Positions 1-64,000 of a stretch of 64,000 bases of DNA are shown piece by piece. Under the pieces are notes generated by a model. That model had not been told where the DNA came from. It saw nothing but the letters and a program-made list of their open reading frames with translations, and did not search any database. Origin of the DNA: Ramazzottius varieornatus (taxonomy: Eukaryota > Animalia > Tardigrada); the NCBI GenBank assembly GCA_001949185.1, contig BDGG01000007.1, positions 1,756,730 through 1,820,729 on the forward strand, read 5' to 3'. How positions within the stretch are numbered: position 1 is the first letter of the stretch; each line of letters begins with the position of its first letter. A program made the translations under genes and the position numbers.

Positions 1-1369
1 AGACTTGCCATACTCATAAAAGCATAAAGCATCTTTCCTTCATACATTCTTCTCGTACTACGTGGCGGAAGCCCATTACAACTCGAGACGCTACGTAGGC
101 AAGGCAAGTCAGCCTGCAGACAAACACATGGCCAAAATACGCTTGCACACGGAAAAGCGCGCAGCAGCCCTACAACTCCGGAAGGAAGACCTGCACCTTG
201 CTTACCCCCCGTTTTGCTTTTCTAGCAGCGTAAACCATGGTTTATGAGGGTGCTTTTTCCATTTGGCCAACTCGTCTAGCGCAGAAAAATACCGAATAAT
301 ATTCTGTAAAGTGAAAAATGAGACAGTTTCTTACAGTTTCAGGAAAAGCTCTGTGTAGTCCTCTAACTTGTACTTGGCCTCAGAAGGTCCCAGCAATGAT
401 GCGGAAAACCCTTGTGATGTAAGGGACCACTAGCCTGGGTTCAAATGAGGCAAAATGACACTTTAACCTCACTGTGCGCAGACTTTGTGTAAACATTGAC
501 TAAGGCATGTTGTCTGGTCTTCCATTGCTCGGAAAAAGGGGCTGGTAGCTCTCAGAACCACCCCTTGTCTCGGCACTCCAACTGAAAGTGCATGACTCAA
601 GCCGTACTAGACTTAAAGACAGACTATACATACACTACGGGGAAAGCGCTGGTAAGCCTCATAGGCAGCGGTTGGTAGGACCCTACCTCACCGCACCTAT
701 ACCAGTCTTGTCTCAAAGCTTTCTACATACCAGGAAGACTCAACACTTGACTTCACGTTTCAAGCGGTGTCAGTCAACTATTCGTGGAACGGGGCACAGT
801 TCAGCGGACACCGGCGGAAAAACGGGTATGACAGAAATGGTGGGGCTGTTATCGACGCTGAGCACGTCTAGAGATGGTTGTGCCGTGGCGATGGGGTGAA
901 ATGGTGTCTGGGTCAGTTTCGCGCCGCGGCCAGACTACACAGCCATCATTCCCACATTACCAGCGTCTTCACACGATGCTTCCTGGGAAATGCACCCGGG
1001 CAGTTGCGCACTGGGTTGAGCTACCAGCCGCTGTCGCGCTTCTAAAGATAGACTACTCTGGTCCCTGACTCCCAAAATAGCCTTCGCTGAACCGGCCTCA
1101 GATATCGTTGAACCAATTGAATAATTATATCGAACGCTGTAGAAAAATACAGTTGTCAAACTATTCCGCATCGTCTACATAAGAATTTGCGAACTTATAA
1201 ATACCAATACAAAATACTTCAAAATAGAATTTCCCTCAAACAACAATGAAATATTCTGCTCTGATATTTTTCATGGATTTCTCGGAAAAGAAATATAAAA
1301 TAATATCTTGAATCTAGATGGTTTCTTGAGGTAAAACTGAGGGCAAAATATGGTACTTTACAGTCATTC

Positions 1370-3067
1370 TTACACGGTATTTCCGGTCGTCAGATGAATC
1401 CAGTTGAGGTAGCTGGAGACCTTCGTATAGATGGCCGGTTTCTTGGCGAATCCGCACCTGCCAAACGAAGCACCCGTCAAGATTGGCGTTAGGAAGCAGA
1501 AAAGGTTTACTTACCCTTGGTCCCATCCGAAACTGACGAGACCTTGCAGCGACCAGTGGTCTTCCTTCTCGTCGTAGCAAACCAGAGGTCCTCCGCTGTC
1601 TCCCTTAAAAGCAGACACAGCTTCTTTTCGGCGCTAGGCAGTTTTCACTTCTCTGTCACTTTGTTTTCTCTTTACTTAATCTGGACTTCCACCTAGTTTC
1701 CTCTTTATTTTGACACGAGGGTTGTGCTTTTGCAGTCAAAGCTAGGGATATGCGCTCGCTCACCTTGCAGGCATCGACATGGCCGTCGGGGTAACCGGCG
1801 CAGATATTGCTATCCTTGACGCTGGGACCCCAGTAGCTTCGATCGCGACAGACGAAGCGCGAGAGGACCACCACACGACCTTGACGGAGAACACTGCTGA
1901 ACGGCGCATTGCCCGCACCGATCATACCTAAGAGAAGAAATGCCCGATCAATGGTTATCCTCGTTTTCCGGGCTATTGTTGGGACTTTGTATTTCATACC
2001 CCAGCCGGTCACCATACACGTCGTACCCACAGCCGGTTCTTCGTTGACTTTATGCGGCAAGCAGATGGGTGTCACCCTCCTGTGGTAGCGGATCGGTCGG
2101 GCTAAGCGAAGAATGGCAATGTCGTTGGCGAAGTTGTCGGCCTTGTTGTACATGGGATGAATGCGCCAACGGAGAACCGCGTAATCTTCCTCGCCCTGCT
2201 CGTATGCGTTAGCGTTGTGGTCACCCACCCGCACAACGTACTGCGCATTGGGTCCCCTGCCAATATTACAACCTCACTTGTTGAATAAAAGAGTCCAGGC
2301 TGTAGGACGATACCCTGGGTACTCGTAACCTCTTTGACTTACGATTCGAGACAGTGGGCAGCGGTCAGGATGTAGTTTTCGCTGATGATACTGCCTCCGC
2401 AAAACCAGGAAATTAGGTTTCGACCTTGTTTGGCACCCAAACGAATCTGCCATGGCCACTCGCCCAGGGGAGCCTCGACACCACCTATGAGATCGGTCAA
2501 AAGGACAACGTCCAGTAAATCTTTTAGGACCTATAACCTCTCTATGTGACGACCAGCTTGAACGTTAACGTTAACGTCACCGTACCTGTGAGCTGTGAAC
2601 TGGGTTCGCCTTGAAGCATTCGGCTAGACAGGCGATTGCGACCGCAAATGCTCATCACCTTCTGCGCACTTGCACCTGTAATTGAACAAACAATGCACTG
2701 CATTCACCGTAGAGGTCTTAACCAGCTCAATTTGATTGCATTCATTAGCTACCCGAAAACTAAACATTGTTTTTTCCCCGTTATCTTATCAAATTGTCAA
2801 ATTGGTTTCCGCATCAACTGTAATTTAGGTGTGTCCCCTCTGTCTAGTCAGACGCTGAAAGATGTCATGCGCTAGATGCCGATTAGGGGAAGCGATCTTT
2901 CCCGGAAAGTCATTAAAAAATCTTGACGAGGAAGCGACAATGAATAGGTACAATAAAAGCTCACCATTTGCTTGGGTATTTATCAGAAAAATTGGGAGGA
3001 GCCAGGAGAAAGCCCAAAGACATGTCCATAAATGCGCTGCCCACACTGTCGCGACCTTGGTCCTCAT
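1370..3067 (-). CDS. Secreted trypsin-like (S1A) serine protease, about 7 exons
   Basis: Signal-like exon MRTKVATVWAAHLWTCLWAFSWLLPIFLINTQANG, then ICGR, LIGGVEAPLGEWPWQ, CGGSIISENYILTAAHC (His), NDIAILRL (Asp), DACK|GDSGGPLVC (Ser, with Asp in the S1 pocket), PAIYTKVSSYLNWI-stop. GT-AG introns. Confidence 0.93.
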
Positions 3068-4179
3068 AGGGGAAACTCCCTGGAGCAGTCTGCCACAACA
3101 CAACCATTTAGTCCCAAAATATCCAATAAACCGTGGATCAAAGAAGGCATTAGGAAGGAATTTATGGTCGCGTGCGAAAATAGCTTGCTTGGGCGTAAAC
3201 GCTGCAACCTCCATTGTTCAGAATTATCCCGGGGAACTTTCCAGGGAAGGATCGCTAGTCTCCAGCCACTCGAATGTCATATGATAGAGACCAGGTTAGC
3301 TGGCGAATGACAATGACAGATAGAGTGCAAGCCCTTGTATTGATACCTGATGGATTGTGCTGACGGGGAGCTTTATCCAGGTCAGTAAGACGTCCAGGAA
3401 GAGCCGTCCACATCTGGGCGATATCGCACCGTTGACCAACGTACACTTCCTCATTACCGTCACTTCCCATTTCCGCCATCCGCCACTCACGGCTCGACGG
3501 TAGGGGGAGCTTCGAGGAAGCTTCTCGTTGACCTGTAACGACAGCGGAAATTTTATTATCAGAAGGTTCTTCAAAGCGGAGCTTCTTCCTACTGCAGAAA
3601 TACCCACATAAACACAGTTCGAGTTTCTGAAGCCTTCACTTTCGTTTTTGGAAGGCATAGGACTTCCTTCAACATATTGCGGCTAAATCAGCAAGGCTGG
3701 TTCGTTCCTACTGACCCGTAGTATACAGTGGCACATTACATATCTGTCTAGCACTGTATAGCTTCATAAATGCGGCAACACAGGAAATAAATTTCAGACA
3801 GATTCATCAGGCTCGTTCTCAGAAAATACTGGTAATATCCGCCTTCCGTAAGAATCTCGCAACAGTCGGAAAACGAGCTGGGAACCTTCTTTCTGTGTTT
3901 TGCAGGCCTCTGACAAGGAAGGCGAATTACGACAGACTTTTACAGATCTTTGAATAACCACGGTAAGAGTAAAAGCTCCCCAAACAACTGCGATAAAGTT
4001 ATGCCTGTCCACTTCTTCGGACTCGTCACATATAAACTGCTTCTCTCGAGAAGATTAGCTGTTTCTAACATTACTGCATCTTGTCCCACCCTACGTTTTT
4101 CACACAGCACTTTGAGTTTCCTCCAGCTCCCCTTTCTCATTTTCTGAATAATTAAGCAGCTTCGGCCTGAACATTCGGG

Positions 4180-4566
4180 ATGAATACTTCCTGTATATTT
4201 CTGCTTGCCTGTCTAGCACTTACAGGTGTCGTCAGCGGTGGCGGCGGCTGGGGTGGTGATGGTTACGGTGGCGGCTTCTACGGCGGTGGGCTAGGCAGCG
4301 GACTTGGCCTAGGCTTGTCTTTGGGTATCGGCTTGGGACTGCCTTATGGTGGACTGTACGGTGGTGGCTTTTACGGCGGATACGGCTTGCCATTCCCACT
4401 GGGTCTGGGCTACAGCACTAGCTTCCTCACCTACGGAGGACTGGGCGGTTTCGGTTATCCTGGTTATCTTGGCCTGTCCTACGGCATCGGCCTTCCATTC
4501 GGCGGTTTCGGTGGCGGCTTTGGAGGAGGATATGGTGGCGGAGGCGGATGGGGCTATAAGAAATAA
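4180..4566 (+). CDS. Secreted Gly/Tyr/Leu-rich protein (family member 1)
   Basis: Single ORF with hydrophobic signal peptide, GGGGWGGDGYGGGFYG start, GLG/GYP repeats and GWGYKK end. TATAAA near 4031; AATAAA overlaps the stop. Confidence 0.9.
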   Translation: MNTSCIFLLACLALTGVVSGGGGWGGDGYGGGFYGGGLGSGLGLGLSLGIGLGLPYGGLYGGGFYGGYGLPFPLGLGYSTSFLTYGGLGGFGYPGYLGLSYGIGLPFGGFGGGFGGGYGGGGGWGYKK

Positions 4567-4963
4567 ACACCTGCTGGATCGCCGCTTTGTACTGAACAGA
4601 AACGATAGCTTCTTTTTGTGCTGATAGTTTTACACTAGGTATCGTTTGTACGCTTGTTTTATGCTATACCAACAAGAAACTCTGTTGAACTTCCAAATCT
4701 ACTCTAAAGATGTAATGAACTGAATTGCTGATAGCACATGCATCATTTTCTAGATCTTTGAACAGTCAAAAGTGCGAAAACATGATCTGCCGGTTCTTTG
4801 TCCTATTAAACTTCAAAATACTTCGTGATGGACCCAAGAAAACCTGCGTTAGCTACAACGTACCGAGTGCGCTTTCCTCACATCTTCGTGGAGTATTACT
4901 ATAGTCTTGGCTGGATTTCAGCGATAGGCACAAAAATACGCGTGGCTCATTTTTTTCCAGAGG

Positions 4964-5260
4964 ATGCGCTTCAGACCCTCAAATTTTACATATCTTATGT
5001 TCATCGTTTATGCTCCCCTGTTCACCTGGGAGGTGTATGGAGGAGGTGGAGGCTATAAGGATGGCTATGACGGCTATGCCGGTGCAGATTACTTCGGCCT
5101 GGGTTTAGGCTTTGGACTGGACGCGGGAAGTCCTTTCTTGGGTAGCTATGGATTCGGCTATCCCTTTGCTGGCTACCCAGCCATTGGCCTAGGAGGACTT
5201 GGCTTGGGAGGATACTTTGGCGGTTTGGGTACTCTTGGGGGCTACGGCAGAAAAAGATGA
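4964..5260 (+). CDS. Gly/Tyr-rich protein (family member 2)
   Basis: GGGGGYKDGYDGY...GLGLGFGL...GYPF...GGYGRKR, similar to its neighbours. Signal peptide weaker and start uncertain. Confidence 0.75.
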   Translation: MRFRPSNFTYLMFIVYAPLFTWEVYGGGGGYKDGYDGYAGADYFGLGLGFGLDAGSPFLGSYGFGYPFAGYPAIGLGGLGLGGYFGGLGTLGGYGRKR

Positions 5261-5939
5261 TCAGTATGAATTGTTTTACAAACGTTTAGTCGACATCTCT
5301 GAAGCGCAACCTGTCGAGCGTCGACCGAGCAAGCAAAATCCCGTGGAACGGGTACTTACTCCTAACGTTGAACTTCGAAAGAACCTAATCTTGCTCAACC
5401 TCTGCATTTTCTACTACTTAGACCGAGCTACTCGGTGCTTACCGTATTGCAGGCCATTCTCTCAAATTTGAAGAAAAGTCGGGCAATCGATATTTGGATA
5501 GTAATGCGTGCATGAAAGCGCCGTTTTGTGTGTTCACCTGCTCGGTTGTCTCAATGAAATTTCTCATGCGCGCTGATGACTTCGTTTCTAACTTCGGACA
5601 CATGCAGCAAAGGTTCTTGACAACAGACAAAACGAGAAAAATAACTTACGGCGAGCTTTCAAAGTTGTTTGCTCCAGTTTCCAGCAGTTCAAGGCGACTA
5701 ACAAAGTCCGTTGCTCGAGCGTTCAGCTCCGACCTTCAAAACCTCATACTTACCGCAAGAAAAAAACTTTGCATTCATCCAGCTCGCAACGTTGTTCTTT
5801 CAACGACAACCTTAGCGACTTTCGTCTCCGGATATCGGTCAAGTTTTGTGTATTCCAGAGTGGTCGAACTCTTGCAAAGATCTCCATCTGTTTTCGCTTG
5901 TTAGTTGTGAGTTTTCCAGCATACCCTTACGGCCTTACC

Positions 5940-6284
5940 ATGATTGTCAGATGGATCGTACTCTGTTTAAGTAGTCTGGTCATTGGCGTCACGCTGATGC
6001 AGTCTGTTAATGGAGGAGAAGGCTGGGGCGGTGATGGCTACTACGGCTACGAAGACTACGACACCTACGGACTGGGCCTGGGCTTAGGCATTGGTCTGGC
6101 TACCGGCCTGGGTTTCGGCTATCCATGGTTCGAATCTGGCCTAGGCTTGGGTGGCGGATTCGGTCTAGGTTACCCACTGGTTGGAGGTTTCGGCGGCTTC
6201 GGTGGAGGCCTGGGAGCATATGGTGGTGGCTTTTACGGAAGTGGCGGCGGTGGCGGTGGCGGATGGGGCTACAAAAGGAAATGA
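5940..6284 (+). CDS. Secreted Gly/Tyr-rich protein (family member 3)
   Basis: ATG at 5940 gives signal MIVRWIVLCLSSLVIGVTLMQSVNG, then GEGWGGDGYYG...GLGLGLG...GWGYKRK. Confidence 0.88.
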   Translation: MIVRWIVLCLSSLVIGVTLMQSVNGGEGWGGDGYYGYEDYDTYGLGLGLGIGLATGLGFGYPWFESGLGLGGGFGLGYPLVGGFGGFGGGLGAYGGGFYGSGGGGGGGWGYKRK

Positions 6285-7768
6285 AAATTTCTTTACGTCC
6301 GGTATATAGCGCTATTGACCTATTTCCCTTGTGATAGAGTTAATTTCCTGTTCACTGCCTATTTATGTCGATGTTCCCCTTGTGGAATTGCTTATCTGTC
6401 CCAGAATATGAGTTGATTATCTTAGTCTAATGTACAGCCCCACTAGTATGATCTTTCGAATTTGTCAAAATTAATGATGGATAGTTTGTGTATAGTGTTG
6501 GGGAACGCACACACCATCGAGCAATAAGCACATTGTGAAGGGCAAAGAAGTGCCGCCGAGTTTGTTTGTCTTGGTTGGTAATTGCAAAGAACAGGGAAGA
6601 ATGCCGATTAGCCTCTCTATGATGATGCAAATCATGTGGTAACATTCCAGACAAAATTACTCTGGCAAGGACCCTCGACAGTTTCTTGTTTCAGCATGCA
6701 ACTGTTCGTCGATCGTGGTTTGACAGTGTTTTGTTAACACGCATTCCAGTCGCGCCTTCTCGTCCTTCCTCCAAATATCTCCCTTGATAAAACTATCAAG
6801 TTCGGATCCTATCTCTCAAAACAAGTCTCCCGGAAAGCCGGACGTGACCAATGTTTATTGAATAGCGGCTCCGTGACGACTTGTCAGCCGGATTTGCGTA
6901 CGCATTACTACCCTGCGATGACGTCACCGCGGACCGTCCAAACCGACGAACAACTACGTTCCTACTGGAACCATGTATGCGACATCTTTCTCATGCTACT
7001 CGGAACATTCACAGCTCGTTCTACTGCCAGACAAGGTGAGAAATCTTTGGGCATAAATCCAGCCTGGAATACATTCATGATATTTTAAGTGGATTTTCTT
7101 GCCAGTGCAGAGTTGCACTCGTAATGCTAACTAGCCCGCTCGTTCTGAATTTCTGCATTATGGATTGGCAAAGACCTTCGTAAGAAAGCGTTTAGCGACA
7201 TGGTCAGACTGAGGAGGTCTGTGCCGCGATGACGTCAGATGTCTGAGTGGCACGACATGGGCCAACACTGATCAATAATGAAGGCCATGGGGACGAAGCC
7301 AACAGGCTGATTTGTCCAAAATGTCAGCAGAGATAAAAGGCTACTGTTTATCATGTTGCCCATTTGTCTGGAGCCGGCTCAAAAAACGTTTGTGTTAAAA
7401 CAGCTGTCGTTTGTGTAAATCAATCTGAGCTGTAGCGCTTCGCTCTACCCGACATCCATCATGGCTAAAGCCCGCCAGACTATACACTCATCAAAGTACA
7501 CAATCATAAGGGCACGCGCACCACAAAATATGCATTAGATGCTGATCATGATCCTCAACCCCCAATCGAAAGACCATCGAACAAAAAAATTCATAGTAGT
7601 ATGGCTCGTCTTCCCACCAACGTAACGTCAAGCCAAGTTGTTGCCGCGCTTCACCAGCAGTCTGCTTCATCATTGTTCGACGTATTGGAGTCCACTTTCA
7701 AATCTAGGAAGCTCAGGTCTCGGCCTTAATCTATCTTTCATATGATAATACATATCTGAACTGTCATC

Positions 7769-9480
7769 ATGAACGCGCTGTCTTCCATTCGGTCCGTCAT
7801 CACCAGCTTGTCCCGCAAAGGTAACTGCCTCGGTCATTTAAAAGTGGCGACGTAGTAGTACCCTACTTGCAAGAACAAGAACTCTCTTTGGGTTGTGTTA
7901 GTGATCTGCGTTTGCTTTGGCTCTTTGCCTGTAATTACAGTGTACAGAGAAACAGCGGTATGTAAAGCGAAGGCCGTCCTTCTGCCCTGAAGAACAGTTG
8001 CCTCTTCTAATTCTACTCCACGTTTGTTTACTCAGTTACCACAAACGATAGTGTCATCCTCTGGGCAAGTTTTACGCACCGCGGCAGCTAATCAGGCTGA
8101 GGCGGACAAACTACTGTAACAGCCATTCCTTCCGCATCAATAAGCTCTTCCCACTTAACGCTCAAGTTCGCCGGTCAATATTCTTCTCCACTAATCTCCA
8201 TTTGAATTTTAGCATACAAAATTTGCTCTTCGCTCTACTTGCGATCTCGTTTTACCTTGTAATGTGTAACGATGTTGGCGCAGTGTTGAGGAGAGATGAC
8301 TTTTTCGGCAGGTAGCGATGGAGGGGAAGATGATATGGCGGTAGTCAACCGCTACGCTCCTGTCAGTCTGCAGGACCTGGCTTCGCGCACGCATTATTCT
8401 CCACAGGAAATTCAGCTCATCTATCGTGCCTTCAAAAACGACTGCCCCACTGCCATCATCTACGAGGATAAATTTAAGGAGTTATATTCCTATTATTTCC
8501 CTTTGGGAGGTACGTTGGTCAATGAAGCCATACAATACTTCCGAACTGGGAAGTGTTGGAATTTCAGAGGATTCCCAGATTCCTCACAACGTGTTCCGTC
8601 GATCCGGCTCGAACATAGTCTTCACCAAAGATCCTGAAAAAAGTGATGATGACATAGCAGCGATTATAGATGAGAATGATGACTTCGTACCTTTGCAGAT
8701 GCGCGAACCTTTGCCGGATACATTTTCAGCGTCCTTGATCATGACAGAACAGGATGCATCAATTTCGAGCAGTTCTTGATGGCCATGTCCATCCTAACGC
8801 GGGGAGAGTTGACGGAGAAGCTACGATGGATCTTCAACCTGTATGATCTCAATGCCGATGGACGCATCACTCCCGACGAACTGAAGGCCGTAGTTAGCGC
8901 CGTCCACGAGATGCTCGGCAACCACACTACCCCACTCCCGCCCAGTGAGGACACCATCAAGGCTCAAGTAGCACGCATCTTCCAGGTAAGAGTCTGACTG
9001 TGCGCGCAGGATGGCCCAAGAAAAGCTTGTAAAGAGGGAAAACTCTGCGACAAAATCTCGATCTTTGTTTTGCTTTAATCAAGCACATTGATTGAGATGG
9101 CGCCAGTGCAGTAAACTGGCTAACCGCTCAATCAGCGGCTGAATGATCGGTCAACATTGATAGGTTGATTGGTCTAGTTCGCCGTTCTCGAGCAAAATCG
9201 GACGGACAACACTTTTTCTTCTGTGTCGTTAAACAGCAGTCTTAATTTTTGTACTTGTTTGCAGAAAATGGATCGCAATGGCGATGGCGTAATCACACTG
9301 GACGAGTTCACGAAATCGTGTTTAGAGGTAAGTCACGAGTCTTGACATGACTTGTTATGCGGCATTACGTTACTGTCGAGCAGCACCATCCATGACGTCA
9401 CTGCGGACTGTACGTCACACCGTTCACAGGATGTTACAATACGCCGGGCTTTATCTGGAATGTTTGACTCGTCCTTCTGA
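7769..9480 (+). CDS. Neuronal calcium sensor, KChIP/calsenilin-like EF-hand protein, 5 exons
   Basis: Exons about 7769-7820, 8311-8509, 8699-8985, 9265-9327, 9430-9480. Motifs EIQLIYRAFKNDCPT, EKLRWIFNLYDLNADGRITPDE, KMDRNGDGVITLDEF. Confidence 0.92.
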
Positions 9481-9878
9481 GCGAAAGTCCCCTGCAGGGA
9501 GCTCTTTCAGATCATAATGGCAAAAAACCTTTTTTCGGTTAGTAGGAAAGCTATTGCGGAAAGCAAGGGTTTCTGTACAGTACAAAACGAATAAAAAAGC
9601 GGACCAAATTTCAAGACTTCTTGGTTGTGAAACTGTACTAATTCCGCATCTTGTGTTTCCGTCGCAGAAATCCAAAAGCAATGGCAAGCGAGGATTCATG
9701 TTAACTACGAGTCACGGTGGGCGTGGAATCAATATCTCGCAAACAGTTCTAGACGGTTAATCCCGGTTCGTAATTTGGTATTGAGTGAAGGCCAAGCCGA
9801 GTACATTCGGTAATTTGGGTTGGCTCTCCTCTATCCGGTAATTGGCTCGCTATGCGCCATACCACCGACTTCCATCAT

Positions 9879-11164
9879 TCAATAGACCGACAAAGAGTCC
9901 TCAATTTCCGGATCCTGAGGTTCAATTTAACAACCGTATTAGAATTATAATGGGCGGAAGTTAGCATTGAGTATCATGAATGATTGTTTAGTGCCTGGTT
10001 CGTGCCGGGTTAGATCTTACATTGCGACAGGCGTCGATAAACTCCTCCAGAGAAACGACTCCATCGTGATTGGCATCCATCTTCTGTAAAATGCCTGGGT
10101 AAGCAGTGTGAGGAATGACCGAAAACAAGTCTTATGACTGACGAACTCGAAAGACCGCTGTGGCTTGCTCAGCTATGGACTGGCCACTTTCTCGTCTGGT
10201 GGCTAGGCCTTGAGCAGACGTCGACGGTTCACTTTCGGAAATGTCGTTGCCCGCCCTAGAGGATGCGCGCATTTCGTGAACTGCCGAAACGATCTCCGTA
10301 ATTTCATCCTACCAGATGGTGTCAAGTTGAAGACAACAGCATGGGTAATAAGAAAGGTGGCTGCACGACACAGTAGAGAGTCCATACCTGAGTTATGCAA
10401 CCGTTCTTGTCGATGTCGTACAGATTGAAAATCCAACGTAGCTTCTCATTCGTGTCTCCGCGAGACAGGATTGACATTCCAAGGAGAAAAGACTGGAAAG
10501 AAACGTGGCCGTGTTTGTCGCTTTCGAATGTCTCGAAAACATATCTGGCATATCGTTTGCAGTCTGCAAAAAAGATTTAAGCGCATAAGCTGGGAAAAAT
10601 CTCGCGCTGATAGAAATTCGCTGGCATAGGAATTTAGCTTACTTCCAAAGGGAAAGAATTTTTGGTACATGCGATGAAACTGATCCTTGGTCATATATCC
10701 ATGTGGGCACTCATACTTGAATTCGCGGTACAACTGGTCAATTTCTTTGCGGTTAAACTTGCTGCTGACTTGAAGCTTGTCGAGGGACATTTGGGTTCCC
10801 GAGCGGACAAGCGGAGGTCGAGGTCCGATACCGACGCGCCGACCTTGCGGATCGAGAGCTACCAGCTCACAGTCGACACCCTCCTGTGTTACTTCCGGCT
10901 GTTGCCCATCCGCAAACAAGTAGGCGGTGCCTGCAAAGAGTAAACTCGTAAGTTGACTTTTTTTCCCACTAGGATGTTGCTCTTTGCGCAACATTTGACG
11001 GTGTACTCATTCATATAGATTTCGAGAGGAACAGCTGTAAAAGTCGCATAACACGCGAACGGATATCCTCGGCGCCGATGTAGTCATCGTACTGCGCACC
11101 TGCGACTAAACTTACTTCGTCGACTCTTCAAGACGCGACCAAACACATCCCGAAGACCGTTCAT
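9879..11164 (-). CDS. Second KChIP/calsenilin-like EF-hand protein, 6 exons
   Basis: MNGLRDVFGRVLKSRR|...KEIDQLYREFKYECPHGY...FFPFG|...EKLRWIFNLYDIDKNGCITQ|DE...|KMDANHDGVVSLEEFIDAC..|DPEIEDSLSVY-stop. Confidence 0.9.
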
Positions 11165-11976
11165 CTTCCCGACGACTGTCGAGTATCAGAAGTGATGAGG
11201 AGCTGTCATTGAGAAAGTATGGAAGTCAGGGAACAGCGGTTCGACGTTGAGGAAAAGACCATCCACCGAGAAAAAGGTGTCAATGTGTGAAAAACTATGA
11301 AAGCATTCTGAACGCGGCCTTGCGTGTACGCTGCATGTGGTGACAAGAAAGCAGAAGGAGAACTGTAGCACACTGGCGAAATACAAAGCAGCTCCCCACA
11401 ACAAACAGGAGAGAGTACTATGAAGCGAAAATCAATTTGTGCCTGATGGGAATGATCGAAGGAGACTCAATGAACACCTATGGAGCGACATTTGAAGCAC
11501 AGCGCTCCATAAACATGCTACAGTATCGATTTTTCTTGGAGCGAACAGGTTAATAGTGAGTTCTCAGTCATTTACGCCGTCCAAAGAGGTCTCTAAGAGA
11601 GTAGTCCTGACGTCCCAGGCCAGAGGAATGATACCTCGATCGATCACAAGGGACTACCTGTTATTCAAGATCTCGCTGATGCTCTCACCGCATCACACTC
11701 CCGAGAGTCGTTGCCGAGCTAACGACAACCAAGCAGAACCTTGCAATGGTAATGGAGAGCTGCATGGCTACATACATATAGGGTATAGGGCCTTTGCCTT
11801 TGGTGTTCGTTTATCGGTCCGCCTGACGAGAGAATACACTGAGCGCTAATTCGTATAAACAATTCTACAAAAAAAATACAAGACTTAATCTGGGAAAACT
11901 GGACGGTTCGAAAACTCCTTTAGCACATCACACAAGGGAAAATCATTGACCAAAAACTTCGCAACTCGCAATTTGT

Positions 11977-12273
11977 CTATTTCTTCTTTCCGAATCCGCC
12001 GAAGCCGCCGAAGCCACCGAAGCCGCCATAGCCCAGGCCCAGACCGAAGCCTCCAAAGGGAAATCCAAAGCCACCGAAGCCACCGAAGAAGGGATCGATG
12101 AAACCGCCACCGAAGCCACCGAAGAAGGGGTCGATGAAGCCGCCACCAAATCCCAGACCACCTCCGTAAAAGCCCCCGTCTCCTCCTCCCCAGCCACCAC
12201 CGTAGCCGCCACTTGAGACCACAGCGACCAGCGCTGACACCAGACAAACTCCCATCAAAACTCGGGCTCCCAT
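11977..12273 (-). CDS. Secreted Gly/Phe-rich protein (family member 4), 2x GGGFIDPFFGGF
   Basis: ATG at 12273, signal MGARVLMGVCLVSALVAVVSS, ends GFGKKK. Near-identical to 12914-13261. Confidence 0.92.
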   Translation of the reverse strand: MGARVLMGVCLVSALVAVVSSGGYGGGWGGGDGGFYGGGLGFGGGFIDPFFGGFGGGFIDPFFGGFGGFGFPFGGFGLGLGYGGFGGFGGFGGFGKKK

Positions 12274-12913
12274 CTTGAAAGATGTGAGATTACTAAAGAA
12301 AGAAATAGAAAGTGAAAGTGGAAGAAAGTGAAACTGATAATGTTCTTCATCATGCTTTTCTTGCTTATATACGATGGAAAAAGCTTCAGAGTTACGGGTA
12401 TGAACAGAAACAAAAGGTATGTTGTAATACGACGGTAACATTGTTCGTTAGCGTAGCTGAAATTTTTGCGGCAACCTTGGTTTTAGTTGGAGTTCTGATG
12501 TCGAACCATCATGTTATACGTAAGAATACATCAGTCATCTTATTGACGATCAATCTGCCATAAATTAGTTCAAGCAAGCATAAGATTTTCCTGGTAAAAG
12601 CCCAAGCAAACAGAGTTCTTCGCGTTGATAATGATCGACTTCACTTGGCCTGAACTTGCATGCAGTATCATATTATGGTGTGATCGGCAGCACATAAGAT
12701 CTTACCGCATCTTTCGTTTATGGCTCACTTATCTCATACGGCTGTCGTGACTTTTAAAATTTGAAGCCGGAGGGAAGACTTTCGGTTTGTCCACATAACA
12801 TCTTTGTGTGTAAAGTCCTCCATTGTATATAAAGAAAACTAGCATGTCGCAAAAAGTATCTGTTTACTGCTCAATTTAAACTTCCCTCCAGTTACCCTTT
12901 ACAGTCGTCAGCA
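12274..12913. promoter_or_regulatory. Divergent promoter region with two homologous TATA boxes
   Basis: Minus strand CCATCGTATATAAGCAAGAAAAGCATG (about 12351-12377) versus plus strand CCATTGTATATAAAGAAAACTAGCATG (about 12820-12846), each roughly 85-95 bp before its ATG. Confidence 0.65.
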
Positions 12914-13261
12914 ATGGGATCGCGAGTTTTGATGGGAGTTTGTCTGGTGTCAGCGCTGGTCGCTGTGGTCTCAAGTGGCGGCTACGGTGGTGGCTGGGGA
13001 GGAGGAGACGGGGGCTTTTACGGAGGTGGTCTGGGATTTGGTGGCGGCTTCATCGACCCCTTCTTCGGTGGCTTCGGTGGCGGTTTCATCGATCCCTTCT
13101 TCGGTGGCTTCGGTGGCGGTTTCATCGACCCCTTCTTCGGTGGCTTCGGTGGCTTTGGATTTCCCTTTGGAGGCTTCGGTCTGGGCCTAGGCTATGGCGG
13201 CTTCGGTGGATTCGGTGGTGGTTTGGGCGGATTTGGCGGTGGATGGGGAAAGAAGAAGTAA
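12914..13261 (+). CDS. Secreted Gly/Phe-rich protein (family member 5), 3x GGGFIDPFFGGF
   Basis: Signal peptide, 36-nt tandem repeat x3, ends GGGWGKKK. Confidence 0.93.
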   Translation: MGSRVLMGVCLVSALVAVVSSGGYGGGWGGGDGGFYGGGLGFGGGFIDPFFGGFGGGFIDPFFGGFGGGFIDPFFGGFGGFGFPFGGFGLGLGYGGFGGFGGGLGGFGGGWGKKK

Positions 13262-13615
13262 ACTGCGGATACGGATGCAAGCTGTCCCAGGCTGAGTCTT
13301 TTTGCCAACGCATTTAAGAAATTCTGACTTTGCTGTTTCCCACATCGATGTTTTTTACACCCTTTTCTAGAAAAGCTTTTTACGAAAGTTTGCGATTGTT
13401 AGAGGTCCAAGAGTCTGTAGTTTGTTTGTCTGAGGTTTTAGAATTATGGCTGAAGCAATGGTCATTTTCCCCCATTTGCAGACAGCGCGAGAGAGCCCTG
13501 GTATGGATTCGAAATGTCTACTTTTGCTCGTACAATATGAAGGAAGACATGGAAAAAATCGAGTATTTTACTTTTGAGCAGGCAGTTATTTCAGAAGTGA
13601 AGGGTACTTGTGGCA

Positions 13616-16600
13616 CTAGGCAGACAGGTTCCGCGGGTCTCCATTGGCGTCTTTCTCATAGGTACCGCTAAGGTGGAGTACAGCATGGCAGTTCCAATAG
13701 TTGGATTCCAGTTGCTGCTCCCATTGCGAATCACAGTAGGAGGCATCATAGGCTGTGCAGGCGTAGGTCTCCGCAAAAAAGTCACACTCGATACGTAACA
13801 GCTTGTTGGCTTTCATCTTGTCCACTACGCCTACGGTCAAAGCGGGCATATTTTGCAGTAAATCGCTTTCGAAAGTATTAGGTAAGAAAGTCGGCCGGTA
13901 GCTCACTCACTCTTCAGGCCGAAGTTTGAAGTCTCGGGCATCCGGACCAACGTCGAGACGGAAGGCCCCATCGGTTCGTAGCACGTCATCTTGGCCACCA
14001 CTTCCGCTTCCCACCCTTTCAGTACAATACAAGTTCTCAGGTAGTCCACCGCTGCAAAAGGAAACAGAAACCACATTTGACCAAAGGTTTTCCACATTAT
14101 GTATCTCTATCGTACTTGCAGGTGGTCGATCAGCGACGGTCAAGTCATCCGACCAACTGTCAGTTAGGTAGCATTCGTTGTAGGTGGTCTGGGTATCGGC
14201 ATCGCCCTGTTTGCCACAAAAGTCTCCGGTGTACCCGCGACAGTGGTAGCAGTCCCCGTACATTTGGCACTCGGCGCGTTGGAGGACCAGTTTGTTCATT
14301 CGAGCACGAATGTTAGCGTTTTGGTCCTCCGTCAGGTTGGCCCGGATCAAGCGGCTCAACCGACCACTTTCTCCCACCACGTAGCAGGTGAAAAGGATGG
14401 CTTCTGTCATTTCGGCATTCCTCATGAACAGACAACTCATGGCTAGAGAGGCAACATGGTTTAACCATCTTTCCAACATAGCTTTCATTTTAGTTCAAAG
14501 GCTCTCACTGATTTCGGAGCTGCATTGTACTTGAGACAGCGCCGTCTTGGCCGCCTTCTTTCTCTTGCCTCCTGCACCACTTCCGGCGTCGCCACTTTGG
14601 CGTTTGACCATGGCGTGTTTGTCGCCGGCCGATGAGCTCTTGCCGCTCATCATGACGGTCTCACCGTCGATCGACTCAGACAGCGGTGGCGTGATGGGAC
14701 CTGGTGGCAGCGGATGTGCTTCTTGACTGACCAGCGGCTTGCCAGCCACAGTTTCTAGACAATACATAACCTACACTTGTTAACAAGTCCCCCTGTGTAT
14801 CTTACTGAGACATTATCCTACCTGTGCGAGTACTATTGGAGCAGCTGACTGGAGCTGTGCCCTTGGTCCCAATGACCTGCTTGGATAATTGAGTCTGGAA
14901 GGACCGGCTGGTGATGCTACCACGCAGCGTCTCGTTAGCGGTCAAAGGGTGACCGGAAGTGAGGACGCCCATCCAGGGTTTGCCACCAGTACAGGAATCC
15001 AGCTGCGGTGGACGAACAACATCACACTTGGCCACTCCACTGCAGTCAAAGTGCAAAGTGGTCTTGGAGAAGGTACAGACTGCCACCGGAAGGGGGTGTA
15101 ACTTGTCGGCTGGTGGCATGTTAACGCTCAAGGCCAGCACAGCACTGCCGTCCACAAGTCCTGAGACAATAACGTAGGATACTTAGTGCGCTACTGGGCG
15201 TATTCATTGGGTTGAAACTATCTCCGTAAAGTAAAGTCCTGACCATCGGTGTCGGACCATGAATGCGAGACAGTCCCTCCCAGGCATTCATGTCTGGACA
15301 TTCTTCCAACGTCCGAAACGTTGAATGGTATTGCGTCCACCGAACAGTTGTCCTCACATTCGACACCGTTATTGTCCAAGAAGATGCACTACAAAAAGGC
15401 AAGTGTATGAGTACCGTTGGCTAATAGACTGGCGATGCTCAGTAAGCCCGTCTATATACCTGAATGACATCGTGATCAAGCTTGGGTTCCGAGGAACCTG
15501 CGTCTTTCTCCACGGCCTCCAAATCATGCTTCTGTACTTCCCTCACTGCGACAAGAGACAACTGTTCAGTTTTAGATACGGCACTTCATACACAAGCATT
15601 CCACGCACAGAAGCGGGTTTGACGGCGTAACGAGTTCCTGGCTCGGACTTGGTCCTGGTTGAGGACCGGCTGTGACAGCAAGCGAATGTTGGGCTGCGCC
15701 AGACTGACAGGACCATCATTTCCCGCAACGTCGCTGGTGATGGTTCCTTTCATAATACTTCCTGGCAAAAAAAGCAGCTCATTACTGATAGACTGAAGGT
15801 TATGAGGACCTTAGGTCAACCTTGTTTAAGAGGATCCCCCTCACTGGCACGTCCCTTCCAGGAGACGGCACCGGCACAGTTGGCGCCACCTGCGTCACAG
15901 CGTGTGGTACTGCGGCACAGGAAGGACCTATCCCTGCGGAAGGTACAGGCTGCCACGATCTTCTCAGCCTGTCCAGCGGGGATGAGCAGCGGCTGGAGCC
16001 AGGTGGGCAGGATGCCGTCAGTGGGCAGCCAGCTGTGGATGGCCGGCGCCTTGTTCTCGATACACTGCCGCATGGTGATGGTACTCTTGCTAGCCACATC
16101 CACGTCGTACTGGAACTCGTCGCTGGTGCAGCCGCGCCAACAGTTGGCGAAGCCCGAATCAAAGAACTGGCATTGCACGACATTCGGGTCGATCGAGCCT
16201 GTCGCGGAAGTGGTCTGCGCAGACACTTCGGGCACGTTAATGTTAGTGACAGGAGGGCTGTTTGGTATGTTTGTCGCCTTTTTACTCGCATTAATGTCCA
16301 CCTGGGCGTCGTTGGTGTTCGTCAACGATTGTCCTTGGGGCGCAGAAGTGGCAGGTTGCGTCACCAGGTTAGATTGATCGTTGGCAGGCACTGCCTTCAC
16401 ACCAGATCCCTCCCTGGGATTGGAGAAACCTGAAGCACAGCAGTATGCTATGAAACATTTCCGGATATTGAACATTTTGAACAGGTGGCTATGATGTACC
16501 GGGACTTTGTAGAGGGAAAGTTACAAAAGTCTTAACGGGGGCTGGCTGGCCACTGGCTGTCATTTCTTGTGGTTCAACATCCGGAAGTGAAGGTGGAGAA

Positions 16601-17412
16601 GTGACTCGGACCACCGGCCGAGGGCGCGGCCTAACCTGGGCAGTTTCCGCTTCAGGCTGAGGCGGCGGCTGAGTTTGGTCAACCTGTTGCGGATCAGGCT
16701 GGAAAGGGAGAAAGACTTTGAAGTTGGATATTCGTGATGGTGCGGCGGTTCGTCGGTTGTTTGGTGGAAGAGGGGTAGGGATAGGCTGACTTTGACTGTT
16801 GGCATCAACGGAAGTGTCAGGCTGAGCATCAACAACGAGAACTTGTGGTTCTCCGTTGCACTTGCGCAACTTCCGGATGGTCTGGGCACCCGCTGGAGCA
16901 CACAGAATCCAGCCTACCTAGAAAAGGGATGGTTCATTGCTAAGCCCGGCAGATCGCCTGAAGTTCCACATCCGCAGTCACGGTGAAGCATCACTTCAGT
17001 GCTCTGCGAACTTGGAGGTTTTCCAACGAGGAAGTTCATAGCTTTCAATTTGAAACTTACGCCTTCAGTCACTTCTGTCACCTGTACTAAGCTAAATACT
17101 GTAAAACTATATTTTGACGAGCTCGAATTTCGATCTGTGTGCCAAAGCAGTGAGCAGACTCATGTCCAAAGCTTAGCAAACCTCGATCCAGTTGACGTCT
17201 GCGATCCAGGGATTATAGTCCATCCATCGATCGATGGATGTACGGGAGGCTTCGGCCATGCGTGACAGACAATCATTCTTCCGTACACGAATCCTGTAAG
17301 GGCTATCCACTGGGCAATGATTGCTCTGTCCACCAACCCGAACGCTTTCGTCCAAGAGAAACAGAAGGCCCACCCACAGGCACAAAATCTCCGGGAGACC
17401 GTGCACTGACAT
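13616..17412 (-). CDS. Large secreted protein: signal peptide, LysM domain, Pro/Gln/Thr linker, repeated Cys-rich domains; about 9 exons
   Basis: Splicing out 16918-17181 gives CPVDSPYRIRVRKNDCLSRMAEASRTSIDRWMDYNPWIADVNWIE|VGWILCAP (LysM pattern). Downstream minus-strand ORFs 16489-16869, 15816-16475, 14802-15155, 14495-14767, 13907-14488 and 13616-13906 appear to join through GT-AG introns; not every junction was checked. Confidence 0.75.
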
Positions 17413-19318
17413 AATCTAAAATGGATATAACATGAAGGGGATGAAGGGGTCAAGGGAAATGGAAGACCAACAGAGAATCTTTCCACGGTACTAGTGCACA
17501 GCTCAGCGTTGATCAGAAATATATTCTAGTTTAGAAGAACAACGACTTTAGCTTTGGACTGTTTTCACTATGAAGATAGCCGTAGGCCAATCTTTTCTCA
17601 CCGGTTCAACAAGCTTTCGCTTCTGTCGTCCACGTGCGTTATAAGTTATGCGCCATTATGGGAAAGCTGTGACGTCGTCCGATATCGCCAGTCGCCCTTG
17701 CAAACATTGCAGCTCCTCACTGCCCTCACGACGCCTGCCATCGGATAAAAGCCATGTGGAGAATGGTGTTACCTTTCAAGACATTCCGTTCCAACTCCGG
17801 GTTGCGGTTAGTGAAAACGTCCCACAATAAGGTCTAACTTAAACAGGAAGCGGATAACGTACTGTACCTGTAAGACTTTTATTCCGTTATGCAGTGCAAC
17901 AAAGGGCCAGAGCTCAACCAAACTTACTGTGGTCGGTCATAGGCTCGTCAGAACCCAGAATAGTACGGCAGCAACTCCCAAAAAAGAGCGCAGGAGGAAG
18001 TAGAAGCATGACGAAGAACTCCTTGGCCTCTTTCCGCCGCTGAGTAGCCTGCCAGGGTGCCGTTCTCAACCGCGCGATGGCTTTTTGATCCCACTTCGTC
18101 AGTTCTTGTCGCCAACTTTCTCTTTCTTTCTTCGACCTTTTTCCGCCAACTGTCGAAAGAGGTACCATCTACGAAACAGAAATGGCATCGCAACCGCATC
18201 AAACTGATCGCGCATGCTAATATTTCTCACTTTCAAAAGCCCGCAAGACGTCGAAGTAGTCCCGACTGTGACCAACGTTTATGTTGGACTTTGTCGTACA
18301 TGGCGGAGGACGTCAGCGGCACATGCTGCACGCTGGGAAAACAATATTAATGACCACACTTTCTAGGGTCGCTTACCTGGTACCGACAGAGAAGAAGGGA
18401 TGGCCGCCTCGCGCTGTGTAGGCTTGCCGAGGTCGGAGCGCAGAACTTCGTCAGAAGCGGTGGTACAAGGTAAATGATGCCCTTACATCTTCCGAGCGGG
18501 CATCACTAGGATGATCCTTCTTAGTTCCAGCCGTTGTTGCTTCTCCAAGCGGGATCGTTCTTCCCCTGCTCGACGCTGCTGGGCCACAGCCGCCATCGTG
18601 ACTACTATCTCCAGCCACGACTGTTGGAACTTGGAATAGCTAGTCGGACCAACTTCTGAGGAATAAGAGGATCGATGAAACGGCAGACCGATGTCCAGCG
18701 TGCTGTTGACATGTCATATTACCGAAACTGTATACCGTAAGGGCGAATTCGCAGGAAAGGTGGTAATCGATAGTGATGTCATAGCGCTGTCAACATACCA
18801 CTGTACATCGTACCTCGTACTCATAAACCTCGTACTCGTACTCATAAATAGGAGAGACGAATGTACGTTTTGCCGCCGAAACCAGTCAAAATCTAACCTT
18901 TTTGATATTCGCGGATTCTAAAACGCCCGTTTTAGCTCTTTCTGTTCTGGAGAAGTTTTTGGTCTGGTAGTTAGGATATGGGTTTATTCATATTGTCGTG
19001 GCAGAAGATATACAAGTAAGGCAATCCGCAGAAGCAGACCAACAGATGACGCTGCAAAATACAATGTTGTGATTTTGAGAAAACTTTTTCGTGACAAGAC
19101 AGCAGAAGCATGTAAAAGTTTATCCTGTCAAAAAAGACTGTGATGAATTTAGTGGGTATAGTCTAAAGAGCCGAGACAACGGAAAATGGTAAATCCAAAA
19201 AGGCTTTCCGAACGAAGAAGACTCTAATGAGGATCGTCATCAGTAATGTTGGACGAAGGCATTGACAGAGGCACATACTGTCATTGATGGATTGCGTGTT
19301 ACATCTTCCGGCAGGGTC

Positions 19319-20134
19319 TTAAAAGTTGTTTGAGTGATGGGCGTTCCTGCAGCAAAGTCAGGGCGTTAACGTTTGTGCAAAAGAGGTATTTTAGGTCGAA
19401 GGTGGCGAAACGCGGGTCAGTGCTCAAAAGACTTACGTCATCTCTGAGCCAGCGGTGTTACCCAGATGAGTACCGGTGTCCTGAACACAAGAAAAGTTCA
19501 AATTAGTTTGGACGGAACCCTACAGTATCGAGAAAGGAAGCGTACCATGGACAGGGCACCAGCACCTCCACCGAATCCAACTCCCTTTGGACCGTACTTG
19601 CGGCCGTGGCAGTGACGGCAGAAAATCTCGCCCTGATGTTCAGTGACGTTGGTCGAGTCCAGCAGCTTGTTGCACAGACCTGTAACCACAATCCTCATTT
19701 TGGATAAACCGTCATCAACGTTGTACGTCGAAACAGACGTAAGAAACTGGGCGAGAGTTGCATGTCCTGCTATGGTAAATTAAAAAGACTGTCAAACAAT
19801 TGTGTTAGCCTATTCTGACAGTCCAGCACTCTCGCAGCTTTTTTCCAGTGCTGACATCGATGAATCCATATTTTTTAGTTTGTTTGTTAGACTGTGAAAT
19901 TTTCAGCGTCACTCAGTCACAATGCTGCAGGCATCGTTTTTATGTTTGGAGGATCCTTTCTGGGAAGGATTAGCTGACCAAGCGACCAGTTTTTCCTGAT
20001 CCCTTTCGGTTTGACTTACCGCACTTGAAGCAGGTCTTGTGCCATTTTCCACTAGCGGCGATCCTTTCCTCAGCAGGGTAGACGCTCTTGCCACACTTTG
20101 GGCACTTGTTTTGCTCGGCTGCGACGAAAGGCAT
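19319..20134 (-). CDS. Single-LIM muscle LIM protein (Mlp60A/CSRP family), 4 coding exons
   Basis: [38 protein letters not shown]|[45 protein letters not shown]|DTGTHLG..., i.e. LIM domain plus the Gly-rich KYGPKG tail. Confidence 0.95.
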
Positions 20135-20598
20135 TTTCTGCAAAAAGAAATAGAATGATATTGGAAGGGACTTCGTGGAGAAAAAACAAGGAGTGATGCA
20201 CTGATAAGAAGGAGGAAGCTTTACCGAAATACCGTGGATAGATGGCAGTAATGCAAAAGGCCGACTTGGACAACGTTCCGATGGATACTAAAAGTTGTCT
20301 TGGCGATCTTTCTTGTGTGCAAATACGGGTAAACTCACCGAGAGAGAACCAAGAATGGCAAGTCAGCTTCGCGAGATATTATTACCACAGCCCTGGAATG
20401 CGTTAGCTAGACTATATATACCAGGGTAGACCTCTCACAGAAGCTTACATTGCTTTGTTTGTCGGCTTTCTTGACCACGCTTCGGCGCTGACATTTTGCT
20501 GTCAAACATAGGGTGGTATAGTGGAGACCTAGCAAGGTAAAGAAACGACCTACCCTTCGAAGTGGGATGGCAGTGTTACATTTGCATGTTGTGCTGCT

Positions 20599-20608
20599 TT
20601 ATTTTTAG
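20599..20608. promoter_or_regulatory. Candidate MEF2 site upstream of the muscle LIM gene
   Basis: TTATTTTTAG matches YTA(W)4TAR, about 180 bp upstream of a TATATATA box at about 20413-20420. Confidence 0.4.
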
Positions 20609-21553
20609 TGCCGTGTCAGCGGAACGAGGAAGTGGCAGACCAGCAGATGCTGAGTTGAGTCTCGTTTGCCGGAGATTAGTCATATTTCCTAGTCAGAGTG
20701 ACACCACATGCTAGCCTGCTCTTTTATGGAGAACACAGCGGGCTCGCCTCATCGAACGGCGATCGAGCTAAGAACTCTGGCGTACGATCGCCCGCATCTT
20801 CCAGCTGTGTCTCGGGTCTTTGCCTGCAACGCAAGCCTGAGGTTGACGTCCAGATCGTGCAGAAACTATGTATATCGTTCTTTACGATACTTATCGTGAC
20901 CTAGTCGGATGTTGCAGGAATCCAGTAGCTTGCTTCCGTGGCTCCGCCGTGACGTCGCCTTCGATCTGTCTCGCAGTGCCTGAAAAAGGCAAAAGCAGTG
21001 TTCAGCGTGTGGTGGAAGTGCCCGAAAACAAAATGCCCAAAGACTATGCGCGCTCCCCTTGGAACTATGTATGGATATTCTTTCGTACAGAGTTATCAAA
21101 TTGAATAGTGAGAGTCTTTCCAGATGTTTCCCTTTTCTAACGTGATCAGATAAATCATATTGCTGTAGTCAATGGTAATCTGTGAGCCTCGACCCCACCA
21201 AGTACCTAAAGTTTGCGGCAAAGCTTACAGTGGCGCCATCTTCATCGTCGGTCATTTCAAAGTCCAAAAATCAAAGCTTAGATTTAGAATATACGTCGAG
21301 CGGGGTTCTGCACAAAGTACGATACTCATCTGTATTCAACACAAAACAGTGAGACACAAGGTACATAAACCAAGCGACGGACATGAACCGAAAAGGCGGT
21401 GCCTAACGGGAAAGAAATACGTGAAGACATAGTTCGTAAAAGTAATACTTCATCGAGTCACGGTCGTGTGAAATAACAGCCTGAAGCTAGCTGGTTCTCG
21501 CACAGGTGAGCATCTACATAGTTGGCTAGTCTCCATAACCGCAGTTCTTGCTT

Positions 21554-22387
21554 TCATATCTTTCGGTATTTGCCCACAACATGCTGACAATTGGGGCAAG
21601 TGTGAATGGCGTCTTTGCAGTCATCGACGCTGCAAAGCAAAATGAGACTTTCATCAACCATCAGGTTGCCTCAGCCTATGTTTTGTCGTGGTTAAAATCA
21701 CTGCTTCGCACGCTACACTACCATGATCATTGTCAACTCGACAAGCGATATCAGAACTTGGAGTTGAACAACCATTGCTGAAGGCTCTTACCACAAGGGA
21801 ACAAGGCAACATCCCAGCCAGCATCCTAACAAGGCCAGACCTCCGATGAGGAGGAAGGTCAGACTTCCGCTTTCACGAGTAACATTGGTTCGCACCAAAC
21901 TTCCGCAGTTGGGACACCTGCAAAGAGCCATTCGCACACCAAAATGAAGTGAGCTTTCAATGAAATGTTAAGTTGTAACAAAGGTTTATTGGGCCAGAAA
22001 TAGCGCGATGGGGCTGTAAAACTTTCTGCCGGCAGAACGATGATATACACAGTAGTATGCAGTCATGTTTGTCATTATCTTCAAGGGAGAGAAGCAGACT
22101 CACTGCACATTGACGGGATCGGCGGTGTCGATTCTTCCAATGGTGGAAACGTAGCCGATTGTGGGAGGCGGAAGTGCCGCAGCTGATCCGTCGGTGACAT
22201 AGGTGACGGTGTTGGTGGTCACGACGCGATCGCCGTTGTGGTCCGCGTAATATGGCGGAGGACCCACCACGTCAGGTCCATATTGAGCTGGCAAAGTAAA
22301 CACAACGTCAAAATACATCACAGTAATACGGCATCTTCAGCAAGTCCTACCAGTAGTCGCCTCTTCCACGCCGCTGACTTTCACCAT
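21554..22387 (-). CDS. LITAF/SIMPLE-domain protein, 4 exons
   Basis: PPPY motif, then PVNVQ|CPNCGSLVRT...hydrophobic GCWLGCCLVPL...DCKDAIHTCPNCQHVVGKYRKI-stop. Confidence 0.93.
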
Positions 22388-23107
22388 TTTCCCAACTCTT
22401 CTGGTTCTTTCAGATCCGAGGGTTTCCGTAGAAGAATTCCCGAACGGTCAGGCGCTCTAGGGACTATCGGCAAAGACGAATATTGACACTGACCACTTGC
22501 TGCTGAAAGACTGCTGATAAAGACACGTACTGAAATCGTGCAAGAAAGAATTCACGGTGCAAGGTACGAGGTGGAAAATCTTTCGTGTCCGGTAAGCGCG
22601 ACTTAAAGAATAAAGTTATCAGACGGCACCATCGAAGGCTGCGAAGCCAGTCGTCTCAAAATGCGCCACGGCTGGCACACGCTGTATCATATGAGTGAGT
22701 ACATACGACTGCGGAAAAAGAACCCTGCCGGTACATGGGCATTATTTTCCGACGCATCCCTCACTGCAATGATGTCATTCGCCAGTTTGCGGAGGGGAAC
22801 CCATCTGTCCAACGGATCACATACATACTACCTTACCGCTTTTCGTACAGCCGAAAATAAGATACTTCATCCATCTTTAAGTAAGGGAACTGTTTCATTA
22901 TTTGATCAAATAGGTCCAAACGCGAAAGACGTCCGTAACTGAGACGAATCAACCGAGAATCACGGCTTTCTACTGCCGTGAGGTAACAACAGAGCTTCCA
23001 CTGGAAACGCGGTCCAAGTGCGGGACGGATTTCGAGTGGTTACCCTCATCTATAGTCAATTTCGTCTCGTTGATCTTCATCATAATAAGACTAGCAAGAC
23101 GGCCTTA

Positions 23108-23900
23108 CTGAAAACCTTATCGTCCACTATGTGAGGCTGATTCCCGAAGGTCAACCGGCGCCAATATCCCTTCCTACTGTACAGTCGCCCTTCAACTTGT
23201 CAAACCAGGCTGTGAACCACCTGACCTTCCTGCACTGCACGAGTATCCTTTCTGTCCAGATCAACCTCCGACCTGCTGCCATCTAAATTCACAATAACAT
23301 CCCACCTTCCCAAGGCCACTGGCCCAACACATCGTGTAACCAACGGATAGAAGACTGGTCTAACCTGCAACTGTTCCCAGTCAGACTCAAAAACTTCACA
23401 GCCGGCCAGAGAATCAAGGATATTCAGCATGAAGCTGACATTGCTAAATTAAAGGCGCTGTACGAATGCGGCGGCCTGGTCCTTGACTTTGACGTGTATA
23501 TCCTCAACGGAACCCTATTACGCCACAAACTTGCTACTTCGTCTTGTCTTTCCTACCACGAGGACCCAGGAGAATACAACGACAGACTGAATGCTGGCTT
23601 TCTTGGTTGCCTCGAGCCCAAAGCTGAATTTCCGAAAAGAGTGTTGGATGTGTACGGCAGAGATTATCGTCCGAAGGAGTGGGCCTGCAACAGTGGTGAA
23701 CAACCGTTTCGCATTATGCATGAGTACCCGCACACTGTAACCTTAGATGACTGGATCTGCAACGAACCAGAATGGATCCGCCGCCATATGGATTTGTATG
23801 CGAATGATTAGTGGCGAAATATGACGGCCTACCATTCTTACTTTCACATGTTCCCTGGAGCTTTCAACGAGGAAGATTTCGAAGCAACCCATATATTTCT
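23108..23900 (+). pseudogene. Intronless GT32-like (DXD, alpha-1,4-glycosyltransferase type) pseudogene
   Basis: IVHYV...LTFLHCTSILSV..NLRPAAI*IH...HEADIAKLKALYECGGLVLDFDVY...LNAGF. In-frame stops at 23284-23286 and 23809-23811. Confidence 0.75.
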
Positions 23901-23981
23901 TCCAACGGACGTGGTCCGGTCGTTTGCCTCGAAATCTAGGTACTGGAGGCTAAAGACAACGCGTAGAGATTCGCCGCTCTA

Positions 23982-25274
23982 ATATATGGGTATCGGCGGC
24001 CAAATTTGCGGCTAAGCGATGGCTACTCAAACTGTTCAGGAATCAAGTTTGAAGTTTTGGTGTCTCAAGGGCAAAGTCGAACTGCTGATGCATTCTGGTG
24101 TAACAGACATTGAGGACCACGACACTGGGGTGCATTTGGCCGTCCGACCAGTGGTCAGGTGGAAACGTCAGAAAAATCCGAAGGGGTCCGAAATTTCGAG
24201 TGAAAATGTCTCGACGTCACAGTAATGTCATATAGCGCGAGGATGAGCCTACACTGAGCCCCATAGTTATCTGTCCACCCATTTTTGTTCAAAAATTCAT
24301 AACTTATTTTGCACTGACCCGTTTTTGATATTTCGAACGTCTCTATAGAGATCTGTGTTTCATCTTTACGACCACGTGACATCCGTATGAATCAATCAGC
24401 AAATCAACTGACAGTATCATCATTACGAACACCTAAAACTGCCTTGTTTTCAGCTCTGAGTTGCGGGTGCTAGCCAGCAGATAGCACATCATGCTTGTTA
24501 CTATTATGTAGCCCCAACATTAAGCTTTCAAGTAAGCCCATGTGAGAAACTTTTACAGATATGCAGAAAAAGCTGTGTTTTCGTGTCAACCAGGAAGTAC
24601 TCTCGGTTATTTTCGGTGGTGCATATTCACAACGCCTTGTCTTCGACATCCTTGCTGCCAAGTTACGTTTAAATGGTGACAACTTTCATAAAGATAATTA
24701 GACTTTGTAGTTTGAGTCATTCGGTCAGTCGAAACGAAAGATATCGAAAGGTAACCATGAAGTAGCGCGTTTCATGCGGCAAAAGATGTATGTAGGTATA
24801 TCAACGAAATTTTTTCCGCAGAGTTTCAAAAATTTCTCACATGGGCTTACTTGAAAGCTTAATGTTGGGGCTACATAATAGTAACAAGCATGATGTGCTA
24901 TCTGTTGGCTGGCTAGCACCCGCAACTCGGAGCCGAAAACAAGGCAGTTTTAGGTGTTCGTAGGGATGATACTGCCAGTTGATTTGCTGATTGATTCATA
25001 CGGAAGTCACGTGGTCGTAAAGATCCAACACTGATCTCTATAAAGACGTTCAAAATATCTAAATCGGGTTAGTGCGAAATAAGTTATGAAGTTTTGAAAC
25101 GAAGATGGGGGTGGACAGATAGATTTGGGACTCAGTGTACATCTGTTCGGACGCAATACCCCCATGTGGGTGCATATCTCAACTGGTAATCACCCCAGAA
25201 TTTCCGGAAAACACTTCCAGAAGGGTGAACAGAAAAAAGTCGTGCCGCAGACCGGGCCGCCGATACCCATATAT
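23982..25274. mobile_element. Non-autonomous DNA element with 20-bp terminal inverted repeats, hosting a nested MITE
   Basis: ATATATGGGTATCGGCGGCC (23982-24001) and its perfect reverse complement (25255-25274). A diverged second copy lies at about 34343-34818. Confidence 0.8.
24252..25137. mobile_element. Tc1/mariner-type MITE with about 300-bp TIRs and TA target duplication
   Basis: TA|CACTGAGCCCCATAGTTATCTGTCCACCC ... GGGTGGACAGATAGATTTGGGACTCAGTG|TA. Arms about 24252-24550 and 24832-25137. Confidence 0.9.
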
Positions 25275-25333
25275 CCAGTAGTGAAAACGAAAGTTAACTA
25301 CAATACCATATCACAAAAGCATAGTTTCCCTGA

Positions 25334-25659
25334 CCCTGTTCGGACGAGCCTCCGATCCATTAAACTGACCATATAACATTTGGGATTAGTCCTGGTTTGC
25401 TACAGAGCATTTTGGGTGCAGTTTGGGTTCAGTAAAGGTTCATATATGTACCATTATGTCTATGCCACATGAATATCACATAACGGGTTCATGTATGGTT
25501 CATGTATGCAATATTCATGTTGCATAGACATATATGTCGCATATACAGTATGAACCTTTACTGAACCCAAAATGCACCCAAAATGCTCTGTAGCAAACCA
25601 GGACTGTTCCCAAATGTTATACGGTCAGTATGATGGATCGGAGGCTCTTCCGACCGGGG
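25334..25659. mobile_element. Palindromic MITE with about 110-bp TIRs and candidate TGA target duplication
   Basis: TGA|CCCTGTTCGGACGAGCCTCCGATCCAT...ATGGATCGGAGGCTCTTCCGACCGGGG|TGA, with an AT-rich centre. Confidence 0.8.
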
Positions 25660-26370
25660 TGAATGGCCAGACAGAGTCGTTTCCACCCTTTGCGAACCCG
25701 CTGAATAGCTTATAGACTAAACACGGTATCAGAATGGTGACGTCGGGCGGTCGGAGTTTCGTTGTAACGTTCCAGCATTACTGACGATGACCCCATGTAC
25801 GACATACGAGTACACTTCCGGATCCGTTCCGTATACATGAATGCGGAGAGGACGGGGGGAAGCCACACGGTACTGTGGATGTGGTTCCTGTGTTGCCAGT
25901 CCGGATCCGTGGCATATTATGTAATATAATTATCCTGTGCCGTGTAATTTCCGTTACCACAAGAAATCTACTGTGATCACAAGAGGCTGCCACAGTTGCC
26001 TACTTAAGTCAGTCAGCTGATTCATGGCGTGAGAGAATCTTCATGACTGCGCGGTATGCTGTCAGGCCATGCACTATCCCCACGCGTGCCGGTCTTGAAA
26101 TAGTTACAATTACCAGGGCCATTGTCGGATCATTCGTCAACACACACCTTTCTCGTTAGAGACCTTGTAATTCTGTGGCCTAGGGCTTTCGCGGGAGGAC
26201 ACTCTGGAAACAGCGCTTCTACCTGCGGTTCGCACTTTTCCTACTCGAGCTGACTCAGGAAGATATGGACGCACATTGTTCAAAGTTTCTGCTTTGACCC
26301 TGCGTGATAATGTATTCTTAAAGAACAGAAAGGCAATACTGTCACGCTCAGATTCGCCAAAACTCTCCCG

Positions 26371-27588
26371 ATGGCATCCATCCTGCTCAAAGCACAACTT
26401 GCTAATGTCAGCTTGGTCCTGACAAACAGTACGGCCCATGCGCCGCTAAGAGGACCAGGGAGTCCACAAGACACTCGAACCTTCGCTTGGGCCACAGTTT
26501 CACTGGTCATCATCGGTTTTGTTAGTTCGCTGTGCTGCATGTACAGCAACTACCACCACCACGCCCAACCTTCCCAACGTTCGTCCACGCCTTCGGCTAT
26601 GAACATGTGGGTATTTTCCCTGTCTATGGCGTCCTTTCTCTTTTCTTCACTGATTCTCCCTGTCTACGCATACACCATGATCGAGCAGGTGAAGAATCCA
26701 CTTGGAGGGGATACTTTCCACCCATTCTGCCGCTTCATTGCCTTCACGTATTTTACACTGGTCGCAGTTTGCGCTTTCCCTCATGCCGCCATTGCCATCA
26801 ATCGTCTTCTGACGATTGTCTTCTCCAGTCAGTATCCGCGAGTCAAGTCCGTGGCTGTGACCCTTCTCCTAGTCACTCTGTCATGGTTGCTGCCTGTCGC
26901 CATGTTTGTCATCCCTCTTTTGACGCCACGATACGGTCACTATGGGTTGTCGGACAGCTCGCACCGTTGTGCATTCTTGAAGCTCGACCGACCAACAAAA
27001 TGGCATACAAGGCTTTTTCAGCGCTGGTTCCCTTTACCATCACTGTTCTGGCCTATCTTGGCATAATCGTTTTCCTGATTCTTTCTCGCCAAAGAGTAAC
27101 TCAACACCATCTTCCTGGTAGTGACCCGCGCAACCGGAGAAAGAAATTAATTAATACGAGGAAAGACTTGCAAGCGACCAAAATGGCGTTCATATTGTGC
27201 ATGGTATTTCTAATCTGCTTCATACCCAACTGCATTTTTGGCATTGCAGTTAGTTCACTGAAGGGACTACAGTCAATGGTCGGCATCGGTTTCGCATATT
27301 GGTCCTGGATAGGTGAGCGATCATGAGTCCTGCCCGGATAGTTGTCAGTACTGATGCTTCAGATGTTACCAGTTATCCAATAAATTTTACCACTAGTCCG
27401 AGTGAATATCGTCAGCATGCTAGATGCTTTGCTGTTTTGTTGGCTGCACAATCAACCCTTTGGTCTACCCGCTATTACATTCCGCCTTGCGCCGAAAGCT
27501 GTTCCGTCAGCGAAAGATACTGCCTTCCAAGTTAACACAACCGAAGAACAGCGCGGATACTGCTTTTCAGGCACAGAGCGGACCGTGA
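26371..27588 (+). pseudogene. Class A (rhodopsin-like) GPCR, frameshifted; pseudogene or assembly error
   Basis: TM1-4 in ORF 26371 (CRFIAF, AIAINRL, SWLLP), TM5-7 in a shifted frame from about 27000 (FLICFIP), and INPLVY after an intron at about 27313 whose in-frame acceptor reads TG rather than AG. Confidence 0.75.
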
Positions 27589-28515
27589 CCTTTTCAACCG
27601 GTAGTTTGCCCTCCATCGAGCTCGAAGAAATTCTCTGCACCAAATAACTCAATTACGAAGAATGTGCCCTGCTACCAAAAAGTCCCTTAACACGTAAATG
27701 TATACGAGCAGCTTGACCTTTGAAATTTTCTCCGGTGTGCAAAAGTTCTGAGCTCATAAGTCGGATCAATTGTACTGAGAAAATTCAAATCCGCAACACA
27801 AAGACCCGCACGGTACTACATTTCAGCGAGCGTTCAGTCCTACATCCAGAGAAGCTCTCTTTCTTCGTGGTCCGTGATGGTTCCTTCCTGTCCCATTCCA
27901 TCTATATGATGGCGCGCTCGTCCCCAACGCTGAGCACAGTCCTCATACCTTTCGCACCGGTGCCGCAACTTCCTCTTCCGCTCACGGAACTTCGGATGTA
28001 ATTATTCAGACGACCGGACGATGGAAAAGCCACGCCTACCGAGGCTAAATTCGTCCTTTTTCACCTGCTCCCTTAGTTCGCTATTATCAATTTCTCTCTT
28101 GCATATGATGTTTGATAGTTTGCCGATACGTGAGTCTTTATATCCCCAGACACTTCCGTGTTCGTTCCCCAATTACCCGTCTTGGGAGCAACAGTTCAGT
28201 TAATGAATTTTGACCTAAGAGACGCCACCTCCAGAGGAGGTTACGTTGGCCCGCGCCAGAATTCACTCGAATTCCAGCTCACTGACGCCAACTAACGTAT
28301 AAATTCAACGGTCGATGAGAGTTTTTCCACTATCATTCCATAGATAAGTTACAGAAAAGGGTATTTCTAGGAATACATGCGGTCTATCTACATAAAAGCC
28401 TGATTGTCCTCGAAGAAATACAAGACTCAGAAACGCAGCTCATATAAAGCCTTGAGTGACGGGTGCGTGTACTGCCAAACGTTTTCAGCGCGACTGGTGG
28501 AAGCCGACTTCAAGA

Positions 28516-30857
28516 ATGACGCAATCTGCATGGATGGGCTTGCTGGCGATTCTAGTCGTCTGCGTGACGGTGAACAAGGCCAGCGCCCTCGAGTCCTGTT
28601 GCGCCGATCTAGGATGTTTCAGTTCGGGGACGCCCTTCTTTCACCCCATTCACAGGTATGAGAAAAAGACAGTGCACGGTGCATTCTTTCTCTGCTGACG
28701 AATATGCTTGGAATTTCCGCAGACCAGTGATAAGTGTTCCAAAGTGTTCCATCATGTCAACATTTGGATTACACCTGAATACGCGACACTGGTCCAATGT
28801 CAAGGTCACTCAATGGATGGATCCGTATGAAATACCAACCATCAGTAGCTCGTCTTTTGATGTGAACAAGGATACCAAATTGTTGATTCATGGCTTCACT
28901 GATCTCTACGACTGGCCATGGTGGACGGTAAAAACTTTAACTTCAACATGATCTGAGTAGTTCGAGCTTTCGATGTGAGCAGCCAGCAATTCAAAATCAT
29001 TTTGAACAATATTTTCTGCAGGATATCGTCACCGCCTTGCTAAAAGAAGGCGACTACAATGTGATCCGTTTTGACTGGGGTTAGTAACTACCACAAGAGT
29101 TTTCGTTGATAAGGGTTTCAACAAACTGACTACCTTCAGGCAATGTTGACAGGTAAGGCAACGGTGATGCCCTTTGAGCAGAGCATCGCCGACACACGAT
29201 TAGCTGGCGCCTATGTGGCCAAGTTCGTCAACATTCTCAAGTACAACTTCGGATATCCACCACAAAGAATTCACATCATCAGCCACAGGTGAAAGTCCAC
29301 ACCGTATCTTTACAAGTAGCGTTCAACCTACTAATGCACCATCCAACTTAAAGCTTTTACATAATTACAGCTTGGGAGTACACACGGCTGGCTACGTCGG
29401 CGAACGCGTGGACAAAATTGGTCGCATCACAGCACTGGACCCAGGACGTCAGTCAAAGTTACAAATCAATTCCCAAAAGCTCTCGATAACTCAACTTATC
29501 GACAGGATATCATTTTGAAAACACCGAACCAGCTGTCCGTCTGGACCCCACAGATGCCATGGTGGTGGACAGCTTGGTGACAGATGGAGAAGTATGTTGA
29601 AAACGACAAAAAATTGTACTGCAGACATCTGAACTGAAATGACATGAACTTTTGACAGAACTTTCCAGCTTTTGCACTGGGATCCTTGCAACCCATGGCT
29701 CACCTCACGGTGTATCTCAACGGCGGTTCGCGCCAGCCGGGTTGCGAGTTTGGGTGAGGCCGCCAACCAGCATACTTTATGAACTGGCGCACGGCGTTTG
29801 CACTCCGAGACTAAATTATTAATTGACGCGGTGTTTGTACAGGACACTTTTCTTCCCTTGGGGAAAGCAAACAAACTACAACACCACCAATTACAGTACG
29901 CCTCATTAAACGAATATCTGGAAGGCTGTAAATTAATCACCATCATAAAATCATCATCCTAATTGTCTAGACACCTCTGCCATACGGAGACAAACCGAGT
30001 ACCAAAACAAGGCCTGCAGCCATTGGAGAGCCTACTTCCTCTTTTCGGGTACCCGAAAAGCTGCATCTTTCTATTGTGAACGAACAAAGTTACTTGGAAT
30101 ATTTCTTGGGCGGATGTGATTTGTTTTTTAGAGACCATAATGAGGGACAAGTGTCAAACTGTAGCCTACGAGTGCGACAACTACCAACAGGTACTTCTTT
30201 TGGTCCAGCTTCAGAACCAAACCTGCTTGAGTGGTCGATAGGCGTCAAAGAATTTGCTGGTTCTTTGTAGTTCAAGAGCGGCCAGTGCTTCCCGAAGAAC
30301 GGGTCCTCCACCTTGGTCGGTTATCACGTCAACACGGTCTTGGCCGAGCCAGGTCGCCTTCGCCTCTTCTACGCCGCCAACGATAGGAACCTTCCATTCT
30401 GCGTCAAGTCTTTCTCCCTCAAGTTTCGCCTGCAATCCAAGAACGCCAACCACAACTCGCAGCCCGAACGTGGAGTCATCTCTGCTCGACTCTACGGCTT
30501 ACTTGGGTCTTCAGCTCAAGTCGACGTCACCGAGTAATTAAAACGATGAGAAAGAACAATGAGAATGTAAGCCGATATAATCATTCTGTGTTTTTAAGGA
30601 CCGTTGACTTGCATCCGGGATCGGACTACAAGTTCCTCTTCCACATTCCGCATAAGGAACTCGGAGTCGTCCACTCCATGCACATCAGCTGGACTTCCAA
30701 GCACAACATCCTCTTACCTTCGGAGAATATGCGGAAGCACGTCCTGTACTTTGATGGAAACTTCCAGTTAACCAACGAGGATGGACAGGTCACCAACTAT
30801 CGCCCGGCCAAGCAGCAGCTCGAAGAGAGACGGGACCTTCTGGCTACTGCAATATAA
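28516..30857 (+). CDS. Secreted pancreatic-lipase-related protein with C-terminal PLAT-like domain, multi-exon
   Basis: Signal peptide, CCADLGCF, TKLLIHGF, YNVIRFDWG, IHIISHS|LGVH (Ser), RITALDP (Asp), RLDPTDA, NGGSRQPGC, CSHWRA (His). Confidence 0.93.
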
Positions 30858-30909
30858 ATTAAAATTAGTAGAATTGATGTCGTACTCGCTGTTTCGGCAT
30901 CGGGCAGCC

Positions 30910-31003
30910 CAGGGCCGTAGCGGCCTGTATTGGATGTNNNNNNNNNNNNNNNNNNNNNNNNNNNNNNNNNNNNNNNNNNNNNNNNNNGGCCGCTACGGCC
31001 CTG
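30910..31003. mobile_element. hAT-type element whose interior is collapsed into an N gap
   Basis: Perfect 16-bp TIR CAGGGCCGTAGCGGCC / GGCCGCTACGGCCCTG with a perfect 8-bp TSD GGGCAGCC (30902-30909 and 31004-31011). Confidence 0.88.
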
Positions 31004-31318
31004 GGGCAGCCACATCCTCTGAATACACTGATGCTTCCCTTTGATAGTAAAATTTTAGCTTGAGTTAAACAACGAAGCGTAAAGTCTGGAAATTGCAGAC
31101 AGAAACGCGAAATAAGGATAAACAAAAGCTTCTTACCGGAAAATCGGCAAAAAAGACAGCGATGGCGCCACCTATGGTGACGCGGTGAATCTGAGTTGAT
31201 TGGTATACGCATCGGCGGCTTGATTGAGTACACAACCAACACACAGAAAACGTTTCAAGTTTTCGACAGATGGGAATCATCGGATTTCCAGCTTTCCGTT
31301 CAAGCATGCTTTTGAGGA

Positions 31319-32278
31319 ATGAAAGTACTCCTGGGTAGTATTACCTTCACTGCTCTTCTCGTCGTTGGAAGAGAATCGGATGCGGCGCACGATGTGGACG
31401 AGAAGGAGCTTGATTTCATCGCTCATCACCTGTCGGACCACGAGTGCCGTCAGCTCGTCGAGGCACTCCATTCCGATCAGATGTTTCTTGATGAACTACC
31501 CGACGGATCCCACGCTCCTGCCAACCGGAGCTGTATTGACATGTTGAACAACTGGGATCAAAACGAGAGCAAGCAAGAGTCATTCGTCCGTCTAGTAGAA
31601 CGACTTCGCGAATTGGGAAAGAAGGATCTGGCTGCTAAAGTTTCGCGTGCTGTATTCAAGGTAATCAACAATCAACTCGACCTGGGGACACGTCACGGCC
31701 TTGTTAGTTTGCCTGTCAAGGCTGTGGCGGGGGTTCGTTCACTCTGATCAATCAAGCGGCGGATCTTACGGTAGCAAATGCATGGTTATCTGCGCCATCT
31801 GCACGTTCATCTTGGCTAAGCGGCGGATCTCACCATAGCAAATGTGCGGTTGACTGCGCCGCTTTGTGGTATGCCAACGATTATTTTGTAGGATCGCGAA
31901 GAGGTCGTGGAAGAGTTATTGCTACATCGGAAACGAACATCCAGCCCGAACATCAAACAAGAAGAAGTGATTTCTTTACACAGGCCTGCGGATACACCGC
32001 AAAGTCTGAAAGACGTGCACATCAAAGATTTCGACGGTCGCAGCGATGAAAGTAAAAGCCCGAACTCGACTTCGAAGTTGCCAAAATGGACGACGGCCCA
32101 AACTGTTTTGGTTGTGGTTTCTTCGCTGTGTTTGCTCGGTCTTTTTGGCTTTTGGTTCGTCAGTTGCTGCCCAGACTGTTGTCGCTCGCTGTGTGAGGTT
32201 TGTCGGAGGAAGCCTCACGCAAACAGCGACGATGCCACACATTTTCTCTTGAGTAAACTAGATGATGGTGATGTATAG
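31319..32278 (+). CDS. Type I membrane protein with luminal death-fold-like domain (TMDD1-like), 2 exons
   Basis: Signal peptide; LSDHECRQL...CIDMLNNWD...SFVRLVERLRELGKKDLA; intron about 31661-31891; TM VLVVVSSLCLLGLFGFWFV followed by a Cys cluster. Confidence 0.7.
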
Positions 32279-32548
32279 CTTCCTTGAGATACCTCTTCCT
32301 GCTCGAGCCCTTTTCTAGTCTTTCGCTGGATTTTTTACGGTGTTCAAGGTTTTCGGAAACCTCTGGGAATAAAATTTCACCGAAAAATCGTCATGGTGAT
32401 CTTTCTCGAGCTATCCAACTCGGCTCATCAGTCGCCCGTTCTTTAATCAAGCCGTTTTTACGGTGTCGATGAATTATTTTCGATCTTGTAGTATTATCTG
32501 CTCGAGGGGAAGTAGGTGTTCGCGAGGAACTGTGCTATTGTTTGGTAG

Positions 32549-34336
<1,788 letters not shown>

Positions 34337-34342
34337 CCGCAT

Positions 34343-34818
34343 TTGGGTTTCGGCCGCCCAATGTGCCCACGAACGATCCTTTGCCGTTTTAAAGTTATGA
34401 ACAATATCGAAGGGCATCAAGTGGTAAATTTTTCATACCTCGCCGTGGCCCCAAGTCTCATAACCTGCTCGCCGTTCCGGGAACATTTTCCCGAACATTC
34501 TGGGGTAATTACCAGCTGAGATAACCCTCACATGCGGTCTTGCTTCCGAACTGATGCAGGCGCATTTTTACGCTTTGACGGCATTGTGAAGCCTTAACAT
34601 TTTCACTCAGAATTTCGAACCCCTCCAGATTTTTTCTGACGTAGCCACCTGATACTGGTCCGACGGCTAATAAACCATCACATCGTGTTCCTCGATGTCT
34701 GCCACACCAGACTGCATCAGCTGTTTAACTTTGCCCTTGGGGTCTCACACTTCAAACTCGTTTCCTGAACAACTTGACTGGCAATCGTTCTTGTGCAAAA
34801 TGGGCCGCCGATACCCAT
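34343..34818. mobile_element. Second, uninterrupted copy (reverse orientation) of the 23982-25274 element
   Basis: Ends TGGGTTTCGGCCGCCCA / TGGGCCGCCGATACCCA. Interior aligns by eye to the reverse complement of 23985-24250 and 25140-25220. Confidence 0.78.
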
Positions 34819-35767
34819 TTGACTATCTCGTCGCGTCGAAGAAAACCGGTTACAGCTTACCGACCATAACTGACATGCAGTGCAGCATATAGTTGTTAGA
34901 AATGTTACTGTTGTGGCAGCAATCAGTGATACATAATATATTTAACGTAGACGCACGAAGGGAACGTTTGGAACAGTAAAAAGCTTGGAACAGGCGGAGA
35001 ACACGGCTTGGTAAACTTTCGCACCCGGGCCGAATTGTCCCCCGAGAACTTTGTCCCCGTGACCCGTTAATCGCTGGTCTGAAAACCAAACATATATCGC
35101 AATTTCGGTATTGTTATCTCTGATAAGCATAGGACACCACAAATCTCACACAGGGAGGCTTCCTTTTCCATTTTAGGCTCTTGCAGAACACTTTGTCCAG
35201 ACAGAACCTGACAGATATGCCCGAAAACCCACAAATCATTAGGAACTTAACAATGTGTAGCGCCAAGGTGATTTGTAACAACAGTTTAGAGCTGGCCGGC
35301 ATCATGGTGAATCCTTATGACTCATCTACTGTATCTGAGCGTAAAGCGTCTTTGCCGACCAGAAACGTTTTGGCAATGGAAAGACAAAGCACGGAACTAG
35401 AATGTTAGCGAGTGAAAAAGAACTAGTCTACGATATCATCGTCGCTATGTGATCGATACGCTGTAACACGATCCAAAAGTGGATCTGTGTAGCATGATGT
35501 CAGCTTTGCATCAAAATCTATATAACATGAATTCACCACACGGCAGCAGAACGTTGTGCTTGATCAACTGTTAAGTTTACACTGTACCACTTTGTCGGTA
35601 TATACCTGTACACAGTAAACTTAGCACGGGCGTTAGTTTTCGGGGACATCAAAATTATTTCGATATGGCTTGTATCAGAGAGAAAAATAACAGTTTTCAA
35701 ATGTTTATGACGACGTATCAATCGAGAAAGGGGTTTTTGCGACTCAAAACAGTTTATCATCGGAGCA

Positions 35768-37344
35768 CTAAAGTTGTTCTATGCGGCTTAGACACACCAT
35801 GATACCGCTTTTGTTGTGGCGTACAGCGAAGACGAATGGGCGGTTGACGGTGACGACGAAAGGTGGCGCTATAGGTGAGGTCTCCGTCCGGAATGCACCA
35901 GGTATGGAGGACTTTACTTGAAGCCTCTCTTTCAGACTTTTGGACAATTCGCTAAGTGAACGGGCATCGAAGGAAGACTTCCGGTCTCCGGTGGGTGACA
36001 GTGGGAGATGGCCACGGTTCGACCCTCCCGGTTCTCTGACGCTCTCATCGGCGTCCGTCCCGTTCTCAGAAATATCTGAACGAAGAGTTAACCAGTCAAG
36101 CTTCTTACTGTACTTTGGTTTATAAAGAGATTTTTAACCTACTGAAGTATCCGCAATGACGGGCAGCGCTTAGGGCCACGGAAAAGCCTTCAGGGCTGCT
36201 GATCATTCGGTTCAAGTCGGCACGGTCGCCGAAAAGAGACTTGACACCGAGAACTCTGAACAGAGCGATGAGGTCCAGGTTGGAACCAACGGCAAACTTG
36301 GGTATCGCCAGATCGATGAGACGGCCACGCTTGTTGTGGTGGAAGTCGCGAACGACGCCGGGAGTCAATTGCTGGGTCAGCTGTTTGAGCGGACCTTTCC
36401 CCGTCGGTAAGAATATGAGCAGACTGGCATCGTTTTGCATGTAAGGTATCTCCAGAAAGATGACGCCCATTTTACGGTCTTCAACAAACGGTATGTTGAA
36501 GATACCGCGCATGTAATGGGTCTGGTATGCTTGACCATCGTCGCCCCTAAATATACCCTCGATCGTTTCCGCTGGGTTGAACGGCTCTTTCCACCTACAA
36601 TGAACAAGAACCATAAATTTGCACGTGTCTTGAATCATTTAAGTAGAGAAATTATCGTTGTACCTGGCGCGAAAACAAAATCCGTTGGCAAGGACTATCT
36701 GTGTTCGCTTGTTGATCGCTTCCGGCGGAAAGCTTTCCCGAACTCTGCCGTTCATACCTTCGCGGATATAGCGGTTGATCAGCTGCCGCGCTTCCTCAGG
36801 CCGTGAGCTGAAGGGCATCAACACAGCTTCAGCGCGCAGTTTGGCAATTCGTTCGATGTATTCAGGAAGAACCGCAATGCTGTCGTCCAGAAAAATCTTG
36901 TTGATACGGAAAACACGGAAACGTCCGTCGTTGGGGTCGTCGTAGCTTAGTTTTGATGGTTCGGCCCGTGTCTTGACCAGTCCAGCCAAGACGTACCTGA
37001 AATCCAAAGAGCTTAGTATCGCAAGTGGTATCTTGACACAGAAACGAGTAGGAGGATCGTACGGAGCTCGACAGACCGTATGAAAAAAAAATGACGGCAG
37101 TGGAATCGTACCTGAAAGCCATCTCCAGGTCGATCTCTCCACGTTCCGAGCCACTCCATTGTTCAATATGCAATGCATGGATCAACTCAAACTTTGTTGC
37201 ACCGTCTGATCCAAGGTAGATGAGCAAGAAGCCGTTTGAAGCCGTCAGAGGCGAGAACAGGAAATTCCCACTCGGCCGGAGTTTTCGCATAGCCCGGAAG
37301 AGGGAGAGACCCAACTGCTGAATTGGCGCACGCAAGATATCCAT
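35768..37344 (-). CDS. Serpin, probably intracellular and non-inhibitory, 4 exons
   Basis: NFLFSPL..LIYLGSDGATKFEL, INRYIREGMNGRV, IVLANGFCFRA|WKEPF, LEIPY, IFLP, LAIPKF, ISENGTDA, VNRPFVFAV. No signal peptide. Confidence 0.88.
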
Positions 37345-38898
37345 TGTTTGAACTTCAGTGGCTTACTGTGGCTAGTACTTAATTCGAACGTCTTAAGTAA
37401 AACAAAATCATCCGTCAGTTCCACCGTGTTGGACATGCTGCAGTTTGCAACACTTTAGCGCAGGAGTAGCCATCGGTTGTAACAGTGTGAAAAAACAACA
37501 AGCCTGATTTGCCTGAGGAGAAGTATAGAAGCAGAAGTAATTATGTCGCCGGGCGAAATGCCGCGTAGCTTTCAGACCGCTTCAAGCAAATATCGCCATC
37601 CTTAATTGGTGGTTTGCTTCTGCCTCGGTATGAGTGATTTGTTGATCGAGAAACTACAGCTTAGTCGAAAAATGCCTGCAGCTTCCGAACCGAAATTCTG
37701 TTTATGAGGCAAATTTCCTCCCGGACACATCAACCGGCTTGAAGATAAAATCTGCATTGTCATGCTTCATCGATATCGATGCGCGCGAGGTCCATCATCT
37801 TCCATTGATTCATTTGACTGGAAACGAGTTCGGTGATCGGATTTGTTCTTCTGTTGCTGACATATCAGTGTATTTATTATTCTGGTCTTTTGCCTAAAAT
37901 TCTCATAGCAATGTATATAACCTTAAAAACATATACGGTATGAGGGACAGGTTGACAAACTCATCGAGCCAACCACTATATGGAATTTCGAGGATTAGAT
38001 ACAGCGCAGTAGGCACTCATTAACAACAAACAATTGTACTGTACCAATGAATTCGGTAGTCCGGACGATTATTTGGTCATCAGCGCTGCTTCTGTAAACG
38101 GTATTTGATAACGACGCACAAGGAAATGATGTAATGTGTGAACAGAAGGGCAAACAGGTTCCCGATATCGTATGAGCGTAAAGAAAAGAATGATAACAGG
38201 CGTGAGCGACTATCTTTGCAACAATGGAGTAGCGCGATAACTGCGATGAAACGAGCTCATAATTTTGGGTGAAGCCCTTAGACGCTCAATCTGAAAGTAT
38301 AAAGGCCTGAGACACCCGGTGGACGTTCAGTGTCATTCTAAACTCGGATCAAGCTTTCTTTCGCTATAGACCTCCGGCAACCGCACCTACATTTCTTGGA
38401 TCAAGCGGGAGAACCCTTGGGAATTGGAGCTGGATGTCTGAAGTCTGGAGTTGTGGTTTCTATAGTCAGTTTGTCACCATAACTGAGATTCCACTCCTCT
38501 AGATCTTCAAGCAACCAAACTGCGTCCTTTCTACTGGATACCACGCTTTATCGCCACAAAAGCGTTTCACTCGAGGCCGAAATTCTGTGAGTCTGTGTGT
38601 GTCTCATACGGCTACCCGATCGACCCAGGCACCGAGTTTTTTGTGTTAACTCTTTAATCATGTACATCAAGTATGGAAGAAGAAACTCGACCAGAAAATG
38701 CAGAGCTTCACACAGTGGTTTTCTAGTGCAAAATCGGACATGTGTCCAGGTCTTTAGAAACGCCATTAATGCCATCATCTTAATGCCAGTTGGTAACGTG
38801 GGCGAATAAAGCTGCTAAGCTGATACGCGATTCGCACACCGTACAAAGAACGGAATGCGACACATCACTCTTTGCGGGTAACGGCGTTGCACCAAGGC

Positions 38899-41800
38899 TC
38901 ACGAGTAGGTGGCGCTGTTCCACATGGAGCAAGTCATGCTGTCCCATTTTCGTTCGAACTTGATGAGTTCCGATCCTGCATCGTGCTTAACTTCCTTTCC
39001 CGTGTCTTCTGACTTAGTGGACTTGGCGGACTGCACGGACAGCGCCGGCGATAGCGATGTGCTTATCGGCCTAGCCGGAGAGTTGAAGGGCGTGTTCGAA
39101 GCTTCGAACCAGTCTTGTCTTGTTTCCGCCACGTCATGGCTAATCTTATCAGCAGACAACCAGAGCATTCATTCATGCTTTGGTTGACCGTAGTTGAGAT
39201 TCAACTCTGCCGCTCCATCGCTGGTCCAAAGCGGAGGATGCTTGTTGGACGTAGGATATAATCGCTGATCGCTCAAAGAATCAAAGGCGTCGATATTAAT
39301 AAAGTCGCTGTAACCAGAATAACGAATGTAGACTGTAGCTTTACGACAGGCCCCGACAGGGCATCAGATTGCAGGAAACAGAATACATGAAAAAAAAACA
39401 GGCTCGAACCTTGAGAGATCATTATCCGGGTTTGTGCCCGAGAGCTGGAAGCTAACCCATTCTTCCGGCTCTCCCCCTGCTGAGGCTTGGGCAAACAACG
39501 TAAACAGCCTTTGCAGATCCCGCAGGTCGCCTTCTTGAGTGGCCGTAAGACGATGTAATGTCCAGGCAAGCTTGACAATATCCCAACAGGTCAAGGCACA
39601 CTGACAAGGGATTAACGCCAGTCTGTCCACTCTGATCCTCAAACCAATATGATAGCATGATAGAGCAGAGTTTGCTCCACAAACTGAGATAAACTAAATC
39701 GGCGAAATAAAATCCTGGAAGACGCCACAGGAAGCGGAAGTGACGTCAAATTCTTACATCGACATGACATGACCAACTATACTAGCACAGTCTAAAATTT
39801 CACAGAACTCATGGAAGATAAATTTTACAAAGGTGATACTGATCGTAGAAGTGATGAAAGCAGAGAGGAGCTTTGCACCAGCCGCACTTAAGCAAAAGCC
39901 GGTCGTCGCAGTGTTCATGGTCGCAATGACCAGTCAACTTCTTGGGGAAGAGAATTCGGTAGGATTTACATAGTCAAAGGACTCGTCAGTATAGCCGCAC
40001 AGATGCCAGGCCTGGTTCACTAGGTCTCCAAACCGAGGAGACTGAAATTGTTGGTAAACCAAAGAATGCATCTTGAGGATTACGTCTCGATGATGAACTT
40101 GAAGTGGAAGGCTGTGCAAAATGATGAAACTGGAGATCTTCCGGAAGAAGTCTTTATATATTCGGAAGAAGAGTCTGTCCAGTGGTTGGATATCACCAGT
40201 CACTTTCGGAGGAATCGTGATCATTTCGTATTCCAGTTCTTCAGGCTTGAATTCCAAAACAGCTTCCTGGTCAGAATAGGTTCTCCACGAATCGGCCAGC
40301 AGAATGCAGTGATCTTCCACATGAGAAAACAATATCTTTTCACACCATTCCAAGTAGAGCTTCTTTGTCATCTTCCCCGAAGCCGAAGCAGTGACATAGA
40401 GGTTGTCAGCTTTAAACATTGTCCTTGCCACAATAGGACCGAAAACGCCTTTGTCCTCCTGGAGAGTGATCCACAGTTGTGGGAGAAACTTGCGTGTGCC
40501 GGGCGAAATGGTCATCATAACCGTATAGCTACGCGTCATGGAGTTCTCCAACTGACAGATCGCAAGAACATGTTTTGCGCCGGCCAGATGCAGTGTGCGC
40601 CCTGGTCTCATCTTGTAATCGAACCCAGACTGATCCGTGTTCCACATACAGTCCAAGCCGTAATCTGAGATCCTCGGTCTGACAAGGGCGACACACTCCT
40701 CCGCAGTTTTCGTTACTTGCGGAGCTTCTTGAATGTATTTGTCGGTCACGAACTTGATGATCTTCCGATCGACGATGCCGTAATACCTACAATATCGACC
40801 CCGTTAGTGTGGCGCAGTAACTCGTGAGCGAAATTCTCGGTTGAAGTGATCTGCGTAAGCAATGATACATATTTCATTTTAATACTTCAATGTGTTTACC
40901 TCCTCAACTTTCCCACCCAGTCCGGAAACGCCGTGAAACCTACCAGGCCAATGGTTCGGTTCGCAGTAACAGCCCAACGTCGAATATCCATATCTTTCAC
41001 AATATGAGGCCTCTGCTTGGCCAGGAAGAAGTGCTTGCCAGTCTCCAAACGCAGCGCCTTCAGCTTACCATATCTGGAACCGCCCTCAGCAACATGTCGT
41101 TCCCATTCTTGGAGTTGTCGAATACTTGTGACTTTCTTGAACTTGGTCTGGACACACGAAAGGCTACGTCGTTTCTTCGTAGCGAAATTCTTCCAGAAAT
41201 CGACGGAGCGTTTGTTCTAGTCGAGGGTGACTGCGTTACTTGGCGGCTGTTTTGGCTTCGGTATTCGCGGGACATAGAGTTCGTTGGATGATGGTTCCGT
41301 TCCACTGGAGAAAGGCTCGACGACTTTATCTTCTTGGCTAGGATTTTCGTCGGGTTCAGCCAGCTGATTAGACGCAACAACCAACTTCTCGAACTCGTCG
41401 AACGTCTGCATATCTGTTTGCAGTTCATATTGCAGGTCTTCCTCACGTGCCAACGAAGAACTACCTGCTCGGTTGATTTTGACATCCATATATTCTGAAA
41501 CAGGAATAGAAAGGTGGAATATCTCTGCCATAATATCAATGTCAGCCATAGTGAACGGCAACAGTACAATACCTTTGACGAGTTCTTTTAACTGCTTATC
41601 AGCCTCGCTCGGTTGTCCATCCAGTTGGAAGAGCTGCTTGTAGTCCTTCTCCAGAAGCTTCAACACATTCATCGGATTAACGGAATCCATTTCGGGCGAC
41701 AATGGAAATCACGCAGTAACGGAACGATGATGTAAGAGCAATGAAGCAACAGGCACAGAAAAACTGATTGCGCTTGGCTTAGCGTAGAGTACAAGCGCAA

Positions 41801-43336
41801 CTGGTTCAATCAATATCAAATCAACCATCAGGCAATCAAATCAGTTGATTTGCTGTCACACTGGTGATCCGCCCTGAATTTGACGTCACTTCCGCTTCCT
41901 GTGGCGTCTTCCAGGATTTTATTTCGCCGATTTAGTTTAACTCAGTTTGTGGAGCAAACTCTGCTCTATCATGCTATCATATTGGTTTGAGGATCAGAGA
42001 GAAAAGACTGGCGTTAATCCCTTGTGAAATCCCTTACATAATGTTGACGAACAGATATCTAGAAGGCTGGAGACACCGCTTCGAATCTCCTTCGACTTAC
42101 AGAATGCTTCCTGGAAAACAAGTTTGATTGAAAAGCATACGAGTATTCAGTGAGATTTGAGTCAAGGCAATGCGGTATACCAGCGAAAACAGTTCACGCA
42201 GCAGGAACATGTGATTGTTCAACGCGCTTAGCATTTCTGGTTCAAGGTCGCGGGAACGTTTCTGCCATGCTGATGTAGACGTGATTTCCTGGCAGATATA
42301 GGCCGTGAAAAGCGGACAGTCACAGCGTAGAAAACTTTTCTTCTCACACCGGAATCGTGTAGAAACTCCACGTCCATTTGATTCATGGCCTCGTTGAAAT
42401 CCCCGCATGTCCTAATGTCCAGATCTCTACAAGCTAATCGTTCCTATACGAAGCAAAAAAAATTATTAAAGTGATTGTTTCCTGTATGGCCGCCAACAGT
42501 GGTCCGTAGCCCGTATGGGGGAAAAATCCCGCACTTGCAAAATTATGACTTCCAGGTCTTGCTGAAGAAGAGGGCTCAGATTAATGAGCAACGAAGGCGG
42601 TGGTTTTCTCTTCCAATATACTGTCATACTTCCCCGTCTGTCCATCAGCGGCACTAGTCCTAAAGCCAGCTCGGCGAAACAAGGCGACACGGAATGAAGG
42701 AAGGTGCTCCATCGCGGGTCTTTGTGGTTGTCCAAGACGTCACGCAGGCTTTCGGCAATCAGCGCCACACATCCAAAGTACATCGTGGCCAGCTGCTCGT
42801 ATCCCAGTTGGTCTGTATGATCTTTCGTGAGTACTTCCGGGTCCAGGAACAACTTCGTCCGTTCTTCCTCCTCATTCTCAAAGTTGATCGACAGCAAGTT
42901 ATTGTTTCGAATGGAGTATCACGCTTTTTTGGCCGGTCTCTTGTATGGCACATCGAACTTCAATCGAGAACCTCTTAGCAAAGCTTCCCTGCAAATCAAT
43001 CCATCGATCGTCTTTCGCGTTTATTAGGAACACCTTGTAATCATCATCGAGACTTCGCGGTAGTGATACACACCTGACTACTTCCTCCTTGCGTTTCCCG
43101 ACTTTGAAACAGCGTTTTAATCTACCGTTTGCCTGAAAGCGCTCGGAAATATGATGCAGGGAATTGGGAATAGCGGTGCAATGGAGGAGAACGTTGCCCA
43201 CCATCGCATTCAGAGCATTGGTGTTAGTGGAAGACCAGGCATTCATGTAGCTCTGCGTCGAGCACTTGATGTGGTCGGGAAATTTTGCACGAAATGTCTC
43301 CAGCAAACTATCCATCCCGAAGACGAAGAAGTTCAA
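38899..43336 (-). pseudogene. Uncharacterised multi-exon gene disrupted by the Tc5-like element, a frameshift and a stop
   Basis: ORFs 42899-43336 and 42466-42897 are offset by 1 nt. The frame EAFCKSKEIR...TLCKGFQ/CALTCWDIVKL is continuous across the transposon. In-frame TGA near 39170. Family not recognised. Confidence 0.55.
39605..42024 (-). mobile_element. Tc5/Tc4-like (pogo-related, DDE_1) DNA transposon, full length but decayed
   Basis: About 146-bp near-perfect TIRs starting CAAGGG, TGA TSD (39602-39604, 42025-42027). Transposase has WNTDQSG, LLADSW, IPPKVTGDIQPLD and a C-terminal CGWC..LCFHHF..H.C, one intron (about 40788-40898), a stop at 41217-41219 and a frameshift near 39945. Confidence 0.93.
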
Positions 43337-44277
43337 ACCTTAAAATTCAAGCCACGTACGTGTCTGCGTAGGTGCCAAATCATTACGCCCACTTGGAGAA
43401 CAATGCAATGCGTTTACACCTCCAGCGAATAAGGTCAGAAAGTGATCGTGATTCTACATGTATGACGGGCAGAGACTGTTGTGGGAAAGATTATCATTCA
43501 TGCGCTCGTTTAGGAATTATAAGCCCCACTCCATATGACCTGCTAAAACCCGATGCCACGAAAGAAAGAAAGATGAAAAGAAAGGGAGGAAGGGAAAAAT
43601 ATAAGTACTGTACACCGGCAGAACGGTGTCGCGAAATCGAGAGTGATAAATTTTGTGTTGAAGTGTACGATACGTTGCCGCCGTATGATGCAGCACCGGG
43701 GGGGGGGGGGGCANNNNNNNNNNNNNNNNNNNNNNNNNNNNNNNNNNNNNNNNNNNNNNNNNNCCCGGGGGGGGGGGGGGGGCAACAGCCGGCCAAATGC
43801 CCATGCGTCATGGCCACTTTTTTGCCTAGCACAATGACTTTATTTGCCACTCGAGCGAAGCAGTTCGATCGATGAAGAATCCCAGAACGTCCATATTATA
43901 AATAAACCTCATTCTACAAACGCAGCATCAGGTTTGGTTCTCATCCGAGTGACACGCTTGTGAATAGTTCTGGTGAATTAGGAAAATCATCCCGGTATCA
44001 AATGGACGGCAAAATTTCGGTTTTACCCTTATGTACTGTAACTATAACAGCTGGGCTCTCAAGCCGTGATTTATGAGACAGCTGAAGGCCTAATGGGGCT
44101 ATGAAATAAATTTTATGACCTGATGCACTTATGGTGTAGCACCACCAAGTAAAAAGGAACAAATCACGAACTTGTTATTTTATGTCGTTAGGTTGAGTGG
44201 AAAATTTGTATATCTGCAATTGAACTGACATAGCCAGAGAGTGCTTTTTGGAACGCTGAAAAATGGAAGATTGCAGC

Positions 44278-45108
44278 TCATTCGGGGCAAATTTGATCTT
44301 TCCTGTCGAAGACGGGCTTGATACGCTGCAGGTTGCTGACATGAGCGCAAGACCCTTCGCAACAGATGACGATATCCCCGGGCATGCGCACCTTGCAGTC
44401 TTCGTGACGGTTGCATCCACCATCGTTACAGAAGGCTCTAGCGTTGGTGCCTTTGTTTGATGGTTGATATGACTCCAGTGGTCCGTGACACATATCCGAG
44501 ATGATGCTCTCCTGGCTGTCGGTCCTTTTTGAATCGTCACCGTTGCGCGATCCGCCCTTGTTGGTATCGGCGCCGGCGGTGTAGGGAACTTCAGCAGGAT
44601 ATCCGGGATTTTTTCCGGCGACACTTCGCTCTTTGTATAGACTAACCTCTTTACACACCTTCGCCACTGCAGAATAAAGCTTGAAAGGAGCCCTGATTCG
44701 TCTGGCATTATGCACAACTTGAGCAGTGTTATCATTCGAACAACTGGGCAAGCAATGTCGTCCGACAATTGATGCAGTAGTTTATAGTTACCATCGAGGC
44801 AGATATGGCGAGTGGGAGCTCGCGGACACTTTCCGACATAATCCGCGTCCTGCTTCGATCGTGGACGGTTCTCCGAGCCATCGATGGGTCCACACTCGGA
44901 TTTCTTCTGATACTTGAAGCATTGTTGGTTATACGGACATCGCAGTGGAGTATTGTACTGTGAAAGTAAGTTTTTCGCTCACCCATAACCCGTTCGAAAA
45001 CACAAAAGAGGACAAAGTACTTACCCCACACTGTTCGCTGCTTTCCGATACCGTTATGAGAAGAAAGAAGAAGGAGAAAACTGCCAGAGGGATACTAAAC
45101 CAATCCAT
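44278..45108 (-). CDS. Small secreted Cys-rich protein, about 3 exons, family unknown
   Basis: Signal MDWFSIPLAVFSFFFLLITVSES, GTAAGT donor, then YQKKSECGP...GKCPRAPTRHICLD|VAKVC...FCNDGGCNRHEDC...ICCEGSC...ICPE-stop. Confidence 0.65.
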
Positions 45109-46179
45109 GTTGTATCTCCTGCTAACGTTACGGTTTGTCAAGAGGTAGATTGTTTGTTGCATAAAACAGGCTGGACTTGTCGCTTTCATGGATCAACGCA
45201 GAGGCTCGGGCTCGAAAACAATCGAATCAACCCGGAGAAAGCTGATATATCTGGTACACAACAGCAAAAAATGGGACCTTTGCTCCTTTGAACCGTTTTA
45301 GGAATCCACCTTGGTTCCGAAGACCAACCACCTGTATGTAGAGCAATGACAGCACTAGCCGTGGCTCCGGCATGGGCGGACGCGACGATAGACAGGACCA
45401 ATGGGAAACCTAAAGAGCCCAAATGTAGGATGGACAAATCCGATCGTTTTTTGAGAGGTTCAGGAAGGGTATGTCTGTTTTGATGGCAGATTTGAGGCCC
45501 AGGAAGAACCAAGCTCACAACTATTAATAAAATGACGGATGCATAAGGCGCGAACGATGGTGCGACGACTGGTCCAGAAATGAGAATCATAAAGGCGACT
45601 TCCGTATGAAAGACACAAAGACAACACAGCATCAATTTTTTTCGATCCTTAGAATTTCTGCGTCCTCTATGGGACCGAAAGGTAAACTACCCAGAAAAAT
45701 AGAATTTCTCGGGATCGAACAGAATGGGCCGGTCCCTCCAAGTACTTTGATCTCCAATGTTCTGAATTCCACACAACAGCGGGAGCTTGCAATTGTTGTC
45801 GAGGAACATATCCAACAATTTTGCGATGTTTTTATGCGTGGCGTAATATCGATATAGAAGCAGCAGTACGAGTAATATAACTAATATTAATCAAAAGCAG
45901 CACAGCTAGGCTTTCTGCACTTCTATCACGTGGAAAAGAAGGGGAAGACAGAACACTCGGACGCAGGCCAGGGAAAACTTGCCGTGCCTCTCCGATCGCA
46001 ATATCCAGATAGCCCACACGCATGACCACCGTCCAAATAGACCATGCGCCAGTCTTGCGCTCGTCTTCTTGCTTCGCCATGTGGGCTTCCGAAAACATCC
46101 ATGGATACTTACTGTTTGAAATTTCCAACTACAGTGCACGATTTATGGAAACGTAGCGTTTCTACTGGGCAGTATCAAA

Positions 46180-47673
46180 ATGGATGCCACAATTGATCGC
46201 CGGAAAGGTCTTCTGTTCGACGCGGGACAGAGGTTCATAGCTCGCTGGATGAGTATTGGGCTTGCACTTGTTGGAGTGGGTACGACTGGATTCGGAGTGT
46301 CTCTTCTGTTGTCCGATCATACCGAATTCACCTTTAATGCTGTCAACTCTTTACCAACAAAAGGACTGTATGCAACAGCGATGTCTAGCATTGGTATATG
46401 GCTACTCACCAGCGGAGTAATCGGAGCCAAAGATCAAGCAAAGTCTGATGGTGGGCTGGGTATGAGCTTCTACTCATCACCTTACTGCTTGCCAGCCCTA
46501 GCATTGACGTCGCGTTTTGCTGTCCAGCTAGTGAGCGAGGATGTTAGGCATGCGGACTCACGCAACGCCAACATCTCTGCAGACAGAATCGGTCCAGGTT
46601 CTCCAAGCAGCAACCAGGTCGCCGAATTTGGATGCTCTATCCTGCAACTTACAAGTATCCGATTTTCTTATGTGCCATCGTGACACACGTCCTTGGTCAA
46701 GCTTTACTGTACATGTACAAGCGGTACAGTGCACAGAATGCATCCCCCGCGGTGGTCACATGGTCTTGTGATATTAGTCACTGGTATCCGATTTCAGGTG
46801 ACCACCGGAAGTGATGTATTCTCTGCACTGTATAACGCATGTACCTCGTAACGACACATGGGTTCTTGCAGATGTGATCCTCCGCTACATGATTCCTTTT
46901 ACCGTGGTCTGTGCCATTACCCTTTCGAGGTACTTTGACAACGAGCTGGAACGAAAGGAGCACAGCGAGTATATAACGGTTCCCGAAGAAAAGCAGCTGG
47001 CCTTATTCTGCAGTAAGTGCTCATGGGTCGTCCAGTTCGTCGCGGGCCTTTCGCTGTTTCTTGTCGTTGTTTACTCGCTCGTCCATCCTCCGTCCACATC
47101 TACTTGGGCGGAAAAGCGTTTCACTTGCTGGACGCTGGTGCTATCAGTCGGTTCCATGTTTCCTGCTGCTGCTGCACAGAGTGCGCAGAAAACCGCGGCG
47201 CTTTTCTCGGCTTTGCTGGGTGCAACACTGGGCCAATACCTGTGCGGAATTGTCCTGGGTGACAGTTATGTCTTGAAGATGAGCCAGATGTGCAAAGATG
47301 AACATGGTTTATCTTTGAAAACCCAAGAAGATGCCATTTTTGATACGACCCAGCTAGAATTTTTGCGGACCGTGGCTGGTATGTAATGCGTTTGATGGAA
47401 AGTGAAGTAACTCTAGCACTGACTTTATGCGGAACTGACTTTACTGTGCATTCCTCTAGCTATCCTCTTCGTGTTATACTCCACCAACAGCTTGCTGTTT
47501 CGAGATATCCTGCACGCGCAGAAGAAAGCAAAGAGCCAGGGCAACGTCAAGACTTCCCCAATGCTTGTGATCGAAAGAGCCCCGGGAGCCCAACTGTTAC
47601 CTTAAAAGCTGCTCGTTTCAGTGGAAAGATTGGTGCTGCGTACCATCCAGATCTGCCATTCTTTGCGCCATGA
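46180..47673 (+). CDS. Multi-pass membrane protein(s) of unknown family
   Basis: Several hydrophobic segments in ORFs 46180-46683 and 46811-47386 with plausible GT-AG introns. Exon structure not resolved. Confidence 0.5.
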
Positions 47674-49555
47674 TCTATTTTATTCATCGAAATGTCCGGA
47701 AAAGAGGAAAGATAATCACAGACAAACGAAATACTTCCTAGCGGTTAGTATTATCTGTTGTTCCAGGCGAGTCATCATTGGTCGACGCGTGAAATAAAAA
47801 ACGGCTCTATCACAAACATCCAGAAAAAGCATCAGTGCATGCGCCTGTAGATTGGGATACTTCCATGTGCTTAGCAGAAAGGTGCCGTGAGAAAGAAATC
47901 CAGGAAGGAGAGTGAACAAGGATATAAAAATAATCTCCGATGGGTCCATGCTCGCCATTTTCTGCAAGCAAATAATACCAAAGGGTTCGTTAAGATACAG
48001 TACTTATTGTATCGGTCGGGAATATACCCACTGACGAAGCTCAATCGTACCTGTCGGTTTCCACTGAATGCCCGTGCATACCGCTGAGAGAATCGGACTG
48101 CTGGCTTTGGATTCGGTTCGCAAAAAGACTTTCAATGACACATTGGGGAGAGATTCTTCGCTCCGCTAGAACTCTCGAACGAATAACGGAAGAGTGAATT
48201 TTCTTCTGCGCATAGTACTGTTATCCATTATAATCGTTTTCACTTCGAAAAACGACTATTGCTGGCCGAAAACCACAACAACGAACGGTAAACTCTGCAC
48301 GTCGAAATCGAGCGCGCGCGGCTTGATGTCGCAATGGCGCATACCGGAGGCGATGACGACTTGGTGGAACTGGTTTGTCCAGTTATTTTTTTTGTACTGG
48401 GCATCACAGCTCACTGCAGCTATCAATTGAGATCAGAATCACTTTTGACCAAAATAGTGTTTTGCGCAAAGTACTGTTTTCCTCCGCTGGGATTCATCCG
48501 TAGAATGCAGTAAGCTACGTACCCGAAAGTATACCTCGCATGTACTGAGAGTGGCGCCACGTTCGGTGAAGGAATAGCAACGCTGACAATCAAATTCAGT
48601 TAACTCATCTCCGCGCCACACCGTTTTATTGAAAGCCGGGAGACAGAAAATTGTTTGTTCGGGGCTGTATCGTGTGCGTTTGCTTCTTTGTCAACCAGAT
48701 ATACTAGCTTTGAAATTTGGTCGCGCGTTGACAGCCTGTATGTTATACTGATATGAAACTGATCTTGGCGATCGAGCGGGTTTTCCGACTGAAATACCGA
48801 GGTTCTAAAGTCCACGAAAAGTTTATGCAACCACCGTGTTCAAGGATGTCTGCGTCCCACGAAGCTGCTGAACTTACCAATAACCTGTGCCGTGGTACTT
48901 TATGGGCTGTTTCTGTGGTGGCAGCACTGTAAAGTACAGGTGAGTATTTTCAGCATGAGATCTGTTTCTATTGTCCAGCTTAGATCCTGCAGGGCCCACA
49001 ACTGCATAGCGAGACCGCTGTTGCGGCTGAAAATCTAGCTCTGTATGTGACGTCAAGGCTTAATGTGAACGTCATGTTATCTGACATAGTTGAAGGTCCC
49101 CGTATCAAGTTTGATGGATCGTCATGTTCCAGATCCTGCCGTTAAAACACTGTATATCTTACCACTGCACGAGGTGCGTCTCCAACTTGCAGCCTTAATG
49201 GCAGACGCGCATAACCTCACCTTGGATTGCCCTTTTTTTATTGTGAACGATAAACCTGGCTTCACGATCTTCGTATCTCACCTTTTATAGGTCGTACCGT
49301 CAAATTCAATGCACGATTATGCTTTAGTAGGGGTCGGGCAGTTGGACGAAGCATTATCCTCCTAAGACAGTATAGTTCGCCACATGACCCCTTGCCAGCA
49401 TGACCACGACATTCTTGGATACATGGAAGCTGGAAAAATGTATAAAACGCCTACCCACGACAGTCAGTCACCCCCATGCATCGAGCTAGCGCATTTTGTT
49501 TTCCAGTGGAAAAGTGTCCACTGTTTTCTTTCTTGCAACCAAGTGGCGGGTCAAA

Positions 49556-51308
49556 ATGGCGTTCTCATGCGGCATCGCGATAGTTGTGCTGGTAAGACAA
49601 ATCTTAATCTTCTTGCTGTATATTAATGCCAATGCGAGACGTTTGATTCCGAAAACATCTTGTAGTCAATGTATGAGTATGTTTTCAGGCAATAGCACTG
49701 ATCTTTTCGACGCCGGTCTTTGGCAATGGGAAGAGAGGAACTCGTGTCGGCGAACTGGTGGGACCTTTGTCTTCATGCTCGATCAGTTCAAATACGGACT
49801 TCTACCAACCTTGCATAGACCCGCGGTCCACCTGTGTGCTGGACAGTACTGGTACGGGAAGGTACGTTTGTCAATGCAAAACAGGATTCGAGCCAAGCGA
49901 TGACTTCTCCAAGTGTATTAATGGTAAGTCTTGTCGAATTGATTAAGAATAAGTGCTTGTGAAATATCGCTGCTCAATCAGTACTTTCTGTCGACACCCA
50001 TCACAAGTTTATCATTATAACTAACTACTTGCATCTTACCAACGGCAGACGCTTCGGTAACACTGAATGCCACGGAATGTCTGGACGATAGTGACTGCGC
50101 TCGCACGTTGTCGGTCTGCCGCGCGAACCGTATCATTCCAACCGCAGTTCCCGGCGGTGCTAAACCGACTGTCTCTTCCACTGGCAGAAGGTGCCAGTGC
50201 CCCGACGACAAGGACTTTGACCCAAAAACCGGCACATGTGCTACAGGTACGAGCTGCCTCTGGTCAGGTTTCCACCCCTTACCTCAACCCCCAACGCGTT
50301 CACGCTACATAATGGCACATGCTTGTGTGATATGTCTTGGCAGCGTTCACAGCAAGTGATGGTTGCTACCAAAGGAGCGGAACCCCGTACTGCAGATACC
50401 GTAACCCCGAATATGTCTGTTCATCTTCAACGGCCACAACCACTCCAAATTCGTGCACTTGTCAGCCTCCGGCCCAGTTCGATAAAGTCACACTGGCATG
50501 CGCAAGTAGGTACTGATCAAAAGCAGAAAAGGAAGTTTGGAACGTTTCACGTGAAGTCGTTCATTAGATCCAGCACTAAAAGCCTGCAAAGGTGACAATG
50601 ATTGTATTGACGTGAAGATGGACACTGGGACTTCGACCACGTCCACTGCAACCTGTGACACTAAAACGGGAAAGTGTGTCTGCGTCATGAAGGCTCAACC
50701 TGCGTCTCCCAATACAGGCCCCGCTGTTGTGCCAGTAATTCCCCAAGGCACCCCGGGCTTTCCTACCTATGCTCCCGGCCTGCCTGACTTCAAGTGCACA
50801 CGTAAGAATCTATCAAACGTCTATGTTCTTTCAAGTCCTATGGCAGCCATGGTTGATGCTGTAACTTTGACTGGATAGCTGTCCCGGTCCAGACTGCCTG
50901 TACGGACAACACCAACTGTGCGACAGGTCTCCAACACTTTTGTTGGAAAGCTTTGTCGACTGCTACATCAGGTCTCTGCATGTGTCTACCGCTGACAAGA
51001 CCCGCCCTGAACGGTTTACTGTGTAACGGTATGCTTAAGTCGGTAACAGTAGAGTTTACTGCACTTTCGCACACGCATCCCTTATCTGTCAATTTTCTTC
51101 AGATGCTTTCGGAAGATGCTGCAATCCAGCTCTACCCTTCAACACTTATCAGTGCGGTCTACCAATCAACCCACTTCCAATCGGGGTGTCAAACCTTAGT
51201 TGTCAATCGGGATTCTGTGGATGCGCACCCGGTACCACCTACCAAGCACAAAGAGGATGTGTTACGGCCGTATCGTCCAACGGAGCAACCTGCAATATAC
51301 GCTCGTAG
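49556..51308 (+). CDS. Secreted Cys-rich repeat protein (EB-module/EGF-like), about 7 exons
   Basis: Signal MAFSCGIAIVVL|AIALIFS, repeated C..D.DC...C....C.C units (CLDDSDC, CKGDNDC, CTDNTNC), ending CGCAPGTTYQAQRGC...CNIRS-stop. Confidence 0.72.
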
Positions 51309-51596
51309 AAGCTTCAGAAACATGCTCCAATCTGAACCGTAATTTACAGTTTTGAGCGTAACGCGGAAATCCTGAAGCATTTCGTTGTCAAGTTCGAAAA
51401 TAATGCTGTCCAACACGGCCAGGATCATGAACATGTGGTATGTTATGTGTGGTGGTTACTCACACCTTCAAATTACGTAACAACGTCGATAGGTTCAGCC
51501 CGATAATAAATGCACTTCGAACATGACGCAATCTCGAAATGAGCAAAGGAAGTTACTCTGTCAAAGGTACATGCATGACGAAACACCGCAGGTCTG

Positions 51597-52434
51597 TTAC
51601 TGGCGGGGAACCCTGATCCACAGAGCGGGTGTCTGGGGTGGCGACCAGTTATCGGCTTCGGCGACATGGGCTTGCTGGACCTTGTAGGTTTCACCGTTGT
51701 AAGACACCATGTCACCCATCTTGTAGGTGTTGCCTCGGGCCCAGGCCGGATGGGAAGCACCAGCGCCAGCAGCGCTTCCTTCAAAAGCACCAACAGCGAC
51801 AACGGGGGCGCTAGTCAGACCGATCAGACCGGTGGAAGCGACAGGAGCCTCGGTGGTGGTAGTGGTGGTGGTAGCCTCGGTGGTGGCTTCTGTCTGGGCT
51901 TCAGTTTGAGCTTGAGTCTGAGCCTCGGTTTGGGCCTCGGTGGCAGCGGTGGTGGCTGGCGTGTCGATGGGCTCGGCGGATACCTGAACACTGGCAACGG
52001 GAGCGGTCTGAGGCTGTGAAGAGACATCTTGCGAAGCGGTATACTGAGCAGAGGAGCCTTGTCCGACATCGGCGACGGCAGATCCTGTGAGAAATTGTTT
52101 TACATTAAGATTGATTGACCGATCGAGCGATAAACGCTTGGTTTCCGCGGGTAAATATTGACGCTTTGAGAGTAGGATTATTGACAGATGGAGAAAGTAA
52201 AGTCGTAAGAAGAGGAGGCTGATGCATACCTGAAGACTGGGCAGCTCCGCTGGACACAACAACGGGCACGGGTACAGCGATGACTGGAACTCCTTTGGCG
52301 CCGACAATATCCACGGTGGGGCCGCTTCCGGCAGCAACAGACATCACAGTCACTCCGGATCCATCACCTTCAGGAGAAGGACGAGCCAGAGCCACATAGG
52401 CAAAGCACAAAGCAACCAGGACCTTGACGAGCAT
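51597..52434 (-). CDS. Secreted Thr/Ala-rich stalk protein with C-terminal CBM5/12 (ChiA1-type) chitin-binding module, 2 exons
   Basis: Signal MLVKVLVALCFAYVALA, intron about 52086-52228, TEAQT/TTTT stalk, then AWARGNTYKMGDMVSYNGETYKVQQAHVAEADNWSPPQTPALWIRV. Confidence 0.9.
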
Positions 52435-53250
52435 TTTCTGGTGTTTGAGCAGAGAACTTGACTAAAATACCCAAGTGCTGGAGGGACTGACACTTGCCGA
52501 TTCACAAAAAAATGACACTGAACTTTGTTGGACAGTCAACCCGTCTATGTACTGTTTGCCTGCACACCTTGTGCTTCTGTTTGTTCGGAAAATAGTGACG
52601 ACGACAGTGGAGAACCCACGGTGAGTGATGGACCAAAGTCCAGCACAAGCGTTGAAGTGTTGCGTTAAACTATGTTCTCCATCGGGGAACTGCCGCAAGG
52701 CTGTAAGGGACCAGCAAACTGCAATGAGTGTTGATTCAAGCAGGAAATGGACCGTATCGATCTGCATCTCGCCGAGAAAAGACAACATCTGCGCTGGAAC
52801 TGATTTACGTAATTCACCGGAACTTGGTGGCACACCTGAAAGCAAATCAGATTTTTCCAAAAATTCTCCATCTGCTCTAAAACTGCACCTACTACACAGC
52901 AGCCTCTTGCATCCCCAGAAGAAACAGAAGCATAGCTAAATATTCCGGCCACTACTTCTCTCGTCTGATTCGATTTCATCGGAAAAAAAATTCAGCTCAG
53001 TCGGTGCACAGTTTCATGCTTGTTTTCTATTTTTCACATCGAGTATTACGCAGCAAAGTCCAGTGTACGTTGGAACATGGTACTGAAACTTCAGACGGAC
53101 CGTTTTGATTCACCTGAATCGGCTAAAAGTCTGGAAAAGATTGATATTCAAAGTGAAACTTGCTGCCGTTCTTGGCCTTTAAACCATCCGAAATCATGTG
53201 TTGAAGATTCCGGTCATCTTATGAAAGAAGTGTTTGTTATCCAAAGTTAG

Positions 53251-54250
53251 TCAGGGCGGAGGCACCTTGATCCACATTGAAGGCGTCTGCGGCGGAGTCC
53301 AGTCAATGCCTTAGGAAAAAACAATTTGATTTCGCATCGAGTGTCAGTGAGCAACCTCCTCGAACTCAATGTTCGAGCGATAACTAAAGAGACAATGTAC
53401 CTTCTGCCGTATGATGCACAACCGCTCGGTAAACATCACCCTTGAAGTCAACTTCGTCGCCCACCTGATATGTGGCGCCTTTCTGCCACTGACCCAGATG
53501 GACCTTGGCCGTAACGGACTTTGGTGCGCTAGTCAAACCGATCAACCCGGTATGAGTTTGAGCAGTGGTCGTTGTGGCGGATGTTGTGGACGTTGTGTCT
53601 TGCGCACTACTTGGTCCCGGTCCTGGCGAAGCACCTTTTGCCTCTGTGCCGGACGAAGCATCCGTTGGTATTGCAATCACCGTTTTTGCCACCAAGATTT
53701 GGATGGCCTCGGTGGTGGACATAGCATGCGTTGTCGGTTTTGTGGTCGTTGTCGTCGTTGTCTCTGGAGTTGTAGTTGTGGTAGCTTCTGTGGAGGTGGT
53801 GGTCGTCGTCGACGTAGCCCCTGGGAGTCACAGTTAAGCACGTAAACTCCTCGTAGTAAAGAATGAGAAGATCAAGACCGTACTGTATAACATCCGCAGG
53901 CGATTTTCCCGTTCAAACTACTTTATCATTATCTAATATTTGTTCCATGAAATCAGTCGCTTGTTGGAATTGCCTCATTCGATGTACAAACCTTTAACAT
54001 GAGCAACCGTAGCAGTGTGAATAGCTCCACTACCGGTCGCAGCGGTTAAGCCTCCTTGATCAGATGCGACTGCGGTAGCTTCAACGGGAAATGGCACAGC
54101 AACAACCAGGACTCCCGTGGCGTTTCCCACATCAGTTTTGGGTGCCTGGTTAAGGATGCCACCGACATCGCCAGTGCCCCCTGCCGGCGGGCTCCGAGGA
54201 CGAGCTAGGCATGCACTAACACAGTAAACCAACATCCAATAAACTCTCAT
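53251..54250 (-). CDS. Tandem paralog: secreted Thr-rich stalk plus CBM5/12 module, 3 exons
   Basis: Signal MRVYWMLVYCVSACLA, shared TGLIGLTSAP motif, QWQKGATYQVGDEVDFKGDVYRAVVHHTAE|GIDWTPPQTPSMWIKV with an intron (about 53312-53400) inside the module. Confidence 0.88.
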
Positions 54251-54958
54251 TTTGCTCCGAATTCCTTTCGATTCTTGGTATGAGTAAAAAGTTATTTGGG
54301 AACAAAATTCGTCCAGTTCGATGGAATTTCTGACAAGCGGAAAGTGATTGTGACTGATAGACTGCTCAAACTTTGGAGAGATTATCATCTGATAGCGGTT
54401 AAACAAGCACTGATTGATTTTCAAGGCGGCTCGAGCGAAGTTACGTAAAAACACCGCTGCGTTACTTCGGGACAATGTTCAATTAGCCTACCGCATCATG
54501 ATCAGGAATAGTAAGCCGACGCTTTCAAGTAGGCAGATGATTTCTTTTGTGGGCGGTGGTAATGCATTCCTTGAGCGATGATCACTTTAGCGCGAACATT
54601 GTAAGCACGGGTTCCCGCGGGTGGCTCGCATGGGCATCATATTGTTTCCAAAAGCTATGAGCCTCCCCAGGGACTCGATCTCTGCTTCTCGACAAAGACA
54701 GGCTTTATAACATCCCACCGTTGTGCGGGAAGCATTCTTCGTTTTTTCGAGCATAAACGAAGACGTGTACATCTTGGTGTATTGGTGTATTTATTTTGCC
54801 CCTTTGCAAGACGCTGTATTTGAGTTTTCTGGTCTCAAGCTCGTCACATTCTTTTCGACTAGCAGATAGTGAAAACTATTCGAAAATCCGCCTTGCATTT
54901 TAAGACACTCTTCTGGTTTGTTTTTAAAAACAAGAGATAAGTTCACTGCACATGACGG

Positions 54959-57900
54959 TCAGGGTTGACTGGAAGTGTCGTTCGGTCCATTAAACATATC
55001 ATCGGCGGGCAATAAAGTACCGTCTGCTGCGTATGCCGCGTTCTGTTGTTGCATTGTAGTGTTGAGAAAGGCGCGTAGTCCTGCCAGGATATCCGGCGGA
55101 AGAGCAATGTTGGCCAGTCGCGTATCCAACGACGAGTCGTTGCGCATTTGGAAGAGCAATATTTGATATGTGAAATAGAAGCCGGCCAACTGCAATAGAG
55201 AACAAGAGGAAGAATCAAACGAAGAAGATATACTCGAAATAGCCGCCCATGTCAATATTGACACGGCAACCCGTCACTGTCTCTCATCTGTATGCCGTTC
55301 CTATTAAATGCGTATCGAGTTTCCTCTTAGGTTCTTTGGGGTCTCTCTTTCTTATTCGCTCATCCCACTCATTTGCCGCCATCTCTACAACCCATCGCCA
55401 AACAGGGAAAAGCACAACATATGATCGAATATTAATGGTCTTCCACAACGAAAGATGCTGAAGAGAAATGTTTGGAACGCGAATAAGAGCAATGAGGATA
55501 CGTCATTTTGGCCGATTACAGTATTTTTTTCCCGAAACGGTAAAGCATATTATTTTCAGGATACCGCACGTATTCGAAATCCTTCGCTTTATGGTGTAAA
55601 GTCCTTCTTTTTCAATGCCTTGTTTTCGTAAAATGGCAAGTTCCAGGTTCGTCTACAGCTTCGGTGCTAGAGCAATTACAATAGCTTGACGTGGTCGACA
55701 GAAGAAAACCACAATTTCTGAATGCAGTTGGGCGGTGTATCCTCGATATTTGTGCCTTTGTTCGCGGACTTTCGTGGTGAAGTCACCCGCATGCTGTTTC
55801 TTCTATAAGTGACTTTACAGTGGTTGGCGGGCTTAACCTCCGAACAAAGACGCGAGAGGAAACATGAAAAGTCATTCATTACGGGAAAGGTCTGTGATCT
55901 GTTATGAGTGAGATGCGCCTTCTTTAATGCTGACAGCCAATCTTATTTGTGGACCATGTTTGGTGCTGGTGAGGCAATCACCAAAAGGATGAGCGGAAGC
56001 GAAGAGCCAGACACTCAATAGTCTGATCACACTTTGCGCCGACAGCTTTATCCTTTTTGTAGGGCGAACAATAGAAGTTTTATGCACTTACCGATAAAAT
56101 GGTCGTCATGTCGATGGTGAATATGCCCAGCGCGGTGTAGCCCGTCTGGCAGCCGGAAAGCTTTTGTAGGAAGACCGTCAAGTGCTGAATTTCCTGGACG
56201 CTCAAAGAGCGCTGATCGATCTCATACAGCTTGGACAGCGGAAGTAGCGCCTGTAACGATCACAAACAGCCCCCAATCAAATCTTCCAGAAAAAAGTGTT
56301 GCATCATAAACGCACTAGTCGTGCGTGCCATATTTGAAATGACATCTACACAGCCAAATTTGCCTAGGCTGAAAAAACCAGTCGGCAACTGTTTGTAGTT
56401 CTCTCCCCCAAAATTTGCGGCTCGATACCACGCAACATTGTCGCTATCTCATCTCAGATTAAACCGGTCTTCTTGACCTGTCATTTTGTTAGCAAAGGAT
56501 GCCAAAGTATCAAGTAAACGGACTAAATTTGAGGTAGTTCACGAGCGCGGGTTCCCAGCTTTTTGTATGGGGTACGCTTTTGGAGTACGGGAATGACACA
56601 TTTTTACGGTCGATTTGTCGTGCTTGATGGTTGCACTGAGTTGATGGAATGTCGGCGAGATGTTGATGAGGCTAGTCATAGGCCTTGCCAAGCCGCACAA
56701 AGTTTATGAGTTGAGAAGTCGAGAAGCGGAATCTGAAGAGCAATTTTCCGGATAAGTGTCATTTACATTTCTTACTGTGTCGAGCTGTTCGGTTTGCCTC
56801 GTTGAGGACCACAGTATGATAAACGACGAGCAACAATCACTCGTGACAGTTAGAGCTACTGTATGTAGTGGCTCCTTGTCCCAATTGAGCTATACATCCA
56901 CAACACGCTATAGTTTTGCCACCACATTTCCCCCCTCATCAACATCAACAAACACAATCGATATGCCAAATCTAAACTCTACCCATCCATAAAGAAATCC
57001 CCATACCGATATGCAAATCGAAATTATTTTTTGGTAATCAAAGCAAATCAAGCTGGTGATACCGATTACAGAGTATACAGCTAGGGCTACATTTTATCCC
57101 GCTGATCCACGCGGCTTTTTGCTTATACAATTTGGCTAGCTAATCTGTTTTTGACTTTGGATTCAAAAGTCAGTGCAAAATCGAGCTGCAATAAGGTCCT
57201 CGTGAGGTCACGAAGAATGTGGGCACTTACAGCAACGTTGACTTTGGAGCCGCACCAAAGGATAACGAGAACCTGGGCAAGATTGAGGAGGCAGAAATAA
57301 ACATAGCTCAGGACGGTTATGACCCCCATATCGCCTCGTTTCAGAAAGTCATAAATAACATAAACTTGGGCCAGCAAGCCGAACATTCCGGAGGCTAGCC
57401 CGATCAGGACGTAAGGCGAGAATATGGCGTCGACCCGTTCCACCAGTGAGCACAGCTTGGTGTGCTTCAGCCGGTACCACTCTAGCATGCTGGTGTCGGC
57501 CATGACGCCTTCTTTGGAGATCTGCACGGCTAACGAACGATAAAACTGGGTAAACTGCAAAACAATGGCATCGGACAGCAGCAGGAAGAGAGTGGCAGCA
57601 AAGACGTAGTCGAAGGACCGAAAGACGAAGGCCGTCACAATCAACAACTTCACCACGATGTTGTCGACGGAGAACGGAAACATGATGTATTCCTGGAAAT
57701 CCTTGTAGACATCCAGTGGTATCAGTAGTGGTCCGATCAGTGAGTAACAGTTCAAGGTCAAGGCTAAGAAGGCTGGAAAAAAAGAAGGAAGCTTTCAGTG
57801 AGAAGGCGGAATGTGGAATATTGGCAAGGCTTTTAATATAGGTTACCTATTATAATGAGGAGTTTCTGTTTGGATCGGAAGCGCTGATTGAAGTTGAATT

Positions 57901-58805
57901 TGGGCGTGCGAAAGGCATTTGGCGGGTCGGGGTAAATGGTGCGTAAATCTTCCCAGGCATCAAAGAGCTCGGCAAAGCGGCGTTGATAACACATGGACAT
58001 TAAGATGCAATGGACGACCAAGCATTGCATAGCCCAGATAATAGTCACCAAATTATCGACAACAAAGGCCAATGAAGTCAGCTGGCCGGCAGCCCACAAG
58101 GCATAAAAGGCATAAATCAGCCGGGCATCGTCAATGACCGCGATGATCAAGCTGAAGGAACACACGCTGAAACTGAGCGATTCTGACGGCTTGCTTCCTC
58201 GCAGAAACATCCGCGACATAATACTCTTCCGCTTGGGCTTCCCGGCGTGGTAAGGTCCATTACGCACTTCGCGTTGCTAAAACCACACAAAACTCTGCTG
58301 ATCACTGAAGTCAGGAACCGCAACCACAGCCTATTTTTATTTGTCCTCAGCGAAGAAAACACGGTGTCCTTCTCTTACGGGTAGAGAATTTTTTCGGAAA
58401 GAATTTCTAGTGAGATTTTCCTATAACGTCTTTTGACCTTGTGGCATGCGTTCCACGTACCAATAAATGGGATGACATATTCTTTCTTTTCCTGGTTTGT
58501 GGTACTCCATCTTCGAGCTCGAAATATAGTCCTCCAACACGCAGAATTCCCATGAAAGGTGAGGCAAGGTCGTGAATAGGTATCAAGCTACTTTGCGCCG
58601 GTAGGTTTGAAGCCTCTTGGTTACTGCTGGCGAGGGGAAATTCCTTGTGGTTAATCAAGGGGGTGGCGCACACATGATTAGCCGTTAGGGGCTGTGCCGA
58701 GGAGCTTCCGGACAGATCGGAGAATTCGATGGGCGGCTCAATCTCCTGCAAAACCCAGACATCGGCCACAGCGGCATTAGCCGGCTTATGGTGCTCGAGT
58801 TGCAT
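54959..58805 (-). CDS. Gustatory-receptor-like (7tm_7 / GR family) chemoreceptor, about 5 exons
   Basis: Multi-TM exons 57833-58267 and 57231-57773 (YRLKHTKLCSLVERVDAIFSPYVL), exon about 56091-56210 (GYTALGIFTIDMTTILS), last exon LAGFYFTYQILLFQ carrying the TY-x5-Q signature, with the typical phase-0 C-terminal introns. Confidence 0.88.
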
Positions 58806-60315
58806 TGTGGAGCAGGCAATATCTATTTGACGGATTTAGACGGTTAGCTGCTCTTTCTGCTCACACATGAACGGAAGTTATTTCTTTCCGAGCTATCAAC
58901 TGTCTCCTCTCGCGATGGAGATTAACTGGAAAAGGAACAGATGAGATGTGGTGCTCGATAACGGGCAAATCGGAAGTTAAGAACGGGAAGCATAGATCGG
59001 ACAGAGAATGTTTTGTGTGAACAGTATTATGTCAGGGAGAACCCTTCAAGAGAATTTAGCCACGCCCCTTCTCCCTGCTGTCGACCCCAGCGTAGACGAG
59101 AGTACTCCACCACGGCGATTGGTTGATGAAGAGGTCCGTATGGAAGGGCGCGCGTGTTGTGTAGTGTGACACTTAATGGCGTCTTTCCGGTTGTTTGAAC
59201 GAATCCCCCAGAGATGCGACTGTGTAAGAAAAGAAGACGACTTGGTACGGGCCTCGATCTCATCCAAAGCAAGGACGTACTGCTGGGGGCCTGCTTGACG
59301 TATCAACAGACACTTTCTGGTCTTATCCGCACTATATACTTCCGGTACTCTGTCAAAGCTCTGAAGCTGCAAACAGAAATATGCCAGTCTGCAGCTTTCA
59401 TCGGCGTTCGTCACGTTTCTTCAGCGATGAGAGAAATAGGCCAAACAGATTTCTGGGATGGAAGAAAGTCTGATGCATGAGAATAGAGGAAGCAGACTGT
59501 GTTTGATCAAGACAGAACTAACTTTCCATTATAGTTTATTTCTGCAGATAACTATACTCTAAAGAACACAGCATAATACCGCAAAGTGTGGCGAATTTGA
59601 ATAATAAGAAATATGGAATTGGTAGAGTTTGCCTGGTGGCTGTGCGGGGGGTAGACTAGCTGGGGAGTGGAACTGCGAGATGCAGCGGAAGAAATGATCC
59701 GGAAGATGGGCGTCTAATGGGTGCAGATGTGAGTTAACGACAAGTGGGGAGCCAGCAAAGATGTTCAAGTGTCGGCGGTAATGATCAAGAAGAATTAATT
59801 GTCCGGAGATGATGGGCGGTGATGGCCTGAGTAGCGCTGATACTTAATGGACTGCCGCCGTCGGCCAAGAATCTTTCCAAGACTGCGGTGTTGTCACTCA
59901 GGGCCAAGGTTATTGATGACCATGTAACATCGATTATTGCCCATCACCATCATTTATCGATATCTCATCCCGTCTGGCTGTACAAACCTCCTCTCAGCTG
60001 CTTTGGCGGTTATGCCATTGTATACATGCGCAAATTTCAGAGTGTCCAAGTGTAGGACTCGGTCAGTGAGATATAAACTGTCTCATCCGAGTCGCATTGC
60101 GGTTCTAACTGCGCAACGACTTTGTTTCCATTTCAAGGACTACGCACGAAATAAAGTGATGAGCTCCTCGTCTTTGCTCAAGTCAGCAAAACGGTTCATC
60201 CTTTCGACCATCAGCGGCTTTCACAGTCAACATCCACGCAACGTAAAATTTTCAGCAGCCAGGTAAAAGCTCAGGCTCTAAATCAGAACAAGCAAGTGAG
60301 AATAGATCAATAAAA

Positions 60316-60361
60316 CAAATAAACAAATAAACAATAAATAATAAACAAAAAAATAAATAAA
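60316..60361. repeat. A-rich microsatellite (AAAT/AAAC)
   Basis: CAAATAAACAAATAAACAATAAATAATAAACAAAAAAATAAATAAA. Confidence 0.7.
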
Positions 60362-62450
60362 GCGAAAAAGAAGTGAATCAGTAGCAGGCAAATAAAAACA
60401 ACTCACTTTGTACGTATCGCTCGTGCGTACTCGCGATTTGGGCGCCATCTTATCGAGTACTTTGCTTGTTCGAACAGGCTATCGGGCTTTCAGGCAAAGC
60501 GCGGTGTACGCACCTGGATAACGATATGAATAACGTACGTCGGGAAACACTCTCATGTCCTTGCACAATAGTTTATTTGTTCATTACCCCGCCGATCAAA
60601 TATGGAAGTCGTTCGACACGCTCCGAAAGAAAAACTACGACTATAGGCTAATCGACATCATTACGTGAAAACTTTGCATTCGGTATCCTGCGCCGTCCAG
60701 TTTACACATGTGGCAAGCCGCTCTGAAGGAAAGACCTGCCATCTACGCAGTTCGAGTGATTCGTTTTATAAATACCGATGGTGAACTCCGTGTTCTGATC
60801 AGACCGTGGCATTTATCTTACTGTCTGATTCTAAAATAATTTCGCTGGTCTGCAGGGGACTTCCGTCAAAATGATTGAGGCTGATGGTGCTACGTGTACA
60901 GTCTTACTGATTACGGCTATCACTGCAATACCATTCGTGGTTTCTTATCTGTGCTGGTGGCGCCATGCATGTGGGTTGTTTACCGCGGGAAGGGGCCAGC
61001 TTGCCCATCCAAGAACAGAGTATGACTCGGATTATGTCTTGGCACCCTGGTTGCTTGCTGCCCGACACCAAAGTTCCGCAGGCGTCTGCAAGCATGGGCA
61101 TTTCTGCACATCGAGTACCTTTAGCTGACGTGCACTTATCGGTTGTCAGTTCACCAGGAGCTAGAAAAGACGGCTACACATGCCCAAAGTAATTTGAGTT
61201 TGGTTTGATGATGAGCAACGATCAAAATCTGTTTTTCTTCCATCAACTTTATAAATTTTCACGTGGATATCTAATAAGATGTTCGAGCATTAGTTTCATG
61301 TACAGTCGTAATAATCAATGTATGGTTTTGGGACGTTTTTGTCCATTGCCCAACTGGTGTCTGCGTTGAAGACAACCTCCCGTCAGAGTCACGTGGAACC
61401 TGGGGAGGAACTACGTACGCGGAGGATTGCTGCCGCATTAAGTTGCACGCATGTGCATGCCATTGTATTCCGGGATGGATTGTTGGCTGTTCCGTACTCT
61501 TACTGAAACACACCTTCTCGCTTGGCTGAATACGATGGCAGCCCAAGTCTAAATGGCATCCATGCAGCCCTGGTGCCACAGAACCCAGTTCCCTGCATAG
61601 TATGCCGAAACCGCAGTTGATGGTACTTCTCCACCCGCCGTCCAGACTGCCCGTCTGCAGGATAGATCCGTTCAGTACACAACCTTGTGGAGTAATCATC
61701 CCTGAACCATCTACCGTCGCAGCATACCCGCTTTGTCTAATCACATTTCCGGTGTCGATATCCGGCTTCCTGCTAATCATGATGTACGTGCACGATGATG
61801 AACACTTTGCGCACTTGCCAAAGCACCCTTAAGGTAGAGCCATTGTCATGCGGCCTCGTCGTACTAGTGTAGAACTTCGCTACATCGTTTTGTCTGTTTC
61901 ATGCAGTCGTCCGTCACGGTAGGGTTTTCTCCTATCAGCTACCGGTAAGCATCCTTCAACGACTAACCAAGCCGATTTCGCAGTCACAGCTGAGCATCTT
62001 TAGAGTGCATAGACACGTGCTTTGCCTGCATGCTTCGATGGTTGGGCATAACGTGGATCCTTCCGCATTTTGATTAGCTGCCTGTTTGGCCGTCAAGAAA
62101 TTCCAGTCCGACATGAAGATCAGTTTGTATAGGTTTACTCCAATTTGACCGATTTTACGGACGGCATGCTCATCACCCAAAACTCTGAGACTGTGCGAGT
62201 CGCTATCTAGTATACAGTACTTCACCCTCACCATATTCGTCGTTTTGGTCATAAAGCCTCCCTTGCTAGCTTTTGTCTGCGACAGCTATCTCCGAATTCC
62301 CTTCATGCAACTGCATGCTACAGCTGTACATCAATCACCATCCTCGTTGCAGACCTGTTGGCCTGCCTCAACATGGTCATCATAGCCACTAAGGTATTAT
62401 GGGTCGGTCTCCGGCAACAAAAGGTAGCACGTTAAGCATCGCATCCCACC

Positions 62451-62654
62451 TAATAACCAGGCCGAGCGAAGCGATTCCTATATATGTCTGTCCAGATTTC
62501 AATGAACGATAAGATTGTTCGAGCTTTCAGATATTGCAACCTCTGTACTGAAAACAAATGCGCAACTTGAGCCGAGTAACAAAAAATTTTACTCGCCAAC
62601 CTTGTGCTTCTTTGCTTCTACTCGGCCTTCCCAGTGGTCAGAACCACTAGCTAG
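62451..62654 (+). mobile_element. Short Helentron/HINE (DINE-1-like) rolling-circle element
   Basis: Subterminal IR AGGCCGAG..GAAGC / GCTTC..CTCGGCCT, internal GTCTGTCC, 3' hairpin AGTGGT-CAGA-ACCACT followed by CTAG. Confidence 0.5.
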
Positions 62655-63563
62655 TTTGTAGTAATCGGCTATGGTAGGTTTGAACAGGAAGTACAACACG
62701 GGACCCAGATGACGACCGAAGCATCAACGGGGCTCCGGATCAAGAGAGGCTTCGATTTGCGCGAGACGAAAAACCACGTGCACCCAGCAAGCAAAGTGAC
62801 AACGGGTGAACTTCCTAGCTCATTCTGACGTGGCTCCTTCTCTGCATATTAGTCTCTTAGGTTCCGACGTACAGTATGTTTTCCAGCTGATGGACTTGTT
62901 CCTGCGCAAGGTTAGAAAGACACCTAAAACAGCCTGGATCTTCGTTCGGACGATCGCGAGCCATTACGTTGAGCCTTGGCTCCTGTCATGGTCCATCCCA
63001 TATCGCTTTGTACTAATGAGCTGGCTCAGTACAGAGCTCTTTTCCCTGAACAATGAACATCCCCAGCCGGAAGACGTTTGAATTAATTTGACAAGTGTAT
63101 GTTGGCTCTAGCAATTTCCCATGTTGCTGTGACTCGCATCTTCGACTATAACGCAAATGTTGCTTCCCCTGGTTAACTATAAGGTTGTTTTCGGAGAAGG
63201 TGTGCGGACTTGTGCTCCTGGTGGATACGCGATATTGTAAACATTATGAGAAAAGTGAGCATTGGTAAAGTATCGACTTACAAGTGTAGGATGTTTTGGG
63301 CGTGGTCTTCGAAGGATTGTTTGCGGATGCTTAGGTACGAGTACAGTCTTCCCGCTTGGGACCCACTTGAGATCTACCGTAGAGATGATCGCGTAGGGAA
63401 GAGCTGCGGGGTGAAGTGTGTACCCACCGGTCGATATTATCGGTGCATCGACGCAACAAAGCTAATAAAGCACTTCCGCACTACAGCAAAAGTTAATTAT
63501 ACAAACATTAAAGGCTTCATTGTCCGCCCACTCGTATTTTCTACCCCGAGTTCTTGAGCTGAA

Positions 63564-63962
63564 GTGCCACGTGCATTCCCGACATTTTCAGCTAGCATGC
63601 ACACACCAGCTATTGATATCAAGGGAGATTCCGAGATGGTTGATCCCGTCACGGTTGTTATTTTGACGCGGCACCCAGGAGATGTCCATGGGCTAAAGAC
63701 GTTACTGCGGATTGAGGCGTCAGGTGATGTCTCCGGGCTGGAAGCCCTGGCGGAAGGAATAACCAGTCGGTATATCCGCAATATGGGCGACGCGGAAGTG
63801 TTGCGCATCTTGATGACGGCTGGATTCGAAATCGCCGGACAGTGCGTTTCCTACAACAACTACGTCGGACAGATGCTGGTCTACGAGATGGGACAAGTCA
63901 TGACCTGGACTCTCTTTCGCAAAAACTCCAACAATATCCGCAAATCTATTTCGATGGTTTAA
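63564..63962 (+). CDS. Small protein or last exon with a GFRP/KCTD-C-terminal-like pattern
   Basis: EVLRILMTAGFEIAGQCVS...TWTLFRK resembles the VL..L...G(F/Y).(I/V)......WTL.K end of that fold. Start uncertain (perhaps ATG at about 63636). Confidence 0.4.
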   Translation: MPRAFPTFSASMHTPAIDIKGDSEMVDPVTVVILTRHPGDVHGLKTLLRIEASGDVSGLEALAEGITSRYIRNMGDAEVLRILMTAGFEIAGQCVSYNNYVGQMLVYEMGQVMTWTLFRKNSNNIRKSISMV

Positions 63963-64000
63963 GTGCCATCGACGGCGAGCAAAACTTCGATACATTGTAC

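What the first reader, a model, noticed from the sequence alone, without database searches (positions are those of the whole stretch)
51597..54250. Tandem animal genes ending in a bacterial-type CBM5/12 chitin-binding module: candidate domesticated horizontal transfer
Seen: two spliced paralogs with signal peptide, a VAVP(V/F)PV motif, a mucin-like Thr/Ala stalk, a conserved TGLIGLTSAP motif and a roughly 48-aa C-terminal module W-x5-Y-x2-GD-x-V-x-(Y/F)-x-G-x2-Y...H...W-x-P-x3-P-x2-W. Known: this matches the Bacillus circulans chitinase A1 chitin-binding domain type (CBM12/CBM5), typical of bacteria and some fungi, whereas animals usually use CBM14 or Rebers-Riddiford domains. There is no catalytic domain, and one paralog has an intron inside the module, which argues against contamination. 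Inference: a foreign module recruited as a non-enzymatic chitin-anchored mucin (cuticle, gut matrix or antifungal) and then duplicated.
Basis: partly seen in the sequence, partly recalled or inferred. Interest (0 to 1): 0.85.

Follow-up and report, generated by a model that had tools for sequence, protein, structure and literature searches.

The report
Tardigrade mucin-like proteins with bacterial chitin anchor
Two neighbouring, expressed and correctly spliced tardigrade genes encode secreted, threonine-rich "stalk" proteins that end in a chitin-binding module whose closest non-tardigrade relatives found here are bacterial, so an early tardigrade probably captured it from a bacterium and reused it in several proteins.

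Summary
The window is Ramazzottius varieornatus (gene B = RvY_12483).

- **Genes:** gene A (51597-52434, minus strand) and gene B (53251-54250, minus strand) are tandem paralogues. Each has a signal-peptide-like N-terminus, an AVP(V/F)PV motif, a disordered Thr/Ser/Ala stalk, a TGLIGLTSAP motif and a C-terminal Pfam CBM_5_12 module (E 1e-16 and 1e-12). There is no catalytic domain.
- **Splicing:** all three introns, including the one inside gene B's module, are confirmed by spliced contigs in 4 runs from 4 studies.
- **Fold:** the module folds with pLDDT 90 onto bacterial CBM12 domains, including the Bacillus circulans ChiA1 chitin-binding domain.
- **Relatives:** the named non-tardigrade relatives are all bacterial, most of them Actinomycetota (Nocardia, Mycobacterium). 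They are 54-63% identical, as close as the tardigrade paralogues are to each other. No other animal was found, but the eukaryote survey was limited.
- **Age:** the family predates this locus. A two-module gene lies on another contig (this scan had already noted it, s1-795167), with orthologues in Hypsibius and Paramacrobiotus. Hypsibius also has an astacin+2xCBM fusion.

UniProt and a 2017 supplement already flag the domain; the transfer reading seems unpublished. Chitin binding is untested.

The parts
51597..52434 (-). Gene A: two exons, 230 codons. Secreted Thr/Ala/Gln-rich protein ending in a CBM5/12 module.
   Evidence: Translations. The intron is confirmed by spliced contigs in 4 runs. 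This product was not retrieved from the protein collections, so it may be missing from, or modelled differently in, the public annotation.
52230..52434 (-). Gene A exon 1: signal-peptide-like N-terminus (MLVKVLVALCFAYVALA|RP), a Gly/Val/Ala-rich region and the AVPVPV motif. Ends in phase 1.
   Evidence: It is 38% identical to gene B exon 1. Apart from gene B, there is no other copy in the genome.
52085..52229 (-). Gene A intron: 145 nt, GT..AG, GC 0.41.
   Evidence: Joint 52083/52229 (cut +1), CT..AC on the plus strand, seen in X1, X4, X5 and X7. Composition.
51834..52084 (-). Gene A stalk: 83 aa, 23% Thr, 11% Ser, 22% Ala, 13% Gln, no Lys, Arg or Cys. It contains a 12-nt (4-codon) tandem repeat at 51885-51935.
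   Evidence: Weak Pfam Mucin match, E 0.037.
51804..51833 (-). Gene A TGLIGLTSAP motif.
   Evidence: Also present in the unnamed relatives P0001 and P0140.
51618..51746 (-). Gene A CBM5/12 (CBM12-type) module.
   Evidence: Pfam 60.9 bits, E 1.2e-16. Six-frame genome hit of 63.9 bits. AlphaFold2 pLDDT 90.3. Foldseek TM 0.86 to 4tx8, rmsd 0.8 to the Vibrio deacetylase CBM12, and 43% identity to 1ed7.
53251..54250 (-). Gene B: three exons, 245 codons. It equals RvY_12483 / GAV01839.1 / UniProt A0A1D1VTF5.
   Evidence: Both introns are confirmed in 4 runs.
53992..54250 (-). Gene B exon 1: signal-peptide-like N-terminus (MRVYWMLVYCVSACLA|RP) and the AVPFPV motif. Ends in phase 1.
53821..53991 (-). 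Gene B intron 1: 171 nt, GT..AG.
   Evidence: Joint 53819/53991 (cut +1) in 4 runs. Composition.
53552..53820 (-). Gene B stalk: 89 aa, 39% Thr, 11% Ser.
   Evidence: AlphaFold2 pLDDT is below 50 over residues 1-18, 27-104, 106-151 and 157-178 of the whole protein.
53522..53551 (-). Gene B TGLIGLTSAP motif.
53401..53491 (-). Gene B CBM5/12 module, N-terminal two thirds (profile positions 1-29), at the end of exon 2.
   Evidence: Pfam 29.3 bits for exon 2 alone. The whole public protein gives 48.1 bits over profile positions 1-43.
53310..53400 (-). Gene B intron 2: 91 nt, GT..AG, phase 1, inside the CBM module.
   Evidence: Joint 53308/53400 (cut +1) in 4 runs. Without splicing, the frame stops at 53384.
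53251..53309 (-). Gene B exon 3: the last third of the CBM module (IDWTPPQTPSMW), the tail and the stop codon.

Best explanation
Gene A and gene B are a tandem pair of Ramazzottius varieornatus genes. Each encodes a small secreted protein made of a cleavable signal peptide, a short Gly/Val/Pro-rich head, a disordered Thr/Ser/Ala-rich stalk that is probably O-glycosylated, a conserved TGLIGLTSAP linker and one C-terminal CBM12-type chitin-binding module.

Shown: the gene structures, their expression and splicing, the domain identity and fold, and the lack of any catalytic domain.

Inferred mechanism: the module docks its conserved surface aromatic residues (the Trp near its start and the Trp of the H-x6-W-x-P motif) on crystalline chitin. 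This tethers a hydrated, glycosylated stalk to a chitin surface. Candidate surfaces are the cuticle, the buccal apparatus, the gut lining or the egg shell. The protein would then act like an insect peritrophin or mucin, but with a different anchor.

Inferred origin: the module descends from a bacterial CBM5/12, most like the 'H-T-x-x-A-x-N-W-T-P-P-x-T-P-x-L-W' subtype of Actinomycetota. It was captured once, before the Hypsibioidea/Macrobiotoidea split. It then gained introns and was shuffled into three architectures: stalk plus one CBM (these two genes), a tandem 2xCBM protein, and astacin plus 2xCBM in Hypsibius. The stalk gene then duplicated in tandem.
For: Structure and expression: (three introns in 4 runs from 4 studies). 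My gene B model is identical to the public RvY_12483 protein.

Domain: Pfam E 1.2e-16 and 1.2e-12. By sequence, the PDB matches are all bacterial CBM12: Vibrio deacetylase E 1.7e-12 and ChiA1 1ed7 E 4.6e-8. AlphaFold2 pLDDT is 90.3, and Foldseek gives TM 0.79-0.86 to those same domains. The rest of gene B is predicted disordered.

Bacterial affinity: the nearest Atlas clusters are 100% Bacteria. A Lachnospiraceae module is 58% identical. After the tardigrade proteins, the named hits are Nocardia, Mycobacterium and Lentzea proteins, plus Paenibacillus and Chitiniphilus. Gene A's module is 56% identical to a Nocardia module but only 44-48% identical to tardigrade paralogues, and the contig-9 module is 63% identical to Nocardia. 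A Nocardia module scores 86 bits on the tardigrade-only profile, above several tardigrade modules.

Age and single origin: orthologues exist in Hypsibius exemplaris (BV898_03965) and Paramacrobiotus metropolitanus. The tree that holds all tardigrade modules together is slightly better than the free tree (p-AU 0.52 and 0.57). Yoshida et al. 2017 (PMC5531438, S3 Data) list two Tardigrada-restricted orthogroups carrying IPR003610.

Host context: trypsin, GPCR, serpin, gustatory-receptor-like and EGF-like genes lie in the same window.
Against: The module is only about 45 residues long. The tree backbone is unresolved, and in the free tree the tardigrade modules fall into four groups. No donor or direction can therefore be read from the tree.

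The searches could not survey eukaryotes systematically. The word-indexed search is length-limited. Only the best 150 of 5096 profile hits were visible, and most of those carry no name. CBM5/12 modules in other animals, fungi or protists may therefore have been missed.

Chitin binding, secretion, glycosylation and the tissue of expression are all untested. Gene A has Val where ChiA1 (from my memory of its sequence) and the other tardigrade modules have Thr after the conserved His.
Confidence: 0.62

Rival explanations
1. The module is ancient in eukaryotes or animals and was inherited vertically. Tardigrades kept it while most other animals lost it. The similarity to bacterial modules then reflects strong constraint on a tiny fold.
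For: CBM5/12 is a very short and strongly constrained domain, and the tree cannot polarise its history. My survey of eukaryotes was incomplete.
Against: No non-tardigrade animal appeared in any search. The orthogroups are Tardigrada-restricted in a multi-species comparison. The tardigrade modules share the one-residue-longer H..NW loop and the NWTPPxTP motif with a particular Nocardia/Mycobacterium/Paenibacillus subtype. They are as close to those modules (54-63%) as to each other, which is hard to reconcile with a separation as old as the split between bacteria and eukaryotes.
Confidence: 0.15
2. The origin is the same, but the proteins do not organise the animal's own chitin. They are soluble pattern-recognition or opsonin-like proteins that bind chitin of fungi or of food, serving immunity or feeding.
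For: There is no catalytic domain and the proteins look secreted. Earlier notes of this scan describe glycan-recognition genes nearby (LysM, GH16-ectodomain kinases); I did not test these. Tardigrades live among fungi.
Against: Nothing argues against it directly. There are no expression data by tissue or by challenge. The long glycosylated stalk resembles structural mucins and peritrophins more than it resembles known opsonins.
Confidence: 0.2
3. The signal is an artefact: bacterial contamination of the assembly, or a chance ORF.
For: Earlier tardigrade claims of horizontal transfer were largely contamination (background cited in PMC5531438).
Against: Three spliceosomal introns are confirmed by RNA-derived contigs from 4 studies. 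Intron GC is 0.40-0.41 against 0.54-0.61 for the exons. Animal genes lie on both sides within one 2.3-Mb scaffold. Orthologues are present in three independent tardigrade assemblies.
Confidence: 0.01

Closest known systems
Chitin-binding domain of Bacillus circulans WL-12 chitinase A1 (PDB 1ED7; CBM12) and the CBM12 pairs of Vibrio chitin oligosaccharide deacetylases (4NY2, 3WX7, 8YH4)
   Same: Same Pfam family and same fold. phmmer gives E 4.6e-8 to 1.7e-12. Foldseek gives TM 0.71-0.86, rmsd 0.8-1.7 A and 28-43% identity. The W..Y..GD.V.Y.G..Y...H....W.P...P..LW pattern is shared.
   Different: In bacteria the module is appended to enzymes such as chitinases, deacetylases, LPMOs and proteases. 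Here it ends a non-enzymatic, intron-bearing animal gene. The tardigrade loop between His and Trp is one residue longer than in the Vibrio deacetylase CBM12 (gap in the alignment) and, from my memory of its sequence, than in ChiA1.
Actinomycetota 'carbohydrate-binding proteins' (Nocardia) and AA10 LPMO+CBM5/12 proteins (Mycobacterium, Lentzea)
   Same: These are the closest named modules. They are 54-63% identical in the tree alignment, and BLASTP gives up to 71% to the Paramacrobiotus protein. They share the QAHTA.A.NWTPP.TPALW motif and the same loop length. Some also carry Thr/Pro-rich linkers ahead of the module (P0179, P0173).
   Different: They are bacterial proteins with an N-terminal Ig-like or AA10 catalytic domain, and they are encoded in bacterial genomes.
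Insect peritrophins and intestinal mucins, and cuticular CPAP proteins (CBM14 / peritrophin-A domains)
   Same: The predicted working principle is the same: a secreted protein with a Ser/Thr-rich glycosylated region plus a chitin-binding module, and no enzyme. This comparison rests on my own knowledge of these families.
   Different: The anchor is unrelated. CBM14 is a six-cysteine, disulfide-bonded animal fold, whereas the module here is a cysteine-free CBM12 of bacterial type.
Cellulose-binding proteins and CBM2-bearing cellulases of plant-parasitic nematodes, accepted cases of bacterial carbohydrate-binding modules acquired by animals
   Same: A bacterial-type CBM sits in a secreted animal protein, with introns and gene duplication. 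This is the closest precedent for the evolutionary scenario. It rests on my own knowledge and was not tested here.
   Different: The module family differs (CBM2, which binds cellulose), and so do the host phylum and the biology (parasitism of plants).
Streptogrisin C of Streptomyces griseus (protease plus C-terminal chitin-binding domain)
   Same: NCBI names the Paramacrobiotus two-module orthologue 'streptogrisin-C-like', because the CBM is the only matching part. The Hypsibius astacin+2xCBM protein repeats the protease-plus-CBM logic.
   Different: The two genes in this window have no protease domain.

Membership tests
Pfam CBM_5_12 (PF02839) / CAZy CBM12 subtype | The sequence matches the family HMM above the curated cut-off (26.2 bits). 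| tested here: met
   Gene A exon 2 scores 60.9 bits. The gene B protein P0120 scores 48.1 bits over profile positions 1-43. The six-frame genome scan gives 63.9 bits.
Pfam CBM_5_12 (PF02839) / CAZy CBM12 subtype | Small all-beta fold that superposes on solved CBM5/12 domains. | tested here: met
   AlphaFold2 pLDDT 90.3. Foldseek gives TM 0.86 to 4tx8, rmsd 0.8 A to 4nyu, and TMt 0.81 to 1ed7.
Pfam CBM_5_12 (PF02839) / CAZy CBM12 subtype | Closer to the CBM12 type (ChiA1, with the His-Thr...Trp-x-Pro motif) than to the CBM5 type (ChiB/ChiC). | tested here: met
   1ed7 scores E 4.6e-8 and the Vibrio CBM12 scores E 1.7e-12, against ChiB E 0.4 and ChiC 2d49 E 0.35. In Foldseek, rmsd is 0.8-1.7 A to CBM12 domains against about 3 A to ChiB.
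Pfam CBM_5_12 (PF02839) / CAZy CBM12 subtype | Conserved surface aromatic and Pro residues implicated in chitin binding (in ChiA1: W656, H681, T682, W687, P689, P693; numbering from my memory). | tested here: inconclusive
   Trp, His, Trp-x-Pro and Pro-x-Leu/Met-Trp are invariant in the tardigrade modules and align with the Vibrio CBM12. Gene A has Val for the Thr. I could not align residue by residue to 1ed7 with a tool, and the ChiA1 numbering is from memory.
Pfam CBM_5_12 (PF02839) / CAZy CBM12 subtype | Binds insoluble chitin. | not testable with these tools
   This needs a pull-down of the recombinant module on alpha- and beta-chitin.
Horizontally acquired gene or module in an animal genome | The sequence is truly in the host genome: spliceosomal introns, host-type flanking genes, transcription. 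| tested here: met
   Three GT..AG introns are confirmed in 4 runs of 4 studies. Trypsin, GPCR, serpin, gustatory-receptor-like and EGF-like neighbours are present.
Horizontally acquired gene or module in an animal genome | The closest relatives outside the recipient lineage are from the donor domain. | tested here: met
   All named non-tardigrade hits are bacterial, at 54-63% identity.
Horizontally acquired gene or module in an animal genome | Absent from the recipient's sister lineages (other Metazoa). | tested here: inconclusive
   No other animal appeared in any search, and the orthogroups are Tardigrada-restricted in PMC5531438 S3 Data.
Horizontally acquired gene or module in an animal genome | The recipient clade nests inside donor diversity with support. 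| tested here: inconclusive
   With 47-48 alignment columns the backbone is unresolved. Monophyly of the tardigrade modules is not rejected (p-AU 0.52 and 0.57). No rooted test was possible.
Mucin-like secreted glycoprotein | N-terminal signal peptide and a Ser/Thr/Pro-rich, Cys-free, disordered repeat region. | tested here: met
   Composition and the 12-nt repeat come, and the low pLDDT. The signal peptide was judged by eye only, because no predictor was available.
Mucin-like secreted glycoprotein | Dense O-glycosylation. | not testable with these tools
   This needs glycoproteomics or lectin blots.

The most novel reading that the evidence does not exclude
A single capture of an actinobacterial CBM12 chitin-binding module by an early eutardigrade seeded a chitin-recognition toolkit that no other animal has. 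The module was shuffled by phase-1 introns into mucin-like anchors (these two genes), a tandem-CBM protein and an astacin protease. Tardigrades would then build or police their chitinous structures partly with a bacterial part, alongside the animal CBM14 system.
Probability: 0.4. Interest if true: 0.7.

Novelty: new variant of a known kind. Interest (0 to 1): 0.52.

Why it matters
Horizontal transfer into tardigrades was first overstated and then largely retracted, so well-documented cases matter. This case has three RNA-confirmed introns, an animal gene neighbourhood, conservation across three tardigrade families, and a bacterial subtype as its closest relative.

It is also a module-level event. 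A 45-residue bacterial chitin anchor is now found in three tardigrade protein architectures, which illustrates how foreign domains enter animal extracellular proteins.

Functionally, it offers testable candidates for how the tardigrade cuticle, feeding apparatus or gut matrix is organised, or for how fungi are recognised. This would be a chitin-binding mucin built on an anchor different from the CBM14 and Rebers-Riddiford systems of arthropods.

Novelty is limited. UniProt already labels gene B as a chitin-binding type-3 protein. The orthogroups appear, without comment, in a 2017 supplement.

Tried and rejected
**Searches that gave little**
- The search for homologous proteins with gene A exon 2 found only one unnamed relative. 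Restricted to the module, it found nothing. The word index is too coarse for a 50-residue domain, so these blanks mean little.
With the single module it found one Lachnospiraceae locus.
The organisms behind the unnamed ENA and JGI relatives (P0001, P0140, P0167, P0043, P0172, P0148, P0076, P0105) could therefore not be identified.

**Literature**
- Searches for tardigrade plus CBM_5_12, for the RvY locus tags, for CBM12 or ChtBD3 in Metazoa, and for ChiA1 W687 found nothing relevant.
- No supplements of Hashimoto 2016 are held.

**Analyses**
- The first 'careful' tree of 139 modules returned no answer; quick and reduced trees replaced it.
- Contamination was considered and rejected.
- A search for further family members sharing the N-terminal exon found only genes A and B.
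- An astacin+CBM fusion like that of Hypsibius was sought in this genome and not found.
- A bacterial promoter and terminator scan at the 3' end of gene A was empty and is irrelevant.

Gene A was searched exon by exon, by reference. Gene B's full length was used only through the public protein P0120.
Full report
**What is there.** The stretch 51597-54250 holds two genes on the minus strand.
- Gene A has exon 1 at 52434..52230 and exon 2 at 52084..51597.
- Gene B has exon 1 at 54250..53992, exon 2 at 53820..53401 and exon 3 at 53309..53251.
- All three introns are GT..AG, all are phase 1 by my reading, and their GC is 0.40-0.41 against 0.54-0.61 for the exons.
Each exon was searched by reference. 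For gene B, the public protein P0120 turned out to be identical to my model.

**Expression and splicing.** Twenty public runs of the same organism hold the stretch or part of it. Contigs from four runs of four studies were laid on 51400-54400. In every run, contigs skip exactly 52085-52229, 53310-53400 and 53821-53991, with CT..AC ends on the plus strand. The genes are therefore transcribed and spliced as modelled. This includes the intron that cuts gene B's chitin-binding module, without which the frame stops at 53384. The runs were only guessed to be RNA, but the spliced contigs show that they are. Contig depth cannot rank expression.

**Organism and context.**
- Gene B's product is GAV01839.1, RvY_12483 of Ramazzottius varieornatus. 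UniProt A0A1D1VTF5 auto-names it 'Chitin-binding type-3 domain-containing protein'. The genome size of 55.8 Mb in 200 contigs fits.
- The window also carries trypsin, rhodopsin-type GPCR, serpin, gustatory-receptor-like and EGF-like cysteine-rich genes, plus a DDE transposase remnant.
- Contamination is excluded.

**The proteins.** Both start with a hydrophobic signal-peptide-like segment ending ALA|RP or CLA|RP. This was judged by eye, because no predictor was available. Next comes a Gly/Val/Ala-rich head with AVPVPV or AVPFPV (38% identity between the two).
- The stalks are 83 and 89 residues long, with 34% and 50% Thr+Ser and no Cys. Gene A's stalk has no Lys or Arg.
- Gene A's stalk contains a four-codon tandem repeat.
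- The motif TGLIGLTSAP follows, and then the C-terminal module.
- Pfam finds only CBM_5_12: 60.9 bits, E 1.2e-16 for gene A exon 2; 29.3 bits for gene B exon 2 alone; 48.1 bits for the whole gene B protein. There is no catalytic domain.
- AlphaFold2 models gene B with confidence only over about the last 55 residues. Most of the rest is below pLDDT 50, as expected for a disordered stalk.

**Identity of the module.**
- By sequence, the best solved relatives are the CBM12 domains of Vibrio chitin oligosaccharide deacetylases (E 1.7e-12), a Chromobacterium chitinase, and the Bacillus circulans ChiA1 chitin-binding domain 1ED7 (E 4.6e-8). CBM5 domains of Serratia ChiB score only E 0.4.
- The gene A module folds with pLDDT 90.3. 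It superposes on those same domains: TM 0.86 to 4tx8, rmsd 0.8 A to 4nyu, and TMt 0.81 with 43% identity to 1ed7.
- The Trp near the start, the His, the Trp-x-Pro and the Pro-x-(Leu/Met)-Trp are invariant in all tardigrade copies. From memory, these correspond to residues implicated in chitin binding in ChiA1.

**The family in tardigrades.**
- The genome has four modules. Two are in this window. Two lie in tandem in one gene on contig 9, which this scan had already noted as s1-795167.
- The N-terminal exon is shared only by genes A and B.
- The two-module gene has orthologues in Hypsibius exemplaris (BV898_03965) and in Paramacrobiotus metropolitanus, where it is named 'streptogrisin-C-like'. 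In the tree, its second modules group together across species; the first modules do so only in part (Paramacrobiotus with Hypsibius; the Ramazzottius pair stays unresolved). The internal duplication therefore probably predates the Hypsibioidea/Macrobiotoidea split.
- Hypsibius also has an astacin protease with two such modules. Ramazzottius lacks that fusion.
- Unnamed ENA proteins resemble gene A (P0001), gene B (P0140, with 94% identity in the module against 69% overall, which suggests constraint on the module) and the contig-9 gene (P0167).
- Yoshida et al. 2017 (PMC5531438, S3 Data) list two Tardigrada-restricted orthogroups with IPR003610, each with one Hypsibius and one Ramazzottius member.

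**Origin.**
- A profile of the tardigrade modules finds 5096 proteins among 1.84 billion representatives.
- Every named non-tardigrade relative is bacterial: Nocardia, Mycobacterium, Lentzea, Paenibacillus, Chitiniphilus and a Lachnospiraceae genome. The nearest Atlas clusters are all bacterial.
- Unnamed close relatives have bacterial-looking architectures, such as GH8, reprolysin-like plus TSP3, and phage tail collar.
- Gene A's module is 56% identical to a Nocardia module and 54% to the Lachnospiraceae one, against 44-48% to its tardigrade paralogues. The contig-9 module reaches 63% to Nocardia.
- Nocardia and Mycobacterium modules share the one-residue-longer His..Trp loop and the NWTPPxTPALW motif.
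- The 47-48-column trees are unresolved at the backbone. Holding all tardigrade modules together gives a slightly better likelihood than the free search (p-AU 0.52 and 0.57), so one capture is compatible with the data.
- No other animal appeared in any search.
- I put bacterial ancestry of the module at about 0.75-0.8, and an actinobacterial source at about 0.4.

**Function.** Nothing was measured. The architecture (signal peptide, glycosylatable disordered stalk, one intact chitin anchor, no enzyme) points to a chitin-tethered, mucin-like protein. This is analogous to insect peritrophins and mucins, which use the unrelated CBM14. The site could be cuticle, buccal apparatus, gut or egg shell. 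The alternative of fungal chitin recognition remains open.

**Novelty.** The domain call exists in UniProt and in a 2017 supplement. I found no paper that discusses these genes, their bacterial affinity or the three architectures. The closest precedent, from my own knowledge, is the bacterial CBM2 of plant-parasitic nematodes. I class the finding as a new variant of a known kind, of moderate interest.

Noticed in passing
window 52620-52743 (plus strand): In run X4, one contig joins 52619/52743 with GT..AG ends on the PLUS strand (donor GGTGAGT), between gene A's start and gene B's end. The same contig also carries the minus-strand introns of both genes. This suggests a spliced plus-strand (antisense or intergenic) transcript that overlaps both genes' untranslated regions and was merged by the assembler. 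Run X1 shows low-depth unspliced contigs there.
   Followed up: partly
window about 49750-51308 (plus strand): A gene with several EGF-like cysteine-rich segments ends about 290 nt from gene A's stop, in convergent orientation. Gene A's RNA contigs run on about 1.4 kb past 51400 in three runs, probably because overlapping 3' ends were merged.
   Followed up: partly
window 51597-52434: Gene A's product never appeared in the protein collections, although gene B's did. It may be missing from, or modelled differently in, the public annotation.
   Followed up: partly
G000 contig 9, 474941-475213 (L002 1348-1641, plus strand): A third CBM5/12 gene has two tandem, cysteine-containing modules in its last exon. 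Orthologues are in Hypsibius (BV898_03965) and Paramacrobiotus ('streptogrisin-C-like'). This scan noted it before as s1-795167.
   Followed up: partly
protein P0079 (Hypsibius exemplaris OQV22802.1): An astacin metalloprotease carries two C-terminal CBM5/12 modules. This couples an animal protease to the bacterial-type anchor, and no counterpart was found in R. varieornatus.
   Followed up: partly
window 57123-57761 (minus), 26371-27066 (plus), 36120-37178 (minus), 1656-2234 (minus), 39934-40749 (minus): Exons that match a gustatory-receptor-like 7TM protein, a rhodopsin-type GPCR, a serpin and a trypsin, plus a DDE_1 transposase remnant. Together they form an ordinary animal neighbourhood.
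   Followed up: partly
The LysM part may lie in other exons.
   Followed up: no
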